This document shows positions 1-64,000 of a stretch of 64,000 bases of DNA, one piece after another (position 1 is the stretch's first letter; the number at the start of each line of letters is the position of its first letter). The notes beneath the pieces are model-generated. The model was not told the origin of the DNA, searched no databases, and saw only the letters and a list, made by a program, of their open reading frames with translations. Location of the stretch: positions 1,027 through 65,026 of the forward strand of contig CAZJXG010000002.1 of assembly GCA_964549965.1 (NCBI GenBank), written 5' to 3'. The stretch comes from an uncultured Sphingomonas sp. Its GTDB lineage: Bacteria; Pseudomonadota; Alphaproteobacteria; Sphingomonadales; Sphingomonadaceae. A program made the translations under genes and the position numbers.

Positions 1-1
1 G

Positions 2-1579
2 ATCGCAGGCATGGCACCGTTCCGCGGCGTCACCGGCCAATTCGACGAAAATGTGATGCGGAACATGCTGGCGCAGGCCCGCATAAGCGAGCGCGACCTC
101 CGCGCCGATATCGGCGGCGACCTGCTGCGCAACCAGATCCTCACCCCGACCGCCGCGATCGCGGTCCTCCCGACGAAGGTCGCCAGCCCCTATGCGGCGC
201 TCATGCTGGAGCAACGGATCGGTTCGGTCGGGATCATCCCGCTGGCCGCCTTCGTCGACCCGCGCCAGCCGACCGATGCGGAGATCGCCACCGCCTACAA
301 GGCCAATATCGCCGCCTATACCCGGCCCGAAGCGCGCGTGCTGCGCTACGCCCTGTTCGGCCCGGAGCAGATTGCCGCCGCGGCAACGCCGACCGAAGCC
401 GACATCGCCACATATTATCGTGAAAATGCCGCAAGCTATGCCGCGCGAGAGAAGCGCAGCCTGTCGCAGCTGATCACACCGAATGAGGCGCTTGCCCGCA
501 GCATCGCCGCCCAGGCCAAGAGCGGCACGCCGCTTGCCGCCGCCGCGACCAAGGCAGGGCTGGAAGCCGTCACCCTTACCGACCAGAACCGCGACGATTA
601 TGCCAAGTCGGCAGGCGCCGCCGTCGCCGACCAGGCCTTTGCTGTAGCGAAAGGCGGCGTGGCGGGACCGATCAAGGGCTCGTTCGGCTGGTATGTGGTG
701 AAAGTCGACAGCGTCACCGGCACTCCGGCGCGCAGCCTGACGCAGGTCAGGCCCGAGATCGTCGCGCTCCTGTCCACGCAGAAGTCGCAGGAGGCACTGG
801 CCGAGCTCGCCGGCCGGATCGAGGATGCGATCGCCGACGGATCCAGCTTCGCCGAGATCGCCACGGGCAACAAGCTTGCCGTAATCGAGACTCCGCCCCT
901 CCTGGCGACCGGCCAGCCGGTGTCGGCACCGCCGGGCTGGCAGGCACCGCCCGAACTCAACGCCCTGCTCAAGGGTGGATTCGACGGCGACCCTTCCGAC
1001 CGGCCGACAGTCGAGACGGTGATCAAGGATCAGCGTTTCGCACTGCTGAGTGTCGCCAAGGTGATCCCGCCGACGCCCGTTCCGCTCGCGCAGGTTCGCC
1101 CGCTCGTGATCCGCGACATCGTCACCAAGCGCGCCGCCGCGCAGGCCAAGACCGTCGGCGACAAGGTGACGGCAGCGGTCAACCGCGGCGTGCCGCTCGC
1201 CAAGGCGATGGCCGAGAGCGGCGTCAAGCTGCCCGCGCCGGCACCTGCCCGCGCTCGTCAGCTCGATATCGTACGGGCGCAGCAGGGCGGCGCACAGATA
1301 CCGGCCCCGGTGCGCGCCCTGTTCGCGCTGCAGAGGGGCAAGGCGCGGCTGATACCGAGCGATAACGGCGAGGCGCTGTTCGTCGCGGTCCTCGACACGA
1401 TCGTACCGGGCGACCTGTCCAAAGCGCCGGGACTGCTCATGGAGATGCGCGCCGACCTGGAACGCACGCTGACCCCGGAGCTGGGCGAGCAGTTCGTCCG
1501 CGCCGCCGGAAAAGCCGCGACGATCAAACGCTATCCCGAGACGATCGCGGCGGTAAAGCGCCAGATCAGCGGCCAGTAA
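2..1579 (+). CDS. PpiD-like periplasmic chaperone / peptidyl-prolyl isomerase-domain protein, 5'-partial
   Basis: The frame is open to the window edge. Ala-rich SurA-N/PPIase-like sequence (GWYVVKVDSVTG). It sits directly upstream of trpE, as is common in alphaproteobacteria. Confidence 0.6.
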   Translation: MAGMAPFRGVTGQFDENVMRNMLAQARISERDLRADIGGDLLRNQILTPTAAIAVLPTKVASPYAALMLEQRIGSVGIIPLAAFVDPRQPTDAEIATAYKANIAAYTRPEARVLRYALFGPEQIAAAATPTEADIATYYRENAASYAAREKRSLSQLITPNEALARSIAAQAKSGTPLAAAATKAGLEAVTLTDQNRDDYAKSAGAAVADQAFAVAKGGVAGPIKGSFGWYVVKVDSVTGTPARSLTQVRPEIVALLSTQKSQEALAELAGRIEDAIADGSSFAEIATGNKLAVIETPPLLATGQPVSAPPGWQAPPELNALLKGGFDGDPSDRPTVETVIKDQRFALLSVAKVIPPTPVPLAQVRPLVIRDIVTKRAAAQAKTVGDKVTAAVNRGVPLAKAMAESGVKLPAPAPARARQLDIVRAQQGGAQIPAPVRALFALQRGKARLIPSDNGEALFVAVLDTIVPGDLSKAPGLLMEMRADLERTLTPELGEQFVRAAGKAATIKRYPETIAAVKRQISGQ

Positions 1580-1590
1580 GGCCCAGGCGC

Positions 1591-3102
1591 ATGGCTCAGG
1601 GACAGGACCAGGCGGCGCGCGAGGCGCTCGCGCGCGGCGAACCCGCACTGGTCTGGCGCACCCAGGTTGCCGACACCGAGACTCCGGTTGCGGCAGCGCT
1701 GAAGCTGATCCGGCCCGGACGCGGCGATTTTCTGCTCGAATCGGTGGAAGGCGGCGCAGTCCGCGGCCGCTATTCGCTGCTCGGTCTCGCACCGGACCTG
1801 ATGTTCCGCGCGCGCGGCGACAGCGCCGAGGTCAACCGGCACTGGGCGACCGATCCGGATGCCTTCGAACGCCTTGAAGACGATGCGCTGACGGCGATGC
1901 GCAAGCTCGTCACCGCCTGCCGCATGGCGGTACCCGAGGGCCTTCCCCGCGCGCTCGCCTGCCTCGTCGGCTTCTTCGCCTATGAGACGATCGGCCTGGT
2001 CGAAAAGCTGCCCCGACCTGCGGCCAACCCGCTCGACCTGCCCGACATGCTGTTCGCGCGGCCAACGCTGATCCTGGTGTTCGACCGGCTCGCCGACCAG
2101 CTCTATCTTGTGGCCCCGCTCTGGCCCGACTCTCCGGGCAGCGCCGATGCCAAGGTCGCGCAGGCGATCGAACTGATCGAGGGACAGGCCGCGATTCTCG
2201 CCGGGCCGCTGCCACCGCGCAGCCGCAGCGAGATCGATCCGGCGACGCTCGTCCCCGTTCCGCAGCTGGCGCCGGGCCGATATGAGGAGATGGTGCTCAG
2301 GGCGAAGGACTATATCGCCGCCGGCGACGTCTTTCAGGTAGTCCTGGCGCAGCGCTTCACCATGGATTTCGCGCTGCCGCCGATCGATCTCTATCGCGCG
2401 CTCCGCCGGATCAATCCGTCACCCTTCCTGTATTATCTCGACCTTCCAGGCTTCGCCCTGATCGGCTCCTCGCCCGAGATACTGGTCCGGGCGCGCGATG
2501 GCGAGGTCACGATCCGGCCGATCGCGGGCACCCGGCCCCGCGGCAAGACCGCCATGGAGGATGCCGCCAACCGCGACAGCCTGCTCGCCGATCCCAAGGA
2601 GCGGGCCGAGCATCTGATGCTGCTCGATCTAGGCCGCAACGATGTCGGCCGCGTCGCGCAGGCGGGCACGGTGGAAGTGACCGACAGCTATACGATCGAG
2701 CATTATAGCCATGTGATGCACATCGTCTCGAACGTCGTCGGCCGGCTCGATCCGGCGAAGGACGCGCTGGACGCGCTGTTCGCCGGCTTTCCGGCGGGAA
2801 CCGTTTCGGGCGCACCGAAGGTCCGTGCCTGCGAGATCATTGCGGAGCTGGAGCCCGAGACACGCGGCCCTTATGCGGGCGGTGTCGGCTATTTTTCGCC
2901 AGACGGATCGATGGACAGTTGCATCGTGCTGCGCACGGCCGTGGTGAAGGATGGCGTCATGCACGTTCAGGCCGGCGCCGGAATTGTTGCGGATAGCGAG
3001 CCGGTATATGAGCAGCGCGAATGCGAAGCGAAATCGGGGGCGTTGATTGCCGCAGCACGCGAAGCGTTGAAGATGGCGATGGAGCCAGAGTTCGGACAGT
3101 GA
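1591..3102 (+). CDS. trpE: anthranilate synthase component I
   Basis: 503 aa. Chorismate-binding core motifs are present (SPEILVR, IAGTRPRG, HLMLLDLGRNDVGRV, GAPKVRA, RGPYAGGVGYF). Confidence 0.95.
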   Translation: MAQGQDQAAREALARGEPALVWRTQVADTETPVAAALKLIRPGRGDFLLESVEGGAVRGRYSLLGLAPDLMFRARGDSAEVNRHWATDPDAFERLEDDALTAMRKLVTACRMAVPEGLPRALACLVGFFAYETIGLVEKLPRPAANPLDLPDMLFARPTLILVFDRLADQLYLVAPLWPDSPGSADAKVAQAIELIEGQAAILAGPLPPRSRSEIDPATLVPVPQLAPGRYEEMVLRAKDYIAAGDVFQVVLAQRFTMDFALPPIDLYRALRRINPSPFLYYLDLPGFALIGSSPEILVRARDGEVTIRPIAGTRPRGKTAMEDAANRDSLLADPKERAEHLMLLDLGRNDVGRVAQAGTVEVTDSYTIEHYSHVMHIVSNVVGRLDPAKDALDALFAGFPAGTVSGAPKVRACEIIAELEPETRGPYAGGVGYFSPDGSMDSCIVLRTAVVKDGVMHVQAGAGIVADSEPVYEQRECEAKSGALIAAAREALKMAMEPEFGQ

Positions 3103-3246
3103 ACAGCGTTGTAAATATTGGGTAATTTTCGATCTACACTGTGGCATTTATGCATCATTCGTGACAATCGATCTTGCCACAGGGATCATTTTAGTATGGG
3201 AACCGTTTCCGCTTCGCCGTAACGGCTGTAGAAAGGGTTTGTACTC

Positions 3247-4083
3247 ATGCGATTTTTCCTCACCACCACCGCGATCGGCCTCGCCGCGCTCGGCGCCAGT
3301 GCTGCATCGGCGCAGAACAGCGCTTCGAGCTGGACCGGTTTCTATGTCGGTGGGCAGCTCGGCTATGGCTGGCAGCCCAAGGATGGCGACGAGGTCGTCA
3401 ACTTCGACCGCAATCTTGACGGGAACTTTGGCGACGCGTTCGTCAATTTCCAGCCCAATGTGGCCGGCAATGGCGGCATGTGCGGCGGCGCGCCGACCTC
3501 GGCCAGCCCGCGCACCGGCTGCACCAAGGACAATGACTCGACGGCCTGGAAGATCCACGCCGGCTATGATTACGGCTTCGGCGAGACCAGCGGCTTCGTC
3601 GTTGGCGCGGTAGCCGAATATGGCAAGTCGTACCTGTACGACAATGTCACCGCGTTCAGCACCACCCCGGCGGTGTACAAGATGCAGGCCAAGCTGAAGA
3701 GCGACGGCGCGATCCGCGGTCGCGCCGGCTATGCGCTCGACACCGGCACGCTGTTCTACGGCACCGGCGGCGTTGCCTATGGCAAGATCCGCAACAGCTT
3801 CTCGTCGTCGAACACCGTGAACACCTTCACCGTGAACGATCCGAACAAGAACGCCTGGGGCTATGTCTATGGCGGCGGTATCGAGCAGAAGGTCGGCCCC
3901 TTCTCGATCGGCACGCTCTATACGTTCACGGCGCTGAAGAACAACAAGAGCACCGTGCGGACCTCGGGCGGCCCCGTGGGTGGCCCGTTCACCGTTCAGA
4001 ACGCATCGGGTACCGACTTCCAGCGCAGCTTCAGCAAGTTCGCGTTCCATTCGATCCGTGCGACGGCGAGCTATCGCTTCTGA
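3247..4083 (+). CDS. outer-membrane beta-barrel protein (Omp25/porin-like)
   Basis: Signal peptide ending AASAQ. Alternating Gly/aromatic beta-strand pattern (GFYVGGQLGYGW). C-terminal ...ASYRF with a terminal Phe. Confidence 0.8.
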   Translation: MRFFLTTTAIGLAALGASAASAQNSASSWTGFYVGGQLGYGWQPKDGDEVVNFDRNLDGNFGDAFVNFQPNVAGNGGMCGGAPTSASPRTGCTKDNDSTAWKIHAGYDYGFGETSGFVVGAVAEYGKSYLYDNVTAFSTTPAVYKMQAKLKSDGAIRGRAGYALDTGTLFYGTGGVAYGKIRNSFSSSNTVNTFTVNDPNKNAWGYVYGGGIEQKVGPFSIGTLYTFTALKNNKSTVRTSGGPVGGPFTVQNASGTDFQRSFSKFAFHSIRATASYRF

Positions 4084-4108
4084 TCAGCGCGCAAACGCAA
4101 AAAAAGAA

Positions 4109-4139
4109 GGGCCGGATGGGAAACCATCCGGCCCTTTTT
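4109..4139. terminator. bidirectional rho-independent terminator between the omp gene and the convergent protease gene
   Basis: GGGCCGGATGG-gaaa-CCATCCGGCCC forms an 11-bp stem. It is followed by TTTTT and preceded by an A-run, which gives a T-run on the minus strand. Confidence 0.85.
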
Positions 4140-4182
4140 ATTGACCTTCCTCCGTCCCTGACAGGAAAGGGGAAGCGACCAC

Positions 4183-5754
4183 TCAGTTTCGCAGCTGCAC
4201 GCCGACATAGCGCGGCGGCGTATTGCCACGCTGAACGAACAGCAGCACGGTCGGCCGCTTGGCCTTCAGCGCGGCGGATATCTGGGCGGCGGCGGCCTGG
4301 ACGGTCGTCACCGGCACATTGTTGATCTGCAGGATGATGTCGCGCGGCTGGAAACCATTGGCGGCGGCATCGCTCGACGGATCGACATAATTGATCACCA
4401 CGCCCTTGAGCGTGGTGGCGACACCGAGCCGACGGGCGATATCCGGAGTGAGCGTCTGGAGGCCAAGGCCGATCGCATTGCGCGTCGCCTGATCGGGAGC
4501 GACCGGACCACCGCCCACACCGTCGTCCTGATCCTCATCCACGCCGCTGGCATTGGCGAGCTGGTCTTCGGGAGGACGTTCGCCGAGCGTGACCGTCACG
4601 GTCTTGCGCTGGCCTTCCCGGATCACCTCGATCGGCAGGCGGGCGCCCACCGGGGTTTTGCCGACGATATAGGACAAGGTGTTGTCGGGCGTGACGTCCT
4701 GGTTGTTGACCTTCACGATCACGTCGCCCTGGCGAATTCCGGCGCGCGCCGCAGCCTCGCCAGGCTCGACCCGCGCGACGATCTCGCCGCGATCCTTCGG
4801 GAGACCCAGGCTGGTGGCGATATCCTGCGTCATCGGCTGGATGCCGACGCCGAGATAGCCGCGCTTGATCCGCTCTCCGGTGCGGAGCTGATCGATGATC
4901 GGCTTTGCCTCCTCAGCGGGGATGGCGAAGCCGATGCCGACATTGCCGCCGGTTGGCGAGAAGATCGCCGTGTTGATGCCAATCACATTGCCCTGAAGAT
5001 CGAACATCGGGCCACCCGAATTGCCCTGATTGATCGAGGCATCGGTCTGAATATAGCGATCATAGGGGCCGTTGACGCCGATCGACCTGTGCAGCGCCGA
5101 CACGATACCCGCGGTCACCGTGCCGCCAAGGCCGAACGGATTGCCGATCGCGACCACCCAGTCGCCGACCCGGGTGCGGGTGGAATCGCCAAACTGGACG
5201 AAGGGCAGATTCTTCGCGTCGATCTTGAGCAGCGCCAGATCCGATGTCTGGTCGCGGCCGACGATCGTCGCCTTATATTCCTTGCGGTCGGGCAGGGTCA
5301 CGGTGATCGAACTGACCACCGCCCCGGTCCCGCCCTCGGGAGAGGCCGAAATCACGTGGTTGTTGGTGACGACATAACCGTCGGCCGAGATGATGAAGCC
5401 GGAGCCGAGCGAGGTCGCCTCGCGGGTGATCGGCTTGCCGCTGTCATCGGTCCCGCCGCCCCCGCCGCCGAAGCGGCGGAACAGTTCCTCGAAGGGAGTG
5501 CCGGAAAAGGCGTTGCCACCGTTGCGGACCTGGATCTTCTGGGTGGTGGAGATGTTGACCACCGCCGGCTGCAGCTTGGCGGCCAGATCGGCGAAGCTCA
5601 TCGGCGCGCCGGGGCGCGGTGCCTCGGCGTTGATCGAGCCGGGCGCGTTCTGCGCGACCTGCGCCCCCACGGGCTGCTGCATCGTCAGGGTTGCGGTCGC
5701 ACCACCGGCCAACAAGGCTGCGGTGATCGCATAGGCATAGCGCACTTTTGCCAA
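4183..5754 (-). CDS. DegP/HtrA (Do-family) periplasmic serine endoprotease with two PDZ domains
   Basis: 523 aa with a signal peptide. Trypsin-like motifs TNNHV and GNSGGP are present. The PDZ-like C-terminal half contains RGYLGV. It lies downstream of hflKC. Confidence 0.9.
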   Translation of the reverse strand: MAKVRYAYAITAALLAGGATATLTMQQPVGAQVAQNAPGSINAEAPRPGAPMSFADLAAKLQPAVVNISTTQKIQVRNGGNAFSGTPFEELFRRFGGGGGGTDDSGKPITREATSLGSGFIISADGYVVTNNHVISASPEGGTGAVVSSITVTLPDRKEYKATIVGRDQTSDLALLKIDAKNLPFVQFGDSTRTRVGDWVVAIGNPFGLGGTVTAGIVSALHRSIGVNGPYDRYIQTDASINQGNSGGPMFDLQGNVIGINTAIFSPTGGNVGIGFAIPAEEAKPIIDQLRTGERIKRGYLGVGIQPMTQDIATSLGLPKDRGEIVARVEPGEAAARAGIRQGDVIVKVNNQDVTPDNTLSYIVGKTPVGARLPIEVIREGQRKTVTVTLGERPPEDQLANASGVDEDQDDGVGGGPVAPDQATRNAIGLGLQTLTPDIARRLGVATTLKGVVINYVDPSSDAAANGFQPRDIILQINNVPVTTVQAAAAQISAALKAKRPTVLLFVQRGNTPPRYVGVQLRN

Positions 5755-5852
5755 CTCCTTAAAACTCCTGTCCTGCCGTTGCCGATATCCGGGGTGGTTT
5801 ATTTCGGTCCCGGTCGCTGAACCCCGCTTGAACGGTGCCGTTCCATCTATTG

Positions 5853-6722
5853 TTATCGGCGCCCGCGAAATTCGCGCAGATATTCATTATCGGGCGACAG
5901 TATCGCATTGGACGATCCGGACGCTTCATTGCCATCGGTCCCGAAGGTGAACCGATAGGACTGCATCGCCCGGTAGAAATTGTAGAAATCCGGATCCTTG
6001 TTGAAGCTTTCCGCATAGACACCGGCGGCCTGGGCGTCGGCCTCCGCCGTGATGATCTGCGCCTGCTTGCGTCCCTCAGCACGGATCGACAGCGCTTCCT
6101 GCTCGCGCGCCGTACGCATCCGGTTGAAGGCGGAATCCAGCGGGGTGCCGTCGGGAAGGTCGGCGCGCTTGATCCGCACATCGACGATCTCGGCGCCATA
6201 TTGCCGGGCCACCTTGTTGAGCCGGGTCTGGATATTGTCCATCACCGCGCCGCGTTCGGGGCTGAGCAGCGATGCGAAGGGACGCTTGCCCAGTTCGTTG
6301 CGCAGTGAGGAGCCGAGGATCGGGCGCAGCGCCTCCTCCACCCGGCGTTCGGTTCCGGCGGTTATCGACATGCGCAGCGGATCGACGATCCGGTACCGGG
6401 CATAGGCATCGACCTCGAGCCTAAGCTGATCGGTCGACAGCACCGACTGCCGTTCCATGTCGAAGTCGCGGACCCGCTTGTCGATCCAGTGTATCTCGTC
6501 GAAGAAGGGGATCTTCATGATCACCCCCGCTCCGGTCTGCCCGAAATCCTCATTGGGCTTATAGGCGTTGTACACCTTTTCGGGCTTGCCGAAGCGGACG
6601 ACCAGCGCCTGCTTCGTCTCCGGCACGACCGCGAATACGCCGTTCAACACGATCACCGCGGCAATCGCGGCAATCGCCCAACCGATCACCGTACGGCTGG
6701 CGAGATTATCGGAAACATTCAT
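5853..6722 (-). CDS. hflC: protease modulator HflC
   Basis: 289 aa SPFH/band-7 protein with an N-terminal transmembrane segment. Its start overlaps the hflK stop by 4 nt. Confidence 0.9.
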   Translation of the reverse strand: MNVSDNLASRTVIGWAIAAIAAVIVLNGVFAVVPETKQALVVRFGKPEKVYNAYKPNEDFGQTGAGVIMKIPFFDEIHWIDKRVRDFDMERQSVLSTDQLRLEVDAYARYRIVDPLRMSITAGTERRVEEALRPILGSSLRNELGKRPFASLLSPERGAVMDNIQTRLNKVARQYGAEIVDVRIKRADLPDGTPLDSAFNRMRTAREQEALSIRAEGRKQAQIITAEADAQAAGVYAESFNKDPDFYNFYRAMQSYRFTFGTDGNEASGSSNAILSPDNEYLREFRGRR

Positions 6723-7768
6723 TGCTGGGCCTTGGGCAGTTGCTGCGGAAGCGGCACATAGGGGATGACGTTGGGCGCCTCGACGATCGTCTTGTCGGTC
6801 TTGGCGAGCACCCGTTCCATCGTCTCATAATACATGCGGCGGCGGGTCACTTCGGGGGCCAGCTTATATTCGGCATAGACCTTGTCGAAGGCCGCGGCCT
6901 CACCTTCGGCCTTTGCGCCGAGCTGCTGGGCATAGGCCCGTGCCTGGTTGAGATAGGTCTGGGCCTCTTGCTGCGCCGCGGAGACCGATTTGAACGCCTC
7001 GACCACCGCAGTCGGGGGATCGGCCTGCTTGATCGCGACGCCCTGCACCGCGACACCGGCCCGATAGCCGTCCAGTATCTCCTGCATGCGCTGCTGCACC
7101 CTGCCTTCGATCTGGCTGCGCTGCGAGCCCATCGCGTCATTGAGCGCAACGCGCGCGATTTCGGCACGCATCGCACTTTCGGCGACCTCGGCCACCGTCT
7201 CGTCGGGATCGGCGAGCTGATAGAGATAACGTTCGGGATCGCGGATATTCCAGCGGACGGAATAAGCGAGATCGATGATGTTCTGATCGCCGGTCAGCAT
7301 CAGATTCTGCGCGTTGCCGCCGCTGGCAGGGATATCCTTCACCCTTATATCTTCGATGTCGATCGTCGTCACATGGTCGATCGGCGCCGGAAAGGTGAAG
7401 GAGAAGCCCGGTTCGAGCGTGCCGGCATAGGAGCCCAGCCGGGTGATGACCCCGCGCTCCTGCGGGTTGATCATATGGCTGCTGGTCCACAGCACCCAGA
7501 TCAACAGCAGGCCCACGCCTGCCCAGAGCAGCATCCGACCCGCCTCGGGCTCCGGTCCGCCCCGGCCACCGAACCGCGCCCGGCCGCGGCGCAGAAGCTC
7601 GTCGATAGCCGAACGGCCTGCAGGTCCACGCCCGGGGCGCCCGCGCGGGGGCTGGCTCCATGGGTTCGGATCACTCCCCCCATCGTTGCCTGATCCCCCG
7701 CCGCCCCACGGTCCACCTTCATTGAGGAGGGGCCGCGGCGCCATATCGCTGCTGTCACTATGGTTCAT
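6719..7768 (-). CDS. hflK: FtsH protease activity modulator HflK
   Basis: SPFH domain with a Gly/Pro-rich N-terminus. The internal ATG at 7768 (MNHSDSS) is preferred over the track start at 7858, which would run into the divergent mrp gene. Confidence 0.85.
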   Translation of the reverse strand: MNHSDSSDMAPRPLLNEGGPWGGGGSGNDGGSDPNPWSQPPRGRPGRGPAGRSAIDELLRRGRARFGGRGGPEPEAGRMLLWAGVGLLLIWVLWTSSHMINPQERGVITRLGSYAGTLEPGFSFTFPAPIDHVTTIDIEDIRVKDIPASGGNAQNLMLTGDQNIIDLAYSVRWNIRDPERYLYQLADPDETVAEVAESAMRAEIARVALNDAMGSQRSQIEGRVQQRMQEILDGYRAGVAVQGVAIKQADPPTAVVEAFKSVSAAQQEAQTYLNQARAYAQQLGAKAEGEAAAFDKVYAEYKLAPEVTRRRMYYETMERVLAKTDKTIVEAPNVIPYVPLPQQLPKAQQ

Positions 7769-7839
7769 GCAATCATTATAGGAGCGGATCGACGGAAAAA
7801 CAGTGCCCTTTCCCCGGCGAGCGCTTATTTGCTCCGCGC

Positions 7840-8841
7840 ATGGACATGACGGAATCACTTCCCGCCGCGCTCGACAGCGTATTGGACCCCATCAGCGGCA
7901 ACGGTCTGATCACCGCCGGCCGGGCTGCCGCACCCCGTTTCGAGGATGGTACGGTGAGCGTCGTTATCGACGTCACCGGCCTTTCGGGCGATGCGCGCAG
8001 CAAGCTGGAGACGGCGGTCAAGCAGGCGTTGATCGCGGTACCAGGCGTCGAAACGGTGCGGGTCGCGATGACGGCCGAGAAAAAGGGCCGCAAGATCATC
8101 GCGATCGGATCGGGCAAGGGCGGGGTCGGCAAATCGACATTGTCCGCCAATCTCGCGGTGGCGCTCAAGCGGATGGGCAAAAAGGTCGGCCTGGTCGACG
8201 CGGATATCTATGGCCCGTCCCAGTCGCGCCTGTTGTCGACCGAGGGGATGCGCCCCACCGCGACCGGGCAGAAGATGGATCCGGTGATCTCTCCCTCCGG
8301 CGTGCCGGTGCTGTCGATGGCACAGCTCGTCAAACCCGGCCAGGCGATCGCCTGGCGCGGGCCCATGGCCGCCAATGCGCTGGGCCAGTTGGTCGATGCC
8401 GAATGGGGCGATGTCGACCTGCTGATCCTCGATCTGCCGCCCGGCACCGGCGACGTCCAGCTCACCATGGTCCAGAAGTATAAGCCGGTCGGCGCGATCA
8501 TCGTGTCGACCCCGCAGGACCTGGCGCTGATCGACGCGACCCGCGCCGTCGATTTCTTCCGGCAGGGCAGCGTGCCAATCATCGGCATGATCGAGAATAT
8601 GGCAGGCTATGTCTGTCCGCATTGCGGCGAAGCTTCCGACCCGTTCGGCCAGGGCGGCGCGCAGGCGGCGGCGATGACGATGGAAATGCCCTTCCTTGGG
8701 CGGGTGCCGCTGGACATCGCCATCCGCGTCGCATCCGACGCCGGCCTTCCGCCGGCGGCCGACGACGGAGACATGATATTCGCTCCGTTGGCGCAGAAAA
8801 TCGTCGACTGGTTGAACCCGGCGAAACCCGCATCATTTTAG
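7840..8841 (+). CDS. apbC: Mrp/NBP35 (ApbC) iron-sulfur cluster carrier ATPase
   Basis: Deviant Walker A motif GKGGVGKST, a CPHC motif, and an N-terminal MIP18-like domain. Confidence 0.9.
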   Translation: MDMTESLPAALDSVLDPISGNGLITAGRAAAPRFEDGTVSVVIDVTGLSGDARSKLETAVKQALIAVPGVETVRVAMTAEKKGRKIIAIGSGKGGVGKSTLSANLAVALKRMGKKVGLVDADIYGPSQSRLLSTEGMRPTATGQKMDPVISPSGVPVLSMAQLVKPGQAIAWRGPMAANALGQLVDAEWGDVDLLILDLPPGTGDVQLTMVQKYKPVGAIIVSTPQDLALIDATRAVDFFRQGSVPIIGMIENMAGYVCPHCGEASDPFGQGGAQAAAMTMEMPFLGRVPLDIAIRVASDAGLPPAADDGDMIFAPLAQKIVDWLNPAKPASF

Positions 8842-8867
8842 CAGGGTCTCTCTTCGAGGATCCGCCC

Positions 8868-9284
8868 ATGCCGCTCAGTTCCGATGCCGACGTCGCCGAC
8901 CTGCTCCGCAACACCAGGACCATCGCGATGGTCGGCGCGAGCGACCGTCCGGATCGTCCCAGCTATGGCGTGATGCGCTTCCTGCTGGACAAGGGCTACA
9001 CGGTGATCCCGGTCAATCCGCAGCTGGCCGGCCAGAGCATCCACGGCCAGCCCGTGGTCGCGACCCTCGCCGAGGTCGGCGAGACGATCGATCTGGTCGA
9101 TATCTTCCGCAATTCCGCCGCCGCCGGCCCGGTGATCGACGAAGCGATCGCGGCAGGCGCCAAAGCCGTGTGGACCCAGCTGGGCGTCTTCAACGACGAA
9201 GCAGTGAGCCGCGCCGAGGCGGCAGGGCTGAGGGCGGTGGTCAACCGCTGCCCGGCGATCGAGATTCCCAGGCTGGGACTCTGA
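8868..9284 (+). CDS. CoA-binding domain protein (YccU-like)
   Basis: 138 aa starting at MPLSSDADV, with IAMVGASDRPDRPSY. The upstream part of track ORF 8622..9284 is Arg-rich junk overlapping mrp. Confidence 0.75.
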   Translation: MPLSSDADVADLLRNTRTIAMVGASDRPDRPSYGVMRFLLDKGYTVIPVNPQLAGQSIHGQPVVATLAEVGETIDLVDIFRNSAAAGPVIDEAIAAGAKAVWTQLGVFNDEAVSRAEAAGLRAVVNRCPAIEIPRLGL

Positions 9285-9320
9285 TCCGATCCACGCCCGG
9301 TAAGGGCCACGCGATCGATA

Positions 9321-10100
9321 TTATCGGATGATCGCCCTTGCGGCCCGATCCGACAGCCGATCGACCGCTTTGGCATGGATCGCCGGCGCGGTCGCCAGCA
9401 CGCCGAACTGCTCGCCCTTGGTGCTGTTGTAGCGCAGCGGCCGGCCCAGCGCGTCGGTCACGGTGGCGCCGGCTTCCTGCGCGATCAGCGCCGCCGCCGC
9501 TATGTCCCATTCATGGCCCCATCTCAGCGTGGCGAGCAGGTCGGCCTCGTCCGCGCCCACCATCGCGATGCGCAGCGCAATCGAATTGGGTTTGCCGACC
9601 ATCACCAAATCGGCATCAGGGCGCGGCAGCACATCGGCGGGCACGCGCGCACCCGGCAGCGTGATGCGCTGCGACGCCCGGATCGGTTCGCCATTGCGGG
9701 TCGCGCCCCGCCCCGCCTGGGCACGCCAATGCTCCCCACGCGCGGGTGCATCGAGCACGCCGATCATCGGCCGGCCGCCCTCGACCAGTGCGATCGATAC
9801 CGCCCAGCCCTCTCGTCCACGAACATAGTCGCGGGTCCCGTCGATCGGATCGACAACCCAGACGCGCACGCAGTTCAGCCGGTCGGCGCTGTCGACTGTC
9901 TCCTCGGACAGCCAGCCTGCCTCCGGATCGAGCGCCATCAGCCGTTCGCGGAGAAGCGCATCGGCAGCGAGATCGATATCGCAGACCGGGCTGCCGGGGG
10001 TCTTGTCCCAATATTTGAAATCGCCGCGCCATGAGGCGTGCGCCATCGCCCCGACCTCGGCCGCGACCGCGCTTACCGCCTCGAGGAGCGCATCAGGCAC
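9321..10100 (-). CDS. inositol monophosphatase family protein (CysQ/SuhB-like)
   Basis: Motifs WVVDPIDGTRDY and EWDIAAA. Its start overlaps the pmbA stop by 8 nt. Confidence 0.8.
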   Translation of the reverse strand: MPDALLEAVSAVAAEVGAMAHASWRGDFKYWDKTPGSPVCDIDLAADALLRERLMALDPEAGWLSEETVDSADRLNCVRVWVVDPIDGTRDYVRGREGWAVSIALVEGGRPMIGVLDAPARGEHWRAQAGRGATRNGEPIRASQRITLPGARVPADVLPRPDADLVMVGKPNSIALRIAMVGADEADLLATLRWGHEWDIAAAALIAQEAGATVTDALGRPLRYNSTKGEQFGVLATAPAIHAKAVDRLSDRAARAIIR

Positions 10101-11439
10101 CGGCTACCATCATCCCGTCGATCCGTACCGTCGGGGCATCAACGGCGCGGCGGAAGACAAGATCCGAAGCGGGCGTCAGTTCGCGGAACATATCCTTCAG
10201 ATTGCCGGCGACCGTGATCTCGGCGACGGGCTCGCATATCTGGCCATCGCGGATCACGAAGCCCGAAGCCCCGCGGCTGTAATCGCCGGTGACGCCGTTG
10301 ACGCCCTGCCCGATCAGCTCGGTGACATAGACGCCCAGCTTGATGTCGGCGATCAGCTCCTCCGGTGAAAGCGACCCCGCCTCGAGATAGAGGTTGGTCA
10401 GCCCCGCGCCGGGCGGGCCGCCGACCCCCCGGGTGGCGTGGCCGGTCGGCTGGAGCCCCAGCTGGCGGGCCGAGGCGGAATCCATGATCCAGCCGGTCAG
10501 CACGCCATCGGCGATAATGTCGCGCGGCGCGGTCGGCAGCCCCTCACCATCGAAGGGCTTGGAACGCAGGCCGCGCGGACGGTGCGGATCGTCGCGCACG
10601 GTGATGCCGCTGGCGAAAACCTGTTCACCCAGGCTGTCGAGCAGGAAGCTGGTCCGCCGCGCCACCGCGGAGCCGGTGATCGCACCCGCCAGATGCCCCA
10701 GCAGACCCGAGCTGACGCGCGGATCATAGACGATCGGCATCGCCCCGCTCGACAGCTTGCCGGGGTTGAGCCGCCTGACGGCGCGCTCGCCCGCGCGCTT
10801 GCCGATCGCCACGGCGTCCTCCAGATCGCTCAGGTGTCGCGCGGAATGATAGGCATAGTCGCGCTGCATGCCGCCGCCTTCACCGGCAATCACGCTGGCC
10901 GAGCAGCCATAGCCGCTGGTCGAATAACCCCGCGCAAAGCCCGTGCTGGTGGCGAGCGCGATCACGCTGCGACTTGCCGAGGCGCCCGCGCCCTCGCTGT
11001 TGGTGACGCCGGGCACGGCCCGCGCCGCATCCTCCGCCGCCTCGCCGCGCGCCCGCAATGTCGCGGGCGAAGGATCGGCGCCGTCATCGCCCTGGACATC
11101 GACCGCGTCGCCGCGCAGCAGCCGGTCTTCGGGCGCGAGCCCGGCATAAGGGTCCTCGGGGGCCTCGCGGGCCATGGCCACCGCGCGCTCGACGAGTTGC
11201 GCCAGCGCATCGGCCGAGAGATCGGAGGAGGAAACGCTGGCCGAGCGGCTACCGACGAACAGCCGCAGGCCGATCTCCTCGCCCTCCGAGCGTTCGACAT
11301 CCTCGAGCGCGCCGAGGCGGATCGATATCTGGGTCGAATTGTTGCAGACATAGAGCGCGTCCGCCGCGTCGGCCCCGGCCTTGCGGGCGGCAGCGACAAG
11401 ATCGGCGGTACGGCTTTCGGCTTCGGAAAGGCTGAGCAT
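10093..11439 (-). CDS. pmbA: TldD/PmbA family metalloprotease PmbA
   Basis: 448 aa with typical PmbA N- and C-terminal domains (ISIRLGALEDVERSE... GVTGDYSRGASGF). Confidence 0.85.
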   Translation of the reverse strand: MLSLSEAESRTADLVAAARKAGADAADALYVCNNSTQISIRLGALEDVERSEGEEIGLRLFVGSRSASVSSSDLSADALAQLVERAVAMAREAPEDPYAGLAPEDRLLRGDAVDVQGDDGADPSPATLRARGEAAEDAARAVPGVTNSEGAGASASRSVIALATSTGFARGYSTSGYGCSASVIAGEGGGMQRDYAYHSARHLSDLEDAVAIGKRAGERAVRRLNPGKLSSGAMPIVYDPRVSSGLLGHLAGAITGSAVARRTSFLLDSLGEQVFASGITVRDDPHRPRGLRSKPFDGEGLPTAPRDIIADGVLTGWIMDSASARQLGLQPTGHATRGVGGPPGAGLTNLYLEAGSLSPEELIADIKLGVYVTELIGQGVNGVTGDYSRGASGFVIRDGQICEPVAEITVAGNLKDMFRELTPASDLVFRRAVDAPTVRIDGMMVAGA

Positions 11440-11488
11440 GTCGGCGACTTAGGTATCGAGTCCCCGAACGTCAAAGGGTAATGGTCCT

Positions 11489-12406
11489 TCAGGCGGTGCT
11501 GCCCACCACCAGACAGGCGAGAAACATCAGCAGCCCGGCGAAACGGTTCGACCGGAATTTCGCCAGGGCATCGGCGGGATCGGCAGTTCGCAACGCCGCC
11601 ACCTGCCATCCCAGGTGCAGGGCCATCGGCAGCAGGGCGAGGGTCGCGAGCCACTGTGGCCGCACCTGCCAGAAGGCGCCCGCCCAGCATGCCAGCGCCA
11701 CGACATAGCAAAACGCCACCCCGCTCCGCGCCCGAGGCCCCAGCGCTCGCGCCGAGGATTTGACTCCGGCCAGCGCATCATCCTCGATATCCTGCAGCGC
11801 ATAGATGGTGTCGTAGCCGATGACCCAGAACACCGATCCGGCGTAGAGCAGCCACAGCGCCGGCGCGAAGCCACCAGTCACCGCCGGCCAGCCCACCAGC
11901 GCCGCCCAGGAAAAGACCAGGCCGAGCCAGGCCTGCGGCCACCAGGTGATCCGCTTCATGAAGGGATAGGCCGCCACCGCACCCAGGCTGCCGATCGCGG
12001 TGATCGCGGCGACCCGATCGAGCTGGACCAATACCAGCAGCCCGATCAGGCACAGCAGCAGCAGCCACGCCCAGGCAGCCTTCAGGCTTACTCGGCCGCT
12101 CGCCAGCGGCCGCGCGGCCGTGCGGGCTACCTTGCGGTCAAGGTCGCGGTCGACAATGTCGTTATACACGCAGCCCGCGCCGCGCATCGCCACCGAACCG
12201 AGTGCGAACCAGAGCAGAAGATCCCATCGCGCCAGCGCCGCCCCGGCCAGAGCGATCGCCCAGGCACCCGGCCAGAACAGCAGCCAGCTGCCGATCGGCC
12301 GGTCGAAACGGGCGAGCAACCAATAAGGCCTGAGGCGATCGGGAAGGCGGCGCGCCAGCCCCTTCAACTCGCTGTCAGGCACGATGTCCTCGACTTCCTT
12401 CGCCAT
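11489..12406 (-). CDS. ubiA: 4-hydroxybenzoate polyprenyltransferase
   Basis: Multi-transmembrane UbiA prenyltransferase with motifs NDIVDRDLD and YALQDIEDD. The start is uncertain (12406 preferred; 12448 and 12496 are alternatives). Confidence 0.85.
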   Translation of the reverse strand: MAKEVEDIVPDSELKGLARRLPDRLRPYWLLARFDRPIGSWLLFWPGAWAIALAGAALARWDLLLWFALGSVAMRGAGCVYNDIVDRDLDRKVARTAARPLASGRVSLKAAWAWLLLLCLIGLLVLVQLDRVAAITAIGSLGAVAAYPFMKRITWWPQAWLGLVFSWAALVGWPAVTGGFAPALWLLYAGSVFWVIGYDTIYALQDIEDDALAGVKSSARALGPRARSGVAFCYVVALACWAGAFWQVRPQWLATLALLPMALHLGWQVAALRTADPADALAKFRSNRFAGLLMFLACLVVGSTA

Positions 12407-12446
12407 GAGCGGCAGGTAGGGGAAAATATCCCGCTTCGGAAGTCCC

Positions 12447-13187
12447 ATGGCCCAGACCCCTGCCTGGCCGCCCGCCAGCCTCACCCGCCTGTTCATCGAC
12501 CAGCCGCTCGCCGATGGCGTGACCCTGATGATCGAGGGCGGTCAGGCCCATTATCTGTCGGGCGTGATGCGGCTCAAGGCCGGCGACCATATCGCCCTGT
12601 TCGACGATATCAGCGGCGAATGGCGCGCCGGGATCGAACATGTCGCCAGGCGGCATGTCCAGCTGCGCATCGACGGCAAACTGCGCGAGCGCGAGGAGGT
12701 GCCCGACCTGTGGCTGCTCGCCGCGCCGATCAAGAAAGGCCGAATCGACTGGGTCGCCGAAAAGGCCTGCGAGCTTGGCGTAGCCCGGCTCCGGCCAGTG
12801 ATCACCCACCGCACCATCGTCGACAAGCTCAACCTCGGCCGATTGCGCGCGCATATGATCGAAGCCGCCGAACAGTGCGAGCGTACCGCGCTGCCAATCC
12901 TCGACGAGCCGGTAAAGCTCGCAGGGCTGCTGAAGGACTGGCCTGTGGACCGCGCCCTTATCTTCGCCGATGAGGAAGGCGGCGTGCCGATGGCGCAGGC
13001 CATACAGCCCGGTCCCTCTGCGATCCTGATCGGTCCCGAAGGCGGCTTCACCGACGAGGAGCGCGTTGCCATCAGGGCCATTCCTCAAGCCGTGGGCGTG
13101 TCGCTGGGGCCACGCATCCTGCGTGCCGACACAGCGATGGCAGCGGCGGTGGCGCTGTGGATGGGTCTGGCAGGCGATTGGCGGTAG
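12447..13187 (+). CDS. rsmE: 16S rRNA (uracil1498-N3)-methyltransferase
   Basis: 246 aa with an RsmE PUA-like N-terminus (HYLSGVMRLKAGD) and a SPOUT C-terminus (ILIGPEGGFTDEE). Confidence 0.85.
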   Translation: MAQTPAWPPASLTRLFIDQPLADGVTLMIEGGQAHYLSGVMRLKAGDHIALFDDISGEWRAGIEHVARRHVQLRIDGKLREREEVPDLWLLAAPIKKGRIDWVAEKACELGVARLRPVITHRTIVDKLNLGRLRAHMIEAAEQCERTALPILDEPVKLAGLLKDWPVDRALIFADEEGGVPMAQAIQPGPSAILIGPEGGFTDEERVAIRAIPQAVGVSLGPRILRADTAMAAAVALWMGLAGDWR

Positions 13188-13261
13188 ATTTCGGCTTGGG
13201 CACAGGATGATTGCATCGAGGCACTAGCCACGTACCGATCGGTCCGCTATGGGCGCGCTTC

Positions 13262-14632
13262 ATGAGCACCCGCAAGGCAGCCGACGGCGAAGATCCCCAG
13301 ATCGAATCGCGTGAGGACCTCATCTCGGTCTTCTCTGACGGCGAAAAGCCCAAGGATCGCTGGCGGATAGGTACCGAGCACGAGAAATTCGTGTTCTTCG
13401 AGGATTCGCACCGGGCGCCGTCCTATGAGGAACGGGGCGGCATCCACGCGCTGCTGATCGGCCTTACCAAATATGGCTGGAAGCCGGTGTACGAAGGCGA
13501 GAACATCATCGCTCTCGAAGGCGCCGACGGCAATGTCAGCCTGGAGCCTGCCGGACAGTTCGAACTGTCCGGCGCGCCGCTCGACAACCTGCACCAGACC
13601 TGTGCCGAAACCGGCCGCCACCTAGAACAGGTGAAGGCGATCGGCGATCAACTCGGCATCGGCTTCCTCGGCCTCGGCCTCTGGCCCGACAAGAGCCGCG
13701 AAGAGCTGCCGATCATGCCCAAGGGCCGATACGGCATCATGCTGCGCCATATGCCGCGGGTCGGCACCATGGGCCTCGACATGATGCTGCGCACCTGCAC
13801 CATCCAGACCAACCTCGATTATGCAAGCGAGGCGGACATGGTGCGCAAGTTCCGGCTGAGCCTCGCACTGCAGCCGCTCGCGACCGCGCTGTTCGCCAAC
13901 TCGCCCTTCCTCGACGGCAAGCCCAACGGCTTCCTCAGCTATCGCAGCCACATCTGGACCGACACCGATCCGCATCGCACCGGCATGCTGCCCTTCGTGT
14001 TCGAGGATGGCTTCGGCTATGAACGCTATGCCGACTATATGCTCGATGTGCCGATGTATTTCGCCTTCCGTGACGGTTATGTCGATGCGGCCGGCCTCAG
14101 CTTCCGGGACTTCCTGAAGGGCGAGCTTTCGGTGCTGCCGGGCGAGAAGCCGACGATCGCCGACTGGACCGATCACCTCTCGACCGCCTTCCCCGAGGTC
14201 CGACTCAAGAGCTTTCTGGAAATGCGCGGCGCCGATGGCGGCCCGCACAGCCGCATCTGTGCGTTGCCCGCTTTCTGGGTGGGCCTGCTCTATGACGACG
14301 CGGCGATGGATGCCGCCTGGGACCTGGTCAAGCACTGGACGATCGAGGACCATCACCGCATCCGCGCCGAGGTTCCCAGGCTTGGCCTGCGCGCCAAGGG
14401 ACCGCGCGGCCGGACCCTGCTCCAACTGGCCGGAACGGTGCTCGACATCGCCGCCGATGGGCTCCGGGCGCGGGCGCGGCTCAACGGAGCGGGCGACGAC
14501 GAGACCGGCTATCTGGCGCCGCTGCGCGAGATCGTCGCCAAGGGCAAGACCCCGGCGGAGCAGCTTCTCGATCTCTATCATGGCCCCTGGGGCGGCGATC
14601 TTTCGCGGGTCTATGCGGATGCCCGTTTCTGA
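13262..14632 (+). CDS. gshA: glutamate--cysteine ligase, plant/alphaproteobacterial type (GCS2 family)
   Basis: WRIGTEHEKF is present, with full-length similarity to type-2 GshA. Start taken at MSTRKAADG. Confidence 0.9.
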   Translation: MSTRKAADGEDPQIESREDLISVFSDGEKPKDRWRIGTEHEKFVFFEDSHRAPSYEERGGIHALLIGLTKYGWKPVYEGENIIALEGADGNVSLEPAGQFELSGAPLDNLHQTCAETGRHLEQVKAIGDQLGIGFLGLGLWPDKSREELPIMPKGRYGIMLRHMPRVGTMGLDMMLRTCTIQTNLDYASEADMVRKFRLSLALQPLATALFANSPFLDGKPNGFLSYRSHIWTDTDPHRTGMLPFVFEDGFGYERYADYMLDVPMYFAFRDGYVDAAGLSFRDFLKGELSVLPGEKPTIADWTDHLSTAFPEVRLKSFLEMRGADGGPHSRICALPAFWVGLLYDDAAMDAAWDLVKHWTIEDHHRIRAEVPRLGLRAKGPRGRTLLQLAGTVLDIAADGLRARARLNGAGDDETGYLAPLREIVAKGKTPAEQLLDLYHGPWGGDLSRVYADARF

Positions 14633-14662
14633 GACGCGGCAAAGCGTGACGTCTGTGCAACA

Positions 14663-14910
14663 GGTGCGGGGGAATCTCGTCACTGCAGAGATGGCGCGGT
14701 GCTTTTGATCAGCCGATGCTGGCTCCGCAGCATCCGATGCGATAGATCGGCTGCGCTGCGTCGGCAGGAGACACTCGCACCATAAGCGGGGCTCTTCGCG
14801 GGAGAGGTAATGCACCGGTGAAAGTCCGGTACGGCGTGCAGGACGTGGTGGCTGCGGTAAAATCGAGGATCCGGCACACGCCGATCCCGAGCCGGGAGAA
14901 AAACCGGACC
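14663..14910 (+). promoter_or_regulatory. candidate structured RNA with cobalamin-riboswitch-like motifs (unverified)
   Basis: GGTGCG(14663)...CGCACC(14781) closes a domain containing GGGAA, stem-loops and GGCAGGAGAC, which resembles the B12 box. Next come the CCGGTGAAAGTCCGG hairpin (14815-14829), GCTGCGGTAAAA and GAGCCGGGAGAAAAACCGG. The order and spacing of these elements do not fit the canonical riboswitch model cleanly. Confidence 0.25.
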
Positions 14911-15156
14911 GCAGTTCCGCTGCCACATGATGTCCAATCGCATCGATGCCGCCCCCGCTATTTGGTGAATCGCGCGTACATCTTGCTGCCCCGATCACGC
15001 AAAACTGCGCCGAATCCCTGGTCGATCATATGGAATGATGATCAACGCAGCCTTCACCAATCTCGCCAACCATAGGCAAACCCACTGTCGGTAACTTGGC
15101 CCCGTCGGATCGATGGGAGCATGACGATGGGCCTCGCCCTGGGACGCACGAACGGA

Positions 15157-15669
15157 ATGAAGCTTGCCGGTGCCCTGGCGCTCGCGCTGGCGTCGCCGCT
15201 GGTGCAGGGCGCGACCGGCCTCGGCAACAATATCGAGGAACGCCTCCTGGCCGGCCATAATCGCGAGCGGGCCAGCCTCGGCATCCCCCCGCTCGCCTGG
15301 AACGAGCTGCTGGAGCGAGATGCCCGGATCTATGCCGAGGAACTGACCCGGATCGGCCGTCTCGAACATTCGGTCGACGATCCGGGCGAGGTGGAGCCAC
15401 AGGGCGAAAATCTGTGGGCCGGCACCCATGGCTATTATGGCCCGGAACAGATGGTCGGCCTGTGGGTCGCCGAGAAGAAGGATTTCAAGCCGGGCATCTT
15501 CCCGAACAACAGCCTGAGCGGTGATCTTGAAAATGTCGCCCATTATACGCAGGTGATGTGGCGCAGCTCCCGTGCGGTCGGCTGCGCGGTGGCGCATGGC
15601 CGCGAGGATGACTTCCTGGTGTGCCGCTACAGCGAGGGCGGCAATGTGATCGGGGAAGAGCCCTTCTAA
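15157..15669 (+). CDS. secreted CAP/SCP/PR-1 domain protein
   Basis: Signal peptide MKLAGALALALASPLVQGA. CAP motifs HYTQVMW and CRYSEGGN are present. Confidence 0.8.
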   Translation: MKLAGALALALASPLVQGATGLGNNIEERLLAGHNRERASLGIPPLAWNELLERDARIYAEELTRIGRLEHSVDDPGEVEPQGENLWAGTHGYYGPEQMVGLWVAEKKDFKPGIFPNNSLSGDLENVAHYTQVMWRSSRAVGCAVAHGREDDFLVCRYSEGGNVIGEEPF

Positions 15670-15764
15670 GCTAAGCGCTCGACGGAAAGGCCGGCCCGCC
15701 GGTCAACGCCGGGGTGAAGATCGCCCTGCGATGCTCCCAAGGGCCGTCGCAGGGCGGGCCAGGA

Positions 15765-16274
15765 TCAGGCCTCGGCGGGATCACCTTCCGGCCGGCTGCC
15801 GTTCTTTTTGTAGGTCACACGGGCCACGCCCCCGATCAGGCCGAAGCCCAGCATCAGCTGCACCCAGGTCGACGGCTCCGGAACACCGGGCATGTCGTCG
15901 GTGGGCGGGGCGCCGACGGTAGGCGGCACGAAGATGGTTGGCGTCAGCGGCACCGAGGGATCGGGCGGCGGCGCTTCGGCGACCTGGATCGGCGGGCTGT
16001 CCATCGGTACCGGGGTCTGCTGCGGCAGGTTGGACAGCGCGAAAGGTGTAACGGTGGGGCAGGGCGTATCGGCCGAAGCCACCTGAACGCCCTCCTCTTC
16101 CGGCGTGGCGCGCACGCGCGTCTTCGGCTTCGCATATTGGCGCGGCTGGGTAGCCTTGTGCACCGCATCGCGGACCTGAGGAACGCCAAGGCTCAACGCC
16201 GTGGTACCCGCGACCGGGCAGACACAGGTCATCAGCAACTTGGCAGCTTTTGACGCAACTGCTTCCTTCAACAT
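15765..16274 (-). CDS. PEP-CTERM (PEPxxW-type) sorting-signal protein, Pro-rich
   Basis: The C-terminus carries VPEPSTW, a hydrophobic helix (VQLMLGFGLIGGVA), then a basic patch (RVTYKK). It is divergent from the adjacent exosortase gene. Confidence 0.75.
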   Translation of the reverse strand: MLKEAVASKAAKLLMTCVCPVAGTTALSLGVPQVRDAVHKATQPRQYAKPKTRVRATPEEEGVQVASADTPCPTVTPFALSNLPQQTPVPMDSPPIQVAEAPPPDPSVPLTPTIFVPPTVGAPPTDDMPGVPEPSTWVQLMLGFGLIGGVARVTYKKNGSRPEGDPAEA

Positions 16275-16461
16275 GAAGAACTACCCCACTACACCCCCAC
16301 GCAAATGCGTGCAGGCGGGATATAGCATATTTTCACGGCGACTACAAAATGGCGTTGGTAAACATGTGCAAAATCGCCGCCGCCTGCCGTCGCTACCCGC
16401 TGTTCCCCCGCCCGGCGATCCGCTATGGCCCTGTTGGAAGCGGCCAGACCGGCATCGCGAC

Positions 16462-17418
16462 ATGATGGTTGAGATTGGCGTAGATCCTTTGAGCGAACTG
16501 GCGCGGGACAGAACAGAACAGCGCGGCGGCCGCCCGGAGCGATACGGGCTGGCGGACCTCAAGCCGCTGGGCGAAGCACTGCGTCGGCACTGGCTGCTGG
16601 CGATCGGCGCCGCAGCGCTTGTCGGCCCCACCCTCTATGGTGTCGCCAGCCAGAGCTGGATTACGGAACAGGGCGCGCACGGCCCGATCGTGCTGGCAAC
16701 CGCACTATGGCTGTTCGCCCGCCGCTGGACCGAGGTACGCGCGCTCGCCCGGCCCGGCGACACCCGGATCGCGCTCGCCGGTTTCCTGATCGCTGCACCC
16801 ATCTATATCGTCGCACGCATCATCAACGTCATCGAGGTCGAAGGCTTCATGATGTATGCGCTGCTGCTGGTCGCGGCCTATTGGCTGATCGGCTGGCGGC
16901 CGATGCGCGCCATGTGGTTCCCGATCATCTACATGCTGTTCATCTTCCCGCCGCCCGACACGGTGGTGGCGATGGTGACACAACCGCTCAAGATCGCGAT
17001 CTCGCAGGCGGCGATCAATCTGCTCTATGCGCTGGGCTATCCGATCGCGGGATCGGGCGTAATGATCATCATCGGCCAGTATCAGCTGCTGATCGCGGCG
17101 GCCTGTGCGGGGCTCAACTCGCTGATCAGCCTCTCCGCGATCGGGCTTTTCTACATCTACATCCGCCATAATGCGAACTGGCGCTACGCAATGCTGCTGA
17201 TGCTGGCGATCGTGCCGGTCGCCGTGATGGCCAATTTCGTCCGGGTGCTCGCCCTGATCATGATCACCCACTATCTGGGCGACGAGGCCGCGCAGGGCTT
17301 CCTCCACACCTTCTCGGGGATCACGATGTTCCTCTTCTCGGTGCTCGGCATCTTCGCGGTCGATGCCGCCGCCTCGCCGCTGCGTCGCCGTCTTGCCCGC
17401 CGGGACCGGGCGGCATGA
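16462..17418 (+). CDS. exosortase (EpsH/Xrt family)
   Basis: Polytopic membrane protein with exosortase signatures AACAGLNSL (catalytic Cys) and ANFVRVLALIMITHY (Arg/His). Start taken at the in-frame MMVEIG. Confidence 0.85.
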   Translation: MMVEIGVDPLSELARDRTEQRGGRPERYGLADLKPLGEALRRHWLLAIGAAALVGPTLYGVASQSWITEQGAHGPIVLATALWLFARRWTEVRALARPGDTRIALAGFLIAAPIYIVARIINVIEVEGFMMYALLLVAAYWLIGWRPMRAMWFPIIYMLFIFPPPDTVVAMVTQPLKIAISQAAINLLYALGYPIAGSGVMIIIGQYQLLIAAACAGLNSLISLSAIGLFYIYIRHNANWRYAMLLMLAIVPVAVMANFVRVLALIMITHYLGDEAAQGFLHTFSGITMFLFSVLGIFAVDAAASPLRRRLARRDRAA

Positions 17419-18137
17419 GCGGCGATGACATGGATCACAAGCAGCTATCGCGGCGGTCGCTGATCGCGGGCGGGCTGCTCCTCGGCGCCGCCGGCATCGC
17501 CAATTCGCGGCGCCCCGACGAGCCGTTCAAGATGCTTCCGGAAAAGCGGCCCAAGCTGAACCCGCTCTTCCCGTGGAAGGTCGGCGACTGGGAATATCAG
17601 ACGAGCAGCGGTCTGGTCCTGCCGCCGCCCGACCAGCTCAGCGACCGGCTCTACAACGCGATCATCACACGCTATTACGCCTCACCCACCAACCTGCCGG
17701 TGATGATGCTCGTCGCCTATAATGGCGTGCAGGACGGCATGCTTCAGGTGCATCGTCCCGAAGTCTGCTACCCTGCGGCCGGCTATCAGGTCGAGCGCGA
17801 CCATTTCATCCCGCTCGATGCGGGCGGCGGCGTCGTGGTGCCGGGTCACTATCTGTCCGCGCGCAGCGTCAGCCGCCACGAACAGCTGATTTACTGGACC
17901 CGCATCGGCAACGAATTCCCGGTCCAGTGGTGGCGACAGCACTGGGCGGTGGCGAAGGAGAATTTGAAGGGCCGGGTCCCCGATGGGGTGCTGATCCGCT
18001 TCTCGACTGCGGCACCCGATGACGAAACCGCGATCCGGACGCTCAGGCGCTTCATAACACCGCTGTTCCAGGCGCTATCGCCAACCGCGCGGCGCCTGCT
18101 GTTCGGTGAGGCCGGGGCACCCGCCCCCAAGGCCTGA
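17415..18137 (+). CDS. exosortase-associated EpsI family protein
   Basis: Its start overlaps the exosortase stop by 4 nt. It has an N-terminal anchor and an EpsI-like periplasmic domain (VCYPAAGY). Confidence 0.75.
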   Translation: MSGDDMDHKQLSRRSLIAGGLLLGAAGIANSRRPDEPFKMLPEKRPKLNPLFPWKVGDWEYQTSSGLVLPPPDQLSDRLYNAIITRYYASPTNLPVMMLVAYNGVQDGMLQVHRPEVCYPAAGYQVERDHFIPLDAGGGVVVPGHYLSARSVSRHEQLIYWTRIGNEFPVQWWRQHWAVAKENLKGRVPDGVLIRFSTAAPDDETAIRTLRRFITPLFQALSPTARRLLFGEAGAPAPKA

Positions 18138-18145
18138 CCCGAGCT

Positions 18146-18415
18146 CTATTGCGACGGCTTGTCGAGCGGCCGCAGCACGATATGGACGAAGGCCAGCGTG
18201 CCGGCGATGATCGCGATGGCGAGCAGATGATAGGCAATGCCGCCGCCGCCGACCGCCTTGTTGCCGAAATAATTGGCAACCGCACAGCCAGCGGACGCCA
18301 GCAGATAATTGAGCATCGAGTCGCCCGGGGGGCGCTCTCCCGCTGATCGTTGCAGAAACAGAACGACGAGCCCCGCGAAGATGGCGACGGTGATCCAATC
18401 GTAAATTGTTTCCAA
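18146..18415 (-). CDS. small hydrophobic membrane protein (possible exosortase-system accessory)
   Basis: 89 aa with three predicted hydrophobic helices. Codon bias matches the genome. Function unknown. Confidence 0.45.
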   Translation of the reverse strand: METIYDWITVAIFAGLVVLFLQRSAGERPPGDSMLNYLLASAGCAVANYFGNKAVGGGGIAYHLLAIAIIAGTLAFVHIVLRPLDKPSQ

Positions 18416-18525
18416 ATCAACGCCCTCCCAGCCAGATTGGTGTCATACAGGCTTGTCGCCGGGGCTGGCAATCATGTAGCAGTTCATAGCGGCAAGTGTC
18501 ACACATGCGTCGGGGGAATAGAGAA

Positions 18526-19389
18526 GTGAAGGTAAAGACTGCACTTTTGGGCAGCGTCGTTGCTGCTGCCCTGCTCGTCGCGGGCTGCCACAGGGAACCC
18601 AAGGGTCAGATTCTCGCCATCGTCAATGGCGAGGAAATCTCGATGCAGGAGCTCAATGCCGAGCTTCAGGGCGCCCGCATACCCGATTCCGTCGATCGCA
18701 AGGTCCTGCGCAAGCAGGTTCTCCAGCGGCTGATCGACCGCAAGCTGATCGTCCAGAGGGCGCGGGAGCAGGGGCTGGACAAGACCCCGGAATTCATCGC
18801 CCAGCAGCGGCGGCTCGAGGAGAATCTCCTCGTCACACTGCTTGGCCAGAAGATCGCGGCGCAGGTGCCGATGCCCGATGATCGCGACATCACCCAGTAT
18901 ATCGCCGACAATCCCACCCAGTTCGGCGGCCGTGAGCGGCTGCTGCTCGACCAGATCCAGTTCGGCGCTCCGAAGGACGTCAAACAGCTGCTGACCCTGC
19001 GCGACGCGCACTCGCTCGAGGATCTTGCCGTGGGGATTCAGCGGCTCGGCCTGCCGATGACGCGCGGCAAGGGCGTGATCGATACCGGCCGGCTCGACCC
19101 GCAGCTGATCAAGGTGATCAACCAGCTGCCACCGGGCGAGCCTTTCGTATTGCCGTCCAACGGCCAATATGTAGCCAGCGTGATCGTCGGCCGCGACGCG
19201 ACCCCGACACCGACACCGGTTGCAAAGGCCGCCGCCGCCGAAATGGTTCGCCGCAAGGAACTGGTGTCGGAGAGCAAGGCCCAGGTCGCCCGAGCCCGTT
19301 CGACCGCCGAGATCCAGTATCAGCCGGGCTATGAGCCCGACAAGTCGGCGATCAAGGCGAGCCAGGCGAAGAAGCAAGCCGCCAAGTAA
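18526..19389 (+). CDS. EpsD-like peptidyl-prolyl isomerase / SurA-N lipoprotein of PEP-CTERM loci
   Basis: The GTG start at 18526 gives the lipoprotein signal MKVKTALLGSVVAAALLVAGC. SurA-N-like motif ILAIVNGEEIS is present. Confidence 0.7.
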   Translation: MKVKTALLGSVVAAALLVAGCHREPKGQILAIVNGEEISMQELNAELQGARIPDSVDRKVLRKQVLQRLIDRKLIVQRAREQGLDKTPEFIAQQRRLEENLLVTLLGQKIAAQVPMPDDRDITQYIADNPTQFGGRERLLLDQIQFGAPKDVKQLLTLRDAHSLEDLAVGIQRLGLPMTRGKGVIDTGRLDPQLIKVINQLPPGEPFVLPSNGQYVASVIVGRDATPTPTPVAKAAAAEMVRRKELVSESKAQVARARSTAEIQYQPGYEPDKSAIKASQAKKQAAK

Positions 19390-19523
19390 GGCGTTCGTCC
19401 CGGCTTTGCCTTGTGGCGGTTCCGCGCGGGGCCGCAGCACCACTCCTGGGTCTTCGTACCTGCCGTCACGGGCGGTGTATCGGCACCGCGGAGGCGTAAG
19501 CCCATGCGTGCGATCCTGAAGGG

Positions 19524-20990
19524 TCAGTAGGCGTTGCGGTCCCAGATCAGCCGCCACACCGTCTCAAGGATGATCCTTAGGTCAAGCAGCAGCGACCAGT
19601 TCTCGATATAATACATGTCATATTCGACGCGCCGCTTGGCGCGCTCGATCGTGGCAATCTCACCCCTCAGACCACGCACCTGGGCAAGGCCGGTGATGCC
19701 GGGCTTGACGCGATGGCGGGCCGCATAGCCGCGCACGGCCTCGAAATAATAATCGTCGCCTACCTTCATCTCGGTGGCGTGCGGGCGCGGGCCGACGATC
19801 GACATCTCGCCGGTCAGCACGTTGAACAACTGGGGCAGCTCGTCGATCGACAGGCGCCGGATGATTCGCCCGAACGGGGTGACGCGGGAGTCGCTGCGCG
19901 TCGTCCGCTCGGCGCCGCTGACATCCTGGCGATCGACATACATCGATCGGAATTTGAGCACGCTGATCCGGACATTGTTGAATCCGAACCGCTCCTGCCG
20001 GAACAGCGCCGGCCCCGGGCTGGTGAGCTTGATGATCAGCGCGGTAAGCAGCAACAGCGGCGACAGCAGGATCAGCCCGGCCAGCGCGAGCGTTCGGTCC
20101 TCGACCGCCTTGAGCAGCCGGTTGAAGTCACGCATCGGGCGCTGCCACAAGGCGAACAGGGGCAGCGAACCGATGAACCGCATCGTATATTGCTGGGACA
20201 GGTCGAGCGCTTCGCGCGGCATCATGCAGATATCGACCGAGACCTGCTGCAACCGCTCGGTAATCTGGTCTAGCCGGGTCTGGCTGATCATCGGCAGGGC
20301 GATGACGACCATGTCGACATCGCCCTGTGCGATCCGACGGACCAGTGCATCGAGCCCGCCCAGGAAAGGTACTTCCCACGGGGTGCTGCGTTCGATCCGG
20401 GTGGTCCGCTCGTCGGCAATCCCGACCACGCGGACATAGGGCAGCCGCTCCAGGTCGAGCAGCCGCAGCACCCGGTTGGAGCTGTCTTCCCCCGCGCCAT
20501 AGATGACTATGCGCTGGCCGATAAAGCCCGCCTGGACCAGATACCAGACCAGTTTGCGCACGACGAAGCGGCTGACGAACAACAGGCTGGGCGTGATGGT
20601 GAGATAGCAGAGCGCAAGGCCTGTCGAAAAAGGCTTGGCCGCGCCGAGCTGCCAGACCGTGGCGTAGACCAGCAACGCGGCCAGCAGAAATTCGAAGGCT
20701 ACGGCCTGGTCGCTGTCTCCCCCACGTCCCATCGGATGGGCGTAGCTGTTGCGGGATAGCCGGATCAGGAAGAAGTTCACCGAAATCACCACCGCGACGT
20801 TGACATGGCGTTCGATGAAATATTGCGGGCCGAGCAACAGCTCATAGGCGAGCGGCGCGAGCAGAGGCCCGAGGATCAGGCAGAACAGGTCAACCCCCAC
20901 GATGATCGTCGCGATCACGTTGGAGGTGAATCGATATTTGCGCGACCGGGGTTCCGAAGCCGCGATCTCCCCCCTTACCTTGCTCAGCAT
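19524..20990 (-). CDS. undecaprenyl-phosphate hexose-1-phosphate transferase (WbaP/EpsB-type initiating sugar transferase)
   Basis: 488 aa with N-terminal transmembrane segments and a C-terminal bacterial sugar transferase domain (RFGFNNVRISVLKFRSM, DELPQLFNVLTGEMSIVGPRP). Confidence 0.9.
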   Translation of the reverse strand: MLSKVRGEIAASEPRSRKYRFTSNVIATIIVGVDLFCLILGPLLAPLAYELLLGPQYFIERHVNVAVVISVNFFLIRLSRNSYAHPMGRGGDSDQAVAFEFLLAALLVYATVWQLGAAKPFSTGLALCYLTITPSLLFVSRFVVRKLVWYLVQAGFIGQRIVIYGAGEDSSNRVLRLLDLERLPYVRVVGIADERTTRIERSTPWEVPFLGGLDALVRRIAQGDVDMVVIALPMISQTRLDQITERLQQVSVDICMMPREALDLSQQYTMRFIGSLPLFALWQRPMRDFNRLLKAVEDRTLALAGLILLSPLLLLTALIIKLTSPGPALFRQERFGFNNVRISVLKFRSMYVDRQDVSGAERTTRSDSRVTPFGRIIRRLSIDELPQLFNVLTGEMSIVGPRPHATEMKVGDDYYFEAVRGYAARHRVKPGITGLAQVRGLRGEIATIERAKRRVEYDMYYIENWSLLLDLRIILETVWRLIWDRNAY

Positions 20991-22660
20991 GGCATGCTCG
21001 TCGTGCCACAGGATGGCGTCTCCTGCCCAGCGGGTATGTTCATCGCGCCGGAAGCCTTCCTCTTGTCCTCTTGTTCGCGCTTCGTGACCGCCGCCCTCAC
21101 CGCTGCGGCGAAGGCGGGCATACGCGCCTCGATCTTCTGCCGCACCTGCCGGGCGCCGACGACCTGGTCGAGCGCGTAGAGCGTCTCCGTCAGGCAGGGC
21201 TTGTCGTCAGCCGCAAGGCATAGTTCGGTCCGCACCTTCCATCCGGCCAGCATGCGGGGATTGTTGCGCGAGAAGCGCTTGGCGACCTCGCGCGCCATCG
21301 CCTCGCGCTGCGTGCCACGCAGATAATCGACATAGGCGGTCAGCATCTGGGCATTGTCGGGCAGCTCGTTCATGGCCCGCGCGAAAGCGGCATCGGCCAG
21401 GATTTTTTCGTTGCGGCGCACATAGATGCCGGCCAGCGCCACCCGCCCTTCGGCCATGCCGGGGTTGTCGCGTACCAACGTCTGGGCATCGTTCAGCGCG
21501 CGGGCGAGGTCGCCGGAGGCAACCGATACCCGTACCTGCATGAGCAACGCGCGCGGATTGCTCGGATCGAATTTCAACACTTTGTCCACCATCGCCAGGG
21601 CTTCGGAGCTGCGCCCCAGGCCGGCAAGCGCCCCGGCATAGAGAACGTCGGCTTCGACCTTCGCCGCGCTGACCTCCCCCTTGTCGACATGCGGCCGCAG
21701 CACCGCCTCGACATCGGCATATCGCTTCTGATCGAGCAGCAGATGGCCCAGCGCTACCTTCATCGACGCATCGCCGGTGGTCGCCACGAAGCGCTGCACT
21801 GCGTCGACATCGACACGGTCGCTGCCCACTTCGGTCCACAGATCGACGATCCGCTGCTCTATCGCGGGATCGCCGCGGTGCCGCCGGCTCAGCCGGGCGA
21901 GCATGCCCAGCGCACGATCGGGCCGGCCGCGCTCATAGAGCAGCTTGGCATATTCCAGCCGGAGATCGGCATTGCCGGGCTGCAGCGCGAAGAGCCGGGC
22001 AAAGCTGCGCGCGACGCGCGGGAAATCGTCCCGCCCCGTATAGAGATCGAGCAGCGCCATCAGCTTGCCGACCGATTCCCCATCTTTGGCGATCGATGTC
22101 TCGAGCAGCGTGATCGCCGGCTCGCGGTCGCCACCCATGTTGATAACCCGCGCGAGCAAAATGGTGGCACCCTCATTCGTCGGATCGATCGAGAGCATCC
22201 GCTCAGCGATTTCGCGCGCCTTGGGAATCTGGCGCCGGCTCGCCGCCACAGCGCCCTTGACGAGCAGCATCCGCAGCGAACGCGGCTGATGCTCCAATAT
22301 CTTGTCGGCAAGCCGCTCGGCATCTTCGAATGATCCGGCCGAATAGGACAGCTCGGCCATCGTCTGCATCGCTTCGTCATTGTCGGGATCGAGTTCGACG
22401 ACACGGGCATAGGCCTGATAGGCTTCCAGATAATGGCCATCGGCCAGCTCGACCCGCGCGAGCCTGGCCCAATATTCCGGCACGTCATCCTGTGCGCCGA
22501 TCGCGCGCTTGATCTCGATCCGCGCCGAATAGAGATCGCGCCGGGCGTAGAAGACATCGGCGCGAACGGCAGCTTTCTCGGCGCGCTGCTCCGACGAACC
22601 GCATGCGGCGAGCACGAACAGCGCCGCTGCCGCCACAATGCGTGCCACAACCGAAGCCAT
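20984..22660 (-). CDS. TPR-repeat lipoprotein (PrsT-like, PEP-CTERM system associated)
   Basis: Start at MASVVARIVAAAALFVLAACG (lipobox), followed by repeated TPR helices. Its stop overlaps the sugar transferase start (ATGCTGA). Confidence 0.75.
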   Translation of the reverse strand: MASVVARIVAAAALFVLAACGSSEQRAEKAAVRADVFYARRDLYSARIEIKRAIGAQDDVPEYWARLARVELADGHYLEAYQAYARVVELDPDNDEAMQTMAELSYSAGSFEDAERLADKILEHQPRSLRMLLVKGAVAASRRQIPKAREIAERMLSIDPTNEGATILLARVINMGGDREPAITLLETSIAKDGESVGKLMALLDLYTGRDDFPRVARSFARLFALQPGNADLRLEYAKLLYERGRPDRALGMLARLSRRHRGDPAIEQRIVDLWTEVGSDRVDVDAVQRFVATTGDASMKVALGHLLLDQKRYADVEAVLRPHVDKGEVSAAKVEADVLYAGALAGLGRSSEALAMVDKVLKFDPSNPRALLMQVRVSVASGDLARALNDAQTLVRDNPGMAEGRVALAGIYVRRNEKILADAAFARAMNELPDNAQMLTAYVDYLRGTQREAMAREVAKRFSRNNPRMLAGWKVRTELCLAADDKPCLTETLYALDQVVGARQVRQKIEARMPAFAAAVRAAVTKREQEDKRKASGAMNIPAGQETPSCGTTSMPC

Positions 22661-22734
22661 CTCTTGCCAGCCGCCCCTTTCCGTCTGATTACACCCGGGT
22701 GGACCTACGCGATCAATAGGGCAAAGCGTAAACA

Positions 22735-23739
22735 ATGTTCCGGACCGATGTCGCAGTGGTGGTAATCGGCCGCAATGAAGGCGCCCGGCTCGATCGCAGC
22801 CTGGCCTCGGCCAGCCGGTATCGCACCATCTATGTCGATTCCGGATCCGAAGACGGCAGCCCCGATCGTGCACGGGCGGCAGGTGCCGAAGTGATCGAGC
22901 TTGAGCCGGCCAGCGGCTATTCGGCCGCACGCGGGCGTAATGCGGGGATCATTCAGGCACTGGCCGACCCCGCGATCCGGTATATCCAGGTGCTCGATGG
23001 CGATTGCGCGCTCGATCCTGACTGGATTTCAACCGGAGCGGCGGCGCTCGATGGGGATTCGGGCCTGGGCGCGGCGTTCGGCCAACTGCGTGAATGCGAT
23101 CCCGATCTGTCGATCTACAGCTGGATGTGCGATGTCGAGTGGGCGGTCCCCGCGGGGCCTGCCGGCGTCTTCGGCGGCAGCGTGCTGTTCCGGGCCTCGG
23201 CATTGCGCGCCACCGGGGGCTATCGCGCCGGGATGATCGCGGGAGAGGACCCCGACTTCGCGATCCGGATGCGCGCCGCCGGCTGGCGGCTGCTCTGCCT
23301 CGCCGCAACGATGGCAACGCATGATTCCTCAATGACCCGCTTCAGCCAATGGTGGCGGCGGACGATGCGCGCCGGCCATGCCTTTGCCGAACTGGCCGAC
23401 CGCCACCGCAATTCGCCGCTCCACAGCTTCGCCCGCAACGAGTTGCGCATCCTGTTCTGGGCGGGCGTGGTGCCCGCACTCTTCTTGGGAGGATTGCTGC
23501 TCGCTGCCATGGGCCATTCCCGCTGGGGCCTGCTGGCGCCGGGTGCGATGTTGCTCGTCGCAGCGCAGATCCTTCGCGTCGCTCTGTGCGAACGCCGCCA
23601 TCATCCATTCCGCCGCGCCTGGGCGCTCAGCCTGTTTCTGGCGATCGGCAAATATGCCGAGATGATAGGGCTGATGCGCTATCATTTCGACCAGCGCTTT
23701 CTGCGGCGCGGCCGGCTGATCGAGTATAAGGCGCCATGA
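22735..23739 (+). CDS. family-2 glycosyltransferase
   Basis: VAVVVIGRNEG, and a DxD-like VLDGDC motif, with C-terminal membrane helices. Confidence 0.8.
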   Translation: MFRTDVAVVVIGRNEGARLDRSLASASRYRTIYVDSGSEDGSPDRARAAGAEVIELEPASGYSAARGRNAGIIQALADPAIRYIQVLDGDCALDPDWISTGAAALDGDSGLGAAFGQLRECDPDLSIYSWMCDVEWAVPAGPAGVFGGSVLFRASALRATGGYRAGMIAGEDPDFAIRMRAAGWRLLCLAATMATHDSSMTRFSQWWRRTMRAGHAFAELADRHRNSPLHSFARNELRILFWAGVVPALFLGGLLLAAMGHSRWGLLAPGAMLLVAAQILRVALCERRHHPFRRAWALSLFLAIGKYAEMIGLMRYHFDQRFLRRGRLIEYKAP

Positions 23740-24869
23740 TCGAGGCCGCCGCCTGGGCGTTGCTGATCGTCTCGGCCTGGCCGGCCCTGGTGCTGGCGAC
23801 CGAGCTGCTCGCGGCGCAATTGCCCGCTCGGCGTATCCCGGCCGGCGGCTCGCCGTCGATTGCCATCATCATCCCGGCACATGACGAGGCCGCCGGCATC
23901 AGCCATGCGGTAGACGCCGCGCGATCCGCCGCGCCGGCGCATACAAGGCTGCTCGTCGTCGCGGACAATTGCAGCGACGACAGCGCCGCACGGGCCCGAG
24001 CGGCAGGTGCCGAAACGATCGAGCGGCATGATCCGATGCAACGCGGCAAGGGCTATGCGCTCGGCTTCGCGCGCCGCCATCTGGCTGATGATCCGCCCGA
24101 CGTTGTGATCGTCCTCGATGCCGACTGCATGATCGCGGACGATGGCATCGCGCATCTCGCCGCGGCGGCGCAGGCGCTGGGGCGCCCGGTCCAGTCGGCA
24201 TATCTGATGCGGCCCCGGCCGGAGCGCGGCGCGCTGGTGGGCCTGTCCGGCTTCGCGTTCCTGCTGCGCAACCTTGTCCGCCAGCGCGGGCTGGCCCGGC
24301 TCGCCGCGCCCGCCCTGCTCACCGGATCGGGCATGGCCTTTCCGTGGAGCGCCTTCGCCGCGGCCCCGCTGGACAGCGACGATCTGGTGGAGGACCTTGC
24401 GATCGGCATAGCCCTCGCACGGGTGGGCCTTGCCCCGGCTTTCCTCGACGACGTAGTGACCCTGTCCGATCCCGCGCGGCGCTCCGCCACTCTGACCCAG
24501 CGAGCGCGGTGGGAACAGGGGTTTCTGCACACCGCGCGACGCGCGGCACCGCCGCTGATCTGCGCCGGCCGCTGGCCATTATTCTGGCTCGGCCTTCACC
24601 TGACCGTGCCGCCGCTCGCCCTGCTCATGCTGGTTGACCTGGGTGCGCTGCTGCTGCTCGACGCCACGTCCCTGCCCTTTGCGATTCTTGCCGCCCTGCT
24701 CGGACTGCTCGGGCTTCTGCTGCTGCTGAGCTGGGCGAGATTCGGCCGCCGGCAGCTCCCGGCCCGCCAGCTGCTGCTGATCCCATTATACATGATCTGG
24801 AAACTGCCGCTCTATGCTGCCGCCCTGCTGCGCCCGGAAAAGCGCTGGGTGCGGACCGACCGCGACTAG
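23736..24869 (+). CDS. family-2 glycosyltransferase, membrane-embedded (processive-type architecture)
   Basis: IAIIIPAHDE, VVADNCSDD and LDADC motifs, with transmembrane helices on both sides. Overlaps the upstream GT2 gene by 4 nt. Confidence 0.8.
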   Translation: MIEAAAWALLIVSAWPALVLATELLAAQLPARRIPAGGSPSIAIIIPAHDEAAGISHAVDAARSAAPAHTRLLVVADNCSDDSAARARAAGAETIERHDPMQRGKGYALGFARRHLADDPPDVVIVLDADCMIADDGIAHLAAAAQALGRPVQSAYLMRPRPERGALVGLSGFAFLLRNLVRQRGLARLAAPALLTGSGMAFPWSAFAAAPLDSDDLVEDLAIGIALARVGLAPAFLDDVVTLSDPARRSATLTQRARWEQGFLHTARRAAPPLICAGRWPLFWLGLHLTVPPLALLMLVDLGALLLLDATSLPFAILAALLGLLGLLLLLSWARFGRRQLPARQLLLIPLYMIWKLPLYAAALLRPEKRWVRTDRD

Positions 24870-26239
24870 GGCTGGCCGATAATCGCCAAGCCGGCCATGA
24901 CGACATGGGGCGCCCAGAGCAGGCTGATCCCCGTCCCTACCACCGCTCCGCCAAAGAGCATGGCATAATAGAGCATGTGGATCTGTGCCCGGAACAGGCC
25001 CGCGCCGCGCAACAGCGCGATCGTGTAGAGCAAGGCGCCCAGTTCGGCGAGGGTGAGCGCCAGCGGAAGGGCCAGCGGACCGATCGGTCGGAACAGCGCG
25101 GCCACCCACAGCGCGAACAGGAGCAGGCGGATCAGATTCGCACGCAACAGCGGACTGGTCCGCCCCATCGCTAGCACCGTCTGGATGTTGGTGAAGCTAT
25201 CCAGATCGAACGCCATGCGCAGCAGCATCACCGATAAATAGATCCAGCCATATTCGTAGCGATGATCGAACAGCAGCCGGAACAGCGCGGGTGCGAAGCC
25301 GATGCCAAATCCCAGGCCGGCGAACAGCAGCAGGTAGAGGCGGGTGCGCGCCGCGTAGAACACCCCGCCCAGCGCGGCCGGCGTCTCGTTCCAGACGCGC
25401 GAGACCAGCGGGAAGAAATAGCGCTCCACATAGTTGCGCCCAAACGGCTGGACCGCCAGCGCGAGATTGGCGGGCAGCATGTAGACGCCGAAATCGGCGA
25501 CGGTGAACAGCCTGGCGAACAGAATCTTGTCCGACTGGGTGATCAGCAGCGTGACGACCGTCGAGGCCATGATCCAGCGCGAAAAGCCGAGGAACTCGCG
25601 CACCAGTCCATGGTCCCATGCCGGGCGCGAGCCGCCGCCGATGATCAGATATGTGAGCCCGATCCGCGCGACCGCGCTGACATAGAGGCCGATCACCAGC
25701 GCGCGATAATCCGGCATCACCAGCGTGAGCGCCAGATTGGCGCCGATCTGGATGACGAGCGCGATCAATTCGACCGCACAGGTGGCCCGTACCCGCCCCT
25801 CGCGCTGAGCGAGCAGCAGCGACATCGGGCAGAGCGCGTTGAGCAGAAAAAGTGGCGCGGTCGCCGCGATCGGCGCGGCCAGCTCGGGCTTGCCGAGGAA
25901 CAGGGCTATCGGCCACGCGCACGCTAGCATCGCCGCCGTCTGGAGCCCCGACTGCCCCAGCCGGATCGTCCAGATCACATTGAGGAAATGCCGGTCGGCG
26001 CCCTTCCGGTGACGGATCACGAAATCGAATACGCCGAGATCGGACAGCATCGTCAGCACGATCATAACCGACACGATCACGCCGACGACGCCAAACGCCT
26101 GCGGATCGAGCAGCCGGGTGAGAACGATATTTCCACCGAGCCGCAACAGAATCGTCGCGGCGGTAAAGGCGATCAGCATCGTCCCCGCACCGCTGCGGGC
26201 GAGGCGGCTGCTCCAGTCCCGGATCGCTCCGCCACTCAT
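24866..26239 (-). CDS. oligosaccharide flippase (Wzx/MOP family)
   Basis: 457 aa with about 12 or more hydrophobic helices and a polysaccharide-biosynthesis-protein N-terminus (NIVLTRLLDPQAFG). Confidence 0.75.
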   Translation of the reverse strand: MSGGAIRDWSSRLARSGAGTMLIAFTAATILLRLGGNIVLTRLLDPQAFGVVGVIVSVMIVLTMLSDLGVFDFVIRHRKGADRHFLNVIWTIRLGQSGLQTAAMLACAWPIALFLGKPELAAPIAATAPLFLLNALCPMSLLLAQREGRVRATCAVELIALVIQIGANLALTLVMPDYRALVIGLYVSAVARIGLTYLIIGGGSRPAWDHGLVREFLGFSRWIMASTVVTLLITQSDKILFARLFTVADFGVYMLPANLALAVQPFGRNYVERYFFPLVSRVWNETPAALGGVFYAARTRLYLLLFAGLGFGIGFAPALFRLLFDHRYEYGWIYLSVMLLRMAFDLDSFTNIQTVLAMGRTSPLLRANLIRLLLFALWVAALFRPIGPLALPLALTLAELGALLYTIALLRGAGLFRAQIHMLYYAMLFGGAVVGTGISLLWAPHVVMAGLAIIGQP

Positions 26240-27735
26240 CGCAGCGCGGGCAGCCGCTCGCCCTCCTCGACGGGCGCAGTGGCGACCAGGGGCACCGGCG
26301 CGGTCCGTCGCGCGCGATGCGTGGCGGACAGCTCCGTGCGCAGCGCGACCAGCAGCGCGACCATGACGAAGCTCATCTGCATCGGCGCGACCCAGCTGCT
26401 GACCAGCGCAAGCGACAGCAGCAGCGCCGCCTGGGTCGCGATGAGCACCCGCGCGAGAATGAGGTGCTCGGGATCAGGATCGAGCCGCCGGATCGCCCGA
26501 TAATGCGGGAAGGCGGAGAGCAGGAAGAGGATGTAGAGGACGAGCGACACCATGCCGCCCTCGACGATCAGCGCCAGATAGACATTGACCAGATCGACGA
26601 TACCCTGGCCCTGAATGAAGATATCGAGCAGGCCCTCGCCCACCGCCTCGCGGTAGCCGAACCAGACATGGCTGCCGAGCGCCCGAGGTACGCCGGTGAT
26701 CAGCCCCAGGCGATAATCGGTGGAGAATTGCGCGTCGGCGCCGCCAAGGATCGGCAGGCCGACCAGCACCGCCAGACCGGCAAGCGGCGTGGCCACCGCC
26801 AGCAGATAGCGGCCGCGCAGCATCTGATAGACCATGATGCCGACCGCCAGCGCGACGAGGCCCGATCGGGACAGGGTGGCCGCCAGGCCGCCGACCGTCG
26901 CCAGGCCGAGGAAGGCCAGCGGCCCCGACCGGCCCCGCAGCTGCCACAATCCCCAGGCCCCGATCGCGGCCAGACCCAGCATCGCCCCGCCCGTCAGCGG
27001 GTGGGCGAACGGCCCATAGGCGCGCGAGATGCCGCCCCGCAGCAGCCAGACGCGCGGAGAATCGATCGTCCACAGATCCCGCTTGACCCCCATGATCCCC
27101 GAATAAAGCGGCCAGGACCGGACCGTCTCGAACAGGCAGAGCAGCCCCGCCGCCGCCGCGCCGAACAGCATCAGCCGGAGCAGCAGTTCAGGCCGCGCGA
27201 TCCGCGTCCGCGATAATATCTGGTAGGTCAGCAGATAGGGCACGAAATAGGTGAAGATATTGCGTGCGATCGTGGTCGGCGGGGCGCGCAGCGACATGCA
27301 AGCGCAGAAGGCCAGTATGAAGAGCAGCATATAGATGTCGCTCATCTCCAACCGGCGGCGAAGATGGTTTTCGGGATGGATGAGATAGCCGAGCAGCAGC
27401 GCCAGCGAGAAGAAGAAGAAAGGCGTGATCGGCGCGATATAGGCGCCCGCCACCGCAAGCAATGATCCCGCCGCCGGCGTCCAGAAGAAAAAGAACAGCC
27501 AGCTTCCCGCCATCGGCACCCGCCGATCGAAGCAGGCGACCAGCAGCAGCATGAAGACGAGCTGGGTCCACAACATCGGCAGTGCCGAAACGGCGAGGCA
27601 GGCAACCAGGGTGGCGCAGATCACGAGCCGGGCGACATAGCGTTTCTCCCAGCGCTCGCGGACGAGCATCGTCATCGGCCAGGTGGCGATAGCCAGCAGC
27701 CCGACCAGTACGACAGCGCTCTTCCAGAGAAACAT
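26236..27735 (-). CDS. O-antigen ligase/Wzy-like polysaccharide polymerase
   Basis: 499 aa polytopic protein with a Wzy_C-like loop region (SRSGLVALAVG). Overlaps the wzx start by 4 nt. Confidence 0.65.
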   Translation of the reverse strand: MFLWKSAVVLVGLLAIATWPMTMLVRERWEKRYVARLVICATLVACLAVSALPMLWTQLVFMLLLVACFDRRVPMAGSWLFFFFWTPAAGSLLAVAGAYIAPITPFFFFSLALLLGYLIHPENHLRRRLEMSDIYMLLFILAFCACMSLRAPPTTIARNIFTYFVPYLLTYQILSRTRIARPELLLRLMLFGAAAAGLLCLFETVRSWPLYSGIMGVKRDLWTIDSPRVWLLRGGISRAYGPFAHPLTGGAMLGLAAIGAWGLWQLRGRSGPLAFLGLATVGGLAATLSRSGLVALAVGIMVYQMLRGRYLLAVATPLAGLAVLVGLPILGGADAQFSTDYRLGLITGVPRALGSHVWFGYREAVGEGLLDIFIQGQGIVDLVNVYLALIVEGGMVSLVLYILFLLSAFPHYRAIRRLDPDPEHLILARVLIATQAALLLSLALVSSWVAPMQMSFVMVALLVALRTELSATHRARRTAPVPLVATAPVEEGERLPALR

Positions 27736-27832
27736 CGGGCCCCACGTCCGTCAAACCTGCCCGCCCCTCATCAAGCCAGAGACGGCCAAGGTAAAGAAGG
27801 AATGGCTTGATCCGCCCGCAATCTATCCCCAA

Positions 27833-28411
27833 ATGACGCTCATGCTTATAGAAACCGAGCCGACGCCCAATCCGGCGACCCTGAAATTCCTGCCGGGCCG
27901 GGCGGTAATGAGCGCTGGAACGCGCGACTTCGCCGATCCGGAAGAAGCCGGAGCCTCGCCGCTGGCCGAGGCCCTCTTCTCGCTCGGCGACGTGTCGGGC
28001 GTGTTTTTCGGTAAGGATTTCGTTTCCGTCACGGCCGCCGAAGGCTCCGAATGGCACGGGCTGAAGCCCCAGGTGCTCAGTGTGCTGCTCGATCATTTCT
28101 CGTCCGAGGCACCGCTGTTCCGCCCAGGCAGTGCGACCGACATCGCCATCGATGATAGCGATTTCGAGGAAGATCCGGCGGATGCCGACATCGTCGCCCA
28201 GATCCGGGATCTGATCGATACGCGCGTCCGGCCCGCAGTCGCCAAGGATGGCGGCGACATCATCTATCGCGGCTTCCAGCGCGGCACCGTCTATCTGGCG
28301 ATGCAGGGCGCCTGTTCGGGCTGTCCTTCATCGGCCGCGACCCTGAAGCAGGGCATCGAGACCCTGCTCAAGCATTATGTGCCCGAAGTCACGGAGGTCC
28401 GGGCCGCCTGA
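27833..28411 (+). CDS. NifU/Nfu family Fe-S cluster assembly protein
   Basis: Nfu_N motif (TPNPATLKF) plus NifU C-terminal CxxC (GACSGCPSS). Confidence 0.9.
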   Translation: MTLMLIETEPTPNPATLKFLPGRAVMSAGTRDFADPEEAGASPLAEALFSLGDVSGVFFGKDFVSVTAAEGSEWHGLKPQVLSVLLDHFSSEAPLFRPGSATDIAIDDSDFEEDPADADIVAQIRDLIDTRVRPAVAKDGGDIIYRGFQRGTVYLAMQGACSGCPSSAATLKQGIETLLKHYVPEVTEVRAA

Positions 28412-28449
28412 GGCCGGATTCCAGCAGCCGAACTCAAGGGGGATTATCG

Positions 28450-29052
28450 ATGGGCGAACCTTTGTCCGAAGCCGGACTGGACACGCTGTTCCGCGCGGCG
28501 CGCAGTTATAACGGCTATCTCGACAAGCCGGTCAGCGAAGATCAGCTTCGCCAGATCTGGGATCTGATGAAGTTCGGCCCGACCTCGGCCAACCTCTTCC
28601 CGGTGCGTATCATCTGGTGCGTCAGCGAGGACGCCAAGACGCGGCTCGCCGGGCTCGTGTCGGGGAACAACAATGACAAGGTGCTGAAGGCGCCGGTCAC
28701 CGCGATCCTGGGCATGGACACCAAATTCTACGACCATGCGCCCCGGCTGTTCCCCGTCGCCGATGCGCGCAGCTGGTTCGTCGACGAACAGGGCAATGTC
28801 GGCGCGCATGCCGAGCCTACTGCCTTTCGCAACAGTTCGCTCCAGGGCGCCTATTTCATCATGGCGGCCCGCGCGATCGGGCTCGACACCGGACCGATGT
28901 CGGGCTTCGACAATGCCGCGGTCGACGCGGAGTTTTTCGGCGGCACCACGATCAAATCCAATTTCATCTCGACCCTCGGCTATGGCGATCCGGCATCGAT
29001 CTTCGATCGCCTGCCCCGGCCGGCGTTCGGGGAATTCACGCAGATCGCCTGA
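28450..29052 (+). CDS. nitroreductase family protein, RutE-like malonic semialdehyde reductase
   Basis: 200 aa containing RSYNGYLDKPVS and KFGPTSAN. Confidence 0.7.
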   Translation: MGEPLSEAGLDTLFRAARSYNGYLDKPVSEDQLRQIWDLMKFGPTSANLFPVRIIWCVSEDAKTRLAGLVSGNNNDKVLKAPVTAILGMDTKFYDHAPRLFPVADARSWFVDEQGNVGAHAEPTAFRNSSLQGAYFIMAARAIGLDTGPMSGFDNAAVDAEFFGGTTIKSNFISTLGYGDPASIFDRLPRPAFGEFTQIA

Positions 29053-29061
29053 ATCGGGCCG

Positions 29062-29673
29062 ATGCAGCGCACGCTGGTGATCGATACCGCCACCGCCGCA
29101 TGCTCGGTGGCGCTGATCGCGGCGGGCTCGCTCCTCGCCGAGACCTATGAAGAGGTCGGCCGCGGCCATGCCGAGCGGCTGATGCCGATGATCGCGGCGC
29201 TCCCCGATGGCGGACGCGCCGACGCGATCCTGGTCGATTGCGGGCCGGGCAGCTTCACGGGAATCCGGGTCGGCATTGCCGCCGCCCGCGCGCTGGGGCT
29301 TGGCTGGGGTGTACCTGTCCATGGTTTCAGCTCCACCGCCCTGATCGCCGCGGCGGCCGGCGATGCGGAGGAGATGATCGGTATCGCGCTGGTCGGCGGC
29401 CATGGCGAATTGTTCGTCCAGCGCTACGCCACCCGGCCGCTTGCCGCGCTGACCGGGCTTGCATCGTTGGCGCCGATCGCCGCGGCGCTGGCCTTGCCCG
29501 ATGCATTGATCTTTGGATCGGGAGCGGCGCAGCTCGTTGCAGCACGAGGCAGCGGGACGGCGCATGACCGCCTGCCCCGCGCCGCCGATGCGCGGCAGCT
29601 GCCGCCGGCCCTCGCCGCCCTGCCGCCGAGCCCGATATATGGCCGCGCCGCCGATGCGAAGCCGGCCGCATGA
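29062..29673 (+). CDS. tsaB: tRNA t6A biosynthesis protein TsaB
   Basis: LVIDTATAACSVAL and GPGSFTGIRVG motifs. Confidence 0.85.
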   Translation: MQRTLVIDTATAACSVALIAAGSLLAETYEEVGRGHAERLMPMIAALPDGGRADAILVDCGPGSFTGIRVGIAAARALGLGWGVPVHGFSSTALIAAAAGDAEEMIGIALVGGHGELFVQRYATRPLAALTGLASLAPIAAALALPDALIFGSGAAQLVAARGSGTAHDRLPRAADARQLPPALAALPPSPIYGRAADAKPAA

Positions 29674-30140
29674 GCGATATCGTCATCACCGAAGCAGGCA
29701 TCTCCGCTATTGATCGGGTCATGGAGGTCATGAACGCCGCCTTCGATCCCGGCTATGGCGAAGCGTGGAACGAGGTCCAGACCATGTCGATGCTCGCCAT
29801 GCCGGGCGTATGGCTGTCGCTGGCCTGGATCGGTGAGCGGCCGGCCGGCTTTGCCCTCAATCGCCAGATCCTCGACGAGGCCGAGCTACTCCTGCTCGCG
29901 GTGTCGCCCGAACACCGCCGCCAGGGCGTGGCGATGGCGCTGATCGATCGCAGTCGCGCCATATTGCGGCAGCGTAACGGCAATCGTCTGCATCTTGAAG
30001 TTCGACACAATAATCCTGCTAACGAACTATATAAAAGGGCAGGATTCGTACAGATTGGCCGCAGGCCCGGTTACTATCACGGCGCTAATGGACAAATTCA
30101 CGATGCACTAACCTTATCCTGTACATTGTCGCAGGCTTAA
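29670..30140 (+). CDS. rimI: ribosomal-protein-alanine N-acetyltransferase (GNAT)
   Basis: GNAT motif RRQGVA. Overlaps tsaB by 4 nt. The last ~55 codons are unusually AT-rich. Confidence 0.8.
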   Translation: MSDIVITEAGISAIDRVMEVMNAAFDPGYGEAWNEVQTMSMLAMPGVWLSLAWIGERPAGFALNRQILDEAELLLLAVSPEHRRQGVAMALIDRSRAILRQRNGNRLHLEVRHNNPANELYKRAGFVQIGRRPGYYHGANGQIHDALTLSCTLSQA

Positions 30141-30264
30141 CGTGTATTTTCATTCTGAATCACGTTGCAATAACAAAAAAATGGGGGCAGAGCGCCAGGA
30201 TTGAATGCGCCTGCAATGCATTTCACGGTTTATTCTACCGCTATCAGTGAATAAGGGACCCCTC

Positions 30265-30678
30265 ATGTCGGACAATAACGGCCTTACCGAAACCTTGATT
30301 GCTTTGACCGCGGACATCGTTTCCGCGCATGTCAGCAACAACAGTGTCGCGGTTTCGGATCTGCCGCTGCTCATCCAGAACGTGCACAATGCACTCGCGT
30401 CGCTGGGCGATGAACTGGTCGAGCCGGAGGTGAAGCAGGAGCCCGCCGTATCGATCCGCGCCTCGATCAAGCCGGATTATATCGTCTGCCTCGAGGACGG
30501 TAAGAAGCTGAAGATGCTCAAGCGCCATCTGATGACCCATTATCAGATGACCCCCGAGCAGTATCGCGCCAAGTGGAACCTGCCCGCCGACTATCCGATG
30601 GTCGCGCCCAACTATGCCGAGCAGCGGCGTTCGCTCGCCAAGAAGATCGGTCTCGGCACCAAGCGCCGCACCCGCTGA
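30265..30678 (+). CDS. mucR: Ros/MucR family zinc-finger transcriptional regulator
   Basis: IVCLEDGKKLKMLKRHLMTHYQMTPEQYRAKWNLPADYPMVAPNY is the canonical Ros/MucR core. Confidence 0.9.
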   Translation: MSDNNGLTETLIALTADIVSAHVSNNSVAVSDLPLLIQNVHNALASLGDELVEPEVKQEPAVSIRASIKPDYIVCLEDGKKLKMLKRHLMTHYQMTPEQYRAKWNLPADYPMVAPNYAEQRRSLAKKIGLGTKRRTR

Positions 30679-30778
30679 TCGAAAAATTGCGCGGGGAGTC
30701 GAGAAATCTGCTCCCCTGACGCATTTGAAGCATAGCGCGACCTTGTATTCGCAGTTGCGATACGGCTAACAAGGCTTC

Positions 30779-31201
30779 ATGGCCGGCAAGATCGACATCG
30801 AGCAACTCTGCGCTGACAAGGGGCTGCGGATCACGGAGCAGAGGCGGGTCATCGCCCGCGTTCTGTCCGATGCCGTCGACCATCCGGATGTCGAGCTTCT
30901 CCACCAGCGCGCCGCGGCCATCGATCCGGGCATCTCGATCGCCACCGTCTATCGGACGGTGCGGCTGTTCGAGGATGCGGGCATTCTCGAACGCCATGAT
31001 TTCGGGGACGGCCGCGCCCGGTACGAGGCGGCGCCCGAAACCCATCACGATCATCTCATCAATGTCGAGACCGGCGAAGTGATCGAGTTCGTCGACCGTG
31101 ATCTTGAAGAATTGCAGCGCCGCATCGCCGAGAAGCTGGGCTTCCGGCTCGTCGACCACCGGCTCGAACTGTACGGCGTCTCGGCCCACCGTCCGAAATA
31201 G
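30779..31201 (+). CDS. fur: Fur family transcriptional regulator
   Basis: 140 aa with RITEQRRVI and SIATVYRTVRLFEDAGIL (winged HTH) and an HHDHLI metal site. Confidence 0.8.
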   Translation: MAGKIDIEQLCADKGLRITEQRRVIARVLSDAVDHPDVELLHQRAAAIDPGISIATVYRTVRLFEDAGILERHDFGDGRARYEAAPETHHDHLINVETGEVIEFVDRDLEELQRRIAEKLGFRLVDHRLELYGVSAHRPK

Positions 31202-31207
31202 GCTGCG

Positions 31208-31924
31208 GTGACGCGATACCGGATGATCGGGCGGCTAAGCTTCGCGCTATTCGTCCTCGCTTTCTGCCTGACCGGCCATGTTCTCACCTGGCCCGTACGC
31301 AGGCGCATCGGCTGGCCGCGATTCTTCCTGCAATGGTTCGGCGAATCGCTGGGCCTCGATGTCAGGATCGAGGGCGAACCGATCGGCCGCGACGTTCTTT
31401 ATGTCGCCAATCACGTGACCTGGCTGGACATTCTCGCGCTGGGCGGCGCCACGCCTACCTTCTTCATATCGAAGGATGACGTCAGTGCCTGGCCGCTCGT
31501 AGGCATGCTTGCGCGCATCGGCGGCACGATCTTCATCGATCGCGAGAGCCGCCGCGCCGCGCGCGGTCAGGTCGACCAGCTCGGGCAGGCCCTGCTGTCC
31601 CGCCATCCGATCACCCTGTTCCCGGAAGGAACGACGGGCGATGGCATCACGCTCTTTCCCTTCCGCCCCGCCCTGTTCGCCTCGGTTGCACCGCCGCCAC
31701 CTGGCATCGTCGTCCAGCCGGTGGCGATCGACTATGGTCCGGCCGCAGCCGAAATCGCATGGACGGGGGATGACGCGCTCGGCCCCAATGCCCGCCATGT
31801 GCTCGGCCGGGCTGGCCGGCTTGCCTGCGTCATCCGCTTCCTTCCGCCGCTCGCGCCATCCGACGACCGCAAGCGGATCGCCGCCGAGGCGCAGGCGTCC
31901 ATCACGGCGGCGCTCGGCCTCTAG
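31208..31924 (+). CDS. lysophospholipid (1-acyl-sn-glycerol-3-phosphate) acyltransferase family protein
   Basis: HxxxxD motif (NHVTWLD) and FPEGTT motif. Confidence 0.8.
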   Translation: MTRYRMIGRLSFALFVLAFCLTGHVLTWPVRRRIGWPRFFLQWFGESLGLDVRIEGEPIGRDVLYVANHVTWLDILALGGATPTFFISKDDVSAWPLVGMLARIGGTIFIDRESRRAARGQVDQLGQALLSRHPITLFPEGTTGDGITLFPFRPALFASVAPPPPGIVVQPVAIDYGPAAAEIAWTGDDALGPNARHVLGRAGRLACVIRFLPPLAPSDDRKRIAAEAQASITAALGL

Positions 31925-31987
31925 CGGCGTTCGGGCCAGCGGCGGCGAGCCTTTTTATTTGCCGCCTCTTGGCCTATAGGCGCCGCG

Positions 31988-33328
31988 ATGTCGCGCCCCA
32001 CGCCCAAGAGCTTCCACGTCAAGTCGTTCGGCTGCCAGATGAACGCTTATGACGGCACGCGCATGGCCGAACTGCTCGAGGCCGAAGGCATGACGGCGGC
32101 GGACAGCGCCGACGACGCAGAACTGATCGTCCTCAACACCTGCCACATCCGCGAGAAGGCGGCCGAGAAGGTCTATTCGGACATCGGCCGGATCGTGAAG
32201 AAGGCGCGGGGCGGCCAGCAGCCGATGATCGCGGTCGCAGGCTGCGTCGCGCAGGCCGAGGGCGCCGAGATTCCACGTCGCGCGCCCGCCGTCGACATCG
32301 TCGTCGGCCCGCAGGCCTATCACAACCTGGCCCGACTGGTCGCAGACGCGGCCGAGGGGCGGCGCGCGCTCGACACGGACATGCCGGCCGCGTCTAAATT
32401 CGATGCGCTGCCAAAAAGGCGCCGGCAGGGGCCGACAGCCTTCCTGACCGTGCAGGAAGGGTGCGACAAATTCTGCACCTATTGCGTGGTGCCTTATACC
32501 CGTGGCGCCGAGATCTCGCGGCCGTGGGGGGCGATCATCGACGAGGCGAAGGCACTGGTCGATGCCGGCACGCGCGAGATCACCCTGCTCGGCCAGAACG
32601 TCAACGCATGGACCGGAGAGGACGACAAGGGCCGGCTACAGGGCCTCGACGGCCTGATCCGCGTGCTCGATGGGCTGCACGGCCTGGCCCGCATCCGCTA
32701 CACGACCAGCCACCCCAATGACATGAGCGACGGCCTGATCGCCGCCCATGGCGCCGTGGCGAAGCTGATGCCCTTTCTCCACCTGCCGGTGCAGGCGGGG
32801 TCGGACCGCATCCTGAAGGCGATGAACCGAAGCCATGACGTCGCGAGCTATCTGCGGCTGATCGAGCGGGTGCGCGCGGCCCGGCCCGACATCGCGATTT
32901 CGGGCGACTTCATCGTCGGCTTCCCCGGCGAGACCGAGGCCGAGTTCGAGGAAACCCTGGCCGTCGTCCGCGCGGTGAACCACGCCCAGGCATTCAGCTT
33001 CAAATACAGCCCTCGCGCAGGCACCCCCGCCGCGACGATGGAGGGTCAGATCGCGGCCGATGTGATGGACGATCGCCTTCAACGGCTCCAGGCGCTGCTC
33101 AACGAGCAGCAGCATGGCTTCAACCTCGCCACGGTCGGCACGCGCTGCGAGGTGCTGATCGAGCGTGACGGCAAGCGGCCCGGCCAGCGGATCGGCAAGT
33201 CTCCCTGGCTCCAGTCGGTGATCGTCGAGGACGGCCCGGCGATCGGCGAACTGGTGACGACGGACATCGTAGCGGCGGGGCCGAACAGCATGACGGGGGC
33301 GATCGTGGCGGGGCAGAGGGCGGCCTGA
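31988..33328 (+). CDS. miaB: tRNA-2-methylthio-N6-dimethylallyladenosine synthase
   Basis: UPF0004 N-terminal domain (FGCQMNAYD), radical-SAM CDKFCTYC, and a TRAM C-terminus. Confidence 0.95.
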   Translation: MSRPTPKSFHVKSFGCQMNAYDGTRMAELLEAEGMTAADSADDAELIVLNTCHIREKAAEKVYSDIGRIVKKARGGQQPMIAVAGCVAQAEGAEIPRRAPAVDIVVGPQAYHNLARLVADAAEGRRALDTDMPAASKFDALPKRRRQGPTAFLTVQEGCDKFCTYCVVPYTRGAEISRPWGAIIDEAKALVDAGTREITLLGQNVNAWTGEDDKGRLQGLDGLIRVLDGLHGLARIRYTTSHPNDMSDGLIAAHGAVAKLMPFLHLPVQAGSDRILKAMNRSHDVASYLRLIERVRAARPDIAISGDFIVGFPGETEAEFEETLAVVRAVNHAQAFSFKYSPRAGTPAATMEGQIAADVMDDRLQRLQALLNEQQHGFNLATVGTRCEVLIERDGKRPGQRIGKSPWLQSVIVEDGPAIGELVTTDIVAAGPNSMTGAIVAGQRAA

Positions 33329-33518
33329 TCGTCTCTCCGGGCCGCTGCCCCCTGCCCGGCAGGAGAAGCAGGCACCGTCACCCAATAGACACATCCCCGG
33401 TGGATAACTCCTCCATCGCGCCGCTTTCCCCCTTCGCATGGGTCCAAATGCGCGTAGGATCGTTGTCATCGGATGACCATCATCCGGGTCGAACATAGAA
33501 AGGAAGCTGCCGCTCCTT

Positions 33519-34517
33519 ATGTCGCGCAAGCCAGTTCCCGCGCAGGCCGGAGATCGCGCCCGGCTAGAGATCGTCTTCGACAGACCCCAGCTTCTCGGCC
33601 GATTATTCGGCGAGTTCGATCAGAATCTGGTAGCGATCGAGAACCGGCTGGGGGTCTATATCGCGGCGCGAGGCAACAAGCTCCAGATCGAAGGCGAAGC
33701 GGAAGCCGCGGGCCGTGCCCGTGAGGTGCTGACCGGCCTCTACAACCGGATCGTCCAGGGGCAGGATCTCGACAGCGGCGCGGTCGAGGCGGTGATCGCC
33801 ATGTCGGCTGAGCCGACCCTCGACGGCATCATCCGCAACGACGTGTCAGATCCGCCCAAGGTGATGATCCGCACGCGCAAGAAGACGATCGTCCCGCGAT
33901 CGGCCACCCAGATCCGCTATATGGAGGCGCTCAACCGCTCCGACATCATCTTCGCGCTTGGGCCGGCGGGGACGGGCAAAACCTATCTGGCGGTCGCGCA
34001 AGCGGTCCAGCAGCTCATCCAGGGCACCGTCGACCGGCTGATCCTGTCGCGCCCCGCGGTTGAGGCGGGCGAGCGGCTGGGCTTCCTACCCGGTGACATG
34101 AAGGAGAAGGTCGATCCTTATCTCCGCCCGCTCTATGACGCGCTCTACGACATGCTGCCAACCGAACAGGTCGAACGGCGCATCGCGAGCGGCGAGATCG
34201 AGATCGCGCCTATCGCCTTCATGCGCGGCCGCACCCTGGGCGACGCCTTCGTCATCCTCGACGAAGCGCAGAACACGACACCGGCGCAGATGAAGATGTT
34301 CCTGACCCGCTTCGGCCAGAACAGCCGGATGGTGGTATGCGGCGATCCCCGCCAGATCGATTTGCCCGACATCGGCAAGTCGGGGCTGGCCGACGCGGTC
34401 ACCAAGCTGGAGGGCATCGAGGGTATCGCCACGGTCCGCTTCGGCGCCGCCGATGTCGTCCGCCACCCGATCGTCGGCCGCATCGTCCAGGCCTACGAAG
34501 GGCCCGACGATGCGTGA
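33519..34517 (+). CDS. PhoH family ATPase (YbeZ-like)
   Basis: Walker A GPAGTGKT and ILDEAQN. Part of the conserved phoH-ybeY-corC arrangement. Confidence 0.9.
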   Translation: MSRKPVPAQAGDRARLEIVFDRPQLLGRLFGEFDQNLVAIENRLGVYIAARGNKLQIEGEAEAAGRAREVLTGLYNRIVQGQDLDSGAVEAVIAMSAEPTLDGIIRNDVSDPPKVMIRTRKKTIVPRSATQIRYMEALNRSDIIFALGPAGTGKTYLAVAQAVQQLIQGTVDRLILSRPAVEAGERLGFLPGDMKEKVDPYLRPLYDALYDMLPTEQVERRIASGEIEIAPIAFMRGRTLGDAFVILDEAQNTTPAQMKMFLTRFGQNSRMVVCGDPRQIDLPDIGKSGLADAVTKLEGIEGIATVRFGAADVVRHPIVGRIVQAYEGPDDA

Positions 34518-34521
34518 GTTC

Positions 34522-34542
34522 GGGTTCAGCATAGCTGAACCC
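34522..34542. repeat. perfect 9-bp stem hairpin between phoH and ybeY
   Basis: GGGTTCAGC-ata-GCTGAACCC. It shares the 9-mer GTTCAGCAT with the composite repeat units near metH. Confidence 0.6.
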
Positions 34543-34568
34543 TTGCGACACCGCCTTCCCGAAGGACA

Positions 34569-35084
34569 ATGCGCGTGATCGAGATCGCCGTTCAGAATGA
34601 ACCGGGCTGGGATGACGGCACGGACTGGGAAGCCCTTGCGACGGAGGCCGTAACCGCCGCGCTTCGGACGACGCCCTATGCAGAGATCCTGACCGCCAGC
34701 TACATGGCCGAAATCTCGGTCCGGCTAACCGACGACCATGAGGTGCAGTCGCTCAACCGCCAGTATCGCCAGAAGGACAAGCCAACCAATGTGCTGAGCT
34801 TTCCCATGGTGCAGGATGATCTGCTCGAGCTTCTCGACAACAGCGACGATGGGGAAGTGCTGCTCGGCGACATCATCCTCGCGCGCGTCGTGTGCGAGCG
34901 CGAGGCTGCCGAAAAGGGCGTGGCCACGCAGGAGCATGCGACCCACCTGATCGTCCACGGTACGCTGCACCTTGTCGGCTATGATCATATCGCCGACGAT
35001 GAGGCCGAGGCGATGGAGGATCTGGAGCGCACTGCGCTGGGCAAACTCGGCATTGCCGACCCCTATGTGATTACCGAAAGTTGA
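34569..35084 (+). CDS. ybeY: rRNA maturation RNase YbeY
   Basis: HGTLHLVGYDH zinc motif. Confidence 0.9.
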   Translation: MRVIEIAVQNEPGWDDGTDWEALATEAVTAALRTTPYAEILTASYMAEISVRLTDDHEVQSLNRQYRQKDKPTNVLSFPMVQDDLLELLDNSDDGEVLLGDIILARVVCEREAAEKGVATQEHATHLIVHGTLHLVGYDHIADDEAEAMEDLERTALGKLGIADPYVITES

Positions 35085-35202
35085 GCACGGAATTCGACGC
35101 CGATATATTCGTCATCGAGCCAGCTTGATCGAGAAGTTGATTGCCCGCTGCCCATGAAATCGGATAGCGATCCGGCAAACAGGGAACGATACCAGAAAGA
35201 CG

Positions 35203-36099
35203 ATGCCCGACGACAGTAGTAGCAGCGCCGCGGACGGCGGCGGACGATGGTGGCGCGGGCTGCGCGCATTATTTGCGCCCGAGCAGGAGCCCAGCCTGCG
35301 CGACCAGATCGAGGAAGCGATCGAAGAGCATGACGCCGAGGCCGGTGAGGAGGACGACCTCTCCACCGCCGAGCGCGAGATGCTCCGCAATATCCTCCAC
35401 TTCGGCGAGCGCAATGTCGGCGACATCGGCGTACCGCGCGGCGACATCATCGCGGTGCCAGAGACGATCGGCTTCGACGATCTGGTCGCGCGCTTCGCCG
35501 AGGCGGAGCATAGCCGCCTGCCGGTCTATGGCGAGGATCTCGACCATGTCGTCGGCATGGTCCATGTGAAGGACGTGTTCCGGATCATCGCGACGGGCGC
35601 GCCCAAGCCCGACACGATCACCCCCCTCATCCGCCAGCCGCGCTATGTCCCATCGTCGATGCGGATCATCGATCTGCTCGCCGAGATGCGCGAGACGCGT
35701 ACCCATCTGGCGATCGTGCTCAACGAATATAGCGGCACGGATGGCCTGGTGACGATCGAGGATCTGGTCGAGGAGATCGTCGGCGACATCGAGGACGAGC
35801 ATGACGAAGAGGAGGAAGACCTGCTCATCCCGCTCGGCGATGCCATCTGGTCCGCCGATGGCCGGGCCGAACTCGAGGACGTCGCCCGCCTGATCGACCC
35901 GCGCCTCGCCGATATCGATGATGATGTCGAGACGCTGGGCGGCCTCGCCTCGTCGCTGGCGGGTCATGTTCCACAGCCGGGCCAGATCCTGGAGCATCCC
36001 TGCGGCTGGCGGCTCGAAATCGTCGATGCCGATGAGCGTCGGGTCAAGAAGCTGCTGCTCCATCCGCCCGTCGCGGCGGAGCGCCGTATAGAAGAATAG
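35203..36099 (+). CDS. HlyC/CorC family transporter-associated protein (CBS pair + CorC_HlyC domain)
   Basis: Tandem CBS domains and a C-terminal transporter-associated domain, with an acidic N-terminus. Confidence 0.85.
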   Translation: MPDDSSSSAADGGGRWWRGLRALFAPEQEPSLRDQIEEAIEEHDAEAGEEDDLSTAEREMLRNILHFGERNVGDIGVPRGDIIAVPETIGFDDLVARFAEAEHSRLPVYGEDLDHVVGMVHVKDVFRIIATGAPKPDTITPLIRQPRYVPSSMRIIDLLAEMRETRTHLAIVLNEYSGTDGLVTIEDLVEEIVGDIEDEHDEEEEDLLIPLGDAIWSADGRAELEDVARLIDPRLADIDDDVETLGGLASSLAGHVPQPGQILEHPCGWRLEIVDADERRVKKLLLHPPVAAERRIEE

Positions 36100-36124
36100 C
36101 ACTGGCAGGCGACGATTTTGCTCT

Positions 36125-37507
36125 ATGCGCGTTGTCGCCCCGGAACGAAATGTGGAGAGTATCGTGACGACCAGGAAGAAGCTGTTCATCGCCCTCCCCA
36201 TCCTGATCCTCATCGGGGCACTGGTGGCGGTCTATGTCCTCGCCACGAGCGAGCAGGCCAAGCTGCCCTTCGCCAAGACGGTCGGCGCCCGTCCGGAACT
36301 GAGCGAACCCAATGAGACGCTGATTCCGACGGTCAACATCGCCAGGGCAGTGGGTTGGAAAGCCGGCGAAAAGCCTGTCGCCGCCGCCGGCCTGTCGGTC
36401 GCGACCTTCGCCGAGGGGCTGGAGCATCCGCGCTGGATCTACGTCCTGCCCAATGGCGACGTTCTCGTCAGTGAGAGCAATTCCCCGCCACGCACGGCGG
36501 ACAATGGCGGCGGCGGAATCACCGGCTTCGTCATGAAAAAGATGATGGCGCGGGCGGGTGCGGGCGTCCCCTCCCCCAACCGGATCATCCTGCTGCGCGA
36601 TGCCGATGGCGACGGCAGGGCCGAACTGAAAACGGTGCTGATCGCGGGCCTCAATTCGCCGAGCGGCATGGCCTGGACCGATGGCCAGCTCTATATCGGC
36701 AACACCGACGCGCTCGTCCGCGTCCCCTTCAGCCTCGGCCAGACGAAGATCGACGCTCGCCCCGTGGTCGTCGCCAAGCTGCCCGGCGGCTATAATCACT
36801 GGGCGCGCAATCTGCTGCTCGCACCCGACGGAAAATCGATCTACGTCGCAGTCGGATCGGCCTCGAATATCGGTGAGCTCGGTATGGACCTCGAGAAGAA
36901 TCGAAACGCGATTCTCCAGATCCAGCTCCCCTCCGGCCAGGATCGCATCTTCGCTTATGGCCTGCGCAACCCGAACGGCATGGCGTTCGAGCCGACCACG
37001 GGCGACCTGTGGACCGTCGTCAATGAGCGCGACATGATCGGTTCGGACATGGTGCCGGATTATCTGACCGAGGTGCAGCTCGGCGGCTTCTATGGCTGGC
37101 CCTGGTATTATTGGGGCGGCGTGATCGACAAGCGCGTGCCCGAGCCCGACAACGATCTCCAGTCCTATGTCATCCGTCCCGATTACGCGCTGGGGCCGCA
37201 TGTCGCGGCGCTGGGCCTGACCTTCACGCAGGGCGCCATCCTCGGCCCAGCCTATGCTAGCGGCGCCTTCATCGCCGAGCATGGCTCATGGAATCGCCGC
37301 CCCTTGTCCGGCTACAAGGTGGTGTTCGTCCCCTTCGCCCAGGGCAAGCCGATGGGCAAGCCGCGCGACGTGCTGACCGGTTTCCTGTCCACCGACGAGA
37401 AGGCGCGGGGCCGCCCGGTCGCCGTGGCGGTCGGCAAGCGCGGCGGGTTGCTTGTCACCGACGATGTCGGCGGCAAGGTCTGGCGGGTGACGGCGGCGGC
37501 AAGGTAA
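36125..37507 (+). CDS. PQQ-dependent sugar (sorbosone/glucose) dehydrogenase family protein
   Basis: N-terminal transmembrane anchor. Beta-propeller sequence with GLEHPRW, GLRNPNGMAF and GWPWYY. Confidence 0.75.
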   Translation: MRVVAPERNVESIVTTRKKLFIALPILILIGALVAVYVLATSEQAKLPFAKTVGARPELSEPNETLIPTVNIARAVGWKAGEKPVAAAGLSVATFAEGLEHPRWIYVLPNGDVLVSESNSPPRTADNGGGGITGFVMKKMMARAGAGVPSPNRIILLRDADGDGRAELKTVLIAGLNSPSGMAWTDGQLYIGNTDALVRVPFSLGQTKIDARPVVVAKLPGGYNHWARNLLLAPDGKSIYVAVGSASNIGELGMDLEKNRNAILQIQLPSGQDRIFAYGLRNPNGMAFEPTTGDLWTVVNERDMIGSDMVPDYLTEVQLGGFYGWPWYYWGGVIDKRVPEPDNDLQSYVIRPDYALGPHVAALGLTFTQGAILGPAYASGAFIAEHGSWNRRPLSGYKVVFVPFAQGKPMGKPRDVLTGFLSTDEKARGRPVAVAVGKRGGLLVTDDVGGKVWRVTAAAR

Positions 37508-37569
37508 TATGATTGGCCTCAGGCGCCGGCACCGACATCCGTCGGCTCGCCCGGCGCTTGCGGGCTGAA

Positions 37570-38370
37570 TCAGATCAGCTGGCTGAGCTTCGACGGAGCG
37601 GGGAAGTTGTTCGCGGGACCATCGCTCGCGATCGGCGGTGCCTCGAAACGGTGCCAACCGCCGGCCGAAAGCCGTTCCAGCGGCTGGAAGCGGGTTTTGT
37701 ACTCCATCCGACCCGAGCCCTCGACCCAATAGCCGAGATAGACATAGGGCAACCCGCTCTCGACCGCGCGGCGGATATGTTCGAGGATGATATAGGTGCC
37801 CATGCCGGGCCGGGCATCGTCCTCGGTCTCGAAGAAGCTGTAGACCATCGACAGCCCGTCCGACTGGCTGTCGGTCAGGCATGCGCCGATCAGCTTGCCG
37901 GGGCGGCCACCGACCGAGGGCTCGCGATATTCGACGATATGGGTCTTGACCGGCGTCTGCTCGACCATGTCGGCGAAATCGAGTTCGTCCATCTGCGCCA
38001 TGCCGCCACCGGGGTGCCGCGCCTTCAGATAGCGCCGCAGCAGAGCGAACTGCTCCTCGGTCGTCCAGGGCTTGCAGATGCTGACCTCAAGATCTGCATG
38101 CCGCCGCATCAGCTTGCGCTGGCTGGCATTGGGCCTGAACTCGCCCGCGACGACGCGGACCGAGACGCAGGCCTGGCAATCGACGCAGGTTGGCCGATAG
38201 GCGACGCCCTGGCTGCGGCGGAAGCCGATCCGGCCCAGCGCATCGTTGAGCTCGGCGGCGTTCGGCCCCGACAATTCGGTGAAGACTTTCCGCTCGGTAC
38301 GGCCCGGCAGATAGGGGCACGGGCCAGGGGTCGTCACGAAGAAGCGCGGAAAGCGAAACTGCGCCGTCAT
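37570..38370 (-). CDS. bpt: arginyltransferase / aspartate-glutamate leucyltransferase
   Basis: CPYLPGR, CxxC (CVDCQAC) and the C-terminal ATE domain. Confidence 0.9.
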
Positions 38371-38675
38371 GCGAAAGCCTGCCCCATCACAACACGACGC
38401 TCCATGCGCCTGGCCTGACTATGCCTACGCACGAACGTCATGAAAAGAGCATTAACCTTGATTCTTTTCAGTGGTTTCGACGGAGGTCGAAGCCTTCGAT
38501 CGCCGGGCGCAGGGCATCCGCCCTGCTTGGCTTCTCTTCGAACCTCTGAATGTCAAAATCTAGCGCCCGGCGTCGGGGCGCGCAGCGTCCCGCAAGGCCA
38601 AAGGCCGCCCGAGCTTATGCGAGGAAGCCAAGCCGGACGGATGTCCGGCGCCCGGCGTTTGAGGGCGCAAATAAA

Positions 38676-39923
38676 TTACGCCGCCTCGATCGGCGTCACG
38701 TCATAGCCCTCGCCCCGCAGCGCCTTGAGCAACCGTTCGAGATGGGCCGCATCGCGAGTCTCGCACTCGATCTCCGCGATCAGGCCCTTGGCCGGCAGGG
38801 TGGTGAACACCCGCTGATGATAGACTTCGATGATGTTGACCGACTGCTCGTCGAACACCCGCGCCACATGGAACAGCGCGCCGGGACGATCCTGCAGGCG
38901 GATGCTGAGCCGGGCAAGGCGGCCCGAGCGGGCGAGATCGCGCAACAGCACGTTCGCGAGCAGGCGCGTGTCGATATTGCCGCCGGTCAGGATCACGCCG
39001 ACATTGCGGCCACGAAACATCTTGGGATGGCTGAGCAACGCCGCGAGCCCGGTCGCCCCGGCCCCCTCGACCACCGTCTTCTCGATCTGGAGCAGCATCG
39101 ACAGGGCGGTTTCGGTATCGCGCTCGCCGACCAGAACGATATCGTCGACCATCGAGCGGACGATCCCGCTGGTGACGGTGCCCGGCTGCTTCACCGCGAT
39201 ACCCTCGGCCAGCGTATCGCCGTCGCACGGCAGCATCAGGCCCTTCATCTTGGCATACATCGACGGATAGAGTTCGGCCTGGACCCCGATCACCTGCATC
39301 GTCTTCGCGGCGGCCCGCGCGACCACGGCCGAACCGGAGATCAGCCCGCCGCCGCCGATCGGCACCACCAGCGTATCGATGTCGGGCGCGTCCTCTAGCA
39401 TCTCCAGGGCGACTGTCCCCTGCCCGGCGATGACATCGGCATCGTCGAACGGGTGGACGAAGGTCAGCCCTTCCCTGCCCTCAAGCTCACGCGCGGCCTC
39501 ATAGGCGTCGTCGAACCGCTCGCCGTTCAGGATGACGCGCGCGCCATGCCCTTCGGTCTGCTGGACCTTCACCGTCGGCGTGGGCTTCGGCATCACGATC
39601 GTCACCGGAATGCCCAGCCGCTTGCCATGATAGGCAAGCCCCTGGGCATGATTGCCGGCCGACGCCGCGATCACGCCGCGCGCCTTCTGCTCGTCGGACA
39701 GCAGCAGCAATTTGTTGAGCGCGCCACGCTCCTTATAGGCGGCGGTGAACTGAAGATTTTCGAACTTCAGCCAGACATTGGCGCCGGTAATCTCGCTGAG
39801 CGTGCGGCTCTTGAGGATCGGGGTGCGGACGATGGACTCGCCGATCCGCGCATGCGCCGCGCGGACATCGTCGATGGTGACCGGGACGCCTGCGGCGTCA
39901 ATCTGTTTGTGCACGCTAGCCAT
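38676..39923 (-). CDS. threonine ammonia-lyase (PLP-dependent, with C-terminal ACT-like domain)
   Basis: Start at MASVHKQ. Contains a FKERGA-type PLP lysine motif (AAYKERGA) and a GGGGLISG loop. Confidence 0.85.
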   Translation of the reverse strand: MASVHKQIDAAGVPVTIDDVRAAHARIGESIVRTPILKSRTLSEITGANVWLKFENLQFTAAYKERGALNKLLLLSDEQKARGVIAASAGNHAQGLAYHGKRLGIPVTIVMPKPTPTVKVQQTEGHGARVILNGERFDDAYEAARELEGREGLTFVHPFDDADVIAGQGTVALEMLEDAPDIDTLVVPIGGGGLISGSAVVARAAAKTMQVIGVQAELYPSMYAKMKGLMLPCDGDTLAEGIAVKQPGTVTSGIVRSMVDDIVLVGERDTETALSMLLQIEKTVVEGAGATGLAALLSHPKMFRGRNVGVILTGGNIDTRLLANVLLRDLARSGRLARLSIRLQDRPGALFHVARVFDEQSVNIIEVYHQRVFTTLPAKGLIAEIECETRDAAHLERLLKALRGEGYDVTPIEAA

Positions 39924-39996
39924 AGTGCGGGCGGCATAGCGGAATAGTCCGCTGAGTCCTAGCGCCACCCGAAAATCCATCTTATGCGGGGACGCT

Positions 39997-40866
39997 ATGG
40001 CAAAGCTGACCTTTCTCGGGATGGGCGCGATGGGCGCCCCGATCGCACGACATCTGGCCGAGGCCGGCCACGACGTCACCGTCTACAATCGCACGCGCGC
40101 CAAGGCCGAGGCCTGGGTGGACAAGCATGGCGGGCGGCTGGCGCCGACCCCCGCCGCCGCCGCCGAGGATGCCGACGCGGTATTCTCCTGTGTCGGCGCC
40201 GATGGCGATCTGGAAGCGGTGACGCTGCGCAAGGACGGCTGCTTCGCGGCGATGAAGAAGGGTGCGCTGTTCGTCGACCATACTACCGCCTCCGCGAAGA
40301 TCGCCCGCCAGCTCGCGGTCGAAGGCCGCGATCGTGGGCTGCTCGTCGTCGATGCGCCGGTCTCCGGCGGCCAGTCGGGCGCCGAGGCCGGAACCCTCTC
40401 GATCATGTGCGGCGGATCGGACAAGGCGATGGCGACGGCCGAGCCGCTGATGAAGGCCTATTCCTCACGGATCGTCCATGTCGGCGGGCCGGGCGCGGGA
40501 CAGACCACCAAGATGGTCAACCAGATCTGCATCGCCGGCGCGATGCAGAGCGCGGCGGAGGCGCTGCGTTTCGCGCAGAATGCCGATCTCGATCTCGACA
40601 AGGTATTCGAGGCCGTATCGGGCGGCGCGGGCGCCAGCTGGTATATGGTCAATCGCTGGAAGACGATGAGCGAGGACAGCTTCGATTTCGGCTTCGCGGT
40701 CGACTGGATGCGCAAGGATCTCGGCATCGCGATCGAGGAAGCGCGCTCGAACGGCGCTGCCCTGCCCTTCGCCGCGCTGGCCGATCAGTTCTATGGCGAG
40801 GCCCAGGCGCTCGGCTGCGGCCGGCTCGACATTTCCTCGGTGGTGAAGAGGCTGCCGAAGATATGA
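39997..40866 (+). CDS. NAD(P)-dependent 3-hydroxyisobutyrate dehydrogenase-family oxidoreductase
   Basis: Rossmann motif FLGMGAMGAPIA plus the 6PGDH-like NAD-binding and C-terminal domains. Confidence 0.85.
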   Translation: MAKLTFLGMGAMGAPIARHLAEAGHDVTVYNRTRAKAEAWVDKHGGRLAPTPAAAAEDADAVFSCVGADGDLEAVTLRKDGCFAAMKKGALFVDHTTASAKIARQLAVEGRDRGLLVVDAPVSGGQSGAEAGTLSIMCGGSDKAMATAEPLMKAYSSRIVHVGGPGAGQTTKMVNQICIAGAMQSAAEALRFAQNADLDLDKVFEAVSGGAGASWYMVNRWKTMSEDSFDFGFAVDWMRKDLGIAIEEARSNGAALPFAALADQFYGEAQALGCGRLDISSVVKRLPKI

Positions 40867-42533
40867 GGATTTCCCTCTCCCGTCTGGGGAAAGGGAGAGG
40901 GCTGGCCATCGCCCTCGCGTTCCTCGCCGGCCCTGCGTTCGCGGACGGCCTGATCGATAACGCCAATGGCTATACGTTCGACGGCAAGGGCCAGCTGCTC
41001 CGCTTCAACGGGCTGCTGCTCGACGACAAGGGCCGGGTCGCGAAGCTGCTCGACCGCAACGACAAGCGACCGGAAAAGCTGGACTTCCGCCTCGATGCGC
41101 GCGGCCGCACCGTCATTCCGGGCCTGATCGACGCGCATGGCCATGTCATGAGCCTGGGGGCGGTCGCCCTGTCGCTGGACCTGTCGGCCACCAACAGCCT
41201 CGCCGAGATGCAGGCCGCGCTGCGCCGATATGCCGCCGATCGGCCGAGCCCGCCGTGGATCGGCGGCGGCGGCTGGAACCAGGAACGCTGGGGCCTGGGT
41301 CGCTTCCCGACGGCGGCCGACATCGACGCCATCACGCCGGGTCGCCCGGTGGTGCTGGGCCGCGTCGACGGCCATGCGCTGCTCGCCAATTCGGCCGCGA
41401 TGGCGGCGGCGGGGATCAGCGCCGCGACGAAGGACCCGCCCGGCGGCCGGATCGAGCGGGATGCGAAGGGTGTTCCGACCGGCGTCTTCGTCGATGCCGC
41501 ACAGAAGCTGATCCGCGACGCGGTACCCGCCACGTTGCCGCGGGATCGCGACGCGGCCCTCTCAAAGGCGCAGGATATCCTGCTCGCCTATGGCATCACG
41601 GCGACCGCCGACATGGGCACCAGCATCGATGACTGGGCGGTGATGCGCCGCGCCGGCGATGCCGGGCGCCTCAAGGTGCGGATCATTGCCTATGCCGGCG
41701 GCATTCCGGCACTGCTCTCGATCGCCGGCACGGGGCCGACACCCTGGCTCTATGACGGGCGGCTGCGCATGGTCGGCGTCAAGCTCTACGACGATGGCGC
41801 ACTGGGCTCACGCGGCGCGTGGCTCAAGGCGCCCTATGCCGACGCCCCCGGCCAGAAGGGGCTTCAGTTCCTCGACGACGCCAAGTTGCGCAACCTGATG
41901 AGCCGGGCGGCGATGGATGGCTTCCAGGTCGCCGTCCACGCGATCGGCGACGCCGCCAACGCGCAGGCCCTGGACGCCATCGAGGAGCTGGCGGCCACCT
42001 ATAAGGGCGACCGGCGCTGGCGGATCGAGCACGCCCAGATCGTCGACCCCGCCGACCTGCCCCGCTTCGGCAGGAACGGCATCATCGCCTCGATGCAGCC
42101 GGTCCACCAGACATCCGACCGGACCATGGCCGAGGCCCGGCTGGGGCCGGGCCGACTGGGCGGCGCCTATGCCTGGAAGGCAATGCTCGACAACAAGGCG
42201 CCGCTCGCCTTCGGATCGGACTATCCGGTCGAAAGCCCCAACCCCTTTCCAGCCCTCGCCGCCGCGATCAGCCGGCAGGACGACCGCGGCGCGCCGCCAG
42301 GCGGCTGGCAGGTGCAGCAGGCGATTACCCTGCCCCAGGCCTTCCGCGCCTTCACCGAGACAGCAGCCTATGCAGGCTTCGCCGAGGACCGGATCGGCAG
42401 TCTGGCGCCCGGCCACATGGCCGATTTCCTGATCCTCGACCGCGACATCTTCACCGCGGCGGCACCCGACATCCGCGCCGCCCGGCCAGTCGAGACATGG
42501 ATCGGCGGGAAGCGCGTCTGGGTCGCGAAATAG
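40863..42533 (+). CDS. secreted amidohydrolase family protein (YtcJ-like metal-dependent hydrolase)
   Basis: Its ATG overlaps the upstream stop (ATATGA). Signal peptide ...LAGPAFA, plus IDAHGH and VHAIGD motifs. Confidence 0.8.
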   Translation: MRISLSRLGKGRGLAIALAFLAGPAFADGLIDNANGYTFDGKGQLLRFNGLLLDDKGRVAKLLDRNDKRPEKLDFRLDARGRTVIPGLIDAHGHVMSLGAVALSLDLSATNSLAEMQAALRRYAADRPSPPWIGGGGWNQERWGLGRFPTAADIDAITPGRPVVLGRVDGHALLANSAAMAAAGISAATKDPPGGRIERDAKGVPTGVFVDAAQKLIRDAVPATLPRDRDAALSKAQDILLAYGITATADMGTSIDDWAVMRRAGDAGRLKVRIIAYAGGIPALLSIAGTGPTPWLYDGRLRMVGVKLYDDGALGSRGAWLKAPYADAPGQKGLQFLDDAKLRNLMSRAAMDGFQVAVHAIGDAANAQALDAIEELAATYKGDRRWRIEHAQIVDPADLPRFGRNGIIASMQPVHQTSDRTMAEARLGPGRLGGAYAWKAMLDNKAPLAFGSDYPVESPNPFPALAAAISRQDDRGAPPGGWQVQQAITLPQAFRAFTETAAYAGFAEDRIGSLAPGHMADFLILDRDIFTAAAPDIRAARPVETWIGGKRVWVAK

Positions 42534-42571
42534 GTCATCATGCTGACACGCCAAGCAGGCAATGGAGCGTC

Positions 42572-44224
42572 ATGAAGAAGCTGATCCTCACCGCCACCGC
42601 CCTCTTCTCAATTCCCGCAATGGCCCACGCCGCACAGCCGCCGGCGAAACCAAAACTGATCCTTGCCATCTCGGTCGATCAGTTCTCAAGCGAGGTCTTC
42701 AACCGCTATCGCGCCACCTATGGCGCCGGGCTGAAGACGCTTTCCGATGGCATTGCCTATCCCCAAGGCTATCAGAGCCACGCCTCGACCGAGACCTGTC
42801 CCGGCCATTCGACGATCCTGACCGGGCGCCATCCCTCAGGCACCGGCATCGTCTCCAACGCCTGGTACGACCGGAGCCTTGGCCAGATGGTCTATTGCGT
42901 CGCCGTACCCAACCAGCCCGATCCCAATGCGCGCGGGCCGCAGAACATGCGCGTTACGACGCTGGGTGATTGGATCAAGGCGACCCAGCCCGGCGCCCGC
43001 TCGTTCGCGGTCTCAGGCAAGGACCGCGCGGCGATCACGATGGCCGGCAAGCATGCCGATGGCGTATATTGGTGGACCGACAGCACCGGCTTCACCACAT
43101 CGAAATATGCCGGCCCCGCCGATGCCAGGGTGATCGGCCCCGCCAACGGCTTCAACGCCGCGATCCGCGTCGCCTGGAGCAAGCGCGCGCCCGATCTCTG
43201 GCCTGCCGTCTCGAAAGCCTGCGCCCCGCTCGCCAAACCGCACCGCTTCGGCAAGCTCGACATGTCGGGCGACGTACCGCCGGAGATGGCGAAGGGCGTG
43301 ACCGACAAACCCTGGTTCATCGACACCACCCCCTTCCAGGACGCACTGCGCGCTTCGCCCCTGTTCGACAGCGTCGTTGCCGATTTCGCAATCGAGCTGA
43401 TCGCACGCGAGAAGCTGGGCAAGGGTCCTGACACAGATGTGCTGGCGGTGAGCCTGTCGGCTACCGACTATATCGGCCATCGCTTCGGCAATGGTGGCGC
43501 CGAGATGTGCGCGCAGCAGGCGGCGCTCGACGCGACGATCGGCCGGCTGATTGCCGCGGTGAAGGCGCTCAAGGTGCCCGTGATGGTGGTGCTGACCGCA
43601 GACCATGGCGCGACCGACGCCGCCGAGCGCGAACATGAACATGATCCCCAGGCGGCCCGGCTCGATTCGCGCGGTTTCGTGAAGGAGCTCAACGAAGCGC
43701 TGAAGAAGCAGCTCGACCTCAAGACCAATCCGATCGACGGCGACGATGCCCAGGGCCTCGTCATCACCGGCGGGCCAAGCCCCGCTCTTTATGATCAGAT
43801 TCGCGACGCCGCGATCACCTGGCTGAAGGCGCGGCCCGAGGTGAAGGATATCCACACCCGCGCCGAGATCGAAGCCGCCGTCGTACCCGCCGGAACGACC
43901 GCGGACAGGCTGACCGCACTCCAGCGCCTGAACGAGAGCTACGACAAGGACCGATCGGCCGACATCGCGGTGGTGTTCCGCGAGCGGACCAGCTTCGGCG
44001 TGCCGGCCAAGATCGGCGACACGGTGGCGGGCCATGGCAGCATCTGGGACCATGACCGGCAGGTGCCGATCCTGTTCTGGTGGCCGGGCGCCCCGAGCGA
44101 GACCCGCCCGGCGCCAGCCGAGACGGTCGACATAGCGCCGACCCTGGCGGCGGCTGCGGGCATCACGCCGCCGGTGCCGGTCGACGGCCATTGCCTCGAT
44201 CTCGGCGGGATCTGTACGAAGTGA
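42572..44224 (+). CDS. alkaline phosphatase / nucleotide pyrophosphatase-phosphodiesterase family protein
   Basis: Signal peptide MKKLILTATALFSIPAMAHA. Nucleophile region ETCPGHSTILTG, and ADHG and GHG metal motifs. Confidence 0.8.
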   Translation: MKKLILTATALFSIPAMAHAAQPPAKPKLILAISVDQFSSEVFNRYRATYGAGLKTLSDGIAYPQGYQSHASTETCPGHSTILTGRHPSGTGIVSNAWYDRSLGQMVYCVAVPNQPDPNARGPQNMRVTTLGDWIKATQPGARSFAVSGKDRAAITMAGKHADGVYWWTDSTGFTTSKYAGPADARVIGPANGFNAAIRVAWSKRAPDLWPAVSKACAPLAKPHRFGKLDMSGDVPPEMAKGVTDKPWFIDTTPFQDALRASPLFDSVVADFAIELIAREKLGKGPDTDVLAVSLSATDYIGHRFGNGGAEMCAQQAALDATIGRLIAAVKALKVPVMVVLTADHGATDAAEREHEHDPQAARLDSRGFVKELNEALKKQLDLKTNPIDGDDAQGLVITGGPSPALYDQIRDAAITWLKARPEVKDIHTRAEIEAAVVPAGTTADRLTALQRLNESYDKDRSADIAVVFRERTSFGVPAKIGDTVAGHGSIWDHDRQVPILFWWPGAPSETRPAPAETVDIAPTLAAAAGITPPVPVDGHCLDLGGICTK

Positions 44225-44237
44225 CCGGGCGGGCCGG

Positions 44238-44537
44238 ATGGCGAAGAAGAAATATTATCTGACCGCGACCTTGCCGGATGGCGCCGTGAAGACGATCGGG
44301 CCGACCGCGATCGAGTTCACCCATTATTGGCGGGTGGTGGCGGTGCTGGCGAACGGCAAGACCGAAATCTTCTGGGGCCATGCCAAGTCGCTGCGCGAGG
44401 CCACGGGCAAGAAGACCGCGCTGGCCGAAGCAGCCGCCCAGCGCGGCTGGGCATCGCACAGCTTCGATGTTGTCGAGCTGGTCAGGACGACAGCCGCGCC
44501 GCCATCCGGCCGATCAGCCGCCGAGTCGCTCGCGTAG
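44238..44537 (+). CDS. hypothetical protein
   Basis: 99-aa ORF with genome-typical codon bias and no recognisable motifs. Its 3' end overlaps the convergent gene by 24 nt. Confidence 0.4.
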   Translation: MAKKKYYLTATLPDGAVKTIGPTAIEFTHYWRVVAVLANGKTEIFWGHAKSLREATGKKTALAEAAAQRGWASHSFDVVELVRTTAAPPSGRSAAESLA

Positions 44538-45518
44538 CCTGCCCACATAATAATGCAGCCGCGCCCTCACCTTGTTGGCGAAGGTCGGCATTTCAGCCTT
44601 CACCGCCATGTGCAGTTCGATCCGCTTGTCCGTGAGGTTGCGTACCACCGTCTTGGCGCTACCGCTCCAGTCGGCGATCAGCGCGGTCGGCCATGTCGAT
44701 CCGGGCACCTGGCGAGCGCGGTTGTCGACGATGGCGAGGCCCTTGGAGCTGTTGCGTTGCGCCTCGGCGGCGACGGCGATGAAGGCGGCGTGATTCTCCT
44801 TGTCGGCGCCCTGGACGAAGATGTTGCGCGCGATCCGGCCGGTCGCGCCTTCGGGCAGGTCGATCATGTAATTGGTGGCGCGGCCGTTGCTGTCGTCGAA
44901 GCTGCAATCGGTCACCTCGATCTTCGCCGCGCGGCTCTTCACATAATGGCCGCCGGTGCCCTTTTCGAACCGGCTGCGGCGGACGGTGACGGATCGATAG
45001 GCGCTAAGATAGACCGAATGGGCGCAGGCCAGGCCGCGATCGCAGCGGCCCAGGCCCCTGAAGGTCGAGCGGTCGATGACGATGTCCGACCGCGGATCGT
45101 CGCCGCCGCCAAGGATGCCCTGCTCCGAATTTCTGAAGAGGCTGTTCACGACAGTGAGCGGCCCCTGCTCGATGCGGATTCCGGCGCCATTGCCATCCTC
45201 GACCTGAAGATTTTCGAACACCAGCCCGTCGACCGCCGCACCGCGCCCGCGCAGCACCAGCACCGCCTTGCCCTCGCATATGCCGCCATCGAAGATCGCG
45301 GTCAGCGGCTTCTCGGCACGGTAGGTGACGCGGCCCTTCTCCTGGACAGCGCAATCCTTGTAACGCCCGGGGGCGATGCGGATCGTCCCCACCCCATCGC
45401 CGATCGCGTACACCGCGTCCATCAGCCTGGGATAGGATCGGCCGCTTTCCTCGACGATGAAGGGGGCTGCCATTGCCGGCGAGGCAAGGACGACAAGCAG
45501 AACGAGCAACAAGCGCAT
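44514..45518 (-). CDS. secreted right-handed parallel beta-helix repeat protein
   Basis: Start at MRLLLVLLVVLASPAMA. Repeated beta-helix rungs are visible (NLQVEDGNGAGIRIE, NSLFRNSEQGILGG, IVIDRSTFRG). Confidence 0.7.
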   Translation of the reverse strand: MRLLLVLLVVLASPAMAAPFIVEESGRSYPRLMDAVYAIGDGVGTIRIAPGRYKDCAVQEKGRVTYRAEKPLTAIFDGGICEGKAVLVLRGRGAAVDGLVFENLQVEDGNGAGIRIEQGPLTVVNSLFRNSEQGILGGGDDPRSDIVIDRSTFRGLGRCDRGLACAHSVYLSAYRSVTVRRSRFEKGTGGHYVKSRAAKIEVTDCSFDDSNGRATNYMIDLPEGATGRIARNIFVQGADKENHAAFIAVAAEAQRNSSKGLAIVDNRARQVPGSTWPTALIADWSGSAKTVVRNLTDKRIELHMAVKAEMPTFANKVRARLHYYVGRLRERLGG

Positions 45519-45556
45519 CCAGCCTTCTAGCACGGAAAGGCTGAGCAACATCTTAT

Positions 45557-45646
45557 CGTCATGCCGAACTGGTTTCAGCATCCGCCCATCATCCGCACCC
45601 ACTCTTCCGTGGCGCGGTGGATGCTGAACCAAGTTCAGCATGACGG
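45557..45646. repeat. composite hairpin repeat A (two inverted ~35-nt units)
   Basis: Unit A1 (45557-45594) is CGTCATGCCGAACTGGTTTCAGCATCCGCCCATCATCC. Unit A2 (45615-45646) is the inverted copy. A1 is 34/38 identical to unit B1 at 48277. Confidence 0.85.
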
Positions 45647-45652
45647 CAAGGT

Positions 45653-48250
<2,598 letters not shown>

Positions 48251-48276
48251 GCTGTTCACTTTTTCTGATATCTGAT

Positions 48277-48367
48277 CGTCATGCTGAACGTGTTTCAGCA
48301 TCCACCCATCATCCTGACAGGCCTCTCATGTGGCCCGGTGGATCCTGAAACACGTTCAGGATGACGG
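48277..48367. repeat. composite hairpin repeat B (two inverted ~35-nt units)
   Basis: Unit B1 (48277-48314) is CGTCATGCTGAACGTGTTTCAGCATCCACCCATCATCC. Unit B2 (48336-48367) is the inverted copy. The architecture matches repeat A. Confidence 0.85.
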
Positions 48368-48377
48368 TTGGATGTGT

Positions 48378-49439
48378 CTAAGCCGCCATGATCATCGGAT
48401 CGAGGCCGGCAAGGCGGGTGCGGTGATCATGGGCGTGCGGCATGCGGGCCGGCTTGCCCGCCACCGCGTCGGCCATCGCGGCGATATGCGCCGGGGTCGA
48501 GCCGCAGCATCCGCCGACGACATTGACCAGCGCATTGTCAGCCCAGTCGCCGATGAAGGCGCCGGTGGTGTGCGGCTGCTCGTCATATTCGCCGAGATCG
48601 TTGGGCAGGCCCGCATTGGGATAGATCATCACCAGCACGTCGGCGATGCCCGACAGCACCTGGACATGGGGGCGCAGCAGATCGGCGCCGAAGGCGCAGT
48701 TCAGCCCTACAGTCAGCGGATGAGCATGGCGGATCGCATGCCAGAAGGCCTCGACCGAATGGCCCGACAGGTTGCGCCCCGACATGTCGGTGATCGTCAT
48801 CGAGATCATCATCGGTATCTCGACGCCACGCTTCGCCTGCTCCTCCAGCACCGCCATGATCGCGGCCTTGGCGTTCAGCGTGTCGAAAATGGTCTCGATC
48901 AGGATGAAGTCGCAGCCGCCGTCCATCAGCGCCGCCGCCTGATCCTGATAGACGTCGCGCATCGTATCGAAATCGGTGGCGCGATAGCCCGGATCATTGA
49001 CATCGGGCGACAGCGACAAGGTCTTGTTGGTCGGCCCGATCGCCCCGGCGACGAAGCGGGGGCGGCCATCCTTCGCGGCGTAATCGTCGGCGGCCTTGCG
49101 GGCGATGCGCGCGGCGGCAAGGTTCATGTCGCGGACGAGATGGACCGCGTCATAATCGCCCTGACTGATGATGTTGGCGTTGAAGGTGTTGGTCGAAACG
49201 ATGTCGGAGCCCGCGTCGAGATATTGCCGCGTGATCGCATCGATCACATCGGGCCGGGTCAGCACCAACAGGTCGTTATTGCCCTTCTGGTCGGAGGGCA
49301 GGTCGTAGCTGCCGCGATAATCGGCCTCCTGGAGCTTGTAGCTCTGGATCATCGTCCCGAAGGCGCCGTCGGTGATCAGGATGCGCTGCTTCGCCTGATC
49401 GCGGAACACGGCGGCGGCGGCGCTGTGGTGAAGGGTCAT
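48378..49439 (-). CDS. metH: methionine synthase homocysteine-binding module (split MetH, small subunit)
   Basis: 353 aa (plus stop) with an S-methyltransferase fold: ILITDGAFGTM, GLNCAFG, GGCCGSTPAHI (zinc cysteines). Its start overlaps the metF stop (ATGA). Confidence 0.9.
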   Translation of the reverse strand: MTLHHSAAAAVFRDQAKQRILITDGAFGTMIQSYKLQEADYRGSYDLPSDQKGNNDLLVLTRPDVIDAITRQYLDAGSDIVSTNTFNANIISQGDYDAVHLVRDMNLAAARIARKAADDYAAKDGRPRFVAGAIGPTNKTLSLSPDVNDPGYRATDFDTMRDVYQDQAAALMDGGCDFILIETIFDTLNAKAAIMAVLEEQAKRGVEIPMMISMTITDMSGRNLSGHSVEAFWHAIRHAHPLTVGLNCAFGADLLRPHVQVLSGIADVLVMIYPNAGLPNDLGEYDEQPHTTGAFIGDWADNALVNVVGGCCGSTPAHIAAMADAVAGKPARMPHAHDHRTRLAGLDPMIMAA

Positions 49440-50380
49440 GCGGCATTCTCCAGGGCCTTCGCCTCCGCGCGCAGACCCAGCATGTGGCAGATCGCGAAGG
49501 ACAGTTCGGCGCGGTTGAGTGTGTAGAAGTGGAACTGGCGGACCCCACCGGCATAGAGACGGCGGCACATCTCGGCGGCGATCGTCGCGGCGACGAGCTG
49601 GCGCGCGGCAGGATGATCGTCGAGCCCCTCGAACAGGCGGCCCATCCAGGCCGGAACCTCGGTGTTGCACATCGCCGCCATCCGCTTCGTCGCGGCGAAA
49701 TTGGAGACGGGCATGATACCGGGGACGATCTCCGCAGTGATGCCGGCCGCCCGCACCTTGTCGCAGAACCGGAAATAATGTTCCGGCGAGAAGAAGAACT
49801 GGGTGATGGCGCGGGTGGCGCCGGCATCGAACTTCGCCTTGAGGTTCGCAAGGTCGCTTTCGGCGCTCTGCGCTTCCGGGTGGCATTCGGGATAGGCGGC
49901 GACCGAAATCTCGAACGGATGGATCGCCGTCAACCCCGAAACCAGATCGGCCGCGTTGCGATAGCCGTCGGCGTGCGGCACGAAGGCGGCGCCCGCCACC
50001 GGCGGATCGCCCCGCAGCGCTACGATATGGCGCACCCCGGCTTCCCAATAGGCGCGCGCGACATCCTCGATCTCGGCCCTCGACGCCTCGACACAGGTCA
50101 GATGCGCGGCCGCCGGGATATCCGTCTCGCGCGCGATCCGGGCGACGGTGTTATGCGTCCGCTCCCGCGTCGAGCCGCCCGCGCCATAGGTGACGGAGAC
50201 GAAGCGCGGACGAAGCGGCGCCAAGGTCTGGACCGACTGCCACAGCGTCTCCTCCATCTTCTCGGTCTTGGGCGGAAAGAATTCGAAGGAGACAGCGGCA
50301 TCGCCGGCCAGATCGGCAAATAGCGGGGTATCGAGCGCAAGGCGCGCTTCCTCAAGCTGACTCAGGGGAACGGATGTCAT
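49436..50380 (-). CDS. metF: 5,10-methylenetetrahydrofolate reductase
   Basis: SFEFFPPKT and THLTC motifs. Start at MTSVPLSQ overlaps the upstream stop (ATGA). Confidence 0.9.
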   Translation of the reverse strand: MTSVPLSQLEEARLALDTPLFADLAGDAAVSFEFFPPKTEKMEETLWQSVQTLAPLRPRFVSVTYGAGGSTRERTHNTVARIARETDIPAAAHLTCVEASRAEIEDVARAYWEAGVRHIVALRGDPPVAGAAFVPHADGYRNAADLVSGLTAIHPFEISVAAYPECHPEAQSAESDLANLKAKFDAGATRAITQFFFSPEHYFRFCDKVRAAGITAEIVPGIMPVSNFAATKRMAAMCNTEVPAWMGRLFEGLDDHPAARQLVAATIAAEMCRRLYAGGVRQFHFYTLNRAELSFAICHMLGLRAEAKALENAA

Positions 50381-51360
50381 GATACTGCCTTCAATTGCGC
50401 GCGCTGACCGCGCACGCCCAACCAACATTTGACGGTCAGCTTGTCGCCGACCAGCGCCTCGACCCGATCGAGCCCGAGCCCCGAGGCCGAGAACCAGCCC
50501 GCGATCTGATCATCGCCGAAACCCAGCCGGACATGCGCGTCGCGGGCGCGCAGTTCCTCGACGTCATGGCTCGCGAAATCGACGATCATAAGCCGCCCGC
50601 CGGGGGCCAGCAGCCGGGCGCTCTCGGCGATCGCGGCCGCCGGATGCTGGGCGAAATGCAATACCTGATGCAGGATGACGAGATCGGCCGATCCGTCCGC
50701 CAGCGGCAGAGCATACATATCGCCCTGACGCAGCTCCGCATGATCGAGCCCCGCCTCCGCCAGCTTGACCCGCGCGAGGCGAAGCATCTCCGGACTGCGA
50801 TCGATGCCCAGCGCCGATGCCGCCCTGCCGCCGATCAGTTCGATCATCCGGCCGGTACCGGTGCCGATATCGACCAGGCGCCCGATCGCTCCATCGGACA
50901 GCATGGCCATGATATGCTGTTCCACCGCGCTTTCGGCGACATGGAGCGATCGGATCGCATCCCATTCCTCGGCATGCTCGGCGAAATAGCGGGCGGCGGC
51001 GGCGGCGCGGTCGGCACGCACCGCGGCCAGGCGGGCATGATCGGCAACCACCCAGGCATCCTGCGTATCGCGGCTCCAATCGTCGATCGCAGCGAACAGC
51101 GGCGCGACGCAGGCATCGGGGCCGAGGCCGAGAAATACCCAGCTTCCTTCCTTGCGCCGATCGGCGAGGCCGGCATCGGCCAAAATCTTCACATGGCGGG
51201 AGACGCGCGGCTGGCTTTGCCCCAGCACCTGGGCCAGCTCGCCGATCGACAGCTCCATTTCCCGCAGAAGGTGGAAGATGCGCAGGCGCGTGGGATCGGC
51301 AAGCGCACGGAAGATGGCCAGTGAGTCAGGAGGGGCATCGGAAGCCATATATGCAGACAT
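50377..51360 (-). CDS. ArsR-type HTH fused to a SAM-dependent methyltransferase-like domain (SahR-like methionine-cycle regulator)
   Basis: N-terminal ALADPTRLRIFHLL...ELAQVLGQSQPRVSRHVKIL. The C-terminal domain has VDIGTGTGR. It heads the metF-metH operon. Confidence 0.75.
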   Translation of the reverse strand: MSAYMASDAPPDSLAIFRALADPTRLRIFHLLREMELSIGELAQVLGQSQPRVSRHVKILADAGLADRRKEGSWVFLGLGPDACVAPLFAAIDDWSRDTQDAWVVADHARLAAVRADRAAAAARYFAEHAEEWDAIRSLHVAESAVEQHIMAMLSDGAIGRLVDIGTGTGRMIELIGGRAASALGIDRSPEMLRLARVKLAEAGLDHAELRQGDMYALPLADGSADLVILHQVLHFAQHPAAAIAESARLLAPGGRLMIVDFASHDVEELRARDAHVRLGFGDDQIAGWFSASGLGLDRVEALVGDKLTVKCWLGVRGQRAQLKAVS

Positions 51361-51374
51361 AAAGAAATCTTTAT
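51359..51374. promoter_or_regulatory. AT-rich perfect palindrome at the sahR-like start codon (candidate operator / -10 region)
   Basis: ATAAAGA-AA-TCTTTAT, 7-bp arms with a 2-nt spacer, embedded in GC-rich DNA. No Shine-Dalgarno sequence precedes the ATG. Confidence 0.4.
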
Positions 51375-51496
51375 ATGTGGTCAAGGCGCTTGCCCCTCCG
51401 CGCGCTGCACGGCATGCGGTTGCGGCGCGGAACTGCGCTGCGTTTTGAGAGTAGGACAGCGTGACGGTTCGTTCCGTCCGAAAGGGGACATCGGCT

Positions 51497-52420
51497 ATGA
51501 GTGGTTCGCGACAGGCTGCGGCGAGAATGATCGGCGTCGTGGCACTGGGCATGCTCATATCGGGCTGCACGACCACGCGGGTAGGGACCGACCGGCTGGC
51601 CGAACGCGATCCGCTGGAAGGCTTCAACCGCGCGATATGGGCAGTCAATCGCGGCGCCGATAAGGTCGTCGTCAAGCCGGTGACGCAGGTCTATCGCGCG
51701 GTCGCACCCAAGCCTGCGCGCGATGGCGTGCGCAACTTCTTCGCCAATGTCACCGAGCCCTTCTCCTTCATCAACAATATCCTGCAGGGCCATGGGGATC
51801 GCGCGATCCGCAACCTCGGCCGGTTCGTTGTCAACACCACGATCGGCATCGGTGGCCTGTTCGACCAGGCCTCCCGGATAGACATCAGTCCAGCGCCCGA
51901 GGATTTCGGCCAGACGCTCGCCGCTTGGGGCGCGAATGGCGGCCCCTATCTGATGCTGCCCCTGCTCGGGCCATCCACGCTGCGCGATGCCGTCGGCCGG
52001 GGAACCACGCTGGTCGCGGATCCCTATCGGGTCTGCGTCAACCGATGCGGCCTGCCCAACGGCGTGCCGCTCGCCCTGACAGCGGCCGAAGTGATCAGCA
52101 CCCGCGACGGCCTGATCGAAACCGGCGCCGACAGCTTCCTGGAGTCCAGCCTCGATCCCTATGCCGCAGCGCGGTCAGCCTATCTGCAGCGCCGTCGCGC
52201 CGATATCCTCAACCGCGATTCAGCCGATATGTCTCTGGATGGCGGCGAGGGCGCGAATCCCGCGATCGACGATGCCATGTCGGCCGCCGACGCAGATGCA
52301 GGAATTCCGGGGAACGATACGGCTCCGTCCACTATCGATACCCCCCCTCCAGAGGCACCGGAAACGGCGCCGAACGGCCCCGAAACGGCTGCTCCCGAAG
52401 CCTCGAAGCAGCCGAATTAA
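51497..52420 (+). CDS. mlaA: MlaA/VacJ family lipoprotein
   Basis: Lipobox LISGC and DPLEGFNRAIW...NFFANVTEP. It has a Pro/Ala-rich C-terminal tail. Confidence 0.85.
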   Translation: MSGSRQAAARMIGVVALGMLISGCTTTRVGTDRLAERDPLEGFNRAIWAVNRGADKVVVKPVTQVYRAVAPKPARDGVRNFFANVTEPFSFINNILQGHGDRAIRNLGRFVVNTTIGIGGLFDQASRIDISPAPEDFGQTLAAWGANGGPYLMLPLLGPSTLRDAVGRGTTLVADPYRVCVNRCGLPNGVPLALTAAEVISTRDGLIETGADSFLESSLDPYAAARSAYLQRRRADILNRDSADMSLDGGEGANPAIDDAMSAADADAGIPGNDTAPSTIDTPPPEAPETAPNGPETAAPEASKQPN

Positions 52421-52560
52421 CTACCGGAACAAGAGACATTGCATCGCACTGCGCAAAACTGTAAGAAGTCCCAGCCTGTTTCGGGGGGAAACAAGCCTGA
52501 ACGTGATTGGAATCGTTCGAGCCACTCTCTTTCTTTAATTCACTTCCGGAGAATTCGATC

Positions 52561-52758
52561 ATGAAGAAGATCGTTGCCCTTTCGCTTATCGCCGCCGCTT
52601 CGTTCTCGCTCGCTGCTTGCACGCCGAAGGCTGAAGCTCCTGCCGAGAACAACACCGCGGTTGTCGACAACGCCGCTGACGCGATGGCTGACACCAACGC
52701 CGCGATGGTTGATTCGAACGCGGCTGCTCCGGCCGACAACGCTTCGAACGCGATGTAA
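52561..52758 (+). CDS. small Ala/Asn/Asp-rich lipoprotein
   Basis: 65 aa with lipobox SLAAC and the low-complexity repeat NAADAMADTNAAMVDSNAA. Two hairpins follow it. Confidence 0.6.
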   Translation: MKKIVALSLIAAASFSLAACTPKAEAPAENNTAVVDNAADAMADTNAAMVDSNAAAPADNASNAM

Positions 52759-52799
52759 TTGCGCCGATGGCCGCCTAGCGGCCATCGATCAAAGACTAA

Positions 52800-52828
52800 G
52801 GCCGCACCCCCCCGGGTGCGGCCTTTTT
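52800..52828 (+). terminator. rho-independent terminator
   Basis: GGCCGCACCC-cccc-GGGTGCGGCC followed by TTTTT. It is preceded by a second perfect hairpin, GATGGCCGC-cta-GCGGCCATC (52766-52786). Confidence 0.85.
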
Positions 52829-52871
52829 CTTTGTCCGGGACCTTCCGTCGCGGGCCGAAATAGCCCGGAAA

Positions 52872-53660
52872 TCAGCGGAAAAGCGGCTGGCTGACGATGG
52901 CTTCCTCGGCCGAACAGGCCTGCACCGACGGTGCCGTTCCGGTCCGCTGAAGCGCGAGCAGCTCGGCCCGTGCGGCGACCACGGCGTCGGCATAGCTCTG
53001 CTCGGTACGCACCACCGCCATGGTCGCACCCGCGACCATCTGGCCGGCCTCGACCGCGCTCATGCTATGTGCGCCGCAGACGATCCGGCTTTCGCCATAG
53101 GCCCGCCCCCGCGCGAGGATAGGGGCAGCCCGCTCGTGCAGTATCTCGGCGAGGATCAGGCCCCAGGTCCACCCCTTGGTGGCGGTTCCCGAGGGATAGT
53201 CGTAGCTCATCGCCAGTTCGTCGGTCTGCGGCTCGCAGATCTCCCCCGAATCGAGCAGGAAGGGTCGCTTCCTCTTGTAGAAGCTCCTCAGCTCATTGGC
53301 CTCGCGAGCGGTATCGCGCGATGCCTTTTCCAGCAACGCTGCCGTCTTGGGCGCATTGAGCGGGGTCATGGTGACGCGGGCGGCGCAGGCGAAGCCCCGC
53401 ATCATCGCGGCGGGATCGCCGGCAAGGTCGGCCACCGCCATGTCCCAGCGCGGCGTGCCCTTCAGCGAGCGGGTCAGCTTGAAGATTTCGCGATCGGCCA
53501 CGCCCCGCGCTTCCTGCGGGATCGGCGCCGGCAGCACGACATCGATCAGGGTGAGGTAGCCAGCGTCCAGAAAGGCATTCGCCCCGGGCGCCGCGGCCAC
53601 CACCAGCCCCAGCGCGCCAGCCAGCGCGGCAACCTTCCCGACACGGCTCCATGCTTGCAT
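52872..53660 (-). CDS. secreted class-A acid phosphatase (PAP2)-like protein with degenerate catalytic motifs
   Basis: Signal peptide present. KRKRPF, PSGT (in place of PSGH) and SRIVCGAHSMSA (Asp replaced by Ala). It lies downstream of the BY-kinase gene. Confidence 0.65.
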   Translation of the reverse strand: MQAWSRVGKVAALAGALGLVVAAAPGANAFLDAGYLTLIDVVLPAPIPQEARGVADREIFKLTRSLKGTPRWDMAVADLAGDPAAMMRGFACAARVTMTPLNAPKTAALLEKASRDTAREANELRSFYKRKRPFLLDSGEICEPQTDELAMSYDYPSGTATKGWTWGLILAEILHERAAPILARGRAYGESRIVCGAHSMSAVEAGQMVAGATMAVVRTEQSYADAVVAARAELLALQRTGTAPSVQACSAEEAIVSQPLFR

Positions 53661-53714
53661 AACAACTCCCCCGACCCGAAGATTGATTGCAGTCTGCCGC
53701 GGTGGCTGGCTGCG

Positions 53715-54500
53715 TCAATCGTTGTAATAGCCGCCGTAGCTCTTGCTGTAGCCATAGCCATAGCCATAATCATCAGCCACCAGTCCGGCATTGTAGCGGT
53801 TGAGCACGGTGCCGATGCACGGCGCCGGGCTGAGCAGACGGAAGCTGTCGCGGACCTGCTTGCGCGTCGTCACCCCGTCTTCGATGATCATCAGATAGGC
53901 ATCGATCTTCTGGCTGATGATGACCGCATCGTCATTGGCGAACACCGGCGGCAGATCGCACAGACAGATCGTCTTCTCCGGCAGCTGCCGCATCGCGGTG
54001 ATCAGCGAATCCATTCGCGGCGAACCGACCAGTTCGTCCGATGCCGCCGCATTGGGATAGCTTGGGAAGACAGTAAGCTGCTCATTCGGAATGGTCCGCG
54101 CGACCTGGGCCAGGTCGTTGATCGTACCGTCGAGGAAATGCGAGATGCCGACATCGCCGCTCAGCTTGAAATTCTTGGCTATGGTGGAGCGCCGCAAGTC
54201 GAAATCGAACAGATAGGTGTGAAGGTCAGGCGTGCGCGCCAGCGCCGCGGCCAGGTTGGACGCGACGAAGCTCTTGCCTACCTTCGGCGTCGGCGAGGTG
54301 ATGCCGATGATCTTCCAGCCTCGCGCCCGCGCGATACGCAACAGCTGCGCGCGCAGCAGGGTGAAGGGGCGCGAGCGGACATCCTTGCTGTCGAAGCCGT
54401 AGAGACCGCTTTCCCGCAGCTTGTCAAAGCCGGTGGCGCGGCCCGCGTCGCCGGCCAGCGGAAAGGCTGGCTCCCCGCTCTGCGGAGGATCGAAGCTCAT
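53715..54500 (-). CDS. CpsD/CapB-type bacterial tyrosine kinase (EpsG-like)
   Basis: Walker A ITSPTPKVGKS, Walker A' FDFDLRR, and a C-terminal Tyr cluster YGYGYGYSKSYGGYYND. Confidence 0.85.
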   Translation of the reverse strand: MSFDPPQSGEPAFPLAGDAGRATGFDKLRESGLYGFDSKDVRSRPFTLLRAQLLRIARARGWKIIGITSPTPKVGKSFVASNLAAALARTPDLHTYLFDFDLRRSTIAKNFKLSGDVGISHFLDGTINDLAQVARTIPNEQLTVFPSYPNAAASDELVGSPRMDSLITAMRQLPEKTICLCDLPPVFANDDAVIISQKIDAYLMIIEDGVTTRKQVRDSFRLLSPAPCIGTVLNRYNAGLVADDYGYGYGYSKSYGGYYND

Positions 54501-55951
54501 GCGCGCGCCGCCTTCCTGCGGCGGAACAGACCGCTCTTCTTCGCCTTCCGCGCCTTGCCGCGTATCTTGGGCTTGAGGGTCGGGATCACGACCAGCGGCC
54601 CGACGCCGAGCAGCGACTGGAGCGCCGCCGACCCACGGATGGGGCGCCGGAGCAGTTCGACCAGCAGGGCCAGCCCGAGGCCCAGGCCGATGCCGACCGC
54701 GAAGCCCCCGACCACCAGAAGTGTTCGGTTGGGCGAATTGGGTTCGTCGGGAAGGGTCGGCGGATCGACCAGCACCAGCCGTTCACCGCGCTGCTCGGCC
54801 GCCATTTTTTGCGATGCCTCCGCCGCGAGCAGGTTGCCGGAGATGCGCTCATAATTCGAGCGCAGGCCATCCGCCTTCGCTTCCAGCTGACGAATATTCT
54901 CCTCGATCAGCGGCGCCCCGCTCTGGGCGGCGATAGCGGTACTGACGCGAGACATGTCCGCCGTCTTGGCGGTCGTCAGCGACGCGATTGTTCGGTTGTT
55001 GGCGGCGATCTGGGCACTGATCGCGGGATTGTTGCGCGGGCCTGTATTGGCCTTGGCCGCAGCGCGGGCCTCGGTCAGCCGCTGCCTGGCGGCAATCACG
55101 TCGGGGTGATTGTCAGAATAGAGCGATTGAGCGGAGGCCAGTCCGGCTTCCGCCTGCTGGACCCGCTCATCGGCACTGGTGCTGCCGCTGTTCAGTCGCC
55201 CCTGCAACTCGGTATTCTCGCGCTGCAGCTGGGCGATCTGGACGTCGTAATTGGCGGTCGAGGGGATGAAGCCGCCGACCCGCGACAGCGCCAGCCCGTT
55301 GCGAGACTTGATCTCGGCGATCCGGCCTTCCAGTTCGGTGATCTGGCCCTGGATCTGCGACGACTGGTCACGCAGGAAGCCGACTGTGGCGTCGGCCTGC
55401 GCGGCGATCTGCGTGCTGTCGAGCTTGAGCAGCTTCTCGGTATATTGCTGCGTCACAGCCTGAGCCTTGGCCGGGTCGGAATAGGTGAAAGAGACCGAGA
55501 AGGCGATCGTGCTCGACGTGCCGCGCCGTTCGGCGAGCTTGTCGATATCGGCGGTCACGGGCGTGATGGCTGTGTCGCCGCGCATCATCTCGATGATGGT
55601 CGACAGCGAATTCCGGCGCCGCTGCGACGTGTAGAGATCATTTTTCTGGATCAGCTCGATCAGGCCCGGCCGGCTGAGGATCTGCTGCTTGATACGCGCG
55701 ATACGCTGATCGATCAGGTTGTTGACCGAGGTCGCGGCGATCGCCTCCGGTAACTCCTTCGATTCCACGACCACCGTCGCCGACGACTGATAATGTGCGG
55801 GCAGGCCGTAGGCCAGGCCGACGCCGGTCCCCATGCAGACCGCGAACGGAATGATGACGAACCAGCGGCGCTGGATCAGGATCTGTGGAAGATAAGCCAG
55901 CAGCCCGTCGGAAAGCTCGACGTCAGTGATCGTGTCGGCGAGATCGTTCAT
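54497..55951 (-). CDS. polysaccharide chain-length determinant (Wzz/GumC, EpsF-like)
   Basis: N- and C-terminal transmembrane helices flank a long coiled-coil periplasmic region. Overlaps the kinase start by 4 nt. Confidence 0.8.
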   Translation of the reverse strand: MNDLADTITDVELSDGLLAYLPQILIQRRWFVIIPFAVCMGTGVGLAYGLPAHYQSSATVVVESKELPEAIAATSVNNLIDQRIARIKQQILSRPGLIELIQKNDLYTSQRRRNSLSTIIEMMRGDTAITPVTADIDKLAERRGTSSTIAFSVSFTYSDPAKAQAVTQQYTEKLLKLDSTQIAAQADATVGFLRDQSSQIQGQITELEGRIAEIKSRNGLALSRVGGFIPSTANYDVQIAQLQRENTELQGRLNSGSTSADERVQQAEAGLASAQSLYSDNHPDVIAARQRLTEARAAAKANTGPRNNPAISAQIAANNRTIASLTTAKTADMSRVSTAIAAQSGAPLIEENIRQLEAKADGLRSNYERISGNLLAAEASQKMAAEQRGERLVLVDPPTLPDEPNSPNRTLLVVGGFAVGIGLGLGLALLVELLRRPIRGSAALQSLLGVGPLVVIPTLKPKIRGKARKAKKSGLFRRRKAARA

Positions 55952-57126
55952 CAGGGCTTCGGAAGGCGGACGGTGGCATACAGGCTCCCACCCAGGTCGG
56001 TTTTAACCGGGGGGCCGCCATAGACGTCGCGATAGAGCCCCTCGGCGCCGAGTGTGACCACCGGCGAGAGCTTCCAGTCGAGCCCGGCGCGACCGCTGAC
56101 ATATTGGCGGGTGCCGACGGTGTTCAACTGCGATGTGCTGCGCGCATAGCTGCCATTCCAGGTGACACCCACCCGCTCGCTGAGCGAACGGCGATAGCTG
56201 ACGCCGACCTGGGTACGCTCGACCGTGCCGCCTATACCCGATGCGCTGACCGAACGATCGGCGAAGGCGCAGAAATAATCCTTGGCGCCGGTATGGCACA
56301 GCTCGACCGAGGCCGCGAGACCGCGGGTGGTCCGGTCGTTTCCGGGCCCCGGAATGACCAGATCGCTGAACGAGACGCCAAGCGAGAGATCGAGCTTCCA
56401 CGTCGAGGCAAGCTGGGTCGAGAAGGTGACGGTCGGCTGCATGATCAGGGTGCTGAGACCCGGCGAATCATAGTCGATCCGATAGACCGATCCGCGTATG
56501 CCGACCTTGGAACGCGAATTGATCGCATGTTTCCAGCCGAGGCTGCCGCCGATATTGTTCGTGTCGGTGCCCGGCGGACCGCTGTCGTAGCGGGTCTGGG
56601 TATAGCCGGCATTGGCCGTGATGGTGTCCTTGGACGACGCCTGATATTCCCAGCCGCCGCTCGCAGAATAGGTATCCGCGCGGCGGCGCAGGCCGATCAG
56701 GTTGACGTCGATCGCGTCGGTCGGCTGGCCCGTGATCTGGTCGTCACCCTGGCCGATCACCTCGCTGTCATAGCGCAGCGATCCATATACGCTCAGCTTG
56801 GGCGTGATCCGCCGCTGCACCGAAAGCTCGCCGCCATATTCGTCGGAGCCGCCATAGCGCTTGAAATATTCGGTCCGGTCATAATGGCCGTCCAATATGA
56901 TCTGGCCCTTCGCATCCGCCTTGGTCAGACGCGGATTGACCGACACCTCGGCATAGGGCGAAGCGAGGTCGCTGCCCGTGCTCAGGAACGGATTCATGTC
57001 ATAGCCGAGCCGGACCTGGGTCTCGACGGTTAGCTTGGCCGGCCCCGCGAAGGCAGGCGAGCCGGCAGCCGCGATCGCGAGCGCCGCGATCCCGATCCGG
57101 GCGGAGGGGCGGAACCGGCGGATCAT
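55951..57126 (-). CDS. outer-membrane beta-barrel protein (EpsL-like)
   Basis: Signal peptide ...SPAFAG followed by alternating beta-strand pattern throughout. Translationally coupled to both flanking genes. Confidence 0.55.
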   Translation of the reverse strand: MIRRFRPSARIGIAALAIAAAGSPAFAGPAKLTVETQVRLGYDMNPFLSTGSDLASPYAEVSVNPRLTKADAKGQIILDGHYDRTEYFKRYGGSDEYGGELSVQRRITPKLSVYGSLRYDSEVIGQGDDQITGQPTDAIDVNLIGLRRRADTYSASGGWEYQASSKDTITANAGYTQTRYDSGPPGTDTNNIGGSLGWKHAINSRSKVGIRGSVYRIDYDSPGLSTLIMQPTVTFSTQLASTWKLDLSLGVSFSDLVIPGPGNDRTTRGLAASVELCHTGAKDYFCAFADRSVSASGIGGTVERTQVGVSYRRSLSERVGVTWNGSYARSTSQLNTVGTRQYVSGRAGLDWKLSPVVTLGAEGLYRDVYGGPPVKTDLGGSLYATVRLPKP

Positions 57127-57734
57127 GGGACTACCACCGTGTCACCGGGTTGCAGCTCGACGATGGCCCCCTGAAGGTCGGCCGCCGATGGCGATCCTTT
57201 CATCGCGGTATCAAGACGGACTTCGATCACCTGGATCTGCGCTCCATTCTTGCGGTAGATTTTGACCTTTGCCAGGTCGGCGAATTCAGTCGGCCCGCCG
57301 GCGACGCTGACCGCTTCCAGCACGTTCATATAATGGCCCGGAGTAAAGGCACCCGGCTGGCGGACCTTGCCGGCGACCGAAAAGGTGAGGCCACTGGGAT
57401 TCTTCACCGATACGGTCACGCGGGGCACGGAATTACGATACTGATCCGCCAGCCCGGCGACGATCACGCCTTCCAGGTCGGTCGGCAGCTTGTTGAGCGC
57501 ATCGATCCGCCCCACCAGGGGAAAGGAGACGCTACCGTCGGGCAGGACCTTGAGCACCCGCTGGAGCCGTTCGTCACCCCACACATATATCTCTATCTCA
57601 TCGCCCGGGTTGATCCTGTAAGGCTTCAGCGGGGCGGCGGCGCCGGGCGCGGGCGGCGGCGTGGCAGCGACGGCGGAGGCCGCCAGCAGGGCAGCCGCGC
57701 CGATCATGAAGCCAGCCTTGATCATCCCCCGCAT
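57123..57734 (-). CDS. polysaccharide export protein (Wza/EpsE family)
   Basis: Poly_export motif YRINPGDEIEIYVWG and an SLBB domain (VAGKVRQPG). Start at 57734 or 57725. Confidence 0.8.
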   Translation of the reverse strand: MRGMIKAGFMIGAAALLAASAVAATPPPAPGAAAPLKPYRINPGDEIEIYVWGDERLQRVLKVLPDGSVSFPLVGRIDALNKLPTDLEGVIVAGLADQYRNSVPRVTVSVKNPSGLTFSVAGKVRQPGAFTPGHYMNVLEAVSVAGGPTEFADLAKVKIYRKNGAQIQVIEVRLDTAMKGSPSAADLQGAIVELQPGDTVVVP

Positions 57735-58013
57735 ACGCGTCACTGCCCCAAACTCCCGGCCTTCCGGCTGCGCCGAAACCCGCCGGGCCGCGGTCATCGA
57801 CCGGCCACCCGACGCAGGTCCACAGCGCTGCTGCAACAAGTGCCTCAAAATCGCGGCGCTTGAAACAGAAAAAGCCTTCACAAACCGTGACTTTGCACAT
57901 GCTAACAATTGCCACACCGCGATCGTCGCATTCAGCGCCGCCATGCAGGTGAGTGCGCAAGGAGACGCAGCGTCCAGCCAGCGCGCTGTTCGGCCGACAA
58001 ATGCGTAAGACGG

Positions 58014-58346
58014 TGGTGCGGGCGGGGGGACTCGAACCCCCACAGGTCTCGCGACCTTACGGATTTTCTTACCACTTCGACTTTCGCCGCCGGGCCGGGC
58101 AGTTCCGGCACGTTCGTGGTCTGGACTATCCCTTCGCCCTATCCGCCATGCGGACGTAGGCGCTGCCCGTCTAGTCTCTACACCTTCCGCCGGAGCATGC
58201 TCCGCCGGCTTGGCTCGGGATCACCAGGAAAAGGCTTCCCCGAATTTGAGCAGTTCTGCACCGCCAGTTTCCCGGCGGGCACTCGATGCCGGAGTCCTGT
58301 TTCCCCGCTTCAAGTCCGTTGCGTCTACCAATTTCGCCACGCCCGC
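58014..58346 (-). tRNA. tRNA-Leu(UAA) gene interrupted by a group I intron
   Basis: 5' exon (58346-58312): GCGGGCGTGGCGAAATTGGTAGACGCAACGGACTT. 3' exon (58067-58014): AAAATCCGT + long variable arm GGTC-GCGA-GACC + GGGGGTTCGAGTCCCCC + CGCCCGC-A-CCA. The acceptor stem has 7/7 base pairs, the anticodon stem is ACGGA/TCCGT, and the anticodon loop is CU-UAA-AA. Confidence 0.9.
58068..58311 (-). ncRNA. group I (IC3-like) intron, 244 nt, no ORF
   Basis: Inserted after U34 and ends in G (...GGTAAG|AAAA). Core strings are CCCGAGCCAAGCC, GGAAGGTGTAGAGACTAGACGGG and GATAGTCCAG. These closely match my recollection of the cyanobacterial tRNA-Leu intron core (CCUGAGCCAAGCC, GGAAGGUGCAGAGACUCGACGGG, GAGAGUCCAA). 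Confidence 0.85.
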
Positions 58347-58413
58347 AGCGTCGCAGCCAGGTGCATAGCCACGCCTCCGCAGCCCGCCAAGCGCGAATCG
58401 CCGTCGCGCCGCC

Positions 58414-58692
58414 TCAAACGTTAAGGCGGACGCGCATTTCCTTGCCCGGCTTGAAATAGGGTACGCGCTTCGCCGAAACCGGCACTGTATCGCCAGTCCG
58501 GGGATTACGACCAACGCGAGCGCCGCGGCTGCGCGTAGAAAAGGCACCGAAACCACGAAGTTCAACGCGGCCACCCTCAGCAAGACGGCGTGTAATCGCA
58601 TCGAACACGGTGGCGACGATCTTTTCGACTTCTTTAGGCGAAAGATCGGGATTCTGCTGCGCCAGCAATTGTACCAACTCGGATCTGATCAC
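58414..58692 (-). CDS. ihfB: integration host factor subunit beta
   Basis: 92 aa: MIRSELV...[14 protein letters not shown]...[12 protein letters not shown]. Confidence 0.95.
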
Positions 58693-58953
58693 GTAGCGAC
58701 CCCCTTCGGCGTCATGGTCAAACCGTCAAATGCTTTCTGGGCACCCGATAGCCGCCGCCATTGACAAAGCCTGCCCCATCAGGCCCGTTCGACTCCATCT
58801 AGCTATAAAAACACGCGTAAATCAATCGAAGTTAAGGATTTCGTCGAGCAGTCGCCCGGCTCCTCGTTCAGCCTTGCGACAGACAGCCCGTCGCAATAGA
58901 GGAAGCCGACGTCGCGGGATGGCTGATCGCCGCCCGTATCGAAAGGGTCCTCG

Positions 58954-59319
58954 ATGCTGAACCGCCTTGTGTTTGCCTCTGTTCTGACTGTCTCGCTCGC
59001 CATGCCCGCCTTCGCGGCACCGCTTCCCAAGCCGCCGATCTTCGGCGTCTGCGGTGCATGCCACAAGGTCGACAAGGGTGCGCCAAATGGCATCGGCCCC
59101 AATCTGTGGGGCATCGGCAATACCAAGGCGGGCGAAGTACCCGGCTTCGCCTTCTCGCCAGCGATGAAGGCATCGAAGATCAAATGGACCCGGGCCAATT
59201 TGATCGCCTATATTCAGGAACCGCAGAAGACGGTGCCGGGCACCCGCATGCCGTTCGGCGGCCTCAAGAACCCGACATCGGCGGCCCAGATCGCCGACTA
59301 TATCCTGTCGCTGAAATAG
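58954..59319 (+). CDS. class I c-type cytochrome (cytochrome c2/c552-like)
   Basis: Signal peptide, heme motif CGACH, and distal Met in GTRMPF. Confidence 0.85.
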   Translation: MLNRLVFASVLTVSLAMPAFAAPLPKPPIFGVCGACHKVDKGAPNGIGPNLWGIGNTKAGEVPGFAFSPAMKASKIKWTRANLIAYIQEPQKTVPGTRMPFGGLKNPTSAAQIADYILSLK

Positions 59320-59387
59320 CCGCGGACGCCCATCCACCGTCACGGGCGGCGGACGATGCCGGAGCGGCCGCCCGGACGGGCAGGAAC

Positions 59388-60158
59388 ATTCTGATCGTCG
59401 GCCACAGCCATATTCACGCCTTGCGCCAGGCGGCGATCCGCCGGCGCGAGACCGATCCGCTGTGGCCGCGCACGCGCACCATCTATCTGCTCGACCCGGC
59501 CTTCGCACCGGAGATGGACGGTGACGATTTCGGACCCGCGCTCAAGGCTGCGATCCGGGACCAGATCGCGCGCCACGATCCCATCGTCGCATCGGCGATC
59601 GGCGGCAACGCCCATGCCGCGTTCGCCATGATTCCCCGCGAGCGCTTCGACTTCGTCATTGATGGTGGTGAGACACTGCCGCTCGACGAAGGCGCCGAGA
59701 TCCGCACCGAAGCCGAGATGCGCCAGCGACTGGCGCCCTGGCTCGAACTCGAGATGCACCGGCTACGGCTGCTGCGCGCCGTGACGGGTCCGTTCTGGCA
59801 TCTGGAATCACCGCCGCCGGTGCGCAGCGCCGAATGGATCATGGCGCATGCGGAGCCTTATTTTACCGAACAGCCCGACTATCACAGCCTCGGCATCGCG
59901 GCCGCCGGCGTCCGCTATCGCTGCTGGCTTCTGGCCAGCCGGATGATTCGCGAATTGTGCGACGAGCTGGACTGCGCCTATGTCGAGGTGCCCCGCCACC
60001 TGCGCGGCGAGGCGGGTCTGCTGCGCCCATCGCTGGCCCGCGATTCCACCCACGCCCGCGAGCCGTTCGGAGAGGCCATGCTACAGGCCCTGGAAGCAGC
60101 GACGGCGAGCGCCGACACCGCCAATGGCTGTGCGACGGGTACGTCGCGCCCGGAGTAG
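59388..60158 (+). CDS. hypothetical protein (start unresolved)
   Basis: Strong coding bias from about 59385 (NILIVGHSHIHAL...). There is no in-frame ATG/GTG/TTG between the cytochrome c stop and codon APEMDG. The only upstream ATGs (59183, 59058) overlap the cytochrome gene. Confidence 0.5.
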   Translation: MLIVGHSHIHALRQAAIRRRETDPLWPRTRTIYLLDPAFAPEMDGDDFGPALKAAIRDQIARHDPIVASAIGGNAHAAFAMIPRERFDFVIDGGETLPLDEGAEIRTEAEMRQRLAPWLELEMHRLRLLRAVTGPFWHLESPPPVRSAEWIMAHAEPYFTEQPDYHSLGIAAAGVRYRCWLLASRMIRELCDELDCAYVEVPRHLRGEAGLLRPSLARDSTHAREPFGEAMLQALEAATASADTANGCATGTSRPE

Positions 60159-60251
60159 CCGACGGCGGGGTGAACCGCCGGGCCGCTGGTCTGGCTGCGC
60201 TCGCGCATCTTCCCGTCGACTTTCCCGCTTTCACCCGCTAGGGGCGCGCCC

Positions 60252-60656
60252 ATGATGGGGAAAGGCCTCTGGCTCGAAACGATGAATAGGCGGCTCGCGC
60301 TGGCGTTCATCGCGATCGCGCTGCTGATGCGCCTGCTGGTCCCCGCCGGCTTCATGCCTGCCACGGGTCAGGGCTTCGCGATAACGCTTTGCACCGGCAT
60401 GGGTGCAATGCCCGCCTGGGTCGACAAGCACGGCCAGATCCACAAGGGCAAGCCGGCCCCGGACAAGCCGGTCGAGCACCCCTGTGGCTTTGGCGCCTTC
60501 GGTGCGGCGCTCGACCTTCCCGGCGGCGCTGCCGGTTTGACACTGCCTTTCGTCGCCGTACGCACGCTCTTGACCGCGCTGGGCGAGGCCGTCTCCATCG
60601 GCCATGGCCTGGCAGCCCCCCCGCCCCCTTCGACCGGACCGCCACTCGTCCCCTGA
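60252..60656 (+). CDS. DUF2946-like small membrane/periplasmic protein with Cys/His/Met motifs
   Basis: An N-terminal hydrophobic helix, then ITLCTGMGAM and VEHPCGFGAF. It sits immediately upstream of a TonB-dependent receptor. The alternative start at 60282 (MNRRLALAF) is plausible. Confidence 0.5.
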   Translation: MMGKGLWLETMNRRLALAFIAIALLMRLLVPAGFMPATGQGFAITLCTGMGAMPAWVDKHGQIHKGKPAPDKPVEHPCGFGAFGAALDLPGGAAGLTLPFVAVRTLLTALGEAVSIGHGLAAPPPPSTGPPLVP

Positions 60657-60746
60657 AGTTCGTCACCGCCGCTCGTCATCGGACGGACGGCTTTACGCTT
60701 CATGGGCGGCCCCGATCGGGGCAGGCCCGATCAAGGTCATATTTTC

Positions 60747-62762
60747 ATGTCTTTCCTATATCGTCTTTCGGCGAGCGCATCGGCGCTCGCCCTCCTGATT
60801 CTGCCTGTCACCGCCCATGCCGAAGAGGATCAGAGCCGCAGCGACATCGTCGTCACCGCCAGCCTTGCTACCGACGAAGCCCGCCGCGAGGTCGAGAAGC
60901 GGCCCGGCGGCGTCGACGTGGTCGATGCGGCAGCCTTCGAGGACAAGGTGGCGGTCAGCCTGCGAGACGCCCTGGCCTTCTCTCCGGGTGTCTATACGCA
61001 GCCCCGCTTCGGTCAGGAGGTCCGCCTGTCGGTACGCGGATCGGGCATCAGCCGGGGTTTCCACATGCGCGGGCTCACCTTGCTGCAGGACGGCATTCCC
61101 ATCAACCTTGCCGACGACAATGGCGACTTCCAGGAGCTCGACCCCCAGGTCTTCCAGAGGATCGAGGTCTATCGCGGCGGCAATGCCCTCCGTTTCGGCG
61201 GCTCGACCCTGGGCGGTGCGATCAATGCGGTGACGCCGACAGGACGCACGGCGCCGAGCGTCGAGCTGCGGGTCGATGGCGGCAGTTTCAGCACCGTCCG
61301 GGCCAAGGCCGCCGCGGCATTCGCCACTGAGCGGGGCGACGCCTATCTGGCGCTCACCACCGATAGTTCGGACGGCGACCGGGCACATGCCAAGCGCGAT
61401 TCCATCCGCTTCAACGGCAATGTCGGTGTGCGGCTGAACGACGTGGTCGAGACGCGCTTCTACGCCATGGTCAGCCACATCAACCAGGACCTTCCCGGTT
61501 CGCTGACGCGGGCGCAGGCGCTCAGCACGCCCAAGCTGTCCCTGCCCGGCAACATTACCGGTGATCAGGAGCGCGACATCGACTCGATCCGTCTCCAGAA
61601 TCGGACGACGGTCGACCTCCAAAGCGGCCAGCTCGCATTCGGCGCCTTTTTCAACGCCAAGAAGCTTTTCCACCCCATCTTCCAGGTGATCGACCAGAAC
61701 AGCGATGACTATGGGGTGTTCGCCAACGTCGACCTGGCCGGTGGCGCCAGCAGGCTGCCATGGGAACTCACCCTGGGAACCCAGGCCCGGTTCGGGAAGA
61801 TCAACGCCAAGCAGTTCGTGAACGTCCGGGGAGATCGGGGCGCGCCGACCGCGCGAACCGAGAATCGCGCGCGGACGATCAACAGCTATGGGGAACTGCG
61901 CCTGATCCCAATCACCAGTCTCACGCTGGTCGCGGGCGGCATCTACACGAGCGGCTCGCGGGAAATCGACAACCGTCTCGTGCCGGCCCGCAGCGGAAAG
62001 GCTGATTTCGACCTATTCGCGCCGAAAGTCGGCCTGCTCTACGAGCCGGTCCGGGGCGTCCAGCTCTACGCCAACTATAATCGGTCGGTGGAGCTGCCCG
62101 GCTATAGCGAGCTGAGCCAGACGCCGGCGAACGGCCTGCCCGGCTTCACCGCGGTCGGGCCGCAAAAAGCCTGGACCTTCGAGATCGGCACGCGCGGCCA
62201 GCTTGGCATCGCATCCTGGGACCTGACCTTCTACCGGGCGGACCTGAAGGGCGAGATGCTGCAATATGCGGTAGCCCCCGACTTTCCCGCCTCGACGTTC
62301 AACGCGGGCCGTACCCGCCATCAGGGGATCGAGGCGGGCCTCGACCTTGCCCTGGCACCATGGGCACGGCTCCGGCAGGTCTACCAGCTGAATGACTTCC
62401 GGTTCCGCGGCGACGTCCAATATGGCGACAATCGCCTGCCGGTGGTTCCGCCACATCAGTATCGGGCGGAAATCCGGCTCGGCACCGATGCCATCAATGT
62501 CACGCCCAACCTCGAATGGCTGCCGAAGGGGGCCTGGGCAGACTATCGCAACACCGTGCGCGCACCTGGATATACCCTGTTCGGCATCGGGGCCGAAGCG
62601 CGCGTCAGGAATGGCATCACGCTGTTCATCGATGCCCGCAACGTCACCGGCAAGAAGGCGATCGGCGACATTTCCGCCGTGCTGCTCGCGACGCCCGCGA
62701 CGGTGGCCTTCTACCCGGTCGAACGCCGCGCCTTCTATGGCGGACTGCGGGCAAGCTTCTGA
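60747..62762 (+). CDS. TonB-dependent outer-membrane receptor
   Basis: Signal peptide ...VTAHA, plug domain (IVVTAS, IEVYRGGNALRFGGSTLGGAIN), a 22-strand-type barrel, and C-terminal ...YGGLRASF. Confidence 0.9.
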   Translation: MSFLYRLSASASALALLILPVTAHAEEDQSRSDIVVTASLATDEARREVEKRPGGVDVVDAAAFEDKVAVSLRDALAFSPGVYTQPRFGQEVRLSVRGSGISRGFHMRGLTLLQDGIPINLADDNGDFQELDPQVFQRIEVYRGGNALRFGGSTLGGAINAVTPTGRTAPSVELRVDGGSFSTVRAKAAAAFATERGDAYLALTTDSSDGDRAHAKRDSIRFNGNVGVRLNDVVETRFYAMVSHINQDLPGSLTRAQALSTPKLSLPGNITGDQERDIDSIRLQNRTTVDLQSGQLAFGAFFNAKKLFHPIFQVIDQNSDDYGVFANVDLAGGASRLPWELTLGTQARFGKINAKQFVNVRGDRGAPTARTENRARTINSYGELRLIPITSLTLVAGGIYTSGSREIDNRLVPARSGKADFDLFAPKVGLLYEPVRGVQLYANYNRSVELPGYSELSQTPANGLPGFTAVGPQKAWTFEIGTRGQLGIASWDLTFYRADLKGEMLQYAVAPDFPASTFNAGRTRHQGIEAGLDLALAPWARLRQVYQLNDFRFRGDVQYGDNRLPVVPPHQYRAEIRLGTDAINVTPNLEWLPKGAWADYRNTVRAPGYTLFGIGAEARVRNGITLFIDARNVTGKKAIGDISAVLLATPATVAFYPVERRAFYGGLRASF

Positions 62763-62769
62763 CCCGATC

Positions 62770-62994
62770 CGGGGGGCGGCGTAACTGCTCGATAGTCCGC
62801 TCGCACTGCTCGCGGGTGACGCCATCGCTCTCTAGGTCCACTACGCGGTGGGTACGCTGGCCATCGGCGCTGGTGTTCACCGACCAGCGCACGTCGCCGT
62901 TAGCGATGCACTGCGCCGTAATGCAGTTCTCGGTGTAGGTATCGCCCGGCTTCATCGCCTTGATTTTCTGCCGGGTGGGTCTCGCGACCGGCAT
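62770..62994 (-). pseudogene. tyrosine-integrase N-terminal (arm-binding) fragment
   Basis: MPVARPTRQKIKAMKPGDTY...VRWSVNTSADGQRTHRVV...REQCERTIEQL resembles the P4-type integrase N-terminus. The reading then runs into the receptor gene's 3' end without further similarity. Confidence 0.5.
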
Positions 62995-63471
62995 GCGCCA
63001 TCGCGAGATCGTCCAGCGGCGCTATGACGAAATTGACTGGAACGCGAACCGCTTCGAAATTGCGATGGCGAAGGCCGGCGCGCGGCAGCAGCCTTTCTCC
63101 GAATGGCTCGGCTCGCTGCTGGAAGCCCAGAGAGAAATGGAGGAAGATCCCGATGGGTGATTTTTTCTGCCAAACGGTCGCAGGCGAAAACGCCGTACAC
63201 TCCGTCCATGGACGATCCTTTTCGCCGAGCGGTTATGAAGGCCGGCCTTGATCCGAAGCGTGTGACCCCTCGCCTGATGCGGAATACGATCGTGACGCGC
63301 CTGTCAAAAATCTTCGACGTCAGGACCATTCAGGGAATTTCCGGCCACAAGAGCATCTCGATGGTCATGCACTACGTTCACGCCAACGACGAGAATATTG
63401 AACTCGCCTCCAATGCGCTTCCGGCACCATTCGCATTTGGCGATAAGCCCGAAGTGGAAACGTCGGCATAG
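62939..63471 (+). pseudogene. tyrosine recombinase catalytic-domain remnant, frameshifted
   Basis: Frame a has GLATGMRHREI...W (Arg box) and stops at 63158. It continues in another frame after the T6 run (63161-63166) with TPRLMRNTIVT...GHKSISMVMHYVH (catalytic Tyr region). The N-terminal half is missing. Confidence 0.65.
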
Positions 63472-63486
63472 CATCGTAGCAGCGCA

Positions 63487-63972
63487 TCACTCGGCGCTGG
63501 CCGCTCGATTCCCCCCGCGTCGCCGTTTACGGGGCCTTTTTGGTTCGTGAGGCTTGATCGAGGGTTCGGCTACGCCCGGTAAATCCAGCCACCGGATTCG
63601 GTAAGCTTCGACATTTTTTAGTTCGACGTTCCTTTGAAAGATCGCTGCCAAGCTACCTGACCATGGGTTTTCAGTATCGGGTTCAAAGCGCATGGAAACT
63701 GGGCCACCACCGCCAAAATCGTGATAGCGCAATCGGCTGAACAGTTGCGCCGGAACGAGATAAGCGACGCCGTAGGTGACTTCGGCCTCATAAACGGGCG
63801 TGCCGTTCATCGTGAACTGGTAAGCATCCACCTGCACGTCGTCGTGGGTGACGACCAAATCCACAGGCTTGGCGGTTCCGCCCTCACGGCGCGACCAGCG
63901 CCAATCAGCTAGCCATTCGGGGTCCGAAGTATTTGCTACCACCAGAATTGGGTCGAGACCGGCGTTGCGCAT
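63487..63972 (-). CDS. hypothetical protein with basic C-terminal tail (possibly 5'-partial)
   Basis: 161 aa from the first Met, with the frame open to the window edge. GC content is lower than the rest of the window. The tail is KRPRKRRRGGNR. Confidence 0.4.
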   Translation of the reverse strand: MRNAGLDPILVVANTSDPEWLADWRWSRREGGTAKPVDLVVTHDDVQVDAYQFTMNGTPVYEAEVTYGVAYLVPAQLFSRLRYHDFGGGGPVSMRFEPDTENPWSGSLAAIFQRNVELKNVEAYRIRWLDLPGVAEPSIKPHEPKRPRKRRRGGNRAASAE

Positions 63973-64000
63973 CCGGGCACTTCCGTCGCGGATCGCACTC

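Follow-up and report, generated by a model that had tools for sequence, protein, structure and literature searches.

The minus strand of the window (the whole 64-kb stretch of DNA analysed here) carries a tRNA-Leu(UAA) gene that is split by a group I intron. The gene lies between ihfB and a polysaccharide export gene, and the locus comprises the following features.

57123..57797, minus strand: Wza-like polysaccharide export gene, 224 aa (Poly_export and SLBB domains), downstream of the tRNA
58014..58067, minus strand: tRNA-Leu(UAA) 3′ exon, 54 nt, placed by in-silico splicing; A35 A36, anticodon-stem 3′ strand, long variable arm, T arm, acceptor 3′ strand, A73
58068..58311, minus strand: group I intron, 244 nt, ORF-less, a bacterial tRNA intron of proteobacterial type (Rfam Intron_gpI, nhmmer profiles, covariation)
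58312..58346, minus strand: tRNA-Leu(UAA) 5′ exon, 35 nt; acceptor 5′ strand, D arm, anticodon-stem 5′ strand, C32 U33 U34 (in-silico splicing gives ARAGORN tRNA-Leu(taa); the Rfam tRNA model aligns the 5′ half)
58414..58692, minus strand: ihfB, integration host factor beta, 92 aa (Pfam Bac_DNA_binding), directly upstream of the tRNA

Read along the minus strand, the gene consists of GCGGGCGUGGCGAAAUUGGUAGACGCAACGGACUU, the 244-nt insert, and AAAAUCCGUAAGGUCGCGAGACCUGUGGGGGUUCGAGUCCCCCCGCCCGCACCA. When the exons are joined in silico, ARAGORN recognizes a canonical 89-nt tRNA-Leu(taa) with a 7-bp acceptor stem (GCGGGCG/CGCCCGC), an anticodon stem (ACGGA/UCCGU), a long variable arm, the UAA anticodon, and A73; CCA is encoded in the 3′ exon (58014-58016). 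The insertion point is between U34 and A35, with U34 (58312) as U(-1) of the 5′ splice site. The intron ends in ...GGUAAG/AAAA, its terminal (omega) G being position 58068, and the predicted ligated exon junction reads ...GGACUUAAAAUCCGU... (containing CUUAAAA). A preliminary description of this DNA had proposed the split gene with its insert length, stems, variable arm, and CCA, and an insert that follows U34 and ends in G; the sequence bears out both proposals, and ARAGORN on the joined exons agrees with the first. Default ARAGORN detected no intron-less tRNA-Leu(UAA) in the 64-kb window, and the split gene is probably the sole tRNA-Leu(UAA) gene at the locus.

Two ORFs in the mechanical ORF list, 57909..58424 on the plus strand and 58221..58601 on the minus strand, cross the intron and extend far past its ends; both had already been called spurious. 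They are the only ORFs across the intron, which contains no endonuclease ORF and, at 244 nt, is too short to fit one, as expected from the earlier claim that it is ORF-less and thus without a homing endonuclease. A longer ORF, 57123..58043, runs into the tRNA 3′ exon and was rejected as an artefact of an upstream GTG; identical contigs have the Wza-like gene called as 224 aa. A simple scan for a consensus promoter or terminator was negative; a weak TTGGCG-16 nt-CTATGC can be read by eye at 58390-58363.

In Sphingomonas and allied genera, homologues of the ihfB product bear the name IHF beta, and every named nearest homologue of the adjacent IhfB belongs to the Sphingomonadaceae. The sequence thus identifies the host, as previously proposed, as a sphingomonad-like alphaproteobacterium. 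A tblastn search with the TonB-dependent receptor against plasmids gave only ~42% matches, in Burkholderiales, and is uninformative on taxonomy.

Intron fold and detection

The insert is a group I intron with helices P1-P9, a P3/P7 pseudoknot, and a terminal G. Its elements are listed below.

58282..58314, minus strand: P1; 5′ strand 58314-58310 (exon CUU and intron GA), internal guide 58286-58282 (UCGAG, intron nt 26-30)
58257..58281, minus strand: P2 hairpin; 10 bp, one bulged U, GAAA tetraloop 58271-58268; compensatory changes in 9 of 10 pairs
58123..58253, minus strand: catalytic core P3-P8a (Rfam consensus alignment, MFE fold, covariation)
58253-58248/58168-58163, minus strand: P3; 100% paired, 4 of 6 pairs compensatory
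58243-58238/58220-58215, minus strand: P4; 90% paired together with P5
58235-58233/58225-58223, minus strand: P5; 90% paired together with P4
58214-58212/58184-58182, minus strand: P6; 100% paired
58208-58200/58195-58187, minus strand: P6a
58178-58172/58128-58123, minus strand: P7; bulged A, pseudoknotted with P3, putative G-binding site
58162-58159/58138-58135, minus strand: P8; 99.5% paired, 3 of 4 pairs compensatory
58154-58150/58146-58142, minus strand: P8a
58071..58120, minus strand: P9 domain (MFE fold, covariation)
58120-58116/58075-58071, minus strand: P9; 95% paired
58112-58105/58098-58091, minus strand: P9a
58089-58086/58081-58078, minus strand: P9b; GAAA tetraloop 58085-58082, 99% paired, 4 of 4 pairs compensatory

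The MFE fold yields P1, P2, P3, P4, P5, P6a, P8, P9, P9a, and P9b; it contains every core helix except the P3/P7 pseudoknot. When the P1-P9 structure is applied to 99 aligned sequences, 93.3% of cells are paired versus 29-45% in slid controls; as the window sequence was the source of the structure, this comparison is biased toward it. Of the 72 pairs, 50 show compensatory changes across these sequences, and all 99 have the splice-site U34·G wobble. P7 is 100% paired and nearly invariant, so that its support comes from sequence conservation and covariation cannot test it. The invariance of P7 and much of the core in the comparison set arises partly because the search pattern demanded them; the pattern also required the terminal G, whose conservation there is therefore not independent evidence. 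The P1 loop holds a lineage-specific extra hairpin, visible in the alignment as an L1 insertion, which makes the intron longer than most of its relatives. The pairing suggested earlier for P1, of intron nt 26-31 (UCGAGU) with exon ACUU and intron GA, holds, including the U·G wobble, and the three core strings quoted at that time are found in the intron.

The preliminary description had named the joint lack of an Rfam Intron_gpI (RF00028) match and of a P3-P9 fold as evidence against an intron. The P3-P9 helices are mapped here, and RF00028 aligns over its full length (model 1-253; E 7.4e-5 on 551 nt), but its 26.9 bits lie under the gathering threshold of 50 bits, at which Rfam returns no match to the feature. 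According to Williams (2020, bioRxiv 10.1101/2020.01.27.920355), the Intron_gpI seed holds zero bacterial sequences, which would partly account for the low score; the cut-off given in that preprint is 18-20 bits plus split-tRNA evidence. Default ARAGORN reports 0 genes, both for the whole window and for the region alone. Its intron mode does report the split gene, but with the splice site shifted by 2 nt and the wrong identity, tRNA-Phe(gaa); on the split gene of S. panacis, the same mode returns tRNA-Ser(aga) with a misplaced boundary. Standard tools thus overlook the feature, as had been predicted, and the practical value for this genome is one of annotation: Default tools miss the gene, and spurious ORFs are called across it.

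By comparison, an nhmmer profile of 98 other split tRNA-Leu introns finds the intron with 172 bits (E 2.4e-52, 58064-58288) as its single match in the entire 64-kb window. One match at this E value excludes chance.

Distribution, inheritance, and possible mobility

Bacterial tRNA group I introns have been known as a class since 1990-1992. We found the same split arrangement at 120 or more loci among species-level genomes; hosts among the matches listed are Sphingomonas (several species), Bradyrhizobium, Caulobacter, Burkholderia, Acidobacteriota, and others, and the CUU/...G/AAAA arrangement occurs in at least 99 species genomes. Williams (2020) mapped 5,292 tRNA group I introns. The rarity implied by the preliminary description is therefore not borne out: The locus represents an overlooked annotation rather than a discovery, and split genes of this kind are common and catalogued in many soil and water bacteria. 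Since the class was mass-catalogued in 2020, the debate over an ancient or transferred tRNA-Leu intron, on which the locus had been thought to bear, is not reopened, and the locus adds little to it.

The ihfB gene is a syntenic anchor common to other Sphingomonadaceae, and its linkage to tRNA-Leu is seen at six further loci (L011, L030, L032, L054, L059, and L116). At this position downstream of ihfB, the intron is present in some Sphingomonadaceae and absent in others; in the intron-less species, the ihfB-linked gene there is an uninterrupted tRNA-Leu(UAA). Presence and absence at one syntenic locus within one family offer a clean system for the study of intron gain and loss. The relatives with IhfB 98%, 91%, and 89% identical all retain the intron; it is 83-90% identical in them, with the helices preserved, and one relative (L321) shows eight compensatory pairs and no broken pair. 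Sequence comparison thus indicates vertical inheritance of the intron within the window's own uncultured Sphingomonadaceae lineage.

Recent acquisition of an intron that is mobile now, by a trans-acting homing endonuclease, reverse splicing, or whole-tRNA-gene replacement through recombination, appears unlikely to us, though it has evidence in its favor. Across the Sphingomonadaceae, the orthologous ihfB locus has the intron in some species and lacks it in others, Sphingomonadales introns fall at several places in a neighbor-joining (NJ) tree without support values, and viral contigs and a widespread plasmid resistance module carry related split tRNA genes. However, the intron has no ORF and hence no homing endonuclease of its own, and it is found in every own-lineage relative examined (IhfB 89%-98%), diverging in step with the host. 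The sporadic pattern is fitted equally well by loss, through recombination with cDNA or with an intron-less allele. Vertical inheritance in the window's lineage therefore remains our preferred reading.

Related split tRNA-Leu genes lie on at least 63 viral contigs, among which the cyanobacterial-type pattern has no match. On resistance plasmids, a related split tRNA gene, unannotated, adjoins tmrB/aac(3)-IId, and this plasmid gene is present in ~12% of complete E. coli genomes. The non-cyanobacterial Leu lineage is seen in Alphaproteobacteria, Burkholderiales, Acidobacteriota, and Bdellovibrio-like bacteria. We tentatively suggest that the split tRNA-Leu(UAA) genes of this large non-cyanobacterial lineage, including that of the window, may be moving horizontally as whole genes. 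If spread by phages and plasmids is true and undescribed, the distribution of non-cyanobacterial Leu(UAA) introns would reflect recent transfer and not antiquity, and the copy on plasmids might also offer a clue to the donor of aac(3)-II. When the tmrB and aac(3)-IId proteins from the plasmid were compared with all retrieved loci by tblastn, no chromosomal neighbor emerged that would name the donor.

Intron lineage and known relatives

Its sequence places the intron outside the cyanobacterial lineage, in a proteobacterial-type group together with the tRNA-Arg(CCU) introns. An nhmmer profile of 10 published non-Leu bacterial tRNA introns (seed sequences from tRNAs Arg, Ile, fMet, Thr, Lys, Ser, and Met) matches it with 125 bits (E 4.4e-38, 58068-58285), the sole match in the 64-kb window; both this profile and the 98-intron Leu profile were built without the window. 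A profile of 87 cyanobacterial-type introns, which are metagenomic and were typed by signature and tRNA body and not by taxonomy, gives the window intron 39 bits over the core only, compared with 164 bits for Synechococcus Sel1 and 43-54 bits for other proteobacterial-type introns. In single-sequence nhmmer searches against the window, Sel1 reaches 20 bits, a tRNA-Arg(CCU) intron 63 bits, and Ncf2.Leu 102 bits. The core has the proteobacterial-type consensus GUAGAG, CCCGAG, and GUCCAG, where the cyanobacterial consensus is GCAGAG, CCUGAG, and GUCCAA, and the sequences of P3, P4, J6/7, P8, and P9 likewise match the proteobacterial type. In the NJ tree (no bootstrap; coarse use only), Sel1 is on a long branch outside all others, Arg introns are nested among alphaproteobacterial Leu introns, and Sphingomonadales introns are scattered over several places.

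The preliminary description had assigned the intron to the cyanobacterial type on the strength of the core strings, which are common to bacterial tRNA group I introns, and had called for an alignment and tree with cyanobacterial introns; these place Sel1 apart, at 55% identity versus 76-80% for non-cyanobacterial Leu introns. That the intron is a cyanobacterial/plastid tRNA-Leu(UAA) intron, either transferred horizontally to a sphingomonad or a relic of an ancient common intron, is accordingly very improbable, even though the tRNA, the U34/A35 insertion site (correctly described earlier as the same), and the intron class equal those in cyanobacteria and the cyanobacterial-type profile does find the core. 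ORF-lessness and a similar length are further points of likeness to the cyanobacterial intron; the differences extend to the tRNA body, with an acceptor strand GGGGGCG in the cyanobacterial type and GCGGGCG in the window. The intron at the window is thus read as proteobacterial in type, and what this adds is that these Leu introns group with proteobacterial Arg/Thr/Lys-type introns and not with cyanobacterial ones. It follows that the same tRNA site was occupied independently, or that the intron there was replaced.

An intron at this site is reportedly known from a subsurface gamma-proteobacterium, described by Vepritskiy, Vitol and Nierzwicki-Bauer in J Bacteriol in 2002. It is said to have been the first group I intron reported from this position of a proteobacterial tRNA-Leu(UAA) gene and to be related to proteobacterial tRNA introns, not cyanobacterial ones; its host is of another class than that of the window.

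Among published introns, Ncf2.Leu.3Ug, a non-cyanobacterial Leu.3Ug intron in the seed alignment of Williams (2020), resembles that of the window in its tRNA, splice site (CUU/...g/AAAA), and helices, with 77% identity (nhmmer, 102 bits). Its nearest relatives among the loci found here are Sphingomonadales. Non-cyanobacterial Leu.3Ug introns are typically 200-240 nt, whereas that of the window, with its longer P1 loop and extra hairpin, has 244 nt; its P8 internal loop also deviates from the CCUAAG...UAUGG receptor motif of many relatives. The Agrobacterium-type tRNA-Arg(CCU) introns (Rur1.Arg.5Ug and Bbo3.Arg.5Ug in the Williams seed) and the Azoarcus tRNA-Ile(CAU) intron have the same small architecture, with GAAA loops on P2 and P9 and no P5abc. 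Rur1.Arg.5Ug (63 bits) is identical to the window in the P3 strands CUGCUC/GGGCAG and in the J6/7-P7 string GUAGAGACU; an Azoarcus-type intron scores 27 bits. Unlike the window intron, both kinds reside in other tRNAs, at an anticodon-loop site two nucleotides further 3′ (in the numbering of Williams 2020, position 5 for the Arg-type site and position 3 for that of the window). According to Williams (2020), the GISSD database assigns this group of small bacterial tRNA introns to subgroup IC3.

Proposed splicing and function

Judging from the sequence, we consider it very probable that the tRNA-Leu(UAA) gene is functional, with a 244-nt ORF-less group I intron inserted in its anticodon loop after U34 and before A35. 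Splicing would follow the established group I pathway. The precursor may be transcribed from a weak promoter of its own or jointly with ihfB. The intron would fold into P1-P9, the guide UCGAG pairing with exon CUU and intron GA to present the U34·G wobble, and an exogenous guanosine bound in P7 would then attack after U34. The terminal G (58068) would next take the same P7 site, and the freed 3′-OH of U34 would attack after it, ligating the exons into the UAA anticodon loop and releasing the intron. In P2 and P9b, the GAAA loops appear to be positioned for the tertiary contacts known from the Azoarcus intron. By analogy with the Anabaena intron, the anticodon stem, instead of a P10 helix, probably keeps the exons together.

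That the gene is instead a disrupted pseudogene, its splicing lost and tRNA-Leu(UAA) supplied by another gene, is highly improbable: The tRNA census covers the 64-kb window only and the Rfam score is below threshold, but the exons are intact and canonical, every core helix is intact, the U·G pair and the terminal G are in place, own-lineage relatives preserve the helices by compensatory substitutions while the loops diverge, and at least 99 species share the arrangement. The plain tRNA-Leu(UAA) held by intron-less species at the same locus fits the split gene as its orthologous working copy.

Anatomy and detection of the split tRNA gene

On the minus strand of the window, GCGGGCGUGGCGAAAUUGGUAGACGCAACGGACUU is followed by a 244-nt insert and then by AAAAUCCGUAAGGUCGCGAGACCUGUGGGGGUUCGAGUCCCCCCGCCCGCACCA, an arrangement that lies immediately downstream from the gene for the beta subunit of integration host factor (ihfB):

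58414-58692, minus strand, ihfB, immediately upstream of tRNA-Leu
58346-58312, minus strand, tRNA-Leu exon 1
58311-58068, minus strand, insert (intron), 244 nt
58067-58014, minus strand, tRNA-Leu exon 2

Joined in silico, the exons give an 89-nt tRNA-Leu(taa) (ARAGORN) with a 7-bp acceptor stem, anticodon stem ACGGA/UCCGU, loop CUUAAAA, a long variable arm, A73, and an encoded CCA. The insert begins after U34, ends in G, and reads UCGAGU at intron nucleotides 26-31. Strand reading, in-silico splicing, and ARAGORN bear out every sequence statement that the preliminary description made about this split tRNA-Leu(UAA), and the two open reading frames it named as spurious are both present in the mechanical ORF list. 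It had also claimed that automated finders can easily miss the gene, and so they do: ARAGORN at defaults reports no tRNA in the whole 64-kb window, and Rfam at its gathering threshold returns nothing at the insert. The intron mode of ARAGORN detects the split gene (window 58064-58317; also comparison loci L309/L310) but places the splice site 2 nt too far 3′, naming the product tRNA-Phe(gaa) in the window and tRNA-Ser(aga) in Sphingomonas panacis. Boundary errors of this kind were corrected by splice-site rescoring in an earlier survey (Williams 2020; bioRxiv 10.1101/2020.01.27.920355). The ORF call that overlaps the 3′ exon, 57123..58043, over-extends a 224-aa wza-like gene.

Intron class, structure, and proposed splicing

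At relaxed thresholds, the Rfam Intron_gpI model (RF00028) matches end to end (model 1-253) at 58105-58295 with 26.9 bits (E 7.4e-5, 551 nt searched). Of the two checks proposed with the group I call, the Rfam match thus falls short of the curated 50-bit cut-off, while the fold, with P7 placed by hand, does give the P1-P9 helices. The Rfam seed lacks any bacterial sequence, and 18-20 bits were accepted for matches inside a split tRNA (Williams 2020). Profiles that exclude the window score far higher: one of 98 other split tRNA-Leu introns has a single match in the window, at 58064-58288 (172 bits, E 2.4e-52), and one of ten published bacterial tRNA introns from the Williams 2020 seed (Arg, Ile, fMet, Thr, Lys, Ser, and Met, no Leu) reaches 125 bits (E 4.4e-38).

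The minimum-free-energy fold of the precursor contains P1, P2, P3, P4, P5, P6a, P8, P9, P9a, and P9b together with the tRNA anticodon stem; only the P7 pseudoknot was added by hand. We aligned the window intron with 98 distinct, cleanly resolved homologs of 190-330 nt, all of the form CUU/...G/AAAA (slashes, splice sites), drawn from at least 120 loci in bacterial genomes. In this MAFFT alignment, which is imperfect across variable hairpins, and for a structure derived from the window sequence itself, 93.3% of cells form standard pairs, vs. 29%-45% with partners slid by 1-3 columns. Compensatory changes occur in 50 of 72 pairs, and 500 shuffles all fell short of the values observed. All 99 sequences have the U·G wobble at the 5′ splice site; P7 and the terminal G are also invariant, but were preset by the search pattern and are not independent evidence. 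By all sequence-level criteria save the Rfam cut-off, the insert qualifies as a genuine group I intron, as the profiles, fold, and covariation agree. The outermost P5 pair (alignment columns 98/126) is mostly A·C, with G·U in the window and in eight further sequences; this resembles an isosteric A+·C/G·U exchange rather than a true mismatch.

From this anatomy we infer the standard two-step group I pathway. Exogenous guanosine would attack 3′ of U34, which the P1 U·G wobble keeps in place; the terminal G (58068) would then take the place of guanosine in the P7 site, and exon ligation would restore the loop CUUAAAA. A P10 helix is implausible, since AAAA finds no pairing partner in the nucleotides that lie 5′ of the guide sequence. 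For the Anabaena intron, the title of Zaug et al. (1993), as cited in PMC3984707, assigns exon alignment to the anticodon stem, and by analogy this stem probably replaces P10 here. The GAAA loops of P2 and P9b are nearly invariant across the alignment and, by analogy with Azoarcus, are likely tertiary anchors. However, the P8 internal loop of the window (CCUACG/GAUAGG) differs from the canonical CCUAAG/UAUGG receptor of many relatives, and the tertiary contact there is therefore uncertain.

Lineage and distribution in bacteria

The preliminary description assigned the intron to the cyanobacterial type. For comparison, metagenomes were scanned with a Synechococcus-type signature, GCAGAGACU.GACGGGAGC ... 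GUCCAA ... G/AAAAUCC, which gave 114 loci, 108 of them resolving into tRNA-Leu genes with acceptor GGGGGCG; the 87 unique introns are called cyanobacterial by signature and tRNA body, not by taxonomy.

Scores of intron profiles and single queries (Sel1, Synechococcus tRNA-Leu intron; Ncf2, Leu.3Ug intron of the Williams seed)
87-intron cyanobacterial-type profile vs. Sel1: 164 bits
87-intron profile vs. window, core only: 39 bits
87-intron profile vs. Ncf2, Azoarcus-type Ile, and Arg(CCU) introns: 43-54 bits
Ncf2.Leu on window: 102 bits
Arg(CCU) intron on window: 63 bits
Thr intron on window: 63 bits
Azoarcus-type Ile intron on window: 27 bits
Sel1 on window: 20 bits

The core strings behind the assignment are common to the whole intron class. 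In the strings that differ between lineages, the window has the proteobacterial versions (GUAGAG, CCCGAG, GUCCAG) and not the cyanobacterial ones (GCAGAG, CCUGAG, GUCCAA); P3 CUGCUC/GGGCAG and P9 ACCAC/GUGGU are further proteobacterial marks. A neighbor-joining tree, which carries no support values, places Sel1 on a long branch outside all others and nests two Arg(CCU) introns within the alphaproteobacterial Leu introns. Judged on sequence, the window intron belongs to the proteobacterial-type lineage; with 39 bits in the core against 164 for Sel1, the cyanobacterial label does not hold.

Nor is the intron rare or novel, as had been supposed. Searching one genome per GTDB species for the J6/7-P7-P3′ core followed by GUCCAG and then G/AAAAUCC yielded at least 120 loci; a script proposed two tRNA-Leu halves in 114 among the 120 matches listed, a few of these heuristic calls being wrong. 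Hosts among the matches listed include Sphingomonas yantingensis, S. canadensis, Sphingomonas sp. PP-F2F-G114-C0414, Sphingobium, Croceibacterium, Bradyrhizobium, Rhizobium, Caulobacter, Brevundimonas, Phenylobacterium, Rhodobacteraceae, Azospirillum, Reyranella, Acidocella, Methylocystis, Burkholderia, Rhodoferax, Mycoavidus, Bdellovibrio-like bacteria, and many Acidobacteriota. A tRNA-Leu(UAA) intron was reportedly described in a gamma-proteobacterium by Vepritskiy et al. in 2002. The closest of the matches listed are 76%-80% identical to the window intron; Ncf2.Leu.3Ug is 77% identical to it and has its own nearest relatives, among the matches listed, in Sphingomonadales (83%-86%). The Williams 2020 survey counted 5292 tRNA group I introns in ~80,000 genomes, with Leu.3Ug as one of four classical settings and 72 Leu introns, in Proteobacteria only, having C at position −1. 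The impression of rarity probably arose because reviews still confine such introns to "cyanobacteria and a few alpha- and beta-proteobacteria" (PMC4033280, PMC11408192). The window intron is a member of an already known, widespread kind, at a locus that is probably unannotated.

At the ihfB locus, the named nearest homologs of the window IhfB are all Sphingomonadaceae (78%-83% identity: S. panacis, S. aracearum, S. changnyeongensis, S. flavalba, Stakelama, and Sphingosinithalassobacter), in keeping with the sphingomonad-like host first proposed; metagenomic homologs reach 88%-98%. The host lineage thus falls within Sphingomonadaceae. The split locus recurs at 100% identity on contigs of independent sequencing runs, and six Sphingomonadales loci among the matches listed share the ihfB-tRNA-Leu linkage. 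Two assemblies of S. panacis carry the intron, as do the closest uncultured relatives of the window (IhfB 98%, 91%, and 89% identical), which also share the downstream wza. An uninterrupted tRNA-Leu(taa) of 86-87 nt occupies the same place in Sphingosinithalassobacter sp. CS137, Stakelama tenebrarum, S. changnyeongensis, and S. aracearum.

State of tRNA-Leu downstream from ihfB (L numbers, fetched comparison loci)
Plain tRNA-Leu(taa), four named species: L311 1823-1909; L313 1887-1973; L315 1850-1935; L322 1858-1943
Split tRNA-Leu, S. panacis and uncultured relatives of the window: L309/L310, L317-L321; window 58014-58346

Presence and absence thus alternate at one orthologous locus within Sphingomonadaceae. 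Since all close relatives examined have the intron and its occurrence elsewhere is patchy, it appears stably inherited in the lineage of the window and sporadic across the family, which losses or gains could each explain. Alphaproteobacterial tRNA-Arg(CCU) introns and cyanobacterial Leu introns show the same pattern. That the locus is a decaying pseudogene is argued against by the close relatives, whose introns have diverged to 83%-90% identity with the helices kept through compensatory changes (eight compensatory and no broken pairs in the uncultured relative L321, 12-13 compensatory pairs in S. panacis).

Related split tRNA genes on viral contigs and plasmids

More unusual than the intron of the window itself are related split genes on viral contigs and plasmids. 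The scan pattern matched 69 IMG/VR viral contigs (L126-L194), and 63 of these yield split tRNA genes whose anticodon is UAA. Their introns are ~200 nt and their AT-rich tRNA bodies are unlike those of the bacterial-genome set; several have no encoded CCA, and some (e.g., L134, L166, L175, L183, and L194) have a short variable arm that is not of the Leu type. Host tRNAs at the ends of prophages may account for some of these genes. According to a 2014 review, all phage group I introns then known sat in protein-coding genes. The intron core also matches unannotated stretches of Gordonia phage Daredevil (NC_048021.1 41852-42010, 76% over 168 nt) and of a 595-kb uncultured phage (LR756511.1 409177-409322), both probably further group I introns.

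On plasmid pCTX-M3, the stretch between ISCfr1 and IS26 carries a seemingly intact, unannotated split tRNA-Leu(UAA) adjacent to tmrB and aac(3)-IId:

NC_004464.2 61823-62121 (5001-5299 of fetched locus L125), split tRNA-Leu(UAA)

Its 213-nt group I intron is of the same type as that of the window (165 bits with the Leu-intron profile); the spliced form is called as tRNA-Leu(taa). This gene is found on 1276 PLSDB plasmids, likewise unannotated next to tmrB and aac(3)-IId, and, at ≥99% identity, in 636 of 5426 complete Escherichia coli genomes (589 plasmid and 82 chromosomal places). A literature search limited to CC-licensed papers found none combining tmrB, tRNA, and intron. The gene may mark the source of the aac(3)-II module, a donor outside the enterobacteria. 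In a Proteobacteria metagenome-assembled genome (L005), a split tRNA-Leu is complete at 5517-5827, and a second, partial copy lies ~300 nt away on the opposite strand at 6120-6285; this copy comprises exon 1 and the 5′ portion of the intron and shares 90% identity with the plasmid-borne gene.
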